The notes below the pieces were generated by a model. It was not told where the DNA came from, did not search any database, and saw nothing but the letters and a program-made list of their open reading frames with translations. A DNA stretch of 50,878 nt from Deltaproteobacteria bacterium (GTDB lineage: Bacteria; Desulfobacterota; Binatia; UBA9968; JAJDTQ01): the NCBI GenBank assembly GCA_028821115.1, contig JAPPHF010000041.1, positions 1 through 50,878 on the forward strand, read 5' to 3'. The translations under genes and the position numbers were made by a program. The first letter of the stretch is position 1, and each line of letters opens with the position of its first letter. Below, piece after piece: positions 1 to 50,878 of this stretch.

Positions 1-1
1 C

Positions 2-151
2 TCGGGCCGCCAGCTCGACCTCGAGGTCGCGTACTCGCGTCCCTGGGCGGGCGGCAGTGTGCACATGGCGGCGATCGCCTCGCAGGACGCGGGACACGTG
101 GCAGGCGAACGGGAGGTCTCGATCGTCGCGCGCTACATCCGGCGGTTCTAG
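2..151 (+). CDS. C-terminal fragment of a probable outer-membrane beta-barrel/autotransporter-like protein (5' end outside window)
   Basis: Frame +2 is open from the window edge: SGRQLDLEVAYSRPWAGGSVHMAAIASQDAGHVAGEREVSIVARYIRRF*. Alternating hydrophobic residues and a terminal aromatic (Y-x-x-x-F) resemble a final barrel strand. Confidence 0.45.
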   Translation, partial: SGRQLDLEVAYSRPWAGGSVHMAAIASQDAGHVAGEREVSIVARYIRRF

Positions 152-286
152 AGGCGGCCGGCACAGAGGCACGCCAGGACGCGCACAAACTGGAGTGAAT
201 CTGCTTACAGTACGCTTACGGCGAGGATCGAAGCGCTTGGCGATCCATAGCTCATAGCCTTATAAATCCTCATAATATCAACGGTT

Positions 287-2383
287 ATGACTGAGCACCG
301 AGGTCGGTACATGGTCGGCGTGGACGTCGGCGGCACGTTCGTCGACTTCGCCCTCTGCGACGCCACGGGCGGGATGGCTGTCCACAAAGTTCCGGCTGAA
401 CCTACCGATCTAGCCGGGTCTATCATGCGCGGCGTAACGGACTTGGCCGAGCTACACGGTACCGATGCGGGGACTTTCCTCGGACGCGTGGATCTCTTAG
501 TCCACGGCACCACCGTCGCCACCAACGCTGTCCTGACCGGTACCGGCTGCCGTACTGCCTTGCTCACCACCAAGGGTACCAGGGACGCCCTCGAGATGCG
601 TCGGGGTATCAAGGAGGAGCCCCTCGACAACAAGTACGAGGCTCCGGCCCCGCTGGCACCGCGCTACCTGAGGCTGCCTGTCGACGAACGCTTGGATTGG
701 AACGGTGAGGTTGTGTCGGAACTGGACGCCGGTTCGCTGGACGCGGCAATCCATGCCCTGAAAACGCACGAAGTCGAGGCGGTAGCGGTCTGTCTCATGC
801 ACGCTTACGCCAACGACAAGCACGAGCAGGAGGTGGCGGTCCGGCTGCGGGCGGCGCTGCCGGACAACTACCTCACCGTCTCCTCGGAGTTGCTACCGCA
901 GATGGGCTACTATGGCCGGGTGAGCACCACGGTGCTGAACAGCTACGTGGGTCCGTTGCTCAAGTCGTACCTGCTTTCGCTGACGGACCTGCTCACCGAA
1001 GCGGGATTCGCCGGACAACTGCTGATCATGAACTCGGCAGCCGGGCTGATGGTGCCCGCCGAGATCATCCCGCGGGCGGCCGCCGCGCTCCTTTCCGGTC
1101 CGGCGGCGGCGCCGGTGGCGGCGCGGGTCTACGCGGGGGCGGCAGGGACCTCGGACTGTGCGGTCATCGACATGGGAGGCACCAGCCTGGACATTTCCCT
1201 GGCTTCGGGCGGCGAGCCTCGGGAAGTGACCGGCGGACGGGTCGGACGGTACGCCACGGCGCTGCCCATGATCGATATCCGAACCATCGGCGCCGGCGGC
1301 GGCAGCATTGCCTGGATCGACGCGGGCGGGGGGCTTCGGGTAGGCCCGCGGAGCGCCGGGTCCGTGCCGGGACCGGCTTGCTACGACAAGGGCGGGACGC
1401 TGCCCACGTGCACGGACGCGGATCTGCTGCTGGGTTATCTCGATCCCGACTACTTTCTCGGCGGTCGGATGCGGCTCTTTCGTGAGCCGGCGGAGCGGGC
1501 GGTTGGGGAGCACCTGGCGGAGCCCCTCGGAATATCCGTGGAGGAGGCGGCCGTGGCCGCTTTCGAGGTCGTCAACGCCGGCATGGCTGCCGGGATCCGC
1601 GACATGATCGTGGACCATGGACTCGATCCCGAAACCATTCCCATGGTGGTCGGCGGCGGCGCCGGGCCGGTGCATGCGGCCGCGGTGGCCATGGAGTTGG
1701 GGGTACGGGAGGTGATCGTGCCGCGGCAGTCCGGCGTCTTCTGCGCGGTGGGCATGCTCTTTGCCGACCTCAAGCGTGATCTGGTCCGCAGCTATTGCGC
1801 CTCGGGCGAGCAACTGGACCCGGAACGCTGGCGGGCGCTGTTCGCCGCCATGACCGACGAGGGCCGGCGCACGCTGGTGTCGGAGGGCGCCCCTCTGGAT
1901 GAGGTGGAGGTGCGTTACTCCGCGGACCTCCGCTACCTGCGTCAGGTCCACGAGCTCAAGCTGCCGCTGGGTGATGGCCTGGCGGAACGTCTTTGCGTCG
2001 ACGAGTTGCACGCCCGCTTCGATGCTCTCCACGAGCGGCTGTTCGGCTACGCTCTTCCGGAAGAAGTGCTGGAGGTCGTCAACCTGAGGGTCCGGTGCGT
2101 CGCCCACAGGCCGCGGCCGGAGCTTCCAAGGGTGCGGATGATGGGAGCGGCGCCGCCCGCAGCCGACGGCGCGCGGCGGGCCTACAGCCCCGGGGGGATG
2201 TCTTTCCGGCAGTTCCCGGTGTACCGCGGGGAGACCCTGGACGGTGGCTGTCACCTGGAGGGACCGGCTATCGTCGAGCTGCCGCAGACCACGCTTGTGG
2301 TCCCTTCCTCGTTCGCGGTAGCCTTGGACGAGGCGGGTAGTTTCGTCCTTACCCGGCGCGACGGCCCGGGGCGGAGAGGTTAG
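287..2383 (+). CDS. Hydantoinase/oxoprolinase family, ATP-binding (A) subunit
   Basis: Motifs GVDVGGTFVD, HGTTVATNA, LLSGPAAAP, DMGGTSLD, IGAGGGSIAW, GPRSAGSVPGPACY, GPAIVE; 698 aa. Confidence 0.93.
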   Translation: MTEHRGRYMVGVDVGGTFVDFALCDATGGMAVHKVPAEPTDLAGSIMRGVTDLAELHGTDAGTFLGRVDLLVHGTTVATNAVLTGTGCRTALLTTKGTRDALEMRRGIKEEPLDNKYEAPAPLAPRYLRLPVDERLDWNGEVVSELDAGSLDAAIHALKTHEVEAVAVCLMHAYANDKHEQEVAVRLRAALPDNYLTVSSELLPQMGYYGRVSTTVLNSYVGPLLKSYLLSLTDLLTEAGFAGQLLIMNSAAGLMVPAEIIPRAAAALLSGPAAAPVAARVYAGAAGTSDCAVIDMGGTSLDISLASGGEPREVTGGRVGRYATALPMIDIRTIGAGGGSIAWIDAGGGLRVGPRSAGSVPGPACYDKGGTLPTCTDADLLLGYLDPDYFLGGRMRLFREPAERAVGEHLAEPLGISVEEAAVAAFEVVNAGMAAGIRDMIVDHGLDPETIPMVVGGGAGPVHAAAVAMELGVREVIVPRQSGVFCAVGMLFADLKRDLVRSYCASGEQLDPERWRALFAAMTDEGRRTLVSEGAPLDEVEVRYSADLRYLRQVHELKLPLGDGLAERLCVDELHARFDALHERLFGYALPEEVLEVVNLRVRCVAHRPRPELPRVRMMGAAPPAADGARRAYSPGGMSFRQFPVYRGETLDGGCHLEGPAIVELPQTTLVVPSSFAVALDEAGSFVLTRRDGPGRRG

Positions 2384-2411
2384 TCAGCCTGTCGCAAAGA
2401 AGCCATTCGTC

Positions 2412-4160
2412 ATGACTCTCGAGCTCAACCAATCGGCGCGCACGGTGGTGTTCCAGCGGCGGGTCAAGTCCCTCACCCACGAGATGGCCCAGGCGCTGTA
2501 CCGGAGCAGCCGCTCGCCGCTGATCAACAACGGCGATTTCGCGCTGGGATTCCTCGATGCACGGGGCCGGATGCTGGAGCAGGACGAGCACCTGCCGCTG
2601 ATGGCCTTTTCGTTGTATCCGGGCTGCGGCTACCTGATGGACTTCTTCGAAGGCGACATCCACGACGGGGACGTCTTCATCCACAACGACGTCTGGTGCG
2701 CCAACCTGCAGCACGCGGACGTCGGGTTCTACAAGCCAGTGTTCGCGGGCGGCGAACTGGTGGCGTGGACCGCCTGCCGGGGCCACTGGGCGGACATCGG
2801 CGGCGCGGTCAAGGGGACATGCAATCCCGAGGCGGTGGAAGTCCACCAGGAAGCGTTGCGGATCCCGCCGGTCAAGCTGTGGGAGAAGGGGCGGCTCCGG
2901 CGCGACGTGTGGGAGCTGATCTTCGCCAATGTGCGGCTGCGGGAGATCGTCGAGGCGGACGCCCAGGCGCAGCTGGGGAGTTGCGCCGTGGGGGAGAGGC
3001 GGCTGCGCGTTTTGATGGAAACGGAGGGCGCCGAAGCCTTTGCTGCCAACATCGAGCGCCTCTACGACATGACCGAGCGGCGGGTGCGGGCCGAAATCGC
3101 GGCGCTGCCCGACGGCGAGTATTTCGGCGAGAGCACCATCTACCAGGATGAGCCGGGCAACCCCTCGACCTCCCGGATTGCCGTCAAAGTGGTGATCCGT
3201 GGGGACAGCATCGCCTTCGACTTCACGGGCACGGACCCCCAGACCCCGACCTTCACCAACGCTTCCCTGACCTCCACCACGGCGGCGACCCTCACCACGC
3301 TGCTCTACCTGCTGAGCCCCGAGGTGCTCCACAACCACGGCCTGGTACGCTCCGTGGACATCCACGCGCCCGAGGGATCGATCCTGAACGCCTGCTATCC
3401 CGCGGCCACGTTCATGGGCAACAAGCTGTGTCAGCACACGGGCGAGGCCATCATGCTGGCGCTGCGGGAGGCGCTGCCGGATCGGGTCACCGCCCCCTGG
3501 GGTCGGCGCCTCTCCTACCGCATGACCGGCAAGGACCCGCGCAACGGGCGGGGCTTTCACGACATCTTCTTCCTCACCTACGAGGGCGGCGGCGCCACCC
3601 ACGGGGTCGACGGCTACAACCAGCCCGGACTCATGGGCGGCGGCAACGTACTGGCGCAGGACTACGAGACCTTCGAGGTGCAGAATCCGGTGCAACTCAT
3701 CGAGCATGAGTACGTCACCGACTCGGCCGGGCCGGGCCGCTGGCGCGGCGGCCTGGGGACCCGCACCCGGGTGCGCTACTACGGCGAGGAGACCGGCGGC
3801 TCCACTCACGGCGACGGCACCATGGAGCCGTCGCCGGGGGTGCTGGGAGGCGGAGCGGGCACGCTGAACAGCGTGGAGTTCCAGTTCCCGGGCGGCGCCC
3901 GCCGAAACGCCCACGCCATGGAAATCATCCCGGACATCCCGCCGGGTACGGTCTCGGTTCACCACGGCGGGGGCGGAGGCGGCTACGGACCGCCGGAGGA
4001 ACGCGACCTCGAGCGGGTGGACGAGGACCTGCGCAACGGGTTCATCTCCGCGAAGGCGGCCGTCGAGGTCTACGGCGCGGTGCTGACTCCGGACGGCTCC
4101 GCGGTGGATTTCGAGGCTTCGCGGAAGCGGCGAAAAGCCCCTACTTCCCGGTCTTCGTGA
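2412..4160 (+). CDS. Hydantoinase B/oxoprolinase family subunit
   Basis: Motifs SPLINNGDF, GHWADIGG, EVHQEALRIPPVKL, GPGRWRGGLG, GGGGGYGPP; 28 nt downstream of the A subunit. Confidence 0.93.
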   Translation: MTLELNQSARTVVFQRRVKSLTHEMAQALYRSSRSPLINNGDFALGFLDARGRMLEQDEHLPLMAFSLYPGCGYLMDFFEGDIHDGDVFIHNDVWCANLQHADVGFYKPVFAGGELVAWTACRGHWADIGGAVKGTCNPEAVEVHQEALRIPPVKLWEKGRLRRDVWELIFANVRLREIVEADAQAQLGSCAVGERRLRVLMETEGAEAFAANIERLYDMTERRVRAEIAALPDGEYFGESTIYQDEPGNPSTSRIAVKVVIRGDSIAFDFTGTDPQTPTFTNASLTSTTAATLTTLLYLLSPEVLHNHGLVRSVDIHAPEGSILNACYPAATFMGNKLCQHTGEAIMLALREALPDRVTAPWGRRLSYRMTGKDPRNGRGFHDIFFLTYEGGGATHGVDGYNQPGLMGGGNVLAQDYETFEVQNPVQLIEHEYVTDSAGPGRWRGGLGTRTRVRYYGEETGGSTHGDGTMEPSPGVLGGGAGTLNSVEFQFPGGARRNAHAMEIIPDIPPGTVSVHHGGGGGGYGPPEERDLERVDEDLRNGFISAKAAVEVYGAVLTPDGSAVDFEASRKRRKAPTSRSS

Positions 4161-4965
4161 ACGAGCTCACCCCCGGCCGGTATTCCTTGGCCAGGAACTT
4201 CTCGATGCCCTCGCCGCCGCGGCCGGTCTGCTGGTGTCGCCAGCGGAGCTCGTTGCTCTTGCTCATGAGGAACCAGTAGGCTTGGTCGTAGGACATGTCC
4301 ACGACCTGCTTGAACGCTTCCTTGGTGGCCCGCACGGCTGCCTCGTCCAGCGACGCCAAGTGCTCCGCCAGCGCCATGACCTCTTCCCGGAGGCGCGCGG
4401 CCGGCACGGACTCGTTGACCAGCCGCACCTCGGCGGCGCGCCGTCCGTCGAAGGTCTTGCCGGTCATGGCGTAGTAGAGGGCGTCGCGGTAGGGCATCAG
4501 GGTGGCGACGACCTTGGATACCAGCCCGGCGGGCAGGTTGCCCCAGTTGACCTCGCTCAGCCCGAACACCGCGTCGTCCGACGCCAGGGCGAAATCGCAG
4601 GAGGCGACGATGGTGAACGCGCCGCCGAAACAGTGGCCGTTGACCATGGCGATGGTGGGCTTGGGAAACATCCGCAGCATGCGGTCGCACCATTCGTTGG
4701 CGATGCGCCGGTTGATGTGGCGCTCGGCGTCCACGTCGTCGACCTCGTGGAAGTATTCCTTGAGGTCCATGCCCGAACAGAATGCTGGCGGCGCGCCGGT
4801 GACCACCAGCACCCGCGTCTTCGGGTCCCGCTCTACCTCGGTCAGGACCTCGTTCATCTCCCGGTGCATCAACGGGTTCATGGCGTTGCGCTTTTCCGGG
4901 CGGTTCAGCACCACGGTGGTCACCGCGCCTTCCTTCTCGATGGCGACGGTCCGGTAGTTCGACAT
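4141..4965 (-). CDS. p-Hydroxycinnamoyl/feruloyl-CoA hydratase-lyase (crotonase superfamily)
   Basis: LNRPEKRNAM, GMDLKEYF, KPTIAMVNGHCFGG, FGLSEVNWG, LYYAMTGKTF and KEYRPG match the HCHL subfamily. Start placed at ATG 4965 behind an AAGGAG RBS. Overlaps the 3' end of the hydantoinase B gene by 20 nt. Confidence 0.85.
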   Translation of the reverse strand: MSNYRTVAIEKEGAVTTVVLNRPEKRNAMNPLMHREMNEVLTEVERDPKTRVLVVTGAPPAFCSGMDLKEYFHEVDDVDAERHINRRIANEWCDRMLRMFPKPTIAMVNGHCFGGAFTIVASCDFALASDDAVFGLSEVNWGNLPAGLVSKVVATLMPYRDALYYAMTGKTFDGRRAAEVRLVNESVPAARLREEVMALAEHLASLDEAAVRATKEAFKQVVDMSYDQAYWFLMSKSNELRWRHQQTGRGGEGIEKFLAKEYRPGVSSFTKTGK

Positions 4966-5143
4966 GGCGGCTCCTTTTGCGGCCTGAGTTTCGCTCTCCA
5001 TGATTCGGGATTCGGACCGGTCCCGTCAACCCGGCAGCCGGCAAGGGGGTACCGGAACGCGACCTCAACCAACGCCTAGCATCCTTGAAGGCCATGTCGG
5101 GACCATGATAGATGTTCGTGATCATTTCGTTGAGGCCTCTGAA

Positions 5144-6616
5144 ATGCATGAACGGAATCACCTGAGACGTGCCCTCGTCGGGGTCGTGGCCGCGCTGCTG
5201 TTGAACGGCTGTACCGGCCCCACGGGGGGACAACCGAGGTTCCCCAAGCTGGGCGACCTCACCGGCGCGGTGACGGAGATGTTCGAGTCCGACCCGCGCT
5301 CCAAGTCGACCCCGACGGCCGCGGCGTTGTACAAGGACGGCATCGACTATTTCGAAAGGGGGCGCTACGCGCGCTCGATATCGTTCTTTCAGAAGCTCCG
5401 GGACGAGTATCCGTTCAGCGAGGAAGCCGAGGCCGCCGAGTTGAAGATCGCCGAGGCCTATTACCGGAACGAGGAGTACGTCCAGGCGGACGAAACCTAC
5501 AAGAACTACCTGACTTTTCAGCCCACGGGCCGGCATCTACCCTACGTCAAGTACCAACTCGGACGCGTCAACCTGGCCCAGTTCACCGGTGTCGACCGGG
5601 ACCTGGAGAAGGTCCGGCAGGCAAGAGGGTACTTCGAATCCGTGATCAAGGATCATCCGGAGTCGGAGCACGCCGCAGACGCGCGCAAGCAGTTGGCCGA
5701 GACACGGGTTCACCTGGCGGAGCGGGAGCTCTACGTCGGCAACTACTACGTGAAGGAGGAGCGGTATCCCGCGGCGCGCGAGCGCTTCGAGACCGTTCTG
5801 CGCGAATACGGCAACACGCCGACGGCGCCCAAGGCGCAAGCCGCGCTGGCGGCGATGCCGGCGGAGGCGAAGGACGCCGCGGCGAAACCGGCGCCCGCGG
5901 ATCCGCCGCCCAAGGCGCCGGCCGCGGAGAGCGCCGCGACGGAACCGCCCCGGCTCATCACCAAGCCGGGCTACGAGTACGAAGACCCGTCGCGCAAGAC
6001 CTGGTACGGCCACCTGAACCCGTTCTCCTGGGGCGACCGGGGGGAAGAGGAGCGGGAGGAGCGGAAGGTGGCCTCCGCACCGGCGGCGGCTGGCGATGAG
6101 ACGAACGCGCCGGTCGAGGAAACCGCGCCGCCGGAGCAGAAAAAGAGCTGGTTCAGCTACCTCAACCCGGCCTCGTGGTTCGAAGGGGAAGTGGAGAAAC
6201 CCGCGACGCGACCGGCAAAGCCGACGGCGACCGAAACGGCGACCGCCAAGGCGGTGGTGGAAGGCGTCGACAAGACGTTGGGGACAGGGGAGCCTCCCAA
6301 GGGAGGCGCGCCCAAGCCTCCGGTGAGCGCTCTTCCGCCGGAGGAGAAAGAAACGGGGCCCGCCCCCGATGATCCCGCCAAGGTCATCGGCGATATCGAT
6401 ACGCGGCTGGGCGGCGAGAAGGCGTCCGCGAGTCCTCCGAAGGCGCCGGCCGCCGATCCCGCGCTCTTCTCCGTCAAGAAGCCCAAGCCCGCCGCCAAGG
6501 AAGCCGCCGCCAGCGACGAAGCGGGTTCCGGCCTGCTGCGGGGAATCGACCGGCAGCTCGGGAAAGAAGGGATCGATACCTCCCGCGATCTTCCGCCTCC
6601 GCCGGCGTCGCCGTAG
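5144..6616 (+). CDS. bamD: Outer membrane protein assembly lipoprotein BamD with a long low-complexity C-terminal extension
   Basis: Lipobox ALLLNGC; TPR motifs LYKDGIDYFERGRY, YPFSEEAEAAELKIAEAYY, LAERELYVGNYY. Start inferred from GAGG RBS; about 245 extra P/A/K/E-rich residues follow the BamD domain. Confidence 0.85.
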   Translation: MHERNHLRRALVGVVAALLLNGCTGPTGGQPRFPKLGDLTGAVTEMFESDPRSKSTPTAAALYKDGIDYFERGRYARSISFFQKLRDEYPFSEEAEAAELKIAEAYYRNEEYVQADETYKNYLTFQPTGRHLPYVKYQLGRVNLAQFTGVDRDLEKVRQARGYFESVIKDHPESEHAADARKQLAETRVHLAERELYVGNYYVKEERYPAARERFETVLREYGNTPTAPKAQAALAAMPAEAKDAAAKPAPADPPPKAPAAESAATEPPRLITKPGYEYEDPSRKTWYGHLNPFSWGDRGEEEREERKVASAPAAAGDETNAPVEETAPPEQKKSWFSYLNPASWFEGEVEKPATRPAKPTATETATAKAVVEGVDKTLGTGEPPKGGAPKPPVSALPPEEKETGPAPDDPAKVIGDIDTRLGGEKASASPPKAPAADPALFSVKKPKPAAKEAAASDEAGSGLLRGIDRQLGKEGIDTSRDLPPPPASP

Positions 6617-6636
6617 GCACTTGTCCGAGTAAGGAA

Positions 6637-6760
6637 CGGCGTCCTTCGACTTCGCTTCGCTCAGGACGACCAGAACCTTTGTGTTCCGTCGTAGCAACTC
6701 CACCAGTCCACAAGGTTCCAAAACCGTTCGTCCTGAGCGAAGCGAAGTCGAAGGACGCCG
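6637..6760. repeat. REP/REPIN-like element: perfect 33-bp inverted repeat with a 58-bp spacer
   Basis: cggcgtccttcgacttcgcttcgctcaggacga (6637-6669) is the exact reverse complement of 6728-6760. Each arm has GTCCT...AGGAC self-pairing ends. Lies between convergent bamD and TolC genes. Confidence 0.85.
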
Positions 6761-6801
6761 TCTACGCCCCGGTGCGCGCGGCGGTCCGGGCGGCCGCTGG
6801 A

Positions 6802-8091
6802 CTACGGGCTGAACTCCGAACCCCGGCCCATCGCCCGGGCCAGCCGCGCCTCCGCCACCTTGTGGTCGTAGATGGACCGTATGTGGTCCGTCTGGGCCCT
6901 GGTGTTGATGACCTGGGCTTCGGTGATCTCGATGATCGAGCCCACCCCCACCTGGTAACGGCCGTTGGCCAGATCGAGGTTTTCCTTGGCCGACTTCGTT
7001 TGCGCCTCGTTGGCTCTGATCCGCTCCCCCGCCTCCACGAGATTCAGAAAAGCCTCCTCCACCTCCAGCGCGATGCGTTGCTGCTGCTCTTCCAGTTGCG
7101 CCTTGATGACCGCGTGGTCGCGGACGGCTCTTTCGATCTCGGGCTTGAGGGTAAAGCCCGGGAACAGGGGGACTTCCAGGGTCAGCGTCGAGCTGATGAT
7201 GTCCTGGTCGTTGTGCAGGCGCCGGCCGTATTGTCCGTTGAAGCGGAGCCTCGGCATGCGGCCGCGCTTGACCACGTCGATGGCCTCCTGCTGGGCCTTG
7301 AGGCGGGACTGGAACTCCATCAGCTCCGTGCGCGATTCGAAGGCGGCCTTGACCGCGTCCTCCAGCGACAGGGCGGACGGCCGGACGTTGACGTCGGAAG
7401 CCACTCGACGCTCCGGGAACCGGCTCACGCCCATGGCGCTTTTGAGCCGCGCCCAGGCGATCCTGACGCCGTTCTGTGCCGCGATGAGTCCCGCCTTGGC
7501 CGCGAAGAGGCTTGCCTCGGCGCGGGCGACGTCGATCTTGGGGCGCGTGCCCACATCGAAGAACCCCTGGGCCTGGCGCACCAGGGTTTCGCGGTCCTTG
7601 ACCGTATCCTGCTCCACCCGCACCAGCGCCTCGGCCCGGAGGTAGTTGAAGAAGGCCCGCCGCACCGCGATCACCACGTCCTCCGCCGACGTCTTCTCCA
7701 GGAAACGCCGGGCTTCCAGCGTGCCCTCTTCCCGACGGATGTTGCCCTCGCGGCGGCCGAAGTCGCTCACCAGCCATTGCACCTGGCCGCTGGTACTGAA
7801 GAGGTTCTTGTCCGCGTTGGGGTTCTCCGTAACCGGCTTGTTCTCGTATGAGCCGCGGACCCCGGCGGTAGGATACCAGGCGGCCTTGGTCCTCGTCACC
7901 ACGGCCTCCTGCACCTTGACCCGTTCCTTGGCGGCGCGGATTCCCGGATGATTCTCCAGGGCGATGCGCTCGGCCTGCTGCAGCGTCAGCATTTCAGGGT
8001 CCGACTGTTGAGCAACGGCGGATTGGAACATCCCGAGCAACACGAATGCCCCGATCCCCAATACCGCGGCCCCATTCTTGCGGTATCGCAT
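6802..8091 (-). CDS. TolC family outer membrane efflux protein
   Basis: Signal peptide; LTLQQAERIALENHP, two OEP repeats, ENLDLANGRYQVGVGSIIEITEAQ. Start at ATG 8091 behind AGGAGG. Confidence 0.92.
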   Translation of the reverse strand: MRYRKNGAAVLGIGAFVLLGMFQSAVAQQSDPEMLTLQQAERIALENHPGIRAAKERVKVQEAVVTRTKAAWYPTAGVRGSYENKPVTENPNADKNLFSTSGQVQWLVSDFGRREGNIRREEGTLEARRFLEKTSAEDVVIAVRRAFFNYLRAEALVRVEQDTVKDRETLVRQAQGFFDVGTRPKIDVARAEASLFAAKAGLIAAQNGVRIAWARLKSAMGVSRFPERRVASDVNVRPSALSLEDAVKAAFESRTELMEFQSRLKAQQEAIDVVKRGRMPRLRFNGQYGRRLHNDQDIISSTLTLEVPLFPGFTLKPEIERAVRDHAVIKAQLEEQQQRIALEVEEAFLNLVEAGERIRANEAQTKSAKENLDLANGRYQVGVGSIIEITEAQVINTRAQTDHIRSIYDHKVAEARLARAMGRGSEFSP

Positions 8092-8130
8092 AACGACCTC
8101 CTTGTGACGCGTATCCTCGCGCATGTGTTC

Positions 8131-8316
8131 CTAGTGTGGTGTCTGGTTAATTCGCAGCATAATCTGCGGGTCTTTTTCGCCGTCGGCTGCGTTGCTCTTC
8201 CTCGCGTGGTGCCCGCCCTGGGGCGACCTACGGTCGCCCCCACTCGTCATCGCGCCTTGCCGACGACAAAAAATCCTCCGCATATTACGCTGCGAATTAA
8301 CCAGACACCATACTAG
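8131..8316. mobile_element. 186-bp CTAG-bounded MITE/REPIN-like palindromic element, copy 1
   Basis: Begins and ends with CTAG; arms tggtgtctggttaattcgcagc / gctgcgaattaaccagacacca; internal hairpin ggggcgacctacggtcgcccc; inverted homolog at 11383-11568; non-coding. Confidence 0.85.
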
Positions 8317-8431
8317 CCTTTGCTTGCAAACCGGTTCTATATCAGCGCCCACCCGTTCAACAAGGGGAAACGCGTGTTTGGAAACCCTCCCGGTGGCGCG
8401 CTTGAATGCTTCCGGCCGGAGGGAATAAAGT

Positions 8432-8520
8432 GCAAACACATAGAGCAAAACACACAGCAAAACACATGCCACGGCGCGCTCCGATTCCTTGCGGCGGTCG
8501 CGCGGCGCCCCGTGGCATGT
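8432..8520. promoter_or_regulatory. Candidate operator/leader: three GCAAA(A)CACA direct repeats followed by an 11-bp perfect inverted repeat
   Basis: gcaaacaca 8432-8440, gcaaaacaca 8445-8454 and 8457-8466; acatgccacgg 8464-8474 pairs with ccgtggcatgt 8510-8520. Located in the divergent TolC/SDR intergenic region. Confidence 0.4.
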
Positions 8521-8553
8521 CTATTGGATTCATTAGACGATCGGGAGTTCTCC

Positions 8554-9330
8554 TTGGATTCACTGACGGGCAAGGTCGCGCTGGTCACGGGCGCGGGGAG
8601 CGGCATCGGCCGGGCGGTGTCGCTGGCGCTGGCGCGGGAAGGCTGCCGCGTGGTCCTGGCGGGTCGGCGGGAGGATCGCCTGGCGCGGGTCGCCGGGGAG
8701 GTACGCGGGCAAGGGGGCAAGGCCTTCCCGATGGCCTGCGACGTGGGCTCCCGGACGGCCGTGGACGCGCTGGCGAAGAGCGCCGGCCGGGTGGGGGTGG
8801 TGCAGATCCTGGTCAACAGCGCGGGCATCGCCCCCGCCGCGAGTTTCCTGGAGATGGAGGACGGGCTGCTGGAAGAGGTGTTGCGCGTGAACTTCATGGG
8901 CACGTGCTACTGTTGCAAGCGGTTTCTGGGGCCGATGATCGGCGCGGGCTGGGGCCGTGTCCTCAATATCGCGTCCACCACGGCCAAGACCGGGTATTCG
9001 CACACCGCCGCTTACACCGCCTCGAAGCACGCCGTCCTCGGGCTCACGAAGGTGCTGGCGCTGGAAACCGCGCGAAAGGGCGTGACGGTCAATGCCATCT
9101 GCCCCGGATACGTGGACACGGAGCTGACACGCGAGAACGCCCGTCTCATGGCCGCCAGAGTCGGCGCCACGGCGGCGGAGGTTCTGGAACGGTTCGCCCG
9201 CACCTCGCCGCAACGGCGGCTCGTGGCGCCGGAGGAGGTGGCGGAATTGGCGGTGCTGCTGGCCGGACCCGCGGGCGATTCCGTTACCGGACAGGGCATC
9301 AACCTTGACGGCGGCGCGTTCATGGGCTGA
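8554..9330 (+). CDS. SDR family NAD(P)-dependent oxidoreductase (3-hydroxyacyl-CoA/3-hydroxybutyrate dehydrogenase-like)
   Basis: TGAGSGIG, NSAGI, YTASKH (YxxxK), NAICPGYVDT. TTG start at 8554 behind GGGAG; the 8320 start in the ORF track is an upstream extension. Confidence 0.9.
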   Translation: MDSLTGKVALVTGAGSGIGRAVSLALAREGCRVVLAGRREDRLARVAGEVRGQGGKAFPMACDVGSRTAVDALAKSAGRVGVVQILVNSAGIAPAASFLEMEDGLLEEVLRVNFMGTCYCCKRFLGPMIGAGWGRVLNIASTTAKTGYSHTAAYTASKHAVLGLTKVLALETARKGVTVNAICPGYVDTELTRENARLMAARVGATAAEVLERFARTSPQRRLVAPEEVAELAVLLAGPAGDSVTGQGINLDGGAFMG

Positions 9331-9397
9331 CACAAGGCGGGACATCGTTCAGGTTTCAAACCCTTTCGCGCCCGTGCGGCGAAGACAGGACGGTAGA

Positions 9398-10192
9398 ATG
9401 GCATACGAGAGCTTCGACTACACCGTGGACGGCGGCATCGCCACCATCCGCCTCAACAATCCCGGGCAGCTCAACGCCCTGACCTTCCGCACCTACGAGG
9501 AGTTGGCGGAGCTGACCGGCTCGGTGGCGGCGGACAACCGGGTCCACGTGCTGGTGATCACCGGCGCGGGCAAGGGTTTCTGCTCCGGCGGCAGCGTCGA
9601 CGACATCATCGGCGAGCTGCTGAAGATGGACGGCGCCGGGTTGTACCGGTTCACGCGCCTTACCTGCGATGTCGTGCGCAACATGCGCGCGCTGGAGAAA
9701 CCCATCGTCGCCGCGGTGAACGGGGTGGCGGCGGGCGCGGGCGCCGTCCTGGCGCTGGCGAGCGATCTGCGGGTCCTGTCGGAGCGGGCGAGAATGGCTT
9801 TCCTGTTCGTCAAGGTGGGCCTGGCGGGATCGGACATGGGCGCCATCCATCTGCTGCCGCGCATCGTCGGCACGGGGCGCGCCATGGAGCTGCTGTCCCT
9901 GGGAGACACAATCGACGCCGCCGAAGCCTACAGGATCGGCCTGGCCAACAGGGTGGTGCCCCACGAGGAGCTGATGGCCGAGGCGGTGAAACTGGCGCGC
10001 CGGCTGCGGGACGGGCCGCGCTTCGCCATCGGGGTCACCAAGAAGCTGCTGGATCTGGAAGCGGGAATGGACCTGGACGCGGCCCTGGAGATGGAGGCCA
10101 TGACCCAGGCCCATTGCATGCAGACCGCGGACTTCCACGAAGGCTTTCGCGCCTTCATGGAAAAGGAACCCGCCCGCTTCAACCGGGGTTAG
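9398..10192 (+). CDS. Enoyl-CoA hydratase/isomerase family protein
   Basis: LNALTF, FCSGGSVDDIIGEL, KPIVAAVNGVAAGAG, DFHEGFRAFMEK; start at ATG 9398. Confidence 0.92.
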   Translation: MAYESFDYTVDGGIATIRLNNPGQLNALTFRTYEELAELTGSVAADNRVHVLVITGAGKGFCSGGSVDDIIGELLKMDGAGLYRFTRLTCDVVRNMRALEKPIVAAVNGVAAGAGAVLALASDLRVLSERARMAFLFVKVGLAGSDMGAIHLLPRIVGTGRAMELLSLGDTIDAAEAYRIGLANRVVPHEELMAEAVKLARRLRDGPRFAIGVTKKLLDLEAGMDLDAALEMEAMTQAHCMQTADFHEGFRAFMEKEPARFNRG

Positions 10193-10216
10193 GCATTGTT
10201 CGAGGCGGGGAGTTCG

Positions 10217-11386
10217 GTGACGCGAGCAGTGGACAGGGAATTCGGGTTGCCTGCGCCGCAGCTTCGGCTGCGGCGGGAGGTTTACGGCTGGGCGGAGGCC
10301 GAGTTGGGCGGGATCGATGCGGCCGCCGGCGACGAGGCCGCGCGGGCGGCGTTCGGGAAGCTCGCCGAGCACGGCGTTTTCCGCTTTGTGGCGCCGCGCG
10401 GGCTCGGCGGCGCGCGCGGCCGCGTGCAGGTTCGTGACCTGTGCGTCATCCGCGAGACATTGGCAGGTGTGTCGCCGTTGGCGGATACCTTGTTCGCGGT
10501 CCAGGCCCTCGCCGCCCATCCGCTGGTGCTGGCGGGAAACCCGGGCCAGCAGCGCGCGTATCTTCCGGCCCTGGCCTCGGGCCGGGCCATGGGAGCGTTC
10601 GCCCTGACGGAGCCGGAGGCCGGATCGGACCCGGCCGCCCTGAGGCTGCGGGCGCGCAAGCGCGGCGGCGCCTACGTGCTCGACGGCGTCAAGAGCCTCA
10701 TTTCCAACGCCGGCCTGGCGGATCTCTACATGGTGTTCGGCAGCACCCATCCGGCGCGCAAGGGAAACGGCATCGGCGCCTTCGTGGTGGAGGCGTCGGC
10801 TCCGGGCGTGGTGGTCAGGGAGCGGCTGGCGCTGGTCTCGCCTCATCCCATCGGAACCGTGGGTTTCGAAGGCTGCCGCGTTCCCGAAAGCCAACTCCTG
10901 GGGGATGCCAGAGGTGGACTGGGCGTCGCATTGGCGACCCTGGAAGCGCTCCGATGCAGCGTTGGGGCGGCGGCGGTAGGCATGGCGGGCCGCGCCCTGG
11001 CGGAGGCGATTCGCCACGCGCGACGGCGGCGCCAGTTCGGACGTACCCTGGACCGCTTCCAGGCCATCCGGTTCAAGATCGCGGAGATGTCCACGGAGCT
11101 CGAGGCGGCGCGCCTGCTGGTCTACCGGGCCGCCGAGGCTCACGATCGGGGCGAGGCCGGTATGGTGCACAAGTCCTCCATGGCCAAGCTGTTCGCCACC
11201 GAGGCGGCCCAGCGCATCGTCGATCAGGCCCTGCAGATACTCGGGGGCCGCGGGCTCGTGTCGGGCAGCGTCACCGAGCGGCTCTACCGTGACGTCCGAG
11301 CGCTGCGCATCTACGAGGGAACCTCGGAGATCCAGAAGCTCATCATTGCGCGCGAGGTGCTTGGTTCGTGGAGAGAAAACAGCTAG
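10217..11386 (+). CDS. Acyl-CoA dehydrogenase family protein
   Basis: FALTEPEAGSD, GVKSLISNA, RRQFGR, ERLYRDVRALRIYEGTSEIQK. Start uncertain (10196/10217). Its TAG stop is part of the left CTAG of the adjacent repeat. Confidence 0.92.
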   Translation: MTRAVDREFGLPAPQLRLRREVYGWAEAELGGIDAAAGDEAARAAFGKLAEHGVFRFVAPRGLGGARGRVQVRDLCVIRETLAGVSPLADTLFAVQALAAHPLVLAGNPGQQRAYLPALASGRAMGAFALTEPEAGSDPAALRLRARKRGGAYVLDGVKSLISNAGLADLYMVFGSTHPARKGNGIGAFVVEASAPGVVVRERLALVSPHPIGTVGFEGCRVPESQLLGDARGGLGVALATLEALRCSVGAAAVGMAGRALAEAIRHARRRRQFGRTLDRFQAIRFKIAEMSTELEAARLLVYRAAEAHDRGEAGMVHKSSMAKLFATEAAQRIVDQALQILGGRGLVSGSVTERLYRDVRALRIYEGTSEIQKLIIAREVLGSWRENS

Positions 11387-11568
11387 TGTCCTGTCCGGTC
11401 AATTCGCATGATAAGATGTGGAGGATTTTTCGTTGTCGGCAAGGCGCGATGACGAGTGGGGGCGACCGTAGGTCGCCCCAGGGCGGGCACCACGCGAGGA
11501 AGAGCAACGCAGCCGACGGCGAAAAAGACCCACAGATTATTATGCGAATTGACCGGACAGGACACTAG
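11383..11568. mobile_element. 186-bp CTAG-bounded MITE/REPIN-like palindromic element, copy 2 (inverted relative to copy 1)
   Basis: Same length as copy 1. Bases 11435-11531 are identical to the reverse complement of the copy-1 core. Arms tgtcctgtccggtcaattcgcat / atgcgaattgaccggacaggaca are self-complementary. Confidence 0.85.
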
Positions 11569-11595
11569 GGTAGCGGGTTTCCCACCGGAGGACCC

Positions 11596-12756
11596 ATGGA
11601 TTTCGATCTCTCGGATGAGTTGCTCGCGGTCAGGGAGCTGGGCCGTGACTTCGCGGAGAAGGAGATTGCGCCGACGGCGGCGGCCGACGACCGCGATCAC
11701 TACTTTCGCCGGGAAACCTTCGAGAAGATGGGGCGGTTGGGCTTCTTCGGCTGCGTCGTCCCCGAAGCCTACGGCGGCACGGGTCTGGGGTATCTGGCCA
11801 TGGTGCTGCTGACGGAAGAGATCGCGCGGGTGCACAGCTCGGTCCGGGTGCATGTCAACACGCAGCTCGCGCCCGCGGTGACGCTGGCGCGCTTCGGCTC
11901 CGAGGCGCAGCGGCGCCGCTGGATCCCGGGGCTCGTGGATGCGTCGTACATCGGCTGCTTCGCCATCACCGAGCCCGACGCCGGCTCCGACGTGGTTTCG
12001 ATGTCCACCCGGGCCGAACGGACCGGCGGGGGCTACGTCCTCAAGGGCACCAAGACCTGGATTTCCAACGCGCCCATCGCCGACGTGGCGCTGGTCTACG
12101 CGGTGACGGACCGGGAGGCCGGGCATCGCGGCCTGTCGGCCTTCATGGTGGAGCTGGGTCAGGCCGGCGTTCGCCGCGGCACCCTCGACAAGATGGGGGC
12201 GCTGGCCTCGCCCACGGGCACCCTGGAATTCGACGACGTGGCGGTGCCCGCCGATCACCTGGTCGGAGCCGAGGGCCAGGGCTTCTCCATGTGCATGTGG
12301 CAGCTCAACCAGACCCGCCTGAGCTGCGCGGCTGGCGCCCTCGGCGTGGCCCGGGCGGCCCGGGAAGCGGCGGTGGCCTACGCCAACCAGCGGCAACAGT
12401 TCGGCCAGCAGATCGGGCGTTTTCAGATGATCCAGGACAGCTTGGCGCAGGTGGTCGTCGAAGAAGAGGCGGCACGTCTGCTGGTGTACCGGGCGGCCTC
12501 CCTGGCCGACAGCGGCCAGCCCAACAACCTGGAGGTCTCGATGGCCAAATATGCCGCCGCCGAGGCCGCGGCACACGCCGCCGACAGCGCCTTCAAGATT
12601 CTGGGAGCCTACGGATATTCCACCGAGTTTCCCGTGGAGCGCTACCTCCGGGACGCGAAATCCTATCAGATTGTCGAGGGCTCCTCGAACATCCACAAGC
12701 TGATCATCGCCCAGGATGCGTTGGGCTACCGGAAGGCGAACCGGCAGCGGGAGTAG
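11596..12756 (+). CDS. Acyl-CoA dehydrogenase, glutaryl-CoA dehydrogenase (non-decarboxylating)-like
   Basis: FAITEPDAGSDV, KTWISNA, ASPTG, LNQTRLS, NNLEVSMAKYAA, ILGAYGYSTE, YQIVEGSSNI and the C-terminal RKANR resemble the Desulfococcus-type Acd as recalled. Confidence 0.8.
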   Translation: MDFDLSDELLAVRELGRDFAEKEIAPTAAADDRDHYFRRETFEKMGRLGFFGCVVPEAYGGTGLGYLAMVLLTEEIARVHSSVRVHVNTQLAPAVTLARFGSEAQRRRWIPGLVDASYIGCFAITEPDAGSDVVSMSTRAERTGGGYVLKGTKTWISNAPIADVALVYAVTDREAGHRGLSAFMVELGQAGVRRGTLDKMGALASPTGTLEFDDVAVPADHLVGAEGQGFSMCMWQLNQTRLSCAAGALGVARAAREAAVAYANQRQQFGQQIGRFQMIQDSLAQVVVEEEAARLLVYRAASLADSGQPNNLEVSMAKYAAAEAAAHAADSAFKILGAYGYSTEFPVERYLRDAKSYQIVEGSSNIHKLIIAQDALGYRKANRQRE

Positions 12757-12783
12757 GCGCGGACTGGACGATACAAAAAACGT

Positions 12784-12809
12784 GAAACGGCGGCTGTTTC
12801 GTTTCCTTT
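12784..12809 (+). terminator. Possible intrinsic terminator after the acyl-CoA dehydrogenase
   Basis: gaaacgg-cgg-ctgtttc hairpin followed by gtttccttt and preceded by an A-run. Confidence 0.4.
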
Positions 12810-12858
12810 ATGCGCCCGTTATGTATTAGTATTGCCCTTAGGTGATTGGGCCTTTTCC

Positions 12859-15564
12859 ATGTGTGCCGTAGTGCGTCATGCAGCATCCGGTGACTCCCGT
12901 GTCAGGTACCGCGGAGTTCCGGCGTGCCTGTGGCTTGCCTTGGCATTGGTTTTGCCATGGGCGGCGGGTCCGTCGCTTGCGGTCGAGCCTGGCGCGGCAG
13001 CGACAGCGGCGGCCGGAGCCGACACCCGGGAACAGCGCGTTTCCAAGCGCATCGTCAGCGGCGACACCCTGCCCCGGCTGCTGACCGATCTGGGGGTATC
13101 CCCCGCCATCAAGAATCGTTGGCTCCGGGCGGTCGCGAAGCAGTTCGGCGTGGCCAATGTCCTGCGGGCGGGGGACACGATCCGCTTCTACTTCATCGCG
13201 CCCTGGAATTCATGGGGCCCCGGCGAGATGACGGCCCTTCGAATCGAGCGGGCCGGCGCGAGGCCGTTGACCTGGCAGTTGCGCCACGACCAGGTCGTCT
13301 ACCACAGGGAGCGAGGGCTGCGTCCCATGACTTCCGTCGCGGAGCGCGCGGAGCCTTCGGCCGGGACGGCGCAGCGCGTGGCGGAGAACTCGCCCGAGGC
13401 GGTGACCAAGCCCAAGGTTGCGACCAAGCCCGAGGTTGCGACCAAGCCTCCCGCAAAGGTGGTGGCGAAGGCCGCGGCGGCTCCCTCCTCCGACGTCGAC
13501 CGGGTGACCCATGTCCTTCGGAAAGGTGAAACCCTCGCACGGGTGCTGCTCGCCAAGGGAGTTTCCAACAGGACGGCGCAGCCCTGGATTCGGGCTGCCG
13601 GCAAACGCTATTCGCTGAAGCGGTTGTATCCGGGCCGGAAGATCGTCCTCTATTTCGTGGCGGCGGCTTCCCAAGACCCCAGCCGGCGAACCCTGCGGGC
13701 CTTGCAGATAGAATCGAGGGGCGGAGATCTGCTGACGTGGCAATGGAGCGATGGTCGGATCATATACCGCGGCAGGAATCATCAGGTGGTGGTGAGCAAG
13801 GTCCCGACCGTGCCCGCACCTGCAACGGCAGAGATCCCGGCCGCCGTTGGCCCCCCGACGCCCACGTTATCGCCGACGCCCACGTTACCCCCTACACGGT
13901 CCTTCGAGCCATTGGAGAAGGTCGTGCGGACGGTGCGCAGGGGCCACACCCTCGGACGTATCCTGCGGCCTCTGGGCGTTACCGGGAAGGAGGGCGAGGC
14001 CTGGTTCGACGCCATCGACAAGCAGTATCCCGTCACCAGCCTCAGACCGGGCCAACGCCTCCATCTCTATTTTGAAAAGACCCCGGCGCGACACCGCCGG
14101 AACAACCTCAAGGCCGTCGAGCTCGAGGTGAGGAAAGGACGAAAGCTCACCTGGGAGCGGCTCGGCGGCAAGGTCCGTTTCCACAGAGGCGGCCTCCCGG
14201 GGAAGGGGCGGACAACTCATTACGTCGACGCTACGCGGTCCAACGGTGCCTCTCCGGGCGCGCGGCGAGGAAGCTTCCTGTCGGAGTACGCACTGGCCCG
14301 GATCAAGCAGCGAAACGGGCTGCTGGAATACACCCCGGCGCCGAACGGAACAAAGAACGGGACTCGGCCGGTGCCGGCGCTCGAGAACGCCGACCGGGTG
14401 ACCCACCGGCTGAAATCCGGCGAACATCTGTGGGGCGTGCTCAGGAAGTACGAGTTGGACAACGCCGAGCGGCGGCGGTGGCTCGCCGCGCTCCAGCGTT
14501 CCAGGTACGTGCGCAGGCTCCGCACCGGCAGCAACATCAACTTCTATTTCGAGGCCCCCGAGAACGGGAACGGCAGGGCCTCCGCCAACGGCAACGGCGC
14601 GGCTCACTCCAACGGCGCCGGCAACCTGCAGGCGCTGGAGATCGTCCTTCGTTCCGACCTGCGGCTCACCTGGTATCGAAAACAGAAGGACATCCTGTTC
14701 TACAAGGATGAAGTTCCATACCAGCAGGAAGTGCGTACCGCGAGCGGAGTCATCAACGGCGGATCGCTTTACGACAACGCCCGCAGCGCCGGCGTGGACC
14801 CCGCGGTTATCTCGCGCATGGTGGACATTCTCGCGTGGGACATCAACTTTCAGAAGGACGTTCGCTCCGGCGACACCTACCGGGTGCTTTACCGGAGGAA
14901 GTTCCGTCCCGGCAGCAGGACGTCCGACCAGATTCGCATACTGGCCGTGGAGTTCGTGAACCAGGGACGCAAGTACACTGCGGTCTACTTCGAGGGTGAA
15001 GACGGCAACGGCAACTATTACAATAACCACGGCCACTCGGTGTCACGGTCGTTTCTGCGCTACCCCCTTGAGTTCAGACGGATCAGCTCGCGGTTTTCGC
15101 ACAGCCGCTTCCACCCGGTCCTGAAGGTGCGGCGACCGCATTACGGCGTGGATTTCGCCGCCCGTACCGGCACCCCGATCAGGGCCGTGGGCGACGGGCG
15201 CGTCACGCGCGCGGGGTGGAAAGGGGGCTACGGCCGGCTGGTGGAGATCAGCCACGGGGGCGCCATGAAGACCCGCTATGCGCACCTGAGGCGGTACGGG
15301 CCCGGGATCCGCCGCGGCGTGTCCGTGAAGAAGGGCCAGACCATCGGCTACGTGGGCTGCTCCGGTCTTTGCACGGGGCCGCACCTTCACTTCGAGATGT
15401 GGCAGGACAACCGCTACGTGGACCCGTTGCGGGCCAACATACCGGTGGAGCGGCAGCTCGATCCCTTGTTGATGGGGATTTTCGACACCACCAAGAAGTT
15501 GTTCCTCGAGCGGTTGGATGCCGGCCGCAAGACTGCCGCGTTGACAGCGCCGGCGCCTTCGTGA
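12859..15564 (+). CDS. M23 family peptidoglycan DD-endopeptidase (MepM-like) with four tandem LysM/OapA-like modules
   Basis: N-terminal hydrophobic signal; four similar ~92-aa modules; C-terminal SSRFSHSRFHPVL, HYGVDFAA (HxxxD), YAHL, GPHLHFE (HxH). Start uncertain. Confidence 0.9.
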   Translation: MCAVVRHAASGDSRVRYRGVPACLWLALALVLPWAAGPSLAVEPGAAATAAAGADTREQRVSKRIVSGDTLPRLLTDLGVSPAIKNRWLRAVAKQFGVANVLRAGDTIRFYFIAPWNSWGPGEMTALRIERAGARPLTWQLRHDQVVYHRERGLRPMTSVAERAEPSAGTAQRVAENSPEAVTKPKVATKPEVATKPPAKVVAKAAAAPSSDVDRVTHVLRKGETLARVLLAKGVSNRTAQPWIRAAGKRYSLKRLYPGRKIVLYFVAAASQDPSRRTLRALQIESRGGDLLTWQWSDGRIIYRGRNHQVVVSKVPTVPAPATAEIPAAVGPPTPTLSPTPTLPPTRSFEPLEKVVRTVRRGHTLGRILRPLGVTGKEGEAWFDAIDKQYPVTSLRPGQRLHLYFEKTPARHRRNNLKAVELEVRKGRKLTWERLGGKVRFHRGGLPGKGRTTHYVDATRSNGASPGARRGSFLSEYALARIKQRNGLLEYTPAPNGTKNGTRPVPALENADRVTHRLKSGEHLWGVLRKYELDNAERRRWLAALQRSRYVRRLRTGSNINFYFEAPENGNGRASANGNGAAHSNGAGNLQALEIVLRSDLRLTWYRKQKDILFYKDEVPYQQEVRTASGVINGGSLYDNARSAGVDPAVISRMVDILAWDINFQKDVRSGDTYRVLYRRKFRPGSRTSDQIRILAVEFVNQGRKYTAVYFEGEDGNGNYYNNHGHSVSRSFLRYPLEFRRISSRFSHSRFHPVLKVRRPHYGVDFAARTGTPIRAVGDGRVTRAGWKGGYGRLVEISHGGAMKTRYAHLRRYGPGIRRGVSVKKGQTIGYVGCSGLCTGPHLHFEMWQDNRYVDPLRANIPVERQLDPLLMGIFDTTKKLFLERLDAGRKTAALTAPAPS
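13404..13448 (+). repeat. In-frame 18-bp tandem repeat (TKP[K/E]VA, about 2.5 units)
   Basis: gaccaagcccaaggttgc / gaccaagcccgaggttgc / gaccaagcc in the linker between M23 modules 1 and 2. Confidence 0.85.
13855..13887 (+). repeat. In-frame 18-bp period repeat (PTPTL x2)
   Basis: ccgacgcccacgtta at 13855-13869 and 13873-13887 in the linker between modules 2 and 3. Confidence 0.8.
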
Positions 15565-15618
15565 ACCCGGCCGCTAAAGAAATCTTCCCGGTCGCCGAAG
15601 GAGATTATTCGTAGGACC

Positions 15619-16215
15619 GTGCCGACCTTGCGAGCTTTCGTCGGCGTCCCGATAGACGCGGCCGTGGCCGCGCGGATGTGCGCGGTGCGTGACGAGGTCG
15701 CCGTGGGAACGGTTCGCTGGATACCGGCGGAGAATCTCCACCTGACCCTGAAGTTCCTGGGGGATGTCGAGGAAGCTCAGGTTTCCTCCATACGCGCGGC
15801 GGTGCGTGAGGCCCTGACGGACAACACCCCATTCCTCGTCACTGCCAGGGGTCTGGGGGTCTTTCCGGACTCCCGCCGGCCGCGGGTGTTGTGGGTCGGC
15901 TTGGCATCGCCGGAGTTGGTTCGGCTGGCGGGGCAGGTGGAGCGGGCGCTCGAGCCCCTGGGCTTTGAACGGGCGGCGGCGCCGTTTCGGCCCCACGTAA
16001 CCATTGGGCGATGGCGGCGGCCCGAGTCGCGGGGCGACCGCCTTCGAGGGGAATTGGCCCGCTGGCGCGATCACGAGTTCGGCGAGTTTCGGATCGACGC
16101 GGCGACGCTCTTCCGGAGCACGCTCCGGCCCGAGGGGGCCGTCTACGACCCGCTGGAAATCTTTCCGCTGGATGCCGCCGCCACTCCGCGGACGGTGGCC
16201 GGAATACAGCGGTAA
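15619..16215 (+). CDS. thpR: RNA 2',3'-cyclic phosphodiesterase (2H family)
   Basis: Two HxT motifs (HLTLKFLG, PHVTIGR); typical position upstream of recA. Confidence 0.92.
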   Translation: MPTLRAFVGVPIDAAVAARMCAVRDEVAVGTVRWIPAENLHLTLKFLGDVEEAQVSSIRAAVREALTDNTPFLVTARGLGVFPDSRRPRVLWVGLASPELVRLAGQVERALEPLGFERAAAPFRPHVTIGRWRRPESRGDRLRGELARWRDHEFGEFRIDAATLFRSTLRPEGAVYDPLEIFPLDAAATPRTVAGIQR

Positions 16216-16257
16216 CCTGCAGCCTACGAAAATAGAGCGATCTGCCAAGGAGATTCC

Positions 16258-17289
<1,032 letters not shown>

Positions 17290-17358
17290 CAAAGTCACCG
17301 GACAGGCCACCGGATCAACATTGCCTTTGCGCTGGCGGGAATGCTATCAAGGGGCGTC

Positions 17359-20028
<2,670 letters not shown>

Positions 20029-20039
20029 TGAGGGAGGGA

Positions 20040-21038
20040 GTGAGCCAAGCGACCGTCGAGAGCATGCTGCAGGTGCCTCACCTTGCATTCAATGACCCGC
20101 GGCTGTTCCGGGAACTTCTGGGCAACCAGGACGAACACCTGAAGATCGCGCAGCGGGCGTTGGGCGTGAAGTTCCGGGTGCACGGCACCGAGATGGAGAT
20201 TCAGGGCGACGCGCCCGAGGCGGAGCTGGCACGGGAGGTCATGCGCCAGCTCTACGGGCTGCTGGAGCGCGGCTATCCGGTGTACGGCAGCGACGTCGAC
20301 TACGCCATCCGCATCCTCAGTAGCAACAGCAAGGCGAACCTGCAGGAGATCTTCCTCGACACCATCTACATCTCGTCCCACAAGCGCACCATCACCCCCA
20401 AGAGCGTCGCCCAGAAGAGCTACATCGACGCCATCCGCCGCCACGACATCGTCTTCGGCATCGGTCCGGCCGGGACCGGCAAGACCTATCTGGCCATGGC
20501 CATGGCCGTGTCCGAGCTGATGAAGAACAACTACGCCCGGATCATCCTCACCCGCCCGGCCGTGGAGGCCGGGGAGAAGCTCGGCTTCCTGCCCGGCGAC
20601 CTGGCCGAGAAGGTGAACCCCTACCTGCGGCCCCTGTACGACGCCATGCACGACATGGTGGACTTCGACAAGGCCCGGCGCCTGCTGGAGCGGGGCAGCA
20701 TCGAGGTGGCCCCCCTGGCCTTCATGCGCGGCCGCACCCTGAACGACTCCTTCGTCATCCTGGACGAGGGGCAGAACACCACCCCCGAGCAGATGAAGAT
20801 GTTCCTCACCCGGCTGGGCTACGGCTCCAAGGCGGTGATCACCGGCGACGTGACCCAGATCGACCTGCCCGCCGGCCGCCTCTCCGGGCTCAAGGAGGCC
20901 TGGCGCATCCTGCAGGGAGTGGAGGGCATCCGCTTCGTCACCTTCACCGAGAAGGACGTGGCCCGGCACCGGTTGGTGCAGGACATCATCACCGCCTACG
21001 AGCGCGACACGCGGCAAGACGAAGAACGGGATGGGTGA
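20040..21038 (+). CDS. phoH: PhoH family ATPase
   Basis: [50 protein letters not shown] start behind AGGGAGG; the ORF track merges it with an upstream shadow frame from 18966. Confidence 0.95.
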
Positions 21039-21486
21039 CGGCGCCGCCACCGTCGACGTGGTGCGCCAGGGGGCCGCGCGGAGGGTGCCCGTGCGCGGCT
21101 TCAAGGCGAAGGCGCGACGGATCCTGCACTTGCTCAACCTGGAGGACTGCGAGCTCAGTGTGGCGCTGGTGGGTGACGAGGAGATCCGCCGCCTGAATGG
21201 GCGCTACCGGTCGCTCGACGAGCCCACCGACGTGCTTTCTTTCCCGGTGGAGGAGCCGCTGCCGTCTGGTCGTCGGATCATCGGCGACGTGGTCATCTCC
21301 GTGGAGAAGGCGACAAGGCAGGCGCGACAACGGCGCAGATCCCTCGACGATGAGCTGGAAGTGCTGCTCATACACGGCATACTGCACAACCTGGGCTACG
21401 ACCACGAGCGTTCCGCCAAGGACGAGCGGGAGATGCGTGCCATGGAGCGGCGTCTGCGCGGACAGTTGAAGGCCGCGCAGACATAA
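21031..21486 (+). CDS. ybeY: rRNA maturation endoribonuclease YbeY
   Basis: [26 protein letters not shown] zinc motif; overlaps the phoH stop. Confidence 0.95.
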
Positions 21487-21529
21487 CGGGCTGGTGCAGG
21501 AGCTGGGCGGAGCGCGGCACCGACCCTTT

Positions 21530-21558
21530 TTGTCGTCCTCCCGAACATCCGCTATATT
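21530..21558 (+). promoter_or_regulatory. Putative sigma70 promoter of prfB
   Basis: TTGTCG-N17-TATATT. Confidence 0.45.
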
Positions 21559-21610
21559 GATGGCCATCGTGGCGACGGGCCGGATGAATCGGCCGTCGCG
21601 GGAGCCCGCC

Positions 21611-22721
21611 ATGTTTGACGAAACACGCGAACAACTGACGCAGCTCGAAGACAAGCTCGGCCAGCTACGGAGGCGTCTTTGACGTCGACGGCAAGCAGAA
21701 GCGCATCGACGAGCTGGTAGCCCTCACCGCCAAGCCCGACTTCTGGAACGACGCCGACAAGGCCCAGGAAATCCTCAAGGAACAGTCCCTGCTCCGGGAG
21801 GCCGTGGACGACTACGGCAAGTGCCACTCCGACATCGAGGAGGCGCGCTTCTTTCTGGATCTGGCCGAGGAAGAGAACGACGCCGAGGCCCTGGAAGAGA
21901 CGGAAACGCGTCTACGGGAAGTCACCGACAACGTGGCGGACATGGAGCTTCGCCAGCTCCTGGGCGGAGCCGACGACCGCCGGGACGCCATCGTCACGCT
22001 CCATCCCGGCGCCGGCGGGACGGAGTCCCAGGACTGGGCCGAGATGCTGCTGCGCATGTACCTGCGCTGGGGCGACCGGCACGGCTACAAGACCGAGATC
22101 ATGGAGTATCAGCCCGGCGAGGAGGCGGGCCTCAAGCGGGTCACCTTCACCGTCGCCGGCGACTACGCCTACGGCTACCTGAAGTGCGAGGCCGGCATCC
22201 ACCGGCTGGTGCGCATCTCTCCGTTCGACGCAAACTCCCGGCGCCACACTTCCTTCGCCTCGGTCTTCGTCTACCCCGAGATCGACGACAACATCGACGT
22301 GGAGGTCAACGAGTCCGACCTGCGCATCGACACCTACCGTGCCAGCGGCGCCGGCGGCCAGCACGTCAACAAGACCGATTCCGCCGTGCGCATCACCCAT
22401 CTGCCCACCAACATCGTGGTGGCGTGCCAGAACGAGCGCTCACAGCACAAGAACAAGGCCATGGCCATGCGCATCCTGCGCTCCCGGCTCTACGAACTCG
22501 AGCTGGAGAAGCAGCGCGAGATGATGGACAGCTACGCCAAGGCCAAGAAGGACATCGCCTGGGGCAGCCAGATCCGCTCCTACGTCCTCCATCCCTATCG
22601 CATGGTCAAGGACCACCGCACCAACGTCGAGATCGGCAACGCCGACGCCGTCCTCGACGGCGACATCGACCGCTTCATCCAGAGTTGTCTGATGGAGGGG
22701 GGCGATCAGGCTGTTCCGTAG
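21611..22721 (+). CDS. prfB: Peptide chain release factor 2, join(21611..21679,21681..22721) via programmed +1 frameshift
   Basis: MFDETREQLTQLEDKLGQLRRRL then CTT TGA C, with internal SD GGAGG 3 nt upstream. The +1 frame continues DVDGKQKRIDEL and contains SPF and GGQ motifs. Confidence 0.97.
21669..21683 (+). promoter_or_regulatory. prfB +1 ribosomal frameshift cassette
   Basis: ggagg-cgt-ctt-tga-c, the canonical RF2 autoregulatory site. Confidence 0.95.
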
Positions 22722-22734
22722 ATACGGCGCAACC

Positions 22735-24408
22735 TTAGAAGAGACCCTCTACCTGTCCCTGGGCGTTGATGTGGATGCTCTCCGCGGCCGGCGTCCTGGG
22801 CAGGCCCGGCATGGTCATCATGTCGCCGCAAATGGCCACCACGAACTCCGCGCCCGCGGACAGGCGCAGTTCGCGCACCTGCACCTCGTGGCCCTCCGGG
22901 GCGCCCCTGAGGGCGGGGTCGGTGGAGAAACTGTACTGGGTCTTGGCCATGCACACCGGATAGTGGCCGTAGCCGCCGTCCTGTAACGCCTTGAAGCGGT
23001 TGCGCACCGCCGGCGCGGCGGTGACACCCCCGGCGTGGTAGATGCGCTTCGCCACCGTCTCGACCTTGTCCCACAGCGGCATGTCGTCGGGATACAGGGG
23101 GCGGAAGTCCGCCTCTCCCGCCTCGACAACCTCCACCACCCGGCGCGCGAGGGCTTCGATGCCGGCGCCGCCGTCGGCCCAGTGGGTGCATACCAGGGCG
23201 TGGACACCCTGTGCGGCCGCGACCTCCGTCACCGCCTGAAGCTCGGCCTCCGTGTCGGTGGGAAACCGATTCACGGCCACCACTGCCGGCACCCCGAACT
23301 GCCGCACGTTGGCGAGATGGCGCGCCAGGTTGGCGCCGCCCGCCTTGACCGCGGCCACGTTCTCGTCCCCGAGAGCCGCAACTGCCACGCCGCCGTGCAT
23401 CTTCAGCGCCCGCGCCGTGGCCACCACCACGGCGGCGTCGGGCGCGAGGCCGGCCTTGCGGCACTTGATGTCGAAGAACTTCTCGGCGCCCAGGTCCGCG
23501 CCGAAACCCGCTTCGGTCACCACGTAGTCGGCGAGCTTGAGGCCGGTGCGGGTGGCGATGACCGAATTGCACCCGTGGGCGATGTTGGCGAACGGCCCGC
23601 CGTGGATGATGGCGGGACTGTTCTCCAGGGTCTGGACCAGGTTGGGGGCGAGAGCATCCTTGAGCAGGACGGTCATGGCTCCATCCGCCTTCAGGTCGCG
23701 GGCCGTGACCCACTCCCGGGCGCGGGTCTGCCCCACCACGACGTTGCCCAGGCGGCGCTGGAGGTCCGCCAGGTCCGCGGCCAGACAGAAGATCGCCATC
23801 ACTTCCGAAGCGACGGTGATGTCGAAGCCGTCGCTGCGCGGGAACCCGTTGCCGAGCCCGCCGAGGGAACAGACGATCTCGCGCAGCGCGCGGTCGTTCA
23901 TGTCCACGACCCGCCGCCAGGAGATGCGGCGGGCATCCAGCCCCAGCGCGTTGCCCTGGTGGATGTGGTTGTCGATGAGCGCGGCCAGCAGGTTGTTGGC
24001 GGCGCCGATGGCGTGAAAGTCGCCGGTGAAGTGCAGGTTGATGTCCTCCATGGGCACCACCTGCGCGTACCCTCCACCCGCGGCCCCGCCCTTCATTCCG
24101 AAACACGGTCCGAGGCTCGGCTCACGGAGACAGACCACCGTCTCCTTGCCGATACGGTTCAGCCCGTCGGCCAGACCCACCGACGTGGTGGTCTTGCCCT
24201 CGCCGGCGGGCGTCGGCGTGACCGCGGTAACGACCACGAGCTTGCCGTTCTCGCGCTCGGAGAGGGAACCGACGTAGGAGAGATCGATCTTCGCCTTGGT
24301 GTGTCCGTAGGGCAGCAGCGCCTCCCGCGGAACTCCCAGGCGGTCGCCGATCTCCGCGATCGGCTTGAGCACCGATTTCCGTGCGATCTCGATGTCGCTC
24401 TCTGCCAT
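22735..24408 (-). CDS. fhs: Formate--tetrahydrofolate ligase
   Basis: [57 protein letters not shown]. Confidence 0.98.
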
Positions 24409-24443
24409 GACCCCTCCCCCGGCTTCCGGGTCCCGGCTCAGCT

Positions 24444-24983
24444 TCAGTGCCGGTAGCCTCGGAGCCGATCGTAACGCTCGATCTGCGCGGCGGTGAGTTC
24501 GCGGGTGCTGTCGATGTGTGCGAGCAGGTGAATGGCCTGGAGTTGTCCGCGCATGATTCCGAGATGCTCGCTCATACGGGTCGTTTCCGCCGCGGTGGGC
24601 CGTCCGGTGGCAAACAGGTTCGCAAGGTGCAACTCCGCCTGGAGTATGGCCTCGCCCTTGGCGATGGCCCTAGTCTTCATTTTCGCGTGAATCGCCTCGA
24701 TGCGCGCGATCTGTTCCCGGGTGAGATCGAGGTCGGCCTTGAGATCGAGAAGGTGCCGCGGCCCGGGGAAACTGTTCAACTCGGCCGGTCGAGCGAGGCC
24801 CATGCCGTCGCCGTTCCGCAACTCGCGCACCTCGTCGGGTGTGAGGGTTGCAAACTCGGCGCTCTGGCTATGCGCATAAGGGGACATCGTGTGACCATGC
24901 TGCGCCAACGCCCAGGTCGCTGTGAGGGCGAAGAGGCTGATACAGCCAAACAATCCAAACGTCATTGTCGTAGTGGTGTTCAT
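24444..24983 (-). CDS. Periplasmic Spy/CpxP-like (heavy-metal-binding) protein
   Basis: Signal peptide ending ALA; [40 protein letters not shown]. Start behind GGAG. Confidence 0.7.
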
Positions 24984-25257
24984 CGTCGAGACTCCGTGGC
25001 TGCGCCTGCGCTTCCACGCCGCCACTCATGGGCAGCGAACCCAGGGACACGGTCGGGGTTGGTCAACCAACGATCAAGCATGGCGTTGATAGTGGGGAGA
25101 GCGGCGCGGTGATCCCCGTCGTTCACGGGAACAACGTCTCTGTGCAGGGTCTCGTCGCTCACGCGCCGCCGGGGCCGGCAGTTTGGGATCGTGAACCAAA
25201 CAACCGGCCGAGCGGCGCGTGAGGCGATCCGGACGCCTGAGTAACGGCGGGTTTCGA

Positions 25258-25872
25258 TTAGTGCAACGGCGAGAAGGACGCCGGCACGACGATGGAGTTC
25301 TCCTGGTGGAGCAGCATCTCGCGGGTGGCGGGCGGCCAGTTGGGGAGCTTCATGGCTTCGGCGCGGAGCCGGGACCGCTCGCCCATGTCCTTGTAGGGCC
25401 AGATGTGGACCCACTGGTTCAGCGAGCCGTAGGTGGTGAACCAACCGGCGGCCAGGGGCGAGATCTTGACCCGGTCCTCGATGCAATCCTGCCAGCGTTC
25501 GATCAGGGTCGGGATGCTGCCCGGGTGGACCGTGTAGGTGCGGATCTCGTAGATGTTGCCCATCTCGCGAGGCTCCAGCGGCGGAGAGAAGGGTGCGGCC
25601 TGGAAGATCTTACTCTCCTGGGTCACCATGAACTCGCGTACCTTGGGAGGCCAGTGGCCCGTGGCCCGGGCTTCGGCGCCGATGCGGTCCTTCTCCTCGA
25701 AGCTGTCGTAGGGCCAGATGTGGATGACCTGGTTCAGCGGTCCTACCTCCGAATGAAAGAACGCCCCCAGCGGGGAAATCTTGGCGCGGTGCTCCAGCCC
25801 TTCCTCGAAAGCCTTCTCGAAGTCCGGCGTCTTGCCGGGCTTGAGCGTGTAGGTTCTCATCTCGATGATCAT
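25258..25872 (-). CDS. NIPSNAP family protein (two tandem domains)
   Basis: EMRTYTLKPG...HIWPYDSFEE and EIRTYTVHPG...HIWPYKDMGER; AGGAGG RBS. Confidence 0.92.
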   Translation of the reverse strand: MIIEMRTYTLKPGKTPDFEKAFEEGLEHRAKISPLGAFFHSEVGPLNQVIHIWPYDSFEEKDRIGAEARATGHWPPKVREFMVTQESKIFQAAPFSPPLEPREMGNIYEIRTYTVHPGSIPTLIERWQDCIEDRVKISPLAAGWFTTYGSLNQWVHIWPYKDMGERSRLRAEAMKLPNWPPATREMLLHQENSIVVPASFSPLH

Positions 25873-26034
25873 GTGTTTCCTCCTGAGATCTGCCAGTCAA
25901 GTCTGCCCCCTTTCTTTCCGTTTTGGCGGGCAAATGCAAGCCCCGGCGATGCTGTAGAAATGCGGGACGCGGGGAGCGGTTTGGCGGGACGGCGCAGCAG
26001 GGACGCTGTGCCGGTGGGTGAGGAACAGTATGCG

Positions 26035-26166
26035 CTATTCGTCGGTTTCGGTGCGGGGAGCAGACTCTCCGCGACGTGTGAGAATGCCCTCTATGCGGCC
26101 CACGCGCCAGTTGAACAATCCGAGCGCCACCCCTACGCCAAGGATCGCAATCATCTCGTTGCTCAT
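26035..26166 (-). CDS. 43-aa single-pass membrane microprotein (absent from the ORF track)
   Basis: MSNEMIAILGVGVALGLFNWRVGRIEGILTRRGESAPRTETDE*; AAGGGA RBS upstream; one hydrophobic helix followed by RIEGIL. Confidence 0.6.
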   Translation of the reverse strand: MSNEMIAILGVGVALGLFNWRVGRIEGILTRRGESAPRTETDE

Positions 26167-26242
26167 GTTCCGTCCCTTCGCAGCGCCAAGTCTAACCCAA
26201 CGCGCGGCGGCGAGTTTGCCGCTTCTGGCGGCCTGTCTCGCC

Positions 26243-29200
26243 TTATCCTGCGCCGTTGGCCTCGAGGTACTCCCGCAACGCTCGCGCCGTGTAGGACCGC
26301 CTGCCGTCCCCGGCGACCTGTGACGGCGGGCCTGAGGCGACCACGCGGCCGCCCTTGTCGCCGCCTTCGGGGCCGAGGTCGACGAGGTAGTCGGCGTCCT
26401 TGATGATCTCGAGGTTGTGCTCGATGGTGATGACGGTGTTGCCGGCGTCGACGAGGCGGTGGAGGATGTCGATGAGCTTCTCGACGTCGGCGAAGTGGAG
26501 GCCGGTGGTGGGCTCGTCGAGGATGTACAGGGTCTTGCCGCGGGACTCCTTGCCTAGCTCGTAGGCAAGCTTGATGCGCTGGGCTTCGCCGCCGGACAGG
26601 GTGTTGCTGGCCTGTCCCAGCGTGATGTAGCCCATGCCGATCTCGTCGAGGAGCTTGAGCGGGCGGTAGGCTTTGGGGAAGGCGTCGAAGAACTCCACTG
26701 CCTCCTCCACGGTCATGTTCAGCACCTCGGAGATGTTCTTGCCGTTGAACCGGATCGACAGGGTCTCCTCGTTGAAGCGCTGGCCCTCGCAGACGTCGCA
26801 GTCCACGAACACGTCGGGCAGGAAGCTCATCTCCTTGCGGATCCTGCCCTGGCCGGCGCACTCGTCGCAGCGCCCGCCGCTGACGTTGAACGAGAACCGG
26901 CTCGGGGTGTAGCCGCGCATGCGCGCCTCGGGGTGCAGCGCGTAGATGCGGCGGATTTCGTCCAGGAAACCGACGTAGGAGGCGGGTACCGAGCGCGGCG
27001 TCTTGCCGATGGGGGTCTGGTCCACCTCCACGGCGCGCTCGATGGCCTCCCAGCCGGTCAGGCCCTCGTGCCGCCCCGGACGCCCCGCGTTCTGCCCCAG
27101 CCTCGCCTTGAGCCCCTTGAACAGGACCTCCTTCACCAGCGTGCTCTTGCCCGAACCGGACACGCCGGTGACGCACGTCCACTTGCCGATCGGCAGCCGC
27201 ACTTTCAGGTTCTTGAGGTTGTTCTCCCTGGCGCCGCTCACTGTCAGCCACCCGTTGCCTCTGAGCGGCCGTTCCGGCCACAGCCGCCGTCGCGAGGTGC
27301 CCAGGAACGCCCCGGTGACCGAGGCCGGATCGGCGCACACCTCGTCCGGCGTTCCCATGGCCACCACCCGGCCGCCGCGCACCCCGGCGCCGGGGCCGAG
27401 GTCCACCAGCACGTCCGCGGCCCGGATGGTGGCCTCGTCGTGCTCCACCACCAGCACGGTGTTGCCCGCCTCCACCAGCCGCCGCAAGGTGGCCAGCAGC
27501 CGGTGGTTGTCGCGGGTGTGCAGGCCGATGGTGGGCTCGTCCAGGATGTAGCAGACGCCGCGCAGGTTGGAGCCCAGTTGCGCCGCCAGGCGCACCCGCT
27601 GTGCCTCGCCGCCCGAAAGCGAGTTCGCGCGCCGGTCCAGCGTGAGGTAGCCCAGGCCCACCTCGTCCAGGAACCGCAGCTTGTGGTGGATCTCCTTCTG
27701 GGTCTTCTCCAGCACCAGCCGTTCCTTGTCCGGGCTGTCCTTGACGAGGCGCTCCTCCAGTGACGCGAAGCGGCCCAGCGCCTCCTTGACCGACAGCGCC
27801 GTCACCTGCCAGATGGCCTTGCCGGCGACGCGGACGTTGCGCGCGCGGGCATTGAGGCGCGTCCCCTGGCAGGCGCCGCAGGTGCGCTCGCTCATGAACG
27901 AGGCCAGCCAAGTGGCCAGCGGGCCGTCGCTCTTGACCTGGAGGCCGGCGAGCACGGTGAGAAGGCCGGGCACCGACGGCCGCGTGCGTCCGTTGAGCAC
28001 GGCCTCGCGCTGCTTCGGCGAAAGGGAGCCGATGGGCGCGTCGGTGGATATGCCGAGCTTGCGCTCGAGCTCTCCCTGGAGCTGGTTCAGCCGCCGCTTG
28101 AGGCCGGCGCGCCCCTCCGGGGCGTCGGCGCACAGCCGGTTCGCCACGTCGTCCAGGCTCAGCCCGAGGTCGGGGACGACGAGGTCGGCGTCGAACTCCT
28201 CGGAGGAGCCCACGCCGTGGCAGTCCGGGCATGCCCCCTGGCGGCTGTTGAAGGAGAACAGGCGGGGATCCAGGGGCTCGTAGCCGACGCCGCAGGCGCG
28301 GCAAAAGAGGCGCTCGTTGTAGACTTCCTCGGCGCCCTCGGAGAGCACGTGGATGACGCCGTTGCCCAGCCGCAGCCCCTGTCCCAGCACCGATTCCATG
28401 CTTACGCGTCCGGCCCGGGCCGTGCCTACCACTATGTCGATGTCGTGCTCGTGGAAACGTCCCAGCCCCTTCTGGAGCAGCGAGGCACTGAGGGCCGTCA
28501 CGGCGCCGTCGATACGGGCGCGGCCGTAGCCCAGCCGCCGAGCCGCCATCATCACGTCCTTGTGGTAGCCCTTGCGCCCGCGCACCACCGGGCTCAGCAC
28601 AGTGATGTCCTTGCCGCGGTACTTCCGGCCCACCCGATCCAGAATCCGGCTGCGGGTGAGCGAGGTGATGGCGCCGCCGCACTGCGGGCAGTGCTGCTTT
28701 CCCACCTTGGAGTACAGCAGGCGCAGGTAGTGGTAGATCTCGGTGACGGTGGCCACCGTGGAGTTCCGGCCCCCCTGGCTCAGGCGCTGCTCGATGGCTA
28801 CGGTGGGCGGGATGCCCGCCAGCACGTCGACGTTGGGACGGGCCATGATCTTCATGAACTGGCGCGCGTAGGCGGAGAGGCTGTCGATGTAGCGCCGCTG
28901 GCCGTCGGCGTAGATGATGTCGAAGGCCAGGGACGACTTGCCGGAGCCGCTGAGGCCGGTCACCACCACCAGCCGGTCCCGCGGGATGTCCACATCGATG
29001 CCCTTGAGATTGTGTTCCCGGGCGCCGATGACCTGGATGGCCGCCGCGCTGTTGCTTCCGTTGGAAACCTTCCCGTTCGACCCGACTCCGTTGGAAGGCG
29101 CCGTTGCGCCGGGTAGCGGGGTCGTCCTGGACAACGTCGGGCTGAACCGGGACGGGGACGGGCGCAAGTGGTCCTTCAGATAGCGTCCGGTATGGGACTG

Positions 29201-31933
29201 CTCCACCGCCGCCACTTCCGCGGGGGTGCCCGCGGCCACCACCTCGCCGCCGCCGTCGCCGCCCTCGGGTCCCAGGTCGATGATGTGGTCGGCGCACTTG
29301 ATGACCTCGGGGTTGTGTTCGATGACCATCACCGAGTGGCCCTGGTCGATGAGCTCCTGCAGCGCGGAGAGCAGCCGGCGGATGTCGTGGAAATGAAGTC
29401 CGGTGGTGGGCTCGTCGAAGATGAACAGCGTTCCGGTCTTCGTCGCTCGGACGATGTGGGAGGCCAGTTTGAGGCGTTGGGACTCGCCCCCGGAAAGGGT
29501 GGTGACGGGCTGGCCCAGACGGAGGTAGTCGAGCCCCACCCGCGCCAGCGGCCGCAACCCGCGCACGATCTCCGGCTGGTCACCGAAGAACTTCATGGCC
29601 TCGGCGATGGTGAGGCCGAGCACGTCGTGAATGCTCTTGTGACGGTAGGTGACCTCCAGGACCTTCTGGCGGTAGCGGGCGCCGCCGCATTCCGAGCAGG
29701 TGGCGTACACGTCCGAGAGGAACTGCATCTCGATCTTCTCGAACCCTTCGCCGCGGCAGGAGTCGCAGCGCCCGCCTTCCACGTTGAAGGAGAAGGTGGA
29801 GGCCGTGTAGCCCCGGAAACGCGCCAGGTCCACGCCGGCGAACAGTCGCCGGATGGGATCGAACGCCTTCATGTACGTCACCGGGTTGGAGCGGGGCGTC
29901 GTCCCCAGCGGCGACTGGTCCACGAGGATCACCTCGGGGACCCGGTCGACGCCGCGGATCTCGTCGCAGTCCGTCAGGGTGGCCAGCGGCGAGGCCTTGA
30001 GGCGGCGGATGTTCCGGGAGATGACCTCGTCCACCAGGCTCGATTTGCCCGAGCCGGACACGCCGGTGACGCACACCAGGCGGCCCAGGGGGATGCTCAC
30101 GTCGATGCCCTTGAGGTTGTTGGCGCGGGCGCCCCGTATGTCCAGGGTCCGTCCGCGTATCCGGGGCCGGTAACGGACCGGCAGCGGGATGACCTTGCGC
30201 TGGGTCAGGTAGTCCGCGGTGAGGGAGGTCTCGCTGGCCAGCAGCTCCTCGTAGGAGCCGGCGAAGACCACCTCGCCGCCGTGCTCGCCGGCACGGGGAC
30301 CGAGGTCGATGACGTGGTCGCTCTCCTTGATGATCTCCGGGTCGTGCTCCACCACCACCACGGTGTTGTTGTTGGCGCGTAGCCGGTGCAGGATCTCCAC
30401 CAGCCGGTGGCTGTCCCGCGGATGCAGGCCGATGGAGGGCTCGTCGAGCACGTAGAGCGTGTTCACCAGGGATGAGCCGATGGCGGTGGTGAGGTCCACC
30501 CGCTCGAGCTCGCCGCCGGACAGGGTGCGGGACTGACGATCGAGTGTCAGGTATTCCAGGCCCACGCCCATGAGGTAGTCGAGGCGGCGGCGGATCTCGT
30601 GGAGCACCAGCTCCGCCACCTGGTCGCGGCCGCCTTTCAGCTCCAGGTCCTGGAAGTAGGCATGGGCCTCGGCCACGCTCATGCGGTTGACGTCGGCGAT
30701 GTTCCGCCCGGCGATACGGAAGTTCAGCCCCTCCGGCTTGAGGCGGGTCCCGCCGCAGTCGGTGCAGGTCACGTAGCGGCGGTAGCGCGCCAGGAACACG
30801 CGCACGTGCATCTTGTAGCTCTTACGCTCCAGCCACTCGAACCAGCCGCGGATGCCGTAGTACTTGCCGTCGTGCCAGCTTCCTTCGCCGTCGATGATGA
30901 GCCGCCGGTGTTCCTCGTCCAGTTCGGCGAACGGTTGCTCCAGCGAGATGCCCCGGCGTTCGCAGAACTTCTTGAGCTCCCGCAGCTCCCAGCGCGCGGC
31001 CCGGGTGGTCCAGGGCTTGATGACGCCCTCGGCGATGGACTTGGAGGGATCCGGGATCACCAGGTCCAGGTCGATGTCGATGGAGCGGCCGAATCCGTGA
31101 CAGGTCTCGCACGCCCCCAGCGGGCTGTTGAAGGAGAACAGGTTGGGCTGAGGCTCGGCGTAGGACAGGTCGCAGGCGGAGCAGTGCAGGTGGTTGCTGA
31201 AGCCTTCCCGGCGCCAGCCGTCTTCCACGTCGTGAAGGTCGAGCCGTCCCTTGCCGAACTGGAAGGCCTGTTCCAGCGAGTCCGTGACCCGCTTCCGCGT
31301 GGAACGGCGGAACGCGAAACGGTCGGCCACGACGTCGACGACCTCTCCCGGCGGGCCGTCCAAAGACTCCAGATCCACCAGGGCCCGGTCCCGCAGGAGC
31401 CGGTGGAATCCGGCCTGCAACAGCCCTCCCTTGACGTCCTCCCACGGCAACGACGCTGGCACCGGCACCGGGAAGGTCAGCACCCACCGGACCCCCTCGT
31501 CCCGTTCTCCGAGCTGTCTCACGATGGACGGGGCGCTGTCCTTGACGATGACCTTGCCGCAGCCCGAGCAGTGAAGGACGCCGATCTTGGCGAACAGGAG
31601 CTTAAGGTGGTCGTACAGCTCCGTCATGGTGCCAACCGTCGACCGCGAGGTCTTCACCGGACGGGTCTGGTCGATGGCGATGGTGGGCGGGATGTTCTCG
31701 ATGGCTTCGACGTCGGGCTTCTCCATGCGGTCGAGGAACTGCCGGGCGTAGGCCGAGAAGCTCTCGACGTAGCGTCGCTGGCCCTCCGCGTAGAGGATGT
31801 CGAAGGCGACGGTGGACTTGCCCGACCCGCTGACGCCGGTCACCACCGTCAGTGCGTTGAGGGGGATCTGGAGATCGATGTCCTTGAGGTTGTTCTGCTT
31901 GGCGCCTCGGACGTGTATCGAACCCTGATCCAT
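26243..31933 (-). CDS. uvrA: Tandem (double-length) excinuclease ABC subunit UvrA
   Basis: 1896 aa; four Walker A motifs (G[V/L]SGSGKS), four LSGGE signatures, duplicated zinc fingers and FSFN motifs; two complete UvrA units joined by an S/N/G/P-rich linker. Confidence 0.95.
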
Positions 31934-31946
31934 GGAATCAGGTCTG

Positions 31947-32246
31947 CTATCCGATGCCGAGCTTTTGCCGCGCTTCCTCGCTGATCCGGCTGGGGTCCCA
32001 GGGCGGATCCCACACCAGGTCCACGTTGGCGTCCTTCACCCCGGGGATCTCCATGATCAGGGATTGGGCGTTGGAGGCGATCATGCCGCCCATGCCGCAT
32101 CCCGGAGTGGTCAGGGTCATCTTGACCGCCACGGTGTCGTCCTCGACCTCCACGTCGTACACGAGACCGAGGTCGACGATGTTCACCGGAATCTCCGGGT
32201 CGTAACAGTCCTGCAGGGCCTCATAGACTTGTTCCTTGGTAACCAT
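31947..32246 (-). CDS. Metal-sulfur cluster assembly factor (SufT/DUF59/PaaD-like)
   Basis: DPEIPVNIVDLGLVY, MTLTTPGCGM, LVWDPPW; AGGAGG RBS. Confidence 0.92.
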   Translation of the reverse strand: MVTKEQVYEALQDCYDPEIPVNIVDLGLVYDVEVEDDTVAVKMTLTTPGCGMGGMIASNAQSLIMEIPGVKDANVDLVWDPPWDPSRISEEARQKLGIG

Positions 32247-32257
32247 GGCTCCTCCTG

Positions 32258-32566
32258 TCAGCTCTTTTCGCACTCGCCGCGCGGGCACAGCGAGCGCAGG
32301 TAGTCGAAGGTATAGATCCCGGTGACGTGTCCGTCGCTCCAGCGGAAACCGATGGCGTAGTTGCCCACCGGCTCGATGACGTCCAGCTCCACGTTGGGCA
32401 CCTCCACGAAGCGCTTCTCGACGGCCGCGGTGTGTCCTTGGCAGAGGGCGCAGGGGCAGTAGCCCCTGAGGTACTCCTTGGTGTACTCGCACGAGTACCC
32501 GTCGTCCCAGGTGATCCGTATGATGCCCTGGGCCTTGACGTGATTGATCTCTACCGGAACGGCCAC
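32258..32566 (-). CDS. DUF971 (gamma-butyrobetaine hydroxylase N-terminal-like) protein
   Basis: LRGYCPCALCQGH, EPVGNYAI, WSDGHVTGIYTFDYLRSL. Confidence 0.9.
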   Translation of the reverse strand: MAVPVEINHVKAQGIIRITWDDGYSCEYTKEYLRGYCPCALCQGHTAAVEKRFVEVPNVELDVIEPVGNYAIGFRWSDGHVTGIYTFDYLRSLCPRGECEKS

Positions 32567-32576
32567 GGGCGTCCGT

Positions 32577-33674
32577 TCAAGTCGTGACGATCTTCAGACC
32601 GGGCGCTCCCTCCGCCGCCTCCGACGCGACGGAGAGCTGGCCGGCCAGCCGCGCGGCCGCCTCCAGGAATGCCTTGCCCGTCGGCGAGTCGGGTTCCTGT
32701 GCCAGGATCGGCACGCCCTTGTCGCCCCACTCGCGGATCGCCGAGACCATGGGGATCTCGCCGAGAAACGGCACTCCGAAGCTGTCCGCGGCCCGCTGGG
32801 CGCCGCCCCGGGAGAATATCTCGTGCTGCTTGCCGCAGCCGTCGCAAACGAAGTAGCTCATGTTCTCCACCATCCCGACGATGGGGATGTGGACCTTGTC
32901 GAACATGGACTTGGCCCGCACCACGTCCGCCAGCGCCACGTCCTGGGGCGTCGCCACCAGCACCGCGCCGCTGCACTTGAGCTGCTGGGAGAAGGTGATC
33001 TGCACGTCTCCCGTGCCCGGCGGCATGTCCACCACCAGGTAGTCCAGCTCGCCCCAGTGCACGTCGGACATGAGCTGCTGGAGGGCTTTGCCGAGCATGG
33101 GGCCGCGCCAGATCACCGCCTGGTCACGTTCCAGGAAGAACCCGATGGACATCACCGGAACGCCGTGGGCCACCGGCGGCGCCAGCTTGTAGCCGTCGTC
33201 CACCTCTACCTTGCCGGGCTCCTCGTTGACGCCCATGAGTATCGGCACCGACGGCCCGTAGATGTCCGCGTCCAGCAGCCCCACCGAGGCGCCGTGCCTC
33301 TGGAGAGCCACCGCCAGGTTGGCCGCCACCGTGGATTTTCCCACGCCGCCCTTGCCGGACGCCACCAGAACGATGTTCTTGACGCTGGGCAGGAGGTCCG
33401 TCGTCCCGGCGCCGGCCTTGCTGCCACGCACCTGGGCGCCGAACTCGAGGGCCAGCTCCGTCACCCCCAGAGGCGCCAGCGCGCGCTCCACGTCGGCCTT
33501 GATCTGGTCCTTGAGCGGGCACGCCGGCGTGGTCAGCTCCACCGTCAGCGACACTTTGCCGCCCGCCACCGCCAGATCCTTCACCATGCCGAGGGTGACG
33601 ATATCCTTGTGCAGCTCGGGGTCCTGGACGGTTCCCAGGGCGGCGAGAACGGATTCCTGTGTGGCGCTGGACAT
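32577..33674 (-). CDS. apbC: Mrp/NBP35/ApbC iron-sulfur cluster carrier ATPase with N-terminal DUF59 domain
   Basis: VQDPELHKDIV, LTTPACPL, SGKGGVGKST, DADIYGPS, WRGPM, DMPPGTGD, ENMSYFVCDGC. Start 33674 (GAGGAG); alternative start at 33734. Confidence 0.93.
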   Translation of the reverse strand: MSSATQESVLAALGTVQDPELHKDIVTLGMVKDLAVAGGKVSLTVELTTPACPLKDQIKADVERALAPLGVTELALEFGAQVRGSKAGAGTTDLLPSVKNIVLVASGKGGVGKSTVAANLAVALQRHGASVGLLDADIYGPSVPILMGVNEEPGKVEVDDGYKLAPPVAHGVPVMSIGFFLERDQAVIWRGPMLGKALQQLMSDVHWGELDYLVVDMPPGTGDVQITFSQQLKCSGAVLVATPQDVALADVVRAKSMFDKVHIPIVGMVENMSYFVCDGCGKQHEIFSRGGAQRAADSFGVPFLGEIPMVSAIREWGDKGVPILAQEPDSPTGKAFLEAAARLAGQLSVASEAAEGAPGLKIVTT

Positions 33675-33820
33675 GTCGCTCCTCTTCTCCCCTTCGGCGT
33701 TGCGCTGCCAGAACCGTCTGCCGAATAGTGCCATGGTGCCTTCCTTGCGGTACTCTCGCGCGACTCCGAGGGTTTGGGACGGCCCGGAACGGGCCACATT
33801 CAAGGTTCCCGAAACATACG

Positions 33821-33849
33821 AATATAGACTTGCCCCGCGTCTATTTCAA
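33821..33849 (-). promoter_or_regulatory. Putative sigma70 promoter of the mrp operon
   Basis: TTGAAA-N17-TATATT on the minus strand, overlapping the DUF4301 stop codon. Confidence 0.5.
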
Positions 33850-35406
33850 TGTGCGACGGGGTTGGTGCTGCGGCCGCAACAGGTCGAGCACGGTCTTCAC
33901 CGGCGCGAAGGTCCGGGCGGGAATCTCGACGAACACCGTGTTCCAGCGAGCCATGGCGCCGTTCCACAGGCCGGGGTGCTCCAGGGCCTTGAATTGGCGT
34001 GCGCCGCTGGACTTGACGGAGATGAAGGCGCTCCGCGGGTCGCGGAAGCGCATGAGGTCGAAGCACGCGCCGGAGGAGCGGCGGACGCCGCACACCAAGT
34101 CCACGGGATTGAAGTGGGTGGAGGCGGCGAAGACCTCCCGCTGGCGCGGCTCCTCCATGTCCACCTGCGACGACTCGACGACCTGGAGCGAGCACGCGCT
34201 GTCGCCGGCCCGCACCCAGAAGGGGCCGCCGCCCGGCTCGCCCGCCGACGGCACCATGCCGCACACCCGGAGCGGACGGTCGAGGGTCTTGCGCAGGAAA
34301 CCGATGTGTTCGTCCGCGGGCTTGCCCGCGAGGCTTTCGGGCGGGGCCACCGACAGCGTGTCGCGCGCGAACCGCGCCGCCTCGTCCACCAGCGCCGCCG
34401 ACGGGCCGGCACGAAGCCCTTCGAGGTAGTGAAACACGCGGGCCTGCAGCTCCACCAACAGGCCCGCCAGCGCCTTCCGGTGGCGCACCGCGGCGCCGGC
34501 ATAGACGGCAACGTTGTCGACGTTCTGGATGAACACGACATCCGCCGCGAGATCGTTGAGGTTCGCCAGGAGGGAACCATGGCCGCCGGGACGGAGCGCA
34601 AGGCTCCCGTCCGGTTTGCGGAACGGCCGGTTGTCGAGGGTCGCGGCCAGCGTGTCGGTGTCGGGACGCTGGGGCGAAAGGGTCACGTCGAAAGAGGTTT
34701 CGCGGTCCTCGTAACGGCGGCACATGGCCGCCACATGGTCCTCCACCTGAGCCCAGTGCTCCGGGGAGACGGTGAAATGAACGCGCACCATACCGGTCCG
34801 GTCCCGGACATACCTGCAGGCCTCGAGCAGGTGCTCGGCCACGGGCGTACGGCAGTCGTCGGCGTAGCGGTGGAACGGCACTAGGCCCTTGGGAAGCGCG
34901 CCGTAGTCCATTGCGCCGGCACCGAGGAGGCAGTCCAGGATCTCGCCGAACCGTCCGGCGTCGCGCAGCGGCTGAAGGCGCTCGCCGCGGCGCGCCAGAG
35001 TTGCTTCCAGCTCGGGATAGAACGCAAAGCGGTCGAGGCGCGCCATGAACTCCCGCAACGCAGCGTATTCCGGCGCGTCACGAAGGTCCTCGACGGCCGC
35101 GGCATCCCCGGCCCGGCCCCGGGCCGCCGAAAGCGCCTGGAACATGCGGCTCGCCGCTCCCGACGCGGGAACGAACTTGGTGAGCCTTCCTTCCCGCGCC
35201 GCTTCCTCGCCGCGGCGGCACAGGCGGTCCACCTCCGCGTCCTCCAGGACCATAATGCCGTCGCCCCTCGTGCAGGGTCGGTCCAGCACCGCGTACGGCA
35301 CGCCCTCGGCGAAAGTGGCCAGACAGTCCGCGGCACGTTCCGCGGAGATGCCGTGTTCCCGGAGTTGCTGCAGGTCGCGTTCGTTGAACGGATGGGAGGC
35401 CGACAT
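33841..35406 (-). CDS. DUF4301 family protein (nucleotidyltransferase-like fold)
   Basis: KFVPASGAASRMF, LPKGLVPFH, RPGGHGSLL, THFNPVDLVC, LEHPGLWNGAMA, PVKTVLDLLRPQHQ. Confidence 0.88.
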   Translation of the reverse strand: MSASHPFNERDLQQLREHGISAERAADCLATFAEGVPYAVLDRPCTRGDGIMVLEDAEVDRLCRRGEEAAREGRLTKFVPASGAASRMFQALSAARGRAGDAAAVEDLRDAPEYAALREFMARLDRFAFYPELEATLARRGERLQPLRDAGRFGEILDCLLGAGAMDYGALPKGLVPFHRYADDCRTPVAEHLLEACRYVRDRTGMVRVHFTVSPEHWAQVEDHVAAMCRRYEDRETSFDVTLSPQRPDTDTLAATLDNRPFRKPDGSLALRPGGHGSLLANLNDLAADVVFIQNVDNVAVYAGAAVRHRKALAGLLVELQARVFHYLEGLRAGPSAALVDEAARFARDTLSVAPPESLAGKPADEHIGFLRKTLDRPLRVCGMVPSAGEPGGGPFWVRAGDSACSLQVVESSQVDMEEPRQREVFAASTHFNPVDLVCGVRRSSGACFDLMRFRDPRSAFISVKSSGARQFKALEHPGLWNGAMARWNTVFVEIPARTFAPVKTVLDLLRPQHQPRRTLK

Positions 35407-35442
35407 TGGAAACAGGACGCCGTTGCCGGGAACCGGGCGGCA

Positions 35443-35982
35443 TCACATCAGGCACTCATTGCGCCGGGTTTTGACCTTCTTCATCAGCTCGTCGTCGGCG
35501 TCGTTCATGTACCCCCGGCACTGCACGGTCCCGCAAACGCACTCGTACAGTTCCTCGGCCTGGAGCCGGTAGTCTATGGTGATCTCCTCGCCTTCGGCGA
35601 TGCTCCGTTCGGCGATGAACCAGATGCGGTTGTGGATGATGTCCACCCAGGCATTGCCGTCGCAGGAGTGGTTGGCGAACCGCGCTTCGTTGCCGTTCAT
35701 CGAGCCGTCGACGTCGTACTTGTCGTTGAGGGTGAAGATGTACGTCAGCTCCTCGTCATCCCTCGAACGGGTGGTACCTTCGCCGGAGGGGATCTTCTCT
35801 CCCTTGTACTCGATGATGCGCCGGCCCTTCCGGATCCCTTCCGCCGCGAACAGCCCCTCCCCGTGAATCGCGGACTTGTCCACGAACACCTTCGGAAGCA
35901 CGCGCTTCGATCCCTTCGCCACCGTTCCCTCCGGTCCCGCGACAGCCTTCGACCGTGGGTCGTGTATACCATACTGGTCCAT
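35443..35982 (-). CDS. SET domain protein-lysine methyltransferase with post-SET zinc motif
   Basis: SAIHGEGLFA, EYKGE, ARFANHSC, GEEITIDY, CVCGTVQCRG. Start uncertain. Confidence 0.9.
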   Translation of the reverse strand: MDQYGIHDPRSKAVAGPEGTVAKGSKRVLPKVFVDKSAIHGEGLFAAEGIRKGRRIIEYKGEKIPSGEGTTRSRDDEELTYIFTLNDKYDVDGSMNGNEARFANHSCDGNAWVDIIHNRIWFIAERSIAEGEEITIDYRLQAEELYECVCGTVQCRGYMNDADDELMKKVKTRRNECLM

Positions 35983-36086
35983 CCGTTGCCTTGCCGGTGC
36001 GCCGGCAATCATATACGAATAGCCTCGAACCGGCGTCGCCGTACCGAAGAGACGCTTCCTGAAACCGTGAACGAGAAAGGGACGAG

Positions 36087-37802
36087 ATGGCCAAGACGAC
36101 CTTGTTGAACGTGACCGTGGCGGATGCCTATCTGGCGCTGCTGGCGGATCGGGGCGTGGATTACTTCTTCGCCAACGCCGGCACGGACTTCGCGCCCATC
36201 GTGGAGGCCATGGCCAAGGCGCAGTCGCTGGAGACGCGTATCCCGGAACCGGTCACCTGCCCGCACGAGAACACGGCGTTGCACATGGCCATCGGTTACT
36301 ACCTGGTGACCGGGAAGCCGCAGGCGGTGATGGTGCATGTCAACGTGGGCACCGCCAACGGCATGAACGGGCTCCTGAACGCCGCCCGCGGCAACATCCC
36401 CGTGCTGTTCACCGCCGGCCGCACCCCCACCAACGAGGAGGGCCTCGCCGGGCACCGCAGCCTGGACATCCACTGGACCCAGGAGATGTTCGACCAGGCC
36501 TCCATGGTGCGGGAAGCGGCCAAGTGGGACTACGAGCTGCGCAACGGCAAGCAGACCGAGACCATCGTGGACCGCGCCCTGTCGGTGGCCAAGAGCGAGC
36601 CCACCGGACCCGTTTACCTGAGCCTCCCCCGGGAGGTGTTGGCGGAACAGATGGACGAGTTCACCTACGAGTCGCCCGGGCGCCAGCATGCGCCGGCGCC
36701 ACCCTATCCCAACGCGGCGGCCGCCGACGAGGCGGCGGCGCTTCTGACCGGCGCGGAGAACCCGCTGATCATCACCAACTGGGCGGGAAGGAACCCGCGG
36801 GTGTGGGGGCCGCTGGGCGAGCTGGCGGAGCGCTACGCGATTCCCGTGGTGCAGTACCGCAACCGCTACATGTCGCTGCCCACCGACCACCCCATGAACC
36901 TTGGCTACGACCTCAATCCGTTGCTGGGTCAGGCGGACGTGATCCTGGCCATCGACGTGGCGGTGCCGTGGCTACCCGCCACGGACAAGGTGCGCGAGGA
37001 CGCCAAGGTCATCCACATGGGCGCGGACCCGCTGCACAGCTACGTGCCGTTGCGCGGCCACCCCTGCGACATCGCCCTGGCCTGCGGAACGGACGTCGGC
37101 CTGGCGGCCTTGAACGAAGCCATGTCCGCCCACGAGAGCCGGGTCAAGGCGAGCATCGACAAGCGCCGGCAGGCCCTGGCGGAGATGTGGCGCAAGCAGC
37201 GCGACGGCTGGGCTAAACGGCTGGACGAGGTGAAGGACAACAAGCCGCTGCACCCGGTGTGGATCACCCACTGCATCAACCAGCTCAAGGGCGACGACAC
37301 CATCGTCGTGAAGGAATCGGCGCTCGCGTCGTCGCATATCGATATCAGCCAACCGGGCACGCTGCTGAACGCCGGCGCCGCCTCCGGCCTCGGGCACGGC
37401 CTCGGCGTCGCGCTGGGAGCCAAACTCGCGGCCAGGGACAAGCTGGTCATCGGCACTCACGGCGACGGATCCTACATGTTCGGCAATCCCATCGCCAGCC
37501 ACTACGTGGGGGCGGAGCAGAAGCTGCCGATCCTCACGGTCATCTTCAACAACCAGCGCTGGCAGGCCGTGCGTCGCGCCACCGTGGGGCTCAACCCCGA
37601 GGGCTACGCCGCCCAGAGCAGCCACCAGCCCATCACCATGCTGGACAGCATCGACAAGTACGAGAAGGCGGTGGAGGTGGCCGACGGCTACGGCCAGCGG
37701 GTGGAGGACCCCTCCGACCTCATGCCGGCGCTGGAGCGGGGGCTCAAGGCGGTGCAGGTGGAGAAGCGGCAGGCGGTGGTCAACGTGATCTGCTCGGCGT
37801 AG
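36087..37802 (+). CDS. Thiamine pyrophosphate-requiring enzyme (acetolactate synthase/benzoylformate decarboxylase superfamily)
   Basis: ANAGTDFAPI, PHENTA, HVNVGTAN, GDGSYMF...NNQRW TPP-binding motif. Confidence 0.9.
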   Translation: MAKTTLLNVTVADAYLALLADRGVDYFFANAGTDFAPIVEAMAKAQSLETRIPEPVTCPHENTALHMAIGYYLVTGKPQAVMVHVNVGTANGMNGLLNAARGNIPVLFTAGRTPTNEEGLAGHRSLDIHWTQEMFDQASMVREAAKWDYELRNGKQTETIVDRALSVAKSEPTGPVYLSLPREVLAEQMDEFTYESPGRQHAPAPPYPNAAAADEAAALLTGAENPLIITNWAGRNPRVWGPLGELAERYAIPVVQYRNRYMSLPTDHPMNLGYDLNPLLGQADVILAIDVAVPWLPATDKVREDAKVIHMGADPLHSYVPLRGHPCDIALACGTDVGLAALNEAMSAHESRVKASIDKRRQALAEMWRKQRDGWAKRLDEVKDNKPLHPVWITHCINQLKGDDTIVVKESALASSHIDISQPGTLLNAGAASGLGHGLGVALGAKLAARDKLVIGTHGDGSYMFGNPIASHYVGAEQKLPILTVIFNNQRWQAVRRATVGLNPEGYAAQSSHQPITMLDSIDKYEKAVEVADGYGQRVEDPSDLMPALERGLKAVQVEKRQAVVNVICSA

Positions 37803-37814
37803 CAGGGTGCAAGG

Positions 37815-37847
37815 CGGTAGTAGTTCCTTCAGGGAACCGGATTACTG
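37815..37847. terminator. Possible hairpin terminator between convergent TPP-enzyme and thioesterase genes
   Basis: cggtagt/attactg and gttcc/ggaac nested stems (with G-U pairs). Confidence 0.3.
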
Positions 37848-38660
37848 TTGCATGGACCGGCGTGCCGGCTCTCGCTTCAGACAATCCCGAAGAACGCCGG
37901 CCACCATTTCCGCCTGCTTGCCGCGCAGCATTGCGTCGTGGCGGCCCGGTATCCAGTGAACATCGAGACCACCCCGAGCGACCTTGTGCCAGGAATTGCC
38001 AATGGAGGTGAGGTTGACCCAATCTATCCACGACTTGCGGGGCCGGATGCAGGTGATGGGGCCGGGATAGGGCGCGACTTCATGAGTTCCGAGAAGGGCG
38101 ACATGAGTCGCAATGCCCTCGTCCGATACCAGGCGCAGGGCCCGGAAGTTCCAACGACGAATCATTTTCAACCGGATCATGTCGGTCCAGCGGTTCAGGT
38201 TACAGAGTTTGTAGAGGCTTGCATGGAACAGCCTGAACCAAAGAGCCACGTGCAGAGGCGGGTCCAGGACCACCAGAAGGGCGATTCCGTCTCCCCTGCG
38301 AATCAACTCCCGCGCCGTTTCAACCGCGAGCGTGCCGCCACAGCTATAACCCGACATATGGTAGGGCCCAGCCGGCTGCACCCGCTTGATCTCGTCGACA
38401 TACAGGGAGATAAGCCAGTCGAGCGTTTTGCTGCGCAGTCCCTCGACGTGTTCGGGTTCCGGAGGGCGTAGCGCACAGACAGGCTGGCGGCCGTCGAGCA
38501 GCCCCGCCGTCTTCCGGAAGAAGTCCAGATCGCCGTGACCGGCCGGTATGAAAAACAGCGGCGGCCGGCCAACGGCTTCCCGCAAACGGACCAGCATGCC
38601 GCCGTCAACGCTGCGACGTGATTTGAGCCTTTGTGTGGGCGAGTTCCTGTTGCTATGCAT
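37842..38660 (-). CDS. Stand-alone type I (NRPS/PKS-like) thioesterase domain protein
   Basis: PPLFFIP, YVDEIKRVQPAGPYHMSGYSCGG (GxSxG), LVVLDP, IPGRHDAML. The ATG at 38660 overlaps the patatin stop (ATGCATAG). Confidence 0.8.
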   Translation of the reverse strand: MHSNRNSPTQRLKSRRSVDGGMLVRLREAVGRPPLFFIPAGHGDLDFFRKTAGLLDGRQPVCALRPPEPEHVEGLRSKTLDWLISLYVDEIKRVQPAGPYHMSGYSCGGTLAVETARELIRRGDGIALLVVLDPPLHVALWFRLFHASLYKLCNLNRWTDMIRLKMIRRWNFRALRLVSDEGIATHVALLGTHEVAPYPGPITCIRPRKSWIDWVNLTSIGNSWHKVARGGLDVHWIPGRHDAMLRGKQAEMVAGVLRDCLKREPARRSMQQ

Positions 38661-40932
38661 CGCTGGTCCAGGAACCGATCGCGTCCACCCCGTAGCGGTA
38701 ACCGATCTCGACGGCTTTGTCGGCCACGCTGAAATCCAGGATTTCGAACTGTTCGACCGGTGGTCTGAGATACAGGTCGGCAAGATCGCCTTCGAGCAGT
38801 TGCTGCCGGTTGTGGATGCTTCCCAGCGCGCCTGCCCGTTGAAGGACGGAGACGATGCCCGGCATTTCGATTCGCCGGGTCCACGGGTTGATCCGGTTCA
38901 AAGCGATCCGCCAGCCGGACGGACTCTCCAGCCCGGTGGCCTGAATGTCCATATCCACCGGCGGCACCACGTCCACGGCGATCAGCACGCCGGTTCGAAT
39001 CTCATCGCGCATCACGTCCGCCGGCAGGTTGTTCAGCAGGCAGCCGTCATAGAGCAGATCGCCCTCGGCCACGACCGGGGGAACGATACCCGGAAGGCTG
39101 CCGCTGGCCCGTGCCGCCCGCCACAGTGGCCCGGTGCGATGCACCACCGTGTCCGCGCGGGTGAGGTTGCTGGAGAGGCAAAAGTAGGGAATCCGCAAGT
39201 CTTCGATGTTCGTCTCGCCGAAGAGAGCCCGCATGCAGCGGTCGAACCGGCGGCCCCGGGCCAGTGAAACGAAAGGGAAGGTGTAATCGTTAAGCATCCC
39301 GCCGATCCGCGCCTTGAGCAGGTCAACAGTCGTATCCAGGTCTTCGGAGAGAGCGTATCCGCCGGCGATGATGGCGCCCATGCTGACCCCGGCGATGACG
39401 TCCACGGAGATCCCCGCTTCCTCAATGGCTCGCAGGATACCGGCGTGGGCGAACCCGCGAGCGCCGCCGCCGCTCAGGACAAGGCCGACCTCGTGCTGCA
39501 ACACGTACCGGGCGACGCGGTCGAGGTCGTTCCGATTCTCCGCGCGTATATGAAAGTGCCGCTGGACATGGCGTTCCCCCAACCAGCCTATGGTGCCTTG
39601 AGGTCGGAGTGCTTCGGAGGGATGGAGAAGGACGAGGGTCTTCCGCAGCTTCACACGTCGCGACGCTTCCTGGCGAAGCGTTTCCGTTTCCACCGCCGTC
39701 AGATTCGGTGCGGCGGTGGCCATGCCGAGCGATATGACCTCATCCGCCTGCCGGATGGCGCGCCGGGTCCAATGGGTCAGCCGGGAATCGGCGACATAGA
39801 TCACGTATCGAAAGCGCGCCTCCTGCTGGTCGAGCCACGCGCGAAGACGGAGGCCTTCGGGGCTGCCTTCCGCCGCTTGCGCGATGCCGGCCAGCCCCAG
39901 AAGCGCGTCCGTCCGGGTGCTGGAGACGAGCAGGCAGGTCGCGTGTCGGGACAGCGATTCGGCCAGACACCGGCCGAAGTCCTCCACGGGAGCGCCGTCG
40001 CCCACTGGAACGAGAAGAATGTTGGTGCTCGTATGTTCCGAGCGGGTATTGTGCATGACGCCGTGCAGCCGCGCCGATAAACGTCTTGCCAGCCACCCGT
40101 TCAGGTTCGGATACCGCTCCGCCAGCGCATGAAAGTGTTCGCGGGAAAACTCGAGCAACACCGAATCGCGAACGGCTACCACGGTCATCGCCGGCGTTTC
40201 ATCGGTGAAGATGTGCGCTTCGCCGACCGATTCACCCGCGGTGATCTGGTCAATGGCCTTTTCTCCCTGCGCGTGGTTCGACGCCATAATCTGCAGGCGC
40301 CCGCTCACCACCACGAACAGTGCGTTGGATGCCTTGCCAGGACGCAACAGTGCATCGCCGCGAGCGATTCGCCGCCAGGTCAGGCATTGCTCGATGTCGG
40401 CCAGTGAGTCCTTGGTCAGGTCGCCGAACATGTTCTGCAGCGCCTCGATCATCTCCGCGCGGTAGAACCGAGGCGTCAGAACTCGCCGCAGCTCTTCCGC
40501 CACATCGGGGCGTGCCGCGAGGTAACGGTCGAGCCGGTCCTTCGCCAGCTTGACAAGGCGCGCGGTTGCGATACACCGGACTGCCACCGCGCCGTGGCTG
40601 TCGGTCAAGGTCCTCATCTCGCTGATGGCATCACCCGGGAGGAGGATGGCGGTGTGCGCCTGCTCGTCAGCGGGGCGGTCCTGCTCTACCGAGGCCGGAA
40701 CGACTTCAAGGCGGCCGGAAGCCACGAAGTAGAGCGCGTCGCCGCGTTCCCCGTGGAGCTGCAGAACCTGACCCTCGTCGAGTGTGAGCCATTCAAGCTC
40801 CGGGCTCAGACCGTCCAGGCTGGAACGGCGAACGGTTCGCAACAGCGGACTGTCCGCAACCACCCGCACCGGATCCGGGGCGGGTTGGTGGACGGGCGTT
40901 GCGGGGTCGCCGCCGGGGAGTTCGTTCGTCAT
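38653..40932 (-). CDS. cNMP-binding domain-containing patatin-like phospholipase (NTE/SWS-like architecture)
   Basis: Two cNMP-binding domains (VASGRLEV...GDAISEM; VVSGRLQI...GESVGE), a central alpha/beta domain, then GGGARG, GVSMG and D-G-C (for DGG) patatin motifs. Confidence 0.9.
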   Translation of the reverse strand: MTNELPGGDPATPVHQPAPDPVRVVADSPLLRTVRRSSLDGLSPELEWLTLDEGQVLQLHGERGDALYFVASGRLEVVPASVEQDRPADEQAHTAILLPGDAISEMRTLTDSHGAVAVRCIATARLVKLAKDRLDRYLAARPDVAEELRRVLTPRFYRAEMIEALQNMFGDLTKDSLADIEQCLTWRRIARGDALLRPGKASNALFVVVSGRLQIMASNHAQGEKAIDQITAGESVGEAHIFTDETPAMTVVAVRDSVLLEFSREHFHALAERYPNLNGWLARRLSARLHGVMHNTRSEHTSTNILLVPVGDGAPVEDFGRCLAESLSRHATCLLVSSTRTDALLGLAGIAQAAEGSPEGLRLRAWLDQQEARFRYVIYVADSRLTHWTRRAIRQADEVISLGMATAAPNLTAVETETLRQEASRRVKLRKTLVLLHPSEALRPQGTIGWLGERHVQRHFHIRAENRNDLDRVARYVLQHEVGLVLSGGGARGFAHAGILRAIEEAGISVDVIAGVSMGAIIAGGYALSEDLDTTVDLLKARIGGMLNDYTFPFVSLARGRRFDRCMRALFGETNIEDLRIPYFCLSSNLTRADTVVHRTGPLWRAARASGSLPGIVPPVVAEGDLLYDGCLLNNLPADVMRDEIRTGVLIAVDVVPPVDMDIQATGLESPSGWRIALNRINPWTRRIEMPGIVSVLQRAGALGSIHNRQQLLEGDLADLYLRPPVEQFEILDFSVADKAVEIGYRYGVDAIGSWTSDA

Positions 40933-41019
40933 GGAGTCCGTCTACCTACCGTCGAGGCCCGTCCGGATGTAAATCCGGGGTAGACTCGAGAGAAGTGGAA
41001 CGGTGACGGCGACGATCCC

Positions 41020-41700
41020 TCAGGCGAGAGGGTGTGCCATCGCTTGTGGGTGTGTGCGCTCGATCTCGGCGACGGCGCTGGCTATTTCCCTGCCGATACG
41101 GTCCATTTTGCGGCGTTGATCGAGCCGGGAGACGACCCGTTCCAGTTCCTCCGCTGTGAAGAGGAACCGAAGTAGATTGCATGCGCCGATCAGGCAAATG
41201 AGGGCCACGTCTCTGGGATGGGGAATATCGTCGGAGAACAGTACCTCCGTCAAACGCCTCTTGATCGCGTGTTTGGCCGTGGAGTCGACCACGAAATAGC
41301 GTGGGGATCGGAAAATCCACAGATGCTGGATGCTTTCTTGCAACAAATTGCTTCTCTCTCGTCTCAGAGTGCCTCGTCCCACCAAGTCGGCCAGGGTCTG
41401 TTCCTGGATCGTAGCCGTTGATTCCACGGAAAGCGTCTCGATCCAATCCTTGACATCCCGTGGTTCCCCATCCGCGATCCTTGCCAGCGTCTGGTCCAGC
41501 GACGGATTACCGGTCGGTGCACGATTGATGACCGTCACCCCTCCCCGCCGGGCGTCCGTGTCGATTCGGTCGGCAAATGCCAATTCCATCATGACCGATC
41601 CCGTCAGGGCCAGTTCCAGGGTACTCTTTCCAACGGACAGGAAGACGCCTTCATCGTCGTCGAGCAGAAGCAGCAGGACCTCTTCCGAGAGAATCAGCAT
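41020..41700 (-). CDS. GPP34/GOLPH3-like phosphoprotein
   Basis: LSEEVLLLLLDD, LTGSVMMELA, TGNPSLDQTLARI, LVGRGTL, PHPRDVALICL; GAGG RBS. Confidence 0.8.
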   Translation of the reverse strand: MLILSEEVLLLLLDDDEGVFLSVGKSTLELALTGSVMMELAFADRIDTDARRGGVTVINRAPTGNPSLDQTLARIADGEPRDVKDWIETLSVESTATIQEQTLADLVGRGTLRRERSNLLQESIQHLWIFRSPRYFVVDSTAKHAIKRRLTEVLFSDDIPHPRDVALICLIGACNLLRFLFTAEELERVVSRLDQRRKMDRIGREIASAVAEIERTHPQAMAHPLA

Positions 41701-41750
41701 CAACCTCGTCCCAACGGGGTCGCACCCGAGCCTCGACGGTTGCGGCAAGG

Positions 41751-41779
41751 ATAATAGTTTCGAGGCAGGTCAATGTCAA
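41751..41779 (-). promoter_or_regulatory. Near-consensus sigma70 promoter of the GPP34-patatin-thioesterase operon
   Basis: TTGACA-N17-TATTAT on the minus strand, preceded by an AT-rich imperfect palindrome (ttttgataatcgaaaa). Confidence 0.65.
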
Positions 41780-41821
41780 CTGAAACTGCATGCTTTTGAT
41801 AATCGAAAAACTGTTGTCGCC

Positions 41822-42814
41822 TCAAATGTAGCCCTTCTCCCGGTAGTACCGCTCGGCCCCCGGGTGCAGGGGCAGGTCCAGCGGGCCGTCCGGGGTGTCG
41901 GTGCAGAACTGCGTCATGGGCGGGATTCCCGGCGTGTCGTACTCGATGTGCTCCCGCATCTGCTCGATGACGCCCACCACCTGGTAGGCCAATTCGTCCG
42001 GCATATCCGCGTGGGTGACGATGGGCCAACCGCTGAAATCGACGGCGGTGACGGGTTCGGGCAGCTTGCCGTCGAACAGCGGACCGTCCAGCGGCGCGCG
42101 GCTGAATCCGTACCGATCGAGGGACGCCATGGCCTTGGGCGAGAAGTGCAGGAAGGCCATCTCCTGCTCCACGGCGGCGCCGGCCCAGGACGGCAGTCCC
42201 TCGTCGATGACCGCGTCGACGTCGCCGGTCTTGATGCCCTCCAGGCGCCGCGGATTGCTGGGCCGCACCACCGGCTCCACCACGCCGCCCCACTCCTCGA
42301 AGGTCTTGAGGCTCATGCCGTGGGCGCGCAGCGCCGCGTTGATGGCGAAGTTGACGCAGTCGTTGGTGGCCACCGAGACCGTGAGGGCGGGCTTTCGGCG
42401 CTTGAGCTCTTCCATGGAGCGGATGCCGTGCTTCTTCGCCACCGCCACCACCATCCGGTCGTTGGAGGGAAACACCGCCAGCGCCCGTAGCGGCAGCGCT
42501 TTCCGGAACGCGCCGCGCCCGTGATACGCCATGGAGGCGATGCACGAGGGGTTGAGCCAGGCGATGTCGATCTTCCGCCGGCCCACCAGGCGGGCGCCCT
42601 GGATGCCGCTGCACCAGGCCGGGCTGATGGCGATGTTGAAGGCGAAGGGAGGACCGGCGGAGCCGCCGGCGCCGGGCAGGTCCACGTAGAGCCGGATGGC
42701 GCTGGTCATCATGGTCGGCACCGAGTCGTAAAGGCCGGCGAGGAGCTTGGTGCCGATCTGGGCCCGCAAGAGGCTCGAGCTCATGGGTTTCACGCTACGG
42801 TCGTCGTAGGTCAT
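41822..42814 (-). CDS. TAXI-family TRAP solute receptor-like protein lacking a signal peptide
   Basis: DIAWLNP, LRALAVFP, GIRSMEEL, IKTGDVDAVI, VDFSGWPIVTHADMPDELAY, LPLHPGAERYYREKG; N-terminus has no hydrophobic signal. Confidence 0.7.
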   Translation of the reverse strand: MTYDDRSVKPMSSSLLRAQIGTKLLAGLYDSVPTMMTSAIRLYVDLPGAGGSAGPPFAFNIAISPAWCSGIQGARLVGRRKIDIAWLNPSCIASMAYHGRGAFRKALPLRALAVFPSNDRMVVAVAKKHGIRSMEELKRRKPALTVSVATNDCVNFAINAALRAHGMSLKTFEEWGGVVEPVVRPSNPRRLEGIKTGDVDAVIDEGLPSWAGAAVEQEMAFLHFSPKAMASLDRYGFSRAPLDGPLFDGKLPEPVTAVDFSGWPIVTHADMPDELAYQVVGVIEQMREHIEYDTPGIPPMTQFCTDTPDGPLDLPLHPGAERYYREKGYI

Positions 42815-42932
42815 GTCGTTGGTTCCTCCCTGGTATCCCTCGCGGTAGGGGTCAGGTTAGCCTATCTCACCTGGGTATTGTATAGTGTGCCGTCTCTCGG
42901 AAGAGCTTCGCGATCCTCCGGTCTCCTGGCAC

Positions 42933-43793
42933 ATGGCCATAATCTTCGCCTTGGGCGCCGCGTTTTTCTTTGGTTCGGCCCACATCCTGGTGCGCTGGGG
43001 CCTTCGCACCGGCGGACCCACCACCGCCATCACCTTCAACCTCCTCACCATGGGCGTGGTGCTGCTGTCGGTCATGGGACCCTGGGCGGAGTGGGCGCAG
43101 TTGTCGCCTGCCGCGGCGGGGTGGTTCATCCTGGCCGGAGCGGTGGCGCCCCTGGCCACGCAGTTCCTGTTCTATGCCGCCATCTCCCGCGTCGGCGTGG
43201 CGCGGGCCTCGCCCTTGCGAAACACCTCGCCGCTGTTCGCCGGCCTGCTGGCGGTGGCGTGGCTGGGGGAGCAGTGGACCCCGGCGCTCGTGAGCGGCAC
43301 CCTCATGATCATCCTGGGGGCCACGGTGCTGGGAATGCGCGACGAGCGGGCGCTTACGAATTTCCGCAAGCGCGATCTGCTGTTCCCGCTCGGCGCATCG
43401 ATACTGGGAGGGGTCGCCAGCCCCATCCGCAAGTACGGCTACGGGATGCTGACCTCCGTGCCGCTGGCCATCTGCCTAACCCTGATAGGCAGCGTCAGCG
43501 GCCTGCTCCTCTACCTGGTGGCGTGGCGCGGCTACCGCGACGTAAGCGTCAACCGCGGCACCGTGCTGTGGTTCGGCCTCTCGGGAGCGGTGACGAGCTG
43601 CGGCATCACCTCCTACATGATGTCGCTCAGCATGGGCGACGTGGTACTGGTGGACCCGCTTATCGCCACCACGCCGCTGTTCTCGGTAACGTTCACCCAT
43701 CTCCTTTTGAAGGACCAGGAGCGAGTCACGTCGAAGGCGGTCATCGGCGCGCTCTTGATATGCGCCGGCGGCGTGGTCCTGACGGCTTTCTGA
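42933..43793 (+). CDS. DMT/EamA family transporter
   Basis: About 10 hydrophobic segments in two repeats; GVARASPL...SPLFA, PLIATTPLFS. Confidence 0.9.
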   Translation: MAIIFALGAAFFFGSAHILVRWGLRTGGPTTAITFNLLTMGVVLLSVMGPWAEWAQLSPAAAGWFILAGAVAPLATQFLFYAAISRVGVARASPLRNTSPLFAGLLAVAWLGEQWTPALVSGTLMIILGATVLGMRDERALTNFRKRDLLFPLGASILGGVASPIRKYGYGMLTSVPLAICLTLIGSVSGLLLYLVAWRGYRDVSVNRGTVLWFGLSGAVTSCGITSYMMSLSMGDVVLVDPLIATTPLFSVTFTHLLLKDQERVTSKAVIGALLICAGGVVLTAF

Positions 43794-43794
43794 A

Positions 43795-43809
43795 CGGACA
43801 GGACACTAG
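43795..43809 (+). repeat. Solo end remnant of the CTAG element
   Basis: cggacaggacactag is identical to the last 15 nt of copy 2 (11554-11568); starts 1 nt after the DMT stop codon. Confidence 0.55.
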
Positions 43810-43874
43810 CGGTTTCATCTGGTTTGACGCGGCCGGCGGGGAGAAGCGTGGTCCGACGCCAGACGAATGCACGG

Positions 43875-43903
43875 TTGACACGGCGCGGACCGGCGGCTAA
43901 CCC
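43875..43903 (+). promoter_or_regulatory. Putative sigma70 promoter giving a near-leaderless Nudix transcript
   Basis: TTGACA-N17-TAACCC ending 9 nt before ATG 43913; no SD visible. Confidence 0.4.
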
Positions 43904-43912
43904 GCATATCTC

Positions 43913-44419
43913 ATGGACCCGGGCGATGAGATCGTGGCCATAGTCGACGAGGACAACAACGTCGTCGGTTCCGCGGCGCGGCGGGAGATGCGGGCGAGAA
44001 GGCTGCCGCACCGCAGCACCTACATCCTGGTGTTCAACTCAAAGGGCGAGATCTACATACAGAAGCGCACGCACACCAAGGACGTGTTCCCGGGGCACTA
44101 CGATCCCGCGGCCGGCGGCGTCGTGCTGGCGGGCGAGAGCTACCTCGAAGGCGCACTCCGGGAGCTTGAGGAAGAGATGGGCATCCGCGACGTTCCGCTC
44201 GAGAGCCTGTTCGAGTTCTACCACGCGGATGACAACAGCCGGGTGTGGGGAGCGGCCTTCCGGTGCGTCTACGACGGCGAGGTGACGCTGCAGGAGGAGG
44301 AAGTGGAGAGCGGCGCTTTCGTGGAGGTAGACGCGGTGTTCCGGGCCGCGGCCACGGAACCGTTCACCCCGGACGGCCTCTACGTGCTGCGACGCTACGT
44401 GGACACGGCCGGAGGTTAG
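43913..44419 (+). CDS. Nudix hydrolase (YfcD/IDI-like)
   Basis: HRSTYILVFN, KRTHTKDVFPG, Nudix box GGVVLAGESYLEGALRELEEEMG. Confidence 0.92.
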   Translation: MDPGDEIVAIVDEDNNVVGSAARREMRARRLPHRSTYILVFNSKGEIYIQKRTHTKDVFPGHYDPAAGGVVLAGESYLEGALRELEEEMGIRDVPLESLFEFYHADDNSRVWGAAFRCVYDGEVTLQEEEVESGAFVEVDAVFRAAATEPFTPDGLYVLRRYVDTAGG

Positions 44420-45108
44420 TGGCGGATCCCATCATCCAGATAGCCGGCATCCTGGACCGGGCGGAAGTGCGGATGCTGGTGGACAGCGGCGTTCAACGGC
44501 TGGGCTTTCCCCTGGGGTTGGAGGTCCACCGCGAGGATCTCCCGGCAGACGAAGCCGCGGTCATCATCCGGACGCTGGGCCTGGGTCCGTGCGCCTGGCT
44601 GATCACCTACCTCGACGATCCGCGCTCCATCGCTGTCCTGTGCGACAGGCTCGGCTGCGCCGGCGTGCAACTGCACGGCCCCGTCGACAAGGGCCGGGTG
44701 GCGGGCCTCCGGGCGCTGCGTCCCGGCCTGCAGGTGGTCAAGAGCCTGATTGTGCGGGACGACAACCCCGTGGAGCTGGAGGACGAAGTGGCGGCCTTCG
44801 CGCCGCACGTGGACGGCTTCATCACGGATACCTTCGACCCGGCCACCGGAGCGTCCGGCGCCACCGGCAAGACCCACGACTGGGCCGTCAGCCGCCGGCT
44901 GGTGGAACTCAGCCCGCGTCCTGTCATACTGGCGGGAGGGCTGACGCCGGAGAACGTCGGCCGGGCCATACGAACGGTGCGGCCCGCGGGAGTTGATGTC
45001 CATACCGGCGTGGAAGATCGCAATGGCCGCAAGGACCCCCGCCGCGTGCAGGCCTTCGTGGCCGAGGCGGAAGAGGCATTTGCCGCGAACGTGGGTCGGT
45101 CCGGCTGA
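44419..45108 (+). CDS. Phosphoribosylanthranilate isomerase (TrpF)-like TIM barrel
   Basis: GVQLHG, VVKSL, FITDT...SGATGKTHDW, VILAGGLTPENV, GVDVHTGVE. GTG start overlaps the Nudix TAG by 1 nt. N-terminal QIAGI replaces KICGI. Confidence 0.8.
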   Translation: MADPIIQIAGILDRAEVRMLVDSGVQRLGFPLGLEVHREDLPADEAAVIIRTLGLGPCAWLITYLDDPRSIAVLCDRLGCAGVQLHGPVDKGRVAGLRALRPGLQVVKSLIVRDDNPVELEDEVAAFAPHVDGFITDTFDPATGASGATGKTHDWAVSRRLVELSPRPVILAGGLTPENVGRAIRTVRPAGVDVHTGVEDRNGRKDPRRVQAFVAEAEEAFAANVGRSG

Positions 45109-45189
45109 TACGCGGACAGGCGTCATCCGCAAGCCTCGCAAGCGAGCATGCGGGCCCGGCGGCGCCGGCGGACGGAAACGGGAGAGAGC

Positions 45190-46164
45190 ATGAAACTGGG
45201 ACTCAGCCCCCTGCAGGGCACCGACAGCTTCGAGGAGACCATCCGCGAATGCGAGCGCGCGGAGGCGGCGGGGTTCGATTCGGTCTGGCTCGGCGAGCAT
45301 CACAACAACCCCGTCCTCTATCCGGCGCCGCTGCTGGGGCTGGCCGCCATCGCCGCCCGCACCAGCCGGGTCTCGCTGGGAACCGGCGTCCTGCTTCTGC
45401 CTCTTTACCATCCCATGTGCGTGGCCGAGGAAGGCGCGATGGTGGACATGATCTCGGGCGGACGCCTCATCCTGGGGCTGGGGGCCGGATACGCGCCCGA
45501 GGAGTTCGCCGCCTTCGGCCTCTCCGTGAAGCAGCGCGGCAGCCGGCTGGAAGAAGGCGCCGCCCTGGTCCGCCGGCTCTGGACCGAAACCGACGTCACC
45601 CATCACGGCCGGTACTTTCACGTGGAAGGCGCCACGGTGGGACCGAGGCCGGTGCAGCAGCCGTCGCCGCCCATCTGGTTCGGCGCCTGGACCGCTCCCG
45701 CCATCGAACGCGCGGCGCGGTTGGGCGACGCCTGGCTGGCGGGGCCGTCAGCGGCGCTGTCCGAGCTGTCGTCGTGCGTGGCCGCGTACCGTCAGCGGCG
45801 CGCCGAGCTGGGCAAGGAAGCGGGCACCATCGCGGCGTTCCGCTACGTCTTCGTGGCCGGCACCACGGAGGAGGCGCTGGAGATCGCCGGCGGGTCCTTC
45901 ATCCGGGCTTTCGAGGACATGTACTTCCGCTGGCCCCACCCGGTCGTCAAGCGGCCTGCCGGCGATCTCACCATCGAGCGGCTGGCGGAGAACCGCATCA
46001 TCCTGGGCGACCCCGACACTTGCGTCCGGGAGATCGCGCGCTTCCGGCAGGAAATCGGCCTCGATCACCTGGTCTGCCGCTTCTCCGTCCCGGGCATCTC
46101 CCGCGAGGCTTCCATGGCATCCCTCGACCTCTTCGCCCGGGAGGTCATGCCGGCCCTCGGGTGA
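45190..46164 (+). CDS. LLM class flavin-dependent oxidoreductase
   Basis: AEAAGFDSVWLGEHH, LGTGVLLLPLYHP, SGGRLILGLGAGY, PPIWFGA, RAARLGDAW. Confidence 0.92.
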   Translation: MKLGLSPLQGTDSFEETIRECERAEAAGFDSVWLGEHHNNPVLYPAPLLGLAAIAARTSRVSLGTGVLLLPLYHPMCVAEEGAMVDMISGGRLILGLGAGYAPEEFAAFGLSVKQRGSRLEEGAALVRRLWTETDVTHHGRYFHVEGATVGPRPVQQPSPPIWFGAWTAPAIERAARLGDAWLAGPSAALSELSSCVAAYRQRRAELGKEAGTIAAFRYVFVAGTTEEALEIAGGSFIRAFEDMYFRWPHPVVKRPAGDLTIERLAENRIILGDPDTCVREIARFRQEIGLDHLVCRFSVPGISREASMASLDLFAREVMPALG

Positions 46165-47158
46165 GGGCCGGCTGAACGGCGTCGAGGGCGGAGTCGAGTT
46201 CCCGCCACCAGTTGGTCATCACCTCGCTCCGGGCCATTCGCTCCCGCACCCTGCGCCGCTCGTGGCTGACGGCGGTATAGTCCAGGCCGCCCAGGTGCGC
46301 GCCGATGGCCTGCTGGGTCAGGCCGCCGTGGCGATAGAGCAACTCCATCAGGATGCCGCGCTGGTCGCGACACCGGCCCCGCTTACGCCGGAGCCGTTCG
46401 GGCGCAAGATTGAAGTACCTTGCCGCCTCGGCCGTGATCCGGGCGGGTTCCAACCGCGGCGTCGGAGGCGGCAACGTCGCCTGTCCGGCACTCCCGGTCA
46501 TGGCGGCCCACTGCTGCCTGGAACTTGCCCAGAAGCGGTCGTCGCCCAGGATGACCTGCCCGCGCAGCTCCTTCCAGGGGCTCGACACTCCCTGCTCCAG
46601 GGCGTCCTGCACGAACCGGCCATACCGGCGCCGGGAGTTACCGACTCGCGACAGCACCGCATCGTAGTGGACCCACGATTCCCGGCGGCGCGCCGAGGCG
46701 TACCCGCCGAGGCTGCTCCAGGGGTATTGCCAGAGTTGCCGGACCTGCTCGGGCACGATGCCTCTCCGCAGGCGGGGGGTGCGCACCGGGTTGATGTGGA
46801 CATGCCGGCTGACCGCCAGCAGCCATGCGTCCGGCTGCAACAGGATGGCCTTGAAGCGGCCCTGGTAGAGATGGCCGGTGCGGCGGTGCCGCCGGTTGAA
46901 GTAGGACGTGTAGGCCACGTTGAAGTGGCGCATGAATTCGGAGAGATTGGCCTTCGGCGTCTCCGCGACGAGGTGGAAGTGGTTGTTCATCAGCACGTAG
47001 CAATGAAGCTCCACCTCGTAGATCTCCAGCGACTTCCGCAAACGTTCGAGGAAGGCATGGCGGTCGTCGTCGTCCCGGAAGACGTTCCGCCGGTCGTTGC
47101 CCCGGCAGGTCACGTGGTAGTGGGCGTGCGGGTACTCGATTCGTAACGGTCGTGCCAT
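46145..47158 (-). mobile_element. REP-associated tyrosine (Y1/HUH) transposase with C-terminal HTH, probably catalytically impaired
   Basis: MARPLRIEY, YHVTCRGN, YVLMNNHFHL (HUH), GHLYQGRFKA, YPWSS. The usual RYIHLNP motif reads RHVHINP. C-terminal LTQQAIGAHLGGLDYTAVSH resembles a DnaA/TrpR-type HTH. Confidence 0.88.
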
Positions 47159-47181
47159 GTTACTCTCCAAATGACACAGTT

Positions 47182-47195
47182 CAAGGTCTGACCCT
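47182..47195 (+). repeat. Transposase-associated end motif (CAAGGTCTGACCC; GGGTCAGACCTTG on the gene strand)
   Basis: Lies 23 nt upstream of the transposase ATG; near-identical copy at 50075-50088. Confidence 0.6.
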
Positions 47196-47204
47196 TAGAA
47201 GGGC

Positions 47205-47232
47205 ATTATCGCCGTGGAGGAGCGGATGTCAA
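47205..47232 (-). promoter_or_regulatory. Putative sigma70 promoter of the HUH transposase
   Basis: TTGACA-N16-GATAAT on the minus strand. Confidence 0.5.
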
Positions 47233-47300
47233 GGGTAGAACCATGAAGGCTTTTGCATTTTCGGCCCCTTTCTGGCAACGGACTATTGCGGGTGACGCCG

Positions 47301-48173
47301 ATGTTCGAGGGATTCGCGACACACGATATCCGCTGCGAGAATGCCACGATTCATTGCCGGGTCGGCGGCCGGGGCAACCCGGTCCTGCTGTTGCATGGAT
47401 TCCCGCAAACCCATGTCCAATGGCACCGGCTGGCTCCGCTGCTGATGGATGCGTTCACGCTCATCATCCCCGATCTCCGCGGTTACGGAGCGAGTCGGGG
47501 ACCCGCGCCCGATCCGGAGCACGTCAACTACTCCAAACGCGAGATGGCCAGGGACATGGTCCAGGTCATGTCGGAGGTCGGGCATGACAGGTTCGGCATC
47601 GTCTCGCATGACCGCGGCACGCGGGTCGGCTACCGGCTGGCACTCGATCATCCTGAACGGGTCAGCCATTTCGTGAGCCTGGACACGGTCCCGACGCTCG
47701 ACTCCTGGGAAGCCACTGACATGGCGGTCTCCATCAGGCGATATCATTGGTCTTTCCTGGCTCAACCGGCGCCCTTGCCGGAACGATTGATGGGCGCGGA
47801 CCCGGACTTCTACATCTCGCACCTGCTGGACCGTTGGGCCGGAGGGCCTGATGTGTTGGACCCGGCCGCCGTGGAGGCGTACAAGGCGGCGTTTCGGAAA
47901 CCGAGCGTGATGCAGGCGATGGCGGAAGACTACCGGGCCGGCGCAACCATCGACTACGAGCTCGACCGGCGGGACCGGCAGGCGGGAAGGAAGCTCCGGT
48001 GCCCGGTCCTGGCGCTGCGGGGATCGCCTCGCAAGCCCAAACCGCTCCGTCCGATTTGGGAACGATGGGCCGATGACGTGTCCGAGGCCGAGTTGGACTG
48101 CGGTCACTTCATAGCCGAAGAAGCGCCGGAGGCTTGTGCGGAAGCCATTCGTCGTTTCCTGTCGGCCGGATAG
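47301..48173 (+). CDS. Alpha/beta hydrolase, fluoroacetate/haloacetate dehalogenase-like
   Basis: LLLHGFPQT, PDLRGYG, YSKREMARD, HDRGTR, YHWSFLAQP, EDYRAGA, GHFIAEEAP. Confidence 0.8.
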   Translation: MFEGFATHDIRCENATIHCRVGGRGNPVLLLHGFPQTHVQWHRLAPLLMDAFTLIIPDLRGYGASRGPAPDPEHVNYSKREMARDMVQVMSEVGHDRFGIVSHDRGTRVGYRLALDHPERVSHFVSLDTVPTLDSWEATDMAVSIRRYHWSFLAQPAPLPERLMGADPDFYISHLLDRWAGGPDVLDPAAVEAYKAAFRKPSVMQAMAEDYRAGATIDYELDRRDRQAGRKLRCPVLALRGSPRKPKPLRPIWERWADDVSEAELDCGHFIAEEAPEACAEAIRRFLSAG

Positions 48174-48209
48174 CCCGGTCTTTCACGCTGACTTCCGAGG
48201 AGGCGGGCG

Positions 48210-49037
48210 ATGAGCGAACAGGTGGAGATCCGGCTCGACGTTCCGTACGGGGGAGGCCCCGACGGCACGCTCTGCAACGACGTGTACCTGCCCGCCGGTC
48301 CGGGGCCGCATCCGGCGCTGCTGTGCTTTCATGGCGGCGCCTGGGCTCACGGCAGCCACCGCCAGTACCAGGAGTGGGGACCGTGGCTGGCGGCCCGCGG
48401 CTACGCCCTCGTGGCGGTGGACTACCGGCTGTCGAAGAACGTCTCGCCGTCGTGGCCGGGCGTGCACGAGGATATCCGGCGGGCGCTACGCTGGCTGGTG
48501 GCGGAAGCGCCCAGGCTGCGGGTCGATCCGGCGAGGCTTGGGCTGGTGGGCGACTCGGCGGGCGGCCACATGGCGGCGTTGCTGGCCCTGGAGGATTGGG
48601 TCAGGCCGCACCTGCGGGCCGTGGTGGGAGTGTACGGCATCTACGACTTGCTTGACTGGTGGAAGGTGACCCGGGCAAGGAAGGACGACCCGGTGGGCGC
48701 GCTCATGGGCAGGACGCCGGCCCAGGCTCCGGAAGACTACCGCAGTTTCTCGCCGCTCCAGGGAGTGGAGGCCCAGGGAGTGCCGCCCGGGGTGCCCTAT
48801 CTTATCATCCACGGCGAGCAGGACCCTATCGTCCACCACAACCAGTCCGAGCGCTTCATCGCCGCGCTCCAGGCCGCCGGCGCCGAGGTGGAGACCCTGT
48901 TCGTCTCGGGCGCCGGCCACTCGTGGTTCACCTACCTGCCCAACGAGCCCGACCGCCGGCGCGTGGACCAGGAGCCCAACGTCACGGTGCAGCCGGTGCT
49001 GCTCGGTTTCCTCGAGCGCAACCTGGCGTCTCGCTAG
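48210..49037 (+). CDS. Alpha/beta hydrolase esterase/lipase (HSL/BD-FAE-like)
   Basis: FHGGAW, VDYRL, GDSAGGH, HGEQDPIV, GAGH. Confidence 0.88.
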   Translation: MSEQVEIRLDVPYGGGPDGTLCNDVYLPAGPGPHPALLCFHGGAWAHGSHRQYQEWGPWLAARGYALVAVDYRLSKNVSPSWPGVHEDIRRALRWLVAEAPRLRVDPARLGLVGDSAGGHMAALLALEDWVRPHLRAVVGVYGIYDLLDWWKVTRARKDDPVGALMGRTPAQAPEDYRSFSPLQGVEAQGVPPGVPYLIIHGEQDPIVHHNQSERFIAALQAAGAEVETLFVSGAGHSWFTYLPNEPDRRRVDQEPNVTVQPVLLGFLERNLASR

Positions 49038-49057
49038 TCGTTCTCGGTCTTCCCCGC

Positions 49058-49972
49058 TCAATCATACTGGGCGGCGCGGCGCTGCCGGAGGAATTCTCCC
49101 GCCACGATCGGTGGGAACTGCCGGGGACGGTGGTCGCCGCAGCAGGAGTCGATGCACCGGACCGTCACCTGGCTATTGGGGTTGTAGAAGAAGACGGTGG
49201 AGTACCGGGATTGCCTCACGTCCGCGGCGGGCAGCGCCACACGGTGCTTGGGCGACCGGAAGATGCCGTTGGTCCACCGCGATAGCAAATCCGCCACGTT
49301 GACCGTGACCGTGCCGGGAATCGCCGGGACGGTCAGCCACCGGCCGTCCACCAGCGCCTGCAGTCCCTCCACCGCGTCCTGGAAGACCAGCGTGACCGTG
49401 CCGTAGTCGGAGTGGCTGCCGGCGCGCAGTTGACCGGCGTCGGGCCGGCGCTCCACGGGCGGGTAGTGGAAGAACCGCACGGTGCTGGCGTGGGGGGCGT
49501 GCTTGTCGACGAAGAAGTCCTCCGGCGCCCCCAGAGAGAGCGCCATGGCCTGGACCAGCGCCGCGCATGCCCGGGCGCCGGCCTCGTGGAGTTCCAGGAC
49601 CGTCTCACGGAAACCGGCCACCGGGATGCTCCACCGGTCCAGCAGCTTCAGGCTGGCCTGGTTGAGGCTGAAGGACTCCTTGAGATCGCCGGGCCGTTGG
49701 GTATCGAGGTGCTCCACGGCGACGCCGACATAGCCCGAGATGACGTCGAGATCGGACCGCCCGATGGCTTCCTTGACCTCCCCCGGCAAGGAGAAGAACT
49801 CTTTGGCCTTAATCGACACCCGTTTGAGCAAGCCTTCCGGCAACGGCAGGTTGGCGACGTTGAGAAAGCCGTACTCGGCGCAGGCCGCGCGGATCTCGGC
49901 GGCGACGCGACGGCGCGCTTCCGGGTCCCCGTTCATGAACGGTTCAAAGTCGACTTGTGGTATGCCTGACAC
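49058..49972 (-). CDS. 2-oxoglutarate/Fe(II)-dependent oxygenase (isopenicillin N synthase family)
   Basis: IPQVDF, GDLKESF, HSDYGTVT (HxD), SPKHRV, RYSTVFF (RxS). Confidence 0.92.
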   Translation of the reverse strand: MSGIPQVDFEPFMNGDPEARRRVAAEIRAACAEYGFLNVANLPLPEGLLKRVSIKAKEFFSLPGEVKEAIGRSDLDVISGYVGVAVEHLDTQRPGDLKESFSLNQASLKLLDRWSIPVAGFRETVLELHEAGARACAALVQAMALSLGAPEDFFVDKHAPHASTVRFFHYPPVERRPDAGQLRAGSHSDYGTVTLVFQDAVEGLQALVDGRWLTVPAIPGTVTVNVADLLSRWTNGIFRSPKHRVALPAADVRQSRYSTVFFYNPNSQVTVRCIDSCCGDHRPRQFPPIVAGEFLRQRRAAQYD

Positions 49973-50074
49973 GTTCGGTCCCCGGTACGGGCGCTAGCTC
50001 TCGACAGAGAGCCAATACCCGACAATACAAGTTTGCGTCCTAAATCCGGCTAGTTAAGGGCCGGAGCACAAGTA

Positions 50075-50088
50075 CAAGGTCCGACCCC
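50075..50088 (+). repeat. Second copy of the transposase-associated end motif
   Basis: cacaagtacaaggtccgacccct versus cacagttcaaggtctgaccctt at 47175-47196; same orientation, intergenic. Confidence 0.5.
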
Positions 50089-50120
50089 TCACAGCCCGGG
50101 GCGTCACCGGTGGATTCCGG

Positions 50121-50726
50121 TCAAGCGTCTGCCGCCTCCCTCAACCGCTTGGCGTTCGCCTCGGTGACAAGCCGTTCCAATTGCTCGTAGGGCTCGGCGC
50201 CGACGATGGCCAGGCCCTCCGAAAGGTAGGTGGGGACGGCCGTCACACCGAGGGAGTGGCAGCGCTGCCAGTCGTCGTTGACGGCCTGCTGGAAGGGGCG
50301 CTCGGACAGCACGCGGCGCGCCTCCTCCACTGGCAGACCCGCCTCTTCCACCAGTTGGAGCAGCACGTCGGGCTCCGCGATATTGGCCGCCTCCACGAAA
50401 TAGGCGCGGTACACCGCGGCGTTGAAGGCGTCTTCCCGGCCCTCGCGTTTCGCCCATTTCGCCAGTTCTTGCGCCGAACGGCTGTTGTAGCTGAACTTGC
50501 GCTCGGTGAACGGGAGACCCTCGCGCTCAAGCATGACGTCTACCCGACTCGGGCCGTTCATGTTGCGCGGCTTGCCCTCGGGCGGGGTCTCGGGATGCAA
50601 TGGGAACTGGGTGTAGACGACGTTCAGGTCATGGTTCTGCCGCAGTTTCTCAATACGCCCGGTACTGAGATAACACCACGGTCACACGAAATCCGTGAAG
50701 ACCTCGAGGGTGACTTGATCGGCCAT
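50121..50726 (-). CDS. DsbA/FrnE-family oxidoreductase, selenoprotein (UPWC; Sec codon at 50682-50684)
   Basis: AAGGAG RBS, then MADQVTLEVFTDFV-TGA-PWCYLSTGRIEKL...FPLHPETP...GVTAVPTY. The TGA occupies the first Cys position of the family CPWC motif; 201 aa with readthrough. Confidence 0.88.
50640..50681 (-). promoter_or_regulatory. Bacterial SECIS-like hairpin directly after the UGA
   Basis: ccguggu/acugcgg lower stem, ucucaguac/guauugaga upper stem, G-rich apical loop cgggc starting about 21 nt after UGA. Confidence 0.75.
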
Positions 50727-50827
50727 CGGCATCTCCTTTTCTACGGTTCGTCAAGCTCGTTGGTCAGTCAACATGACGCGCCATGCTATCAGATCGGGCG
50801 ACGCCGTGCGAGAAGAGAGCCGCGCAA

Positions 50828-50878
50828 TGTTAGCGCAAAGCGATAATGTCCCCTTTTCAACAAAGCTAAGATGTCCCC
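50828..50878 (+). mobile_element. Probable terminus of an IS1202/IS481/IS21-like element, truncated by the window end
   Basis: Starts TGT, then two 18-bp near-repeats caaagcgataatgtcccc (50836-50853) and caaagctaagatgtcccc (50861-50878), 25 bp apart; AT-richer than the flank. Confidence 0.55.

Follow-up and report, generated by a model that had tools for sequence, protein, structure and literature searches.

A probable IS630-type miniature element of sponge-associated Binatia with several arm types and a strand-biased fold

Two palindromes with mirrored differences

Two palindromes in a Binatia contig (JAPPHF010000041.1) raise the question of how the arms of a repeat can change in sequence and still pair with each other. 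Both lie in the 50,878-nt stretch analysed here (the window), at 8131–8316 on the minus strand (copy 1, read as its reverse complement) and 11383–11568 on the plus strand (copy 2), and both are 186 nt long with CTAG at either border. An earlier sequence-only reading had pointed to their equal length and to an identical 97-bp core, and the longest run without a difference indeed spans 97 nt, at element positions 53–149. Among the 19 positions at which the copies differ, 14 form seven mirrored pairs (8, 9, 14, 18, 27, 28 and 37 with their partners), as that reading had correctly tallied; six of these replace one Watson-Crick pair with another, and at position 28 C:G becomes G:T. The remaining five changes affect one side only; among them, positions 6 and 29 switch between Watson-Crick pairing and a transition mismatch (A·C at 6, G·T at 29), and positions 49 and 52 make up the tttgtcg/ttcgttg differences.

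Copy 1 carries type B arms (CTAGTaTGGTGTCTGGTTAATTCG...) and lies between the start of a minus-strand outer-membrane efflux (OEP) gene and a plus-strand operon; copy 2, with type A arms (CTAGTGTCCTGTCCGGTCAATTCG...), has acyl-CoA dehydrogenase genes on both sides. The 32-nt outer left arm of copy 2 (11383–11414, plus strand) is made up of positions 1–13, which are conserved in the family, and positions 14–31, which vary, covary and match IS630 terminal inverted repeats (TIRs); it is complementary to the outer right arm (11537–11568, plus). The left half of the inner stem (TTTTTCGTTGTCGGC, 11426–11440, plus), which takes in conserved U·G wobbles, pairs with the right half (GCCGACGGCGAAAAA, 11512–11526, plus). 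Nested in the head is a REP-like palindromic hairpin, GGGGCGACCGTAGGTCGCCCC, at 11459–11479 (plus) in copy 2 and 8220–8240 (minus) in copy 1, which is missing from the commoner, 165-nt form of the element. The genome also has this hairpin standing alone at other sites, four of them with GTAG immediately before it.

A mobile family and its IS630-family partners

We found about 81 non-overlapping matches to the element in the 2.2-Mb metagenome-assembled genome (MAG), about 50 of them at contig ends. Within one Binatia genus it occurs in 21 of the 25 genomes, at dozens to hundreds of copies per genome, and in none of 16 genomes from other genera of the same order. The named records are Binatia MAGs and the runs containing the window stretch are sponge metagenomes; the hosts of the family are uncultured, sponge-associated Candidatus Binatia of a single genus. 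Copies span 165–189 nt with 58-nt arms and no transposase gene, and join one core of ~70–100 nt plus the inner stem to at least six arm types. That core hardly varies between arm types or between species, a constancy for which TIR recognition gives no explanation.

Conservation ends exactly at CTAG...CTAG, and the target is TA, duplicated on insertion and usually inside CTAG (in copy 2, TA at 11384–11385 and 11566–11567). Empty sites in relatives, a search for which had been proposed from the sequence alone, were found. The copy 2 site is empty in genomes G019 (flanks 97% identical) and G007, reading GTAG there and CTAG...CTAG when filled, and a metatranscriptome contig represents a skip allele, running from 11383 straight to 11566 with 182 nt left out. 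This MAG in turn lacks the element at many sites that are filled in relatives, the presence of dispersed copies differs between close relatives, and clean empty-to-filled cases include TTAG to TTAG...CTAG and CTAG to CTAG...CTAG. At the site in OZ220712.1 orthologous to copy 1 the MITE is flipped and has different arms, and the OZ220712.1 ortholog of copy 2 has the same arms with the head of the 165-nt form.

The base just before the left TA is, in several filled/empty pairs, unlike that of the empty site (for copy 2, G when empty and C when filled), and across the family the left C is conserved at 94% and the right G at 75%. No such asymmetry would be predicted from a fully symmetric DDE reaction, and this counts against movement by an IS630-type transposase. 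The element begins with G after the TA, so that insertion into a TAG rebuilds a stop, which explains why 37% of copies supply the stop codon of a neighbouring gene. At copy 2, the TAG at 11384–11386, formed by the left TA and the first base of the element, now ends the upstream acyl-CoA dehydrogenase ORF, and the same gene in G019 and G007 ends at its own TAG 21 nt earlier.

The sequence-only reading had also suggested looking for an autonomous partner with CTAG-TGT ends. MITE-bearing genomes contain IS630-family insertion sequences (ISs) of ~1.13–1.48 kb, one of them in this MAG (G000): a 1195-bp IS (C114:843–2037) with ends CTAGTGTCCTGTCT... and ...GACAGGACACTAG and an intact 360-aa protein with HTH_23/28/32 and DDE_3 domains. 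The CTAGTGT... termini are common to the MITE, this IS and ten further IS copies in relatives. The IS630/Tc1-mariner family is characterized by TA duplication, imperfect inverted repeats, an HTH+DDE transposase and cut-and-paste of double-stranded DNA (PMC2170065), and the link from a MITE to an IS630-type element by TIR similarity and TA target has precedent in RUP and IS630-Spn1 (PMC2229807).

Subterminal IS TIRs match the MITE arm types at 23–28 of 30 positions, compared with a between-copy mean of 18.9, and the first ~25–30 nt of each arm type match the TIRs of a different IS630 lineage; such matches to distinct ISs had been named in advance as a result that would refute the sequence-only reading. 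In one IS of genome G022, whose two ends are 23/30 identical to each other, the left end resembles type A and the right end agrees with type B at 28 of 30 positions. The window's two arm types thus match the left (A, copy 2) and right (B, copy 1) ends of one IS lineage. The differences between the window copies are mirrored because each MITE has the same TIR variant at both ends.

Together our results indicate that both palindromes are very probably copies of a non-autonomous IS630/Tc1-mariner-type MITE of sponge-associated Binatia, and not the undescribed repeat class that had been suggested. Following the established mechanism of the family, DDE transposases with two N-terminal HTH motifs, supplied by co-resident IS630-family ISs, would bind the TIRs of the MITE, excise it and insert it at a TA, with a preference for CTAG and with duplication of the TA. 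No DDE_3 transposase was detected in five copy-rich genomes (G007, G008, G009, G017 and G019), two of which are assembled in 2–4 contigs, so the copies there are either relics or moved by something not found.

These termini and the TA-in-CTAG target are those of IS630-family DDE ISs, at odds with the HUH-type or RNA-guided mobile unit envisaged in the sequence-only reading. It is very improbable, in our view, that an HUH (Y1) transposase such as that of the RAYT-like gene at 46145–47158 moves the element in the form of single-stranded DNA (ssDNA), as it would a REPIN- or PATE-like unit, even though the element's hairpin design and strand bias would fit ssDNA transposition. This single-copy gene of the window (Pfam Y1_Tnp 47 bits; NCBIfam REP_Tyr_transpos 64.8 bits, below the cut-off of 80), encodes an HUH motif (HFH) and is present in 20 of the 21 genomes with the element and in one of four without. 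However, no element copy (E<=10) lies within ~1.5 kb of it in six relatives or within 2–3 kb in the window, and its catalytic Tyr motif reads SRHVHINP, with His for Tyr, in G000 and G019 (SRYVHMNP in G017). With TA duplication and DDE-type termini, the missing adjacency and the replaced Tyr in this genome largely refute the proposal. REPINs have no target duplication and ends set by a GTAG-type hairpin head, whereas the ends here are DDE TIRs flanked by duplicated TA. PATEs of the IS200/IS605 type insert on the 3' side of a fixed four- or five-nucleotide sequence, with no duplication and with a lagging-strand bias; our element duplicates TA, and its orientation relative to GC skew in one chromosome (19 versus 13) is not significant. 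A likelier companion of the RAYT-like gene is the small REP hairpin with a GTAG head that sits inside the 186-nt form.

Even less probable is that the element encodes a 32- or 39-residue peptide that would start at an ATG in GCGCGATGACG and end with the terminal TAG. Of 141 copies, 118 have this frame open, and the 21-nt difference between the two head forms preserves it, but open frames are cheap at high G+C content and the variable residues are merely the complement of the left arm. Internal stops interrupt several copies, head variants shift the frame in more distant species of the genus (L004, L006 and L007), and this frame, the only open one of the element (32/39 codons), is not conserved across species.

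Fold and strand bias of the family

In the predicted fold, an outer stem of 32 bp is followed by an internal loop of tandem G·A/A·G, then by the inner stem and the hairpin-bearing head, in agreement with the long stem and branched head described from the sequence alone. The free energies of the two strands are -122 and -109 kcal/mol, and in all five copies tested one strand's fold was more stable by ~10 kcal/mol (9–13 kcal/mol). Across 95 distinct family members, 95.7% of cells pair compared with 80.3% in shuffles, pairing drops to 37–50% when partners are slid, and 33 of 61 pairs show double-sided changes. The pairing of the family's arms is not chance, and what the arms keep throughout the family is their self-complementarity and no fixed sequence, in line with the sequence-only reading.

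The inner stem (helix 2) is 98.1% paired. Its pair 49–141 is CG in 37 copies, UA in 29, UG in 25, GC in three and another combination in one, with no C·A, and pair 51–139 is U·G in 78 of 95 copies. On one strand, G·U-type events outnumber A·C mismatch events by 82 to 22 (p=3e-9), a bias that bears out the exchange of Watson-Crick pairs for G-U wobbles noted earlier, and the tandem G·A/A·G loop is found on one strand only. The covariation check on the family supports the fold and is specific to one strand.

In the outer arms, covariation is confounded by the need to match TIRs, which explains neither the inner stem nor the G·U bias. Covarying pairs run on into the inner stem, past the outer 30-odd nt compared with IS ends. 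Left and reverse-complemented right arms of the MITEs agree at a mean of 28.4 of 30 positions, versus 15–28 of 30 at the ends of parent ISs; the arms are paired more perfectly than a transposase alone would require. This symmetry above that of IS ends, the inner-stem covariation and the G·U excess imply that some single-strand fold-back constraint also acts. We infer that the fold-back of one specific strand, as RNA or ssDNA, is under constraint, with U·G tolerated and C·A not, and the strand-biased wobble could in part reflect mutational bias instead of selection.

The mirrored changes might instead be mechanical and not selected, as the sequence-only reading had suggested in proposing arm-to-arm copy correction. 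Intramolecular template switching in a quasi-palindrome, during replication or repair, would copy one arm onto the other and turn a hybrid MITE with left-type and right-type IS ends into A/A or B/B. Subfamilies A and B look like homo-armed versions of the unlike ends (23/30) of the parent-like IS around a common inner part, only one A/B hybrid exists among 143 copies, and recombination among copies does occur, since copy 2 and its ortholog share their arms but differ in the head. Yet such correction would erase the arm asymmetries kept in nearly all copies and arm types (the U·G pairs, the G·A/A·G loop and a bulge at 40–43), and under template switching G·T and A·C intermediates should be equally frequent, where 82 and 22 were counted. 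As an account of the mirrored changes we consider it rather unlikely: it may have shaped the outer arms, but cannot explain the conserved asymmetries of the inner stem.

A comparable degree of doubt attaches to the proposal that the element, or else its conserved core with the fold, is first and foremost a structured RNA with IS630-type ends as its vehicle, transcribed from one strand into a hairpin that would serve as RNase III substrate, mRNA stabiliser, terminator or small-RNA precursor. Such a role would account for the strand-specific excess of G·U over A·C (82 to 22), the wobble at 51–139 and absence of C·A at 49–141, the one-strand loop, the 9–13 kcal/mol strand difference and the near-invariant core, and it has precedent in Correia/NEMIS and ERIC transcripts that fold and are processed (PMC2229807, PMC2649163). 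G·T wobbles and tandem G·A are, however, stable in ssDNA too, and the bias does not single out RNA. Sponge metatranscriptome contigs cover the element, but these carry no strand and show no special enrichment, with a signal at most ~80x that of the flanks and below the DNA copy-number excess of ~290x in a DNA-type run. Gene orientation around copies is near random (41 co-oriented, 29 opposed, 22 convergent, 21 divergent), stop-supplying copies are oriented 28 versus 25, Rfam 15 gave no match at E<=1 in 7500–12500, and a search in and beside the two window copies found no sigma-70-like promoter.

A possible though tentative extension of the IS630-type MITE reading is that the core and inner stem form a functional single-strand module, RNA or ssDNA, that re-equips itself with the TIRs of active IS630 lineages. 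If so, one strand would need to fold back, for example to join the ends of a 165-nt element for the IS630 transposase or to yield a processed RNA, and the element would be a modular, TIR-swapping hyperparasite of insertion sequences. The textbook cut-and-paste model for double-stranded DNA predicts neither the symmetry excess over IS ends nor the 82:22 wobble bias, and both bear on whether very short Tc1/IS630-type elements need one-strand fold-back.

Relation to known repeats and consequences

Among known repeats, RUP, a 107-bp pneumococcal MITE attributed to IS630-Spn1 by TIR similarity and TA insertion (PMC2229807), is alike in being a short non-coding palindrome of ~100 copies with TIRs like those of a co-resident IS630-family IS and insertion at TA. 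The likeness is one of criteria, with no sequence relationship expected: the Binatia element is longer (165–189 nt, with 58-nt arms), combines one core with at least six IS-matching TIR sets and shows a strand-biased pairing constraint. IS630 of Shigella sonnei and ISY100 share the TA duplication, CTAG preference, imperfect TIRs and a transposase with two HTH motifs and DDE (PMC2170065), but they are autonomous with ends less symmetric than the MITE arms, whereas the window copies lack a transposase and are presumably passengers only.

Correia elements (CREE/NEMIS) of Neisseria are likewise TA-flanked, high-copy, gene-adjacent MITEs with TIR subtypes around a conserved core, ~100–155 bp long with transcripts that fold into hairpins (PMC2229807, PMC2649163). 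Correia elements are set apart by an IHF site within their core and by promoter and RNase III effects that have been documented for them; a Correia transposase is not named in these two reviews, whereas our element has cognate ISs. REPIN/RAYT systems resemble it in their hairpin repeats whose halves change together, in the RAYT-like gene of the window and in the GTAG-headed hairpin of the 186-nt form; they differ in that the MITE duplicates TA, has DDE-IS termini and does not lie beside the RAYT-like gene, which here has no catalytic Tyr.

The family offers a clean natural data set on how MITEs follow transposases as these diverge, with one core, at least six TIR sets each with a cognate IS630 lineage, and complete genomes. 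MITEs of this kind mimic structured RNAs in covariation tests, and recognising them keeps spurious new ncRNA families or mobile-element classes out of the annotation of Binatia and similar MAGs. Assemblies also break at these MITEs, with about 50 contig ends of this MAG lying inside copies.

A lineage-specific family of palindromic repeats

Two palindromic elements of 186 nt, each with CTAG at both ends, lie in the window: copy 1 at 8131-8316 on the minus strand and copy 2 at 11383-11568. Alignment of the two copies revealed 19 differing positions and a longest identical stretch of 97 nt (element positions 53-149). Of these differences, 14 fall into seven mirrored pairs, six exchanging one Watson-Crick pair for another and one replacing C:G with G:T, confirming the identical core and mirrored arm changes described in the sequence-only reading. 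Two unmirrored changes alternate between Watson-Crick pairing and a transition mismatch, which is A·C at position 6 and G·T at position 29. In the folded form of each copy, an outer stem of 32 bp is followed by an internal loop of tandem G·A/A·G and then by an inner stem, topped by a branched head containing GGGGCGACCGTAGGTCGCCCC. Together the inverted copies (8131-11568) enclose a block of ~3 kb that encodes an enoyl-CoA hydratase and an acyl-CoA dehydrogenase and also carries one unassigned ORF. The gene order is the same in relatives lacking the copy 2 insertion, the copy 1 site is occupied by a different MITE in the relative OZ220712.1, and we found nothing pointing to movement of the block as a composite.

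Searching the metagenome-assembled genome (MAG; 2.2 Mb, 195 contigs, 66% G+C) with nhmmer yielded ~81 non-overlapping matches, 15 of them full-length within contigs and ~50 at contig ends, indicating that the repeat breaks the assembly. Of 25 genomes in the same genus, 21 contain the element, each with first-look candidates numbering in the tens to hundreds; the 16 genomes sampled from the order's other genera contain none. The core-containing named records are MAGs under the label Candidatus Binatia or under older deltaproteobacterial labels, and the sequencing runs containing the window are mainly sponge metagenomes. An Rfam scan of the window region returned no match, and our literature search, covering transposable elements of Binatota and compensatory changes in IS630 MITEs, turned up no account of this family.

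We described the anatomy of the element over 144 non-redundant copies. There are two main length forms, a commoner one of 165 nt and one of 186-189 nt that carries a 21-nt head hairpin. Positions 1-13 (CTAGTGTCCTGTC) are conserved, positions 14-31 vary strongly from copy to copy, showing as many as four Watson-Crick pair types at a single position, and still pair with the partner arm within the same copy, and conservation resumes from position 32 inward to a nearly invariant centre of ~70 nt. The boundary of conservation falls exactly at the outer CTAGs. Across 95 distinct copies, standard pairs occupy 95.7% of cells compared to 80.3% in shuffled and 37-50% in slid partners, and changes on both sides occur in 33 of 61 pairs.

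A probable IS630-type partner and the insertion sites of the element

The same MAG holds a probable autonomous partner, a 1195-bp IS630-family insertion sequence (IS) flanked by CTAG (C114:843-2037). Its ends read CTAGTGTCCTGTCT... and ...GACAGGACACTAG, its terminal inverted repeats (TIRs) of ~39 bp begin with CTAGTGTCCTGTCT, and its intact 360-aa transposase has HTH_23/28/32 and DDE_3 domains; it is assembled alone on a 2.3-kb contig. Termini of the form CTAGTGT... were also present on ten further IS copies of 1.13-1.48 kb in relatives. IS630/Tc1-mariner elements are defined by TA duplication, imperfect inverted repeats, a helix-turn-helix plus DDE transposase, and cut-and-paste of double-stranded DNA (PMC2170065).

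Against the MITE arm types, the subterminal TIRs of these ISs agree at 23-28 of 30 positions, compared to 18.9 of 30 for random pairs of MITE copies. One IS from a related Binatia genome (G022 'b') resembles type A, the arms of copy 2, at its left end, and its right end agrees at 28/30 positions with type B, found on copy 1; the matches to types C, D, E, F, and G come from other IS lineages. The arm types thus match the TIRs of distinct ISs that would mobilise a common core, an outcome that the sequence-only reading had named as contradicting its proposal of a structured RNA or single-stranded DNA unit. The mirrored changes arise mainly because each of the two window copies bears the TIRs of a different IS end or lineage. 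The same criteria that tied RUP to IS630-Spn1 (PMC2229807) link the Binatia MITE to IS630. A MITE profile run with nhmmer had no match in twelve Y1 and DDE_3 loci; for the other IS loci, the comparison covered the terminal motif.

IS and MITE are occasionally adjacent with one CTAG in common, and thus element ends make new targets, and tandem or nested arrays accumulate. At two loci in relatives, L136 (G003:C1 ~2288243-2289630) and L140 (G013:C1 ~165893-167263), an IS630-type IS and a MITE stand back to back on a single shared CTAG.

Empty sites in related genomes show the insertion directly. G019 lacks the element at the copy 2 site, with flanks 97% identical and a contiguous match of 604 nt, and so does G007; both read ...CAGGTAGGGTAGC... 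where the filled site reads ...CAG-CTAG[element]CTAG-GGTAGC.... Conversely, for many element copies of relatives the corresponding site in our MAG is empty. Clean pairs change from TTAG to TTAG...CTAG or from CTAG to CTAG...CTAG, consistent with duplication of TA and an element running G...C. A 182-nt skip allele was present on one metatranscriptome contig.

The flanking bases are less regular. Among the 144 copies, C precedes the left TA (element position 1) in 94%, and the right TA is followed (position 186) by G in only 75% and by A in 19%. The left flanking base mismatches the empty site in several filled/empty pairs; at copy 2 it is G when empty and C when filled. This asymmetry is left unexplained by a symmetric DDE reaction.

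Insertion also affects neighboring reading frames: 53 of the 144 copies supply, through the TAG in one of their terminal CTAGs, the stop codon of an adjacent gene. The window's first acyl-CoA dehydrogenase gene terminates at TAG 11384-11386, and its counterparts in G019 and G007 terminate 21 nt earlier. Comparison of window 11362-11386 with these loci (L154 and L155) showed that the native TAG of this gene, upstream of copy 2, is gone and now reads TCG, giving a read-through of seven codons to a TAG whose first two bases are the duplicated TA and whose G is the MITE's first base.

Could the arms instead have changed in place, by compensatory evolution or hypermutation? We compared eight orthologous-site pairs between genomes and found shared arms in only two; the other six sites hold MITEs with clearly different arms, one of them flipped, and on this basis we rejected change in place. 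At the copy 1 site, OZ220712.1 has an oppositely oriented MITE whose arms are of type C. The copy 2 ortholog in OZ220712.1 shares its arms, differing at 1+1 arm positions between flanks 95% identical, and carries the head of the 165-nt form, which shows that heads can be swapped, or acquired and lost, at an occupied site. The presence of different MITEs at orthologous sites indicates that rare CTAG/TA targets in short intergenic regions are reused. Differences between the arms of copies therefore stem from distinct subfamilies and from recurrent use of these rare targets. Together, the TA duplication, the CTAGTGT termini, and the TIR match identify the element as a lineage-specific family of IS630-type MITEs, new as a family and ordinary in kind, rather than the undescribed repeat class proposed from the sequence.

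A probable constraint on the fold of one strand

A smaller residue is left unexplained, comprising extra arm symmetry, covariation in the inner stem, a wobble bias on one strand, and the invariant core. The earlier proposal that structure is maintained in the arms retains the support of the symmetry, covariation, and wobble bias, and fails as the main account of the mirroring, which lies in the TIR variants. IS left ends match their reverse-complemented right ends at 15-28 of 30 positions, and MITE arms average 28.4/30. Only one A/B hybrid MITE occurs among 143 copies, whereas the parent-like IS is itself an A/B hybrid. Pairing also extends well past the outer 30-36 nt that were compared with IS ends, reaching the inner stem at positions 44-58. 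The pair 47-143 is UA in 85 copies and CG in 10, and the pair 49-141 is distributed as CG37/UA29/UG25/GC3 with one non-pair, where ~12 C·A would be expected if the sides were independent.

The two strands differ in these respects. The 'forward' strand folds ~9-13 kcal/mol more stably than its complement in 5/5 copies examined, and, with related copies clustered, its mismatches comprise 82 G·U-type and 22 A·C-type events (p=3e-9). A constraint acting on a cruciform or on purely double-stranded DNA would treat both mismatch types alike, and the bias counts against it. Template-switch copy correction could generate mirrored arms but would erase conserved asymmetries, and these persist; the U·G at pair 51-139, for example, is retained in 78 of 95 copies. 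From the mismatch bias and the persistent asymmetries, we infer that fold-back of one strand, as RNA or single-stranded DNA, is probably under constraint.

Orientation was non-significant relative to flanking genes (41/29/22/21), to genes given their stop codon by the element (28/25), and to GC skew in OZ220712.1 (19/13), so these tests do not separate RNA from single-stranded DNA. A promoter scan found none, and weak terminator-like hairpin and T-run motifs, which are not robust, occur in the arms of copy 1 only. Unstranded metatranscriptome Logan contigs cover the element without special enrichment. In one sponge metatranscriptome run (X23), summed contig depth over window 11411-11551, an unreliable and unstranded measure, is 540-800 in the 3' half, 6-10x that of the 5' half (84); depth in a DNA-type run is even over both halves (3566-3968). 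The X23 difference could hint at processed or internally started RNA, and we draw no conclusion from it. We also considered a peptide, as a frame of 32/39 codons from an ATG to the terminal TAG is open in 118 of 141 copies, and rejected it since the frame is shifted in copies of distant species and interrupted in others.

A RAYT-like gene and the nested head hairpin

The window encodes a RAYT-like HUH (Y1_Tnp) protein with an extra C-terminal DnaA_C-like HTH (46145-47158, minus strand). The gene is single-copy per genome, its frame of 337-360 aa is conserved across the genus, and it tracks the element, occurring in 20 of 21 element-bearing and 1 of 4 element-free genomes. A phmmer search of the protein against PDB sequences found nothing. 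At none of seven loci does an element copy occur within about 1.5 kb of the gene, and the tyrosine motif reads SRHVHINP in our MAG and G019, and SRYVHMNP in G017. As the gene never adjoins the element and the catalytic tyrosine is absent in our MAG, we rejected it as the partner; the HUH-type mobilisation once proposed gives way to the IS630-type ISs, with which the element shares its termini.

The head hairpin of the 186-nt form, GGGCGACC-N3-GGTCGCCC, also occurs solo at about seven other sites in the MAG (C63:26660, C65:2 and 46, C116:6253, C134:14829, C144:15559, and C185:8863), four directly behind GTAG and one behind GTAA. It has the look of a REP, forming a small REP-like family, which makes the 186-nt form a MITE with a REP-like unit nested inside it. 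The RAYT-like gene may have its true substrate family in this hairpin repeat rather than in the MITE.

Follow-up and report, generated by a model that had tools for sequence, protein, structure and literature searches.

A predicted selenocysteine codon and its downstream hairpin in a DsbA/FrnE-like oxidoreductase gene of Candidatus Binatia

In 2005 Zhang, Fomenko and Gladyshev described DsbA-like proteins with a UxxC motif (COG2761) as one of the selenoprotein families of the Sargasso Sea (PMC1088965), and DsbA-like selenoproteins were later reported from the genomes of Anaeromyxobacter, Desulfovibrio and Desulfotomaculum (PMC1794560). Reviews of 2022 and 2026 carry the family as 'DsbA-like protein (form 1), PF01323, UxxC' (PMC9312934, PMC13188914). 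FrnE proteins are thiol oxidoreductases of the cytoplasm that carry a CP(W/F)C motif, and in many of them, not in all, a C-terminal CxxxxC regenerates the active site (PMC8945050).

The gene that we analyse here lies at the end of a window of 50,878 nucleotides, which is contig C18 of a MAG of 2.2 Mb in 195 contigs, 77% complete. It is a member of DsbA-like protein form 1 (UxxC): the match is to the family description, and the defining features that could be tested in the gene itself were found in it. The first-pass annotation of the window had stated that DsbA-like UxxC selenoproteins occur in bacteria, and this is documented (PMC1088965, PMC13188914). Judging from the sequence and its conservation, the UGA at codon 15 is very probably decoded as selenocysteine (Sec), in a 201-residue cytoplasmic oxidoreductase of the FrnE branch with a U15-P-W-C18 active site.

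Gene structure, protein family and selection on both sides of the TGA

Under translation table 11 the ORF track offers only a 159-aa ORF at 50121..50600 (-) with a TTG start, and the annotation was right to set its beginning at 50600. When TGA is read as U, the frame is open except at codon 15 and gives a CDS at 50121..50726 (-) of 201 residues plus a TGA stop (50123..50121), with the product MADQVTLEVFTDFV-U-PWCYLSTGRIEKL…. The Shine-Dalgarno sequence AAGGAG (50733..50738, (-)) precedes the ATG (50726..50724) by a 6-nt spacer. Both parts of the strong ribosome binding site and ATG at 50726 that had been proposed are present in the sequence, and they are kept in 23/23 same-genus loci; a second in-frame ATG, 6 nt upstream, is not conserved among these 23 loci. 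A promoter and terminator scan of the locus was uninformative.

Codon 15, the predicted Sec codon (50682..50684, (-)), opens the U-P-W-C redox motif of codons 15-18 (50673..50684, (-)). In the alignment, MADQVTLEVFTDFV-U-PWCYL stands against the DFVCPWCY of 56 Cys homologs, so that U15 is the first Cys, exactly where the TGA had been placed in the D-F-V-C-P-W-C motif at first reading; the comparison with Cys homologs which that reading had put forward thus finds a Cys opposite the TGA in all 56. U15-P-W-C18 also matches the CPWC of 46 full-length database proteins. Apart from C18 the protein has a single Cys, C155, and it ends in …KRLREAADA.

The protein matches the Pfam DSBA family PF01323 (E 3.9e-33, 115 bits against a cut-off of 25.6) over residues 6-185, which cover positions 1-188 of the 191 of the profile, and it is the only PF01323 member within the assembled part of the genome. 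NCBIfam has no specific model for it. The weak match to NF041057, at 20.5 bits, falls far short of the cut-off of 190 and involves the C-terminal 77 residues only, and we therefore rejected membership in the Rcas_1661/DsbG-like (seleno)lipoprotein family. The best PDB matches by sequence are Deinococcus radiodurans FrnE (5cnw, E 3e-17) and Streptomyces SCO1869 (E 1e-15). An AlphaFold2 model computed from an alignment of 46 Cys homologs (mean pLDDT 86.8) points the same way: in a Foldseek comparison it superposes on FrnE with TM 0.80-0.82 (E 4e-12), FrnE and SCO1869 are followed by YjbH, kappa-class GST, DsbM and HCCA isomerase, and periplasmic DsbA structures come far lower in the ranking (TM 0.5-0.6).

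In the model, residues 5-11 form strand 1, and helix 1 opens with the active site, at residue 15. The N-terminus, MADQVTLEVF, is thus already strand 1, and neither the translation nor the model shows a hydrophobic leader, a signal peptide or a lipobox. A periplasmic DsbA of the E. coli type was rejected on both counts, the missing N-terminal hydrophobic leader and a DsbA TM far below that of FrnE. The FrnE-like fold together with the absence of a leader peptide indicates a DsbA-family protein of the FrnE type that resides in the cytoplasm. The C-terminal CxxxxC of FrnE is absent, as the protein ends at residue 201, but this is compatible with FrnE membership because some FrnE proteins also lack the motif (PMC8945050).

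The segment of residues 45-75 is about 20 residues shorter than in D. radiodurans FrnE and 2-10 residues shorter than in the nearest Cys homologs, and it is the sole low-confidence stretch of the model (pLDDT 57-63). The helical insert had been described as shortened, and relative to FrnE it is; as a peculiarity of this protein the observation does not stand, since several Cys homologs are nearly equally short. For the same reason we ruled out a short insert as a trait linked to Sec: a nearly identical short loop in several Cys homologs makes it a trait of the subfamily, unrelated to Sec.

The TGA is found at codon 15 in 39/39 sequences of the Sec set, where TAA, TAG, TGC and TGT never occur. 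These comprise, besides the gene of the window, sequences from 38 other assemblies with 48-98% protein identity. Of these, 23 are from same-genus species labelled Candidatus Binatia (82-98%) and three from metagenomic contigs (62-65%); 11 more come from genomes of the order's two other families (49-55%), and the last belongs to a SAR324 MAG (48%). In the 23 species and the SAR324 MAG the protein sequence flanking the TGA is conserved, and none of the 39 has a frameshift or a further stop. More distant homologs, 56 in number, have TGC or TGT at this position. In a sample of 201 genomes of the class, all 22 orthologs of the order carry exactly the codon-15 TGA, with no Cys variant. A maximum-likelihood tree unites 38 Sec forms in one clade (support 100/97) and puts the SAR324 homolog beside Cys-form gammaproteobacterial proteins.

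Selection was compared along the gene in 24 genus-level sequences. Upstream of the TGA, codons 2-14 have a pN/pS of 0.13 with a pS of 0.36, close to the values of the rest of the gene, codons 29-190 (pN/pS 0.19, pS 0.37); codons 2-14 are thus under purifying selection like the gene body and are therefore translated in this frame. Between the two, in codons 16-28, pN is 0, and with it pN/pS, and pS drops to 0.068.

Public gene calls conceal this N-terminus. When 5.8 billion proteins were searched, the close relatives recovered (about 50, at 62-98% identity) were without exception called at 133-179 aa and missed the N-terminus, and full-length relatives came up only at 50% identity or less, with CPWC. 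The calls of the close relatives are truncated because their DNA has TGA at codon 15. The expectation that automated annotation would truncate the gene is thereby borne out across the clade.

It is conceivable, though we hold it rather doubtful, that the Sec form is ancestral and obligate in the lineage and not an occasional variant; the fact that all orthologs found in the three families of the order have UGA, with no Cys variant among 22, would fit such a history. The similarity of the SAR324 hairpin core, described below, in a homolog that the tree sets beside Cys forms, would then point to an old cassette of Sec codon and SECIS, with later Sec-to-Cys conversions or a passage from one phylum to another. 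The joint change of residues 21 and 25 with the stem, also described below, would fit the same reading.

The gene context offers little beyond the genus. The downstream neighbour encodes a 2OG-Fe(II) oxygenase of 304 aa (49058..49972, (-); PF03171 and PF14226 matches), and this gene adjoins the Sec gene in 22/23 same-genus loci. Of the 11 order-level genomes with the Sec gene, seven have no such oxygenase and four have it elsewhere, hence adjacent in 0/11, and in the clade of 62-65% identity other neighbours stand beside the Sec gene. A functional module with the oxygenase was rejected on these grounds, and we take the adjacency, limited to the genus, as synteny by descent.

The hairpin downstream of UGA-15

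Counting the U of the UGA as position 1, the 47 nt that start with the UGA (50638..50684, (-)) fold into a two-stem hairpin with an MFE of -18.9 kcal/mol, the candidate SECIS element. The lower stem, of 7 bp, pairs positions 4-10 with 39-45 and leads into an internal loop. The upper stem, of 8-9 bp, pairs positions 15/16-23 with 29-36/37; it starts 11 nt after the UGA and carries the 5-nt apical loop CGGGC (50657..50661, (-); positions 24-28), which starts 20 nt after the UGA. The core UCUCAGUAC-CGGGC-GUAUUGAGA (50648..50670, (-)) is, from its conservation across orthologs, the likely SelB-binding hairpin. The two-stem hairpin with a G-rich loop after the TGA, which had been noticed at first reading, is hence recovered in a 47-nt fold with CGGGC as its loop, and it is conserved in 38 other assemblies. 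The bSECISearch model of Zhang and Gladyshev (2005) reportedly allows a window of 16-37 nt from the UGA to the loop. The small G-containing apical loop and the 20-nt distance fit the features of bacterial SECIS elements (PMC1088965).

Folding energy does not single out the hairpin. Against dinucleotide shuffles it has a z of -1.8, which is not significantly better, and the same region folds with a mean of -15.4 kcal/mol in the 56 Cys homologs versus -17.3 kcal/mol in the Sec forms. Energy was for these two reasons discarded as a discriminator, and the case for the hairpin is made by conservation and covariation. An Rfam scan of the region with E up to 10 returned no SECIS or other family, only two chance matches.

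The conservation is that of nucleotides. In codons 19-27 every nucleotide is invariant in 24 distinct genus-level sequences; outside these codons, just 28 of 171 degenerate codons are invariant in the same sequences. Codons 16-28 form the 13-codon window with the lowest synonymous diversity of the gene, and 0 of 100,000 permutations gave a window as low. The core CUCAGUAC-CG(G/U)GC-GUAUUGA(G/A) is the same, or nearly so, in those Binatia orthologs whose proteins are 49-98% identical, and a nearly identical core of 21 nt is also found in the SAR324 homolog, at 48% protein identity. Such a nucleotide-invariant hairpin behind codon 15 is absent from the Cys forms.

The two helices differ in how well they are kept. 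Among 25 distinct sequences the upper helix is 96% paired and shows two compensatory pairs, and sliding the partners lowers its pairing to 31-41%; for the lower helix the figure is 71%, and the top 3 bp alone are conserved. These 3 bp lie within invariant Trp, Cys, Lys and Leu codons, and the lower stem has no conservation beyond the genus.

The compensatory changes come from one order-level clade (L111-113, L115 and L116), which has LVTGRVE in place of LSTGRIE. There, Ser-AGU is replaced by Val-GUC and Ile-AUU by Val-GUC, and in the stem A19-U33 becomes G-C, U21-A31 becomes C-G and the wobble G20-U32 becomes U-U. Confined as they are to a single clade, these changes probably represent one evolutionary event. 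Residues 21 and 25 switch jointly, from Ser/Ile to Val/Val, since the stem pairs their codons with each other. At these two residues, to judge from the aligned sequences, the hairpin appears visibly to dictate the evolution of the protein.

Selenocysteine machinery and competing readings of the TGA

The first-pass annotation took the gene to be that of a Sec-using organism. On contig C179 of the same MAG, selA, selB and selD lie side by side in one operon, and each passes its curated cut-off (587, 383 and 371 bits). SelD is itself a Sec form, with an in-frame TGA at the catalytic position (…EVKAAG-U-AAKLGP…), and this TGA is followed by a hairpin, GGUGCAGGUCCUGCACC, whose sequence closely resembles the SECIS of E. 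coli fdhF. The operon, the conserved TGA and the constrained hairpin together support that earlier reading.

With the tRNA the outcome was mixed. In the MAG itself, the best match to RF01852 scores 40.5 bits, below the cut-off of 47, and is a tRNA-Leu; ARAGORN found 28 tRNAs in all and no tRNA-Sec in this assembly; and when the regions around tRNA-Sec in two same-genus relatives were compared with it by BLAST, only a dispersed 40-nt repeat and unrelated paralogous matches came back. A tRNA-Sec above the cut-off is present in 19 of the 21 genomes searched, including 12/12 of the same genus (73-78 bits); the other two are the MAG of the window and one order-level relative. The absence of selC from the MAG is best explained by incomplete assembly and, with the MAG 77% complete, is no argument against the use of Sec, although part of the doubt about Sec decoding in this particular genome stems from it. 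Of the machinery that had been named as a check, selA, selB and selD were thus found, but tRNA-Sec was not recovered from this assembly.

Could the locus be a nonsense pseudogene, or could the 159-aa ORF from the TTG at 50600 be the only part expressed, with a decaying sequence as its upstream N-terminus? Table 11 yields that ORF alone, the public gene calls make the same truncation for about 50 relatives, and no tRNA-Sec was found in the 77%-complete MAG, all of which would agree with such a reading. However, the TGA is fixed in 39 sequences of 48-98% identity without a frameshift or another stop, the pN/pS of 0.13 in codons 2-14 denotes purifying selection, against a pseudogene and an internal start alike, and the ribosome binding site and ATG are conserved. 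Moreover, the product from 50600 would, according to the model, be deprived of the redox motif and of the strand and helix with which the thioredoxin fold begins. We consider this reading extremely unlikely. The chance that sequencing or assembly has turned a TGC or TGT into this TGA, in what would be an ordinary CPWC FrnE-like enzyme, is practically negligible: although Cys forms predominate in the wider family, the same codon reads TGA in 38 independent assemblies, which come from different studies and include several closed chromosomes, and behind it stands the nucleotide-invariant hairpin that the Cys forms do not have.

The UGA might also be read through without Sec, as near-cognate Trp or Cys or under a reassigned code, the hairpin then acting as a stimulator of read-through or in mRNA stability or attenuation. 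That the hairpin matches no curated RNA family would be in keeping with this. Yet the gene ends in TGA and TGA acts as a stop elsewhere; codon 15 is a redox Cys position, the classical site of a Sec/Cys pair; the genome has a dedicated selA-selB-selD operon and a Sec-type SelD; and the small G-containing loop, 20 nt after the UGA, fits a bacterial SECIS (PMC1088965). Read-through of this kind seems highly improbable to us, and the decoding of UGA-15 as Sec is the reading that we retain.

From the anatomy of the locus and the standard bacterial pathway, Sec insertion could proceed as follows. With the ribosome at UGA-15, the downstream upper stem-loop would be bound by SelB-GTP carrying Sec-tRNA(Sec), and SelB would deliver Sec in competition with release factor 2; at the terminal TGA, which has no such hairpin, translation would terminate. 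By homology to FrnE and other thioredoxin-fold proteins, the selenolate of Sec15 would be the exposed nucleophile that attacks a disulfide or an oxidised thiol of the substrate. Cys18 would then resolve the mixed selenylsulfide, and an external reductant would recycle the resulting Se-S bond. As there is no C-terminal CxxxxC relay, D. radiodurans FrnE and this protein must be recycled in different ways.

The gene leaves the knowledge of selenoprotein families and of Sec decoding unchanged, the family having been known since 2005. Its interest lies elsewhere. In public databases the products of this gene and of 38 or more orthologs, among them the ones on closed Binatia chromosomes, exist only in N-terminally truncated form, without the catalytic motif, and as a consequence the redox capacity and the selenium dependence of an uncultured lineage are under-reported. 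Candidatus Binatia would join the Sec-using lineages, bringing a Sec-type SelD and several paralogous DsbA-like selenoproteins. The locus also exemplifies how a recoded UGA can be told from a pseudogene without experiments, by selection on both of its sides and by frozen synonymous sites in the SECIS, and how an RNA hairpin may force coupled amino-acid substitutions.

Comparison with described selenoproteins, FrnE proteins and SECIS elements

With DsbA-like form 1 the gene shares the PF01323 domain, Sec at the first Cys of a CxxC motif and widespread Cys homologs, as well as a stem-loop right after the UGA with a small G-containing apical loop. For both, the function is assigned by prediction only. 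Unlike the published examples of form 1, the group formed by the Binatia order and a SAR324 relative is not named in PMC1088965, PMC1794560, PMC9312934 or PMC13188914, and the 2026 review of selenoproteins makes no mention of Binatia. In public protein databases the Binatia group is represented by truncated calls only.

The resemblance to FrnE (DR_0659; 5cnw, 5co3) and SCO1869 (3gl5) is one of fold, with TM 0.79-0.82, and of location, none having a signal peptide; FrnE also has its active site at the start of helix 1, in a CP(W/F)C-type motif (PMC8945050). The protein differs from these relatives by Sec in place of the first Cys and by an identity of only 27%, and its segment after strand 2 is about 20 residues shorter than in D. 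radiodurans FrnE. The CxxxxC of that FrnE (residues 239-244) is absent here, as it is from S. roseofulvus FrnE (PMC8945050). With the DsbG-like/Rcas_1661 proteins (NF041057) the common ground is wider, that of a thioredoxin-fold UxxC selenoprotein of the DsbA/DsbG group, but the Rcas_1661 family consists of exported lipoproteins, unlike the protein described here.

As to the RNA element, the codon-15 hairpin and the SECIS of E. coli fdhF both lie within the CDS, immediately 3' of the UGA, and both have a G in the apical loop. Liu et al. (1998) are said to have defined the minimal SelB-binding element of fdhF as an upper stem-loop 11 nt after the UGA, the same spacing as here. The upper stem includes a non-Watson-Crick position, like that of fdhF (here G20-U32, which is U-U in one clade). 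The loops differ, CG(G/U)GC here and GGUC in fdhF, and the hairpin GGUGCAGGUCCUGCACC behind the selD TGA of the same genome is far closer to fdhF than is the hairpin behind codon 15.

Coupled replacements in the SECIS core

The SECIS of the DsbA-like selenoprotein gene lies within its coding sequence, and the codons of residues 21 and 25 pair with one another in the SECIS stem. Comparison of codons 19-27 of the window gene (50673..50648, minus strand) with those of the order-level homologs (L111-L116) reveals that these two residues switch jointly, from Ser/Ile to Val/Val, because of this pairing. This is a clear case of coupled amino-acid replacements dictated by RNA structure.

Distribution of the Sec and Cys forms

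A nearly identical SECIS core, CCUCAGUACCGUGCGUAUUGAA, is found in the homolog of a SAR324 MAG (L040, locus positions 3043-3090), which belongs to another phylum and encodes a protein of only 48% identity. Yet in the maximum-likelihood tree this protein clusters with gammaproteobacterial Cys-form proteins (support 100/87). The sharing of the core by a protein that groups with Cys forms suggests either an ancient Sec cassette followed by later Sec-to-Cys conversions, or lateral transfer. The tree of this protein set requires at least three independent Sec/Cys switches. Four distant DsbA-like paralogs (L118, L119, L120 and L121; 27-31% identity), which come from further families of the class and, in one case, from a genome within the same order, also carry TGA at the first active-site Cys, in a U-P-F-C motif, and the hairpins located 3' of it are unrelated.

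Gene surroundings, tRNA calls and a dispersed repeat

In the closed chromosome of a 95%-identical relative of the same genus (L020), a toxin-antitoxin pair (1951-2848), made up of a HigB-like toxin and an HTH antitoxin, is located immediately upstream of the Sec gene; the window stops at 50878, short of this region. ARAGORN called two unusually long tRNAs in the window's own genome, a 100-nt tRNA-Ala (C12:5013-5112) and a 94-nt tRNA-Gly (C138:13526-13619), which may contain introns or else be false calls. A repeat of about 40 nt, CCGTTCGTCCTGAGCGTAGCGAAGCGAAGTCGAAGGACG, is scattered over at least 25 contigs of the same MAG (for example C179:1-31, C179:83-122, C106:14-53, C105:2397-2436, C176:11622-11664 and C188:9385-9424), frequently less than 100 nt from a contig end and in some cases as inverted pairs; it probably caused the fragmentation of the assembly. 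In a same-genus relative (L101), one copy (1672-1711) is located about 80 nt past tRNA-Sec.

The Sec operon and the selD hairpin

The own genome carries selA, selB and selD (L004, L005 and L001) in a single operon (C179:1414-5910). Its SelD is a selenoprotein too, with the motif KAAG-U-AAKLGP and the TGA at C179:4911, 3' of which lies the hairpin GGUGCAGGUCCUGCACC. Since this hairpin and that of the DsbA-like gene are dissimilar, one SelB must accept two rather different loops in the host organism. Unlike the hairpin of the DsbA-like gene, that of selD closely resembles the E. coli fdhF SECIS.
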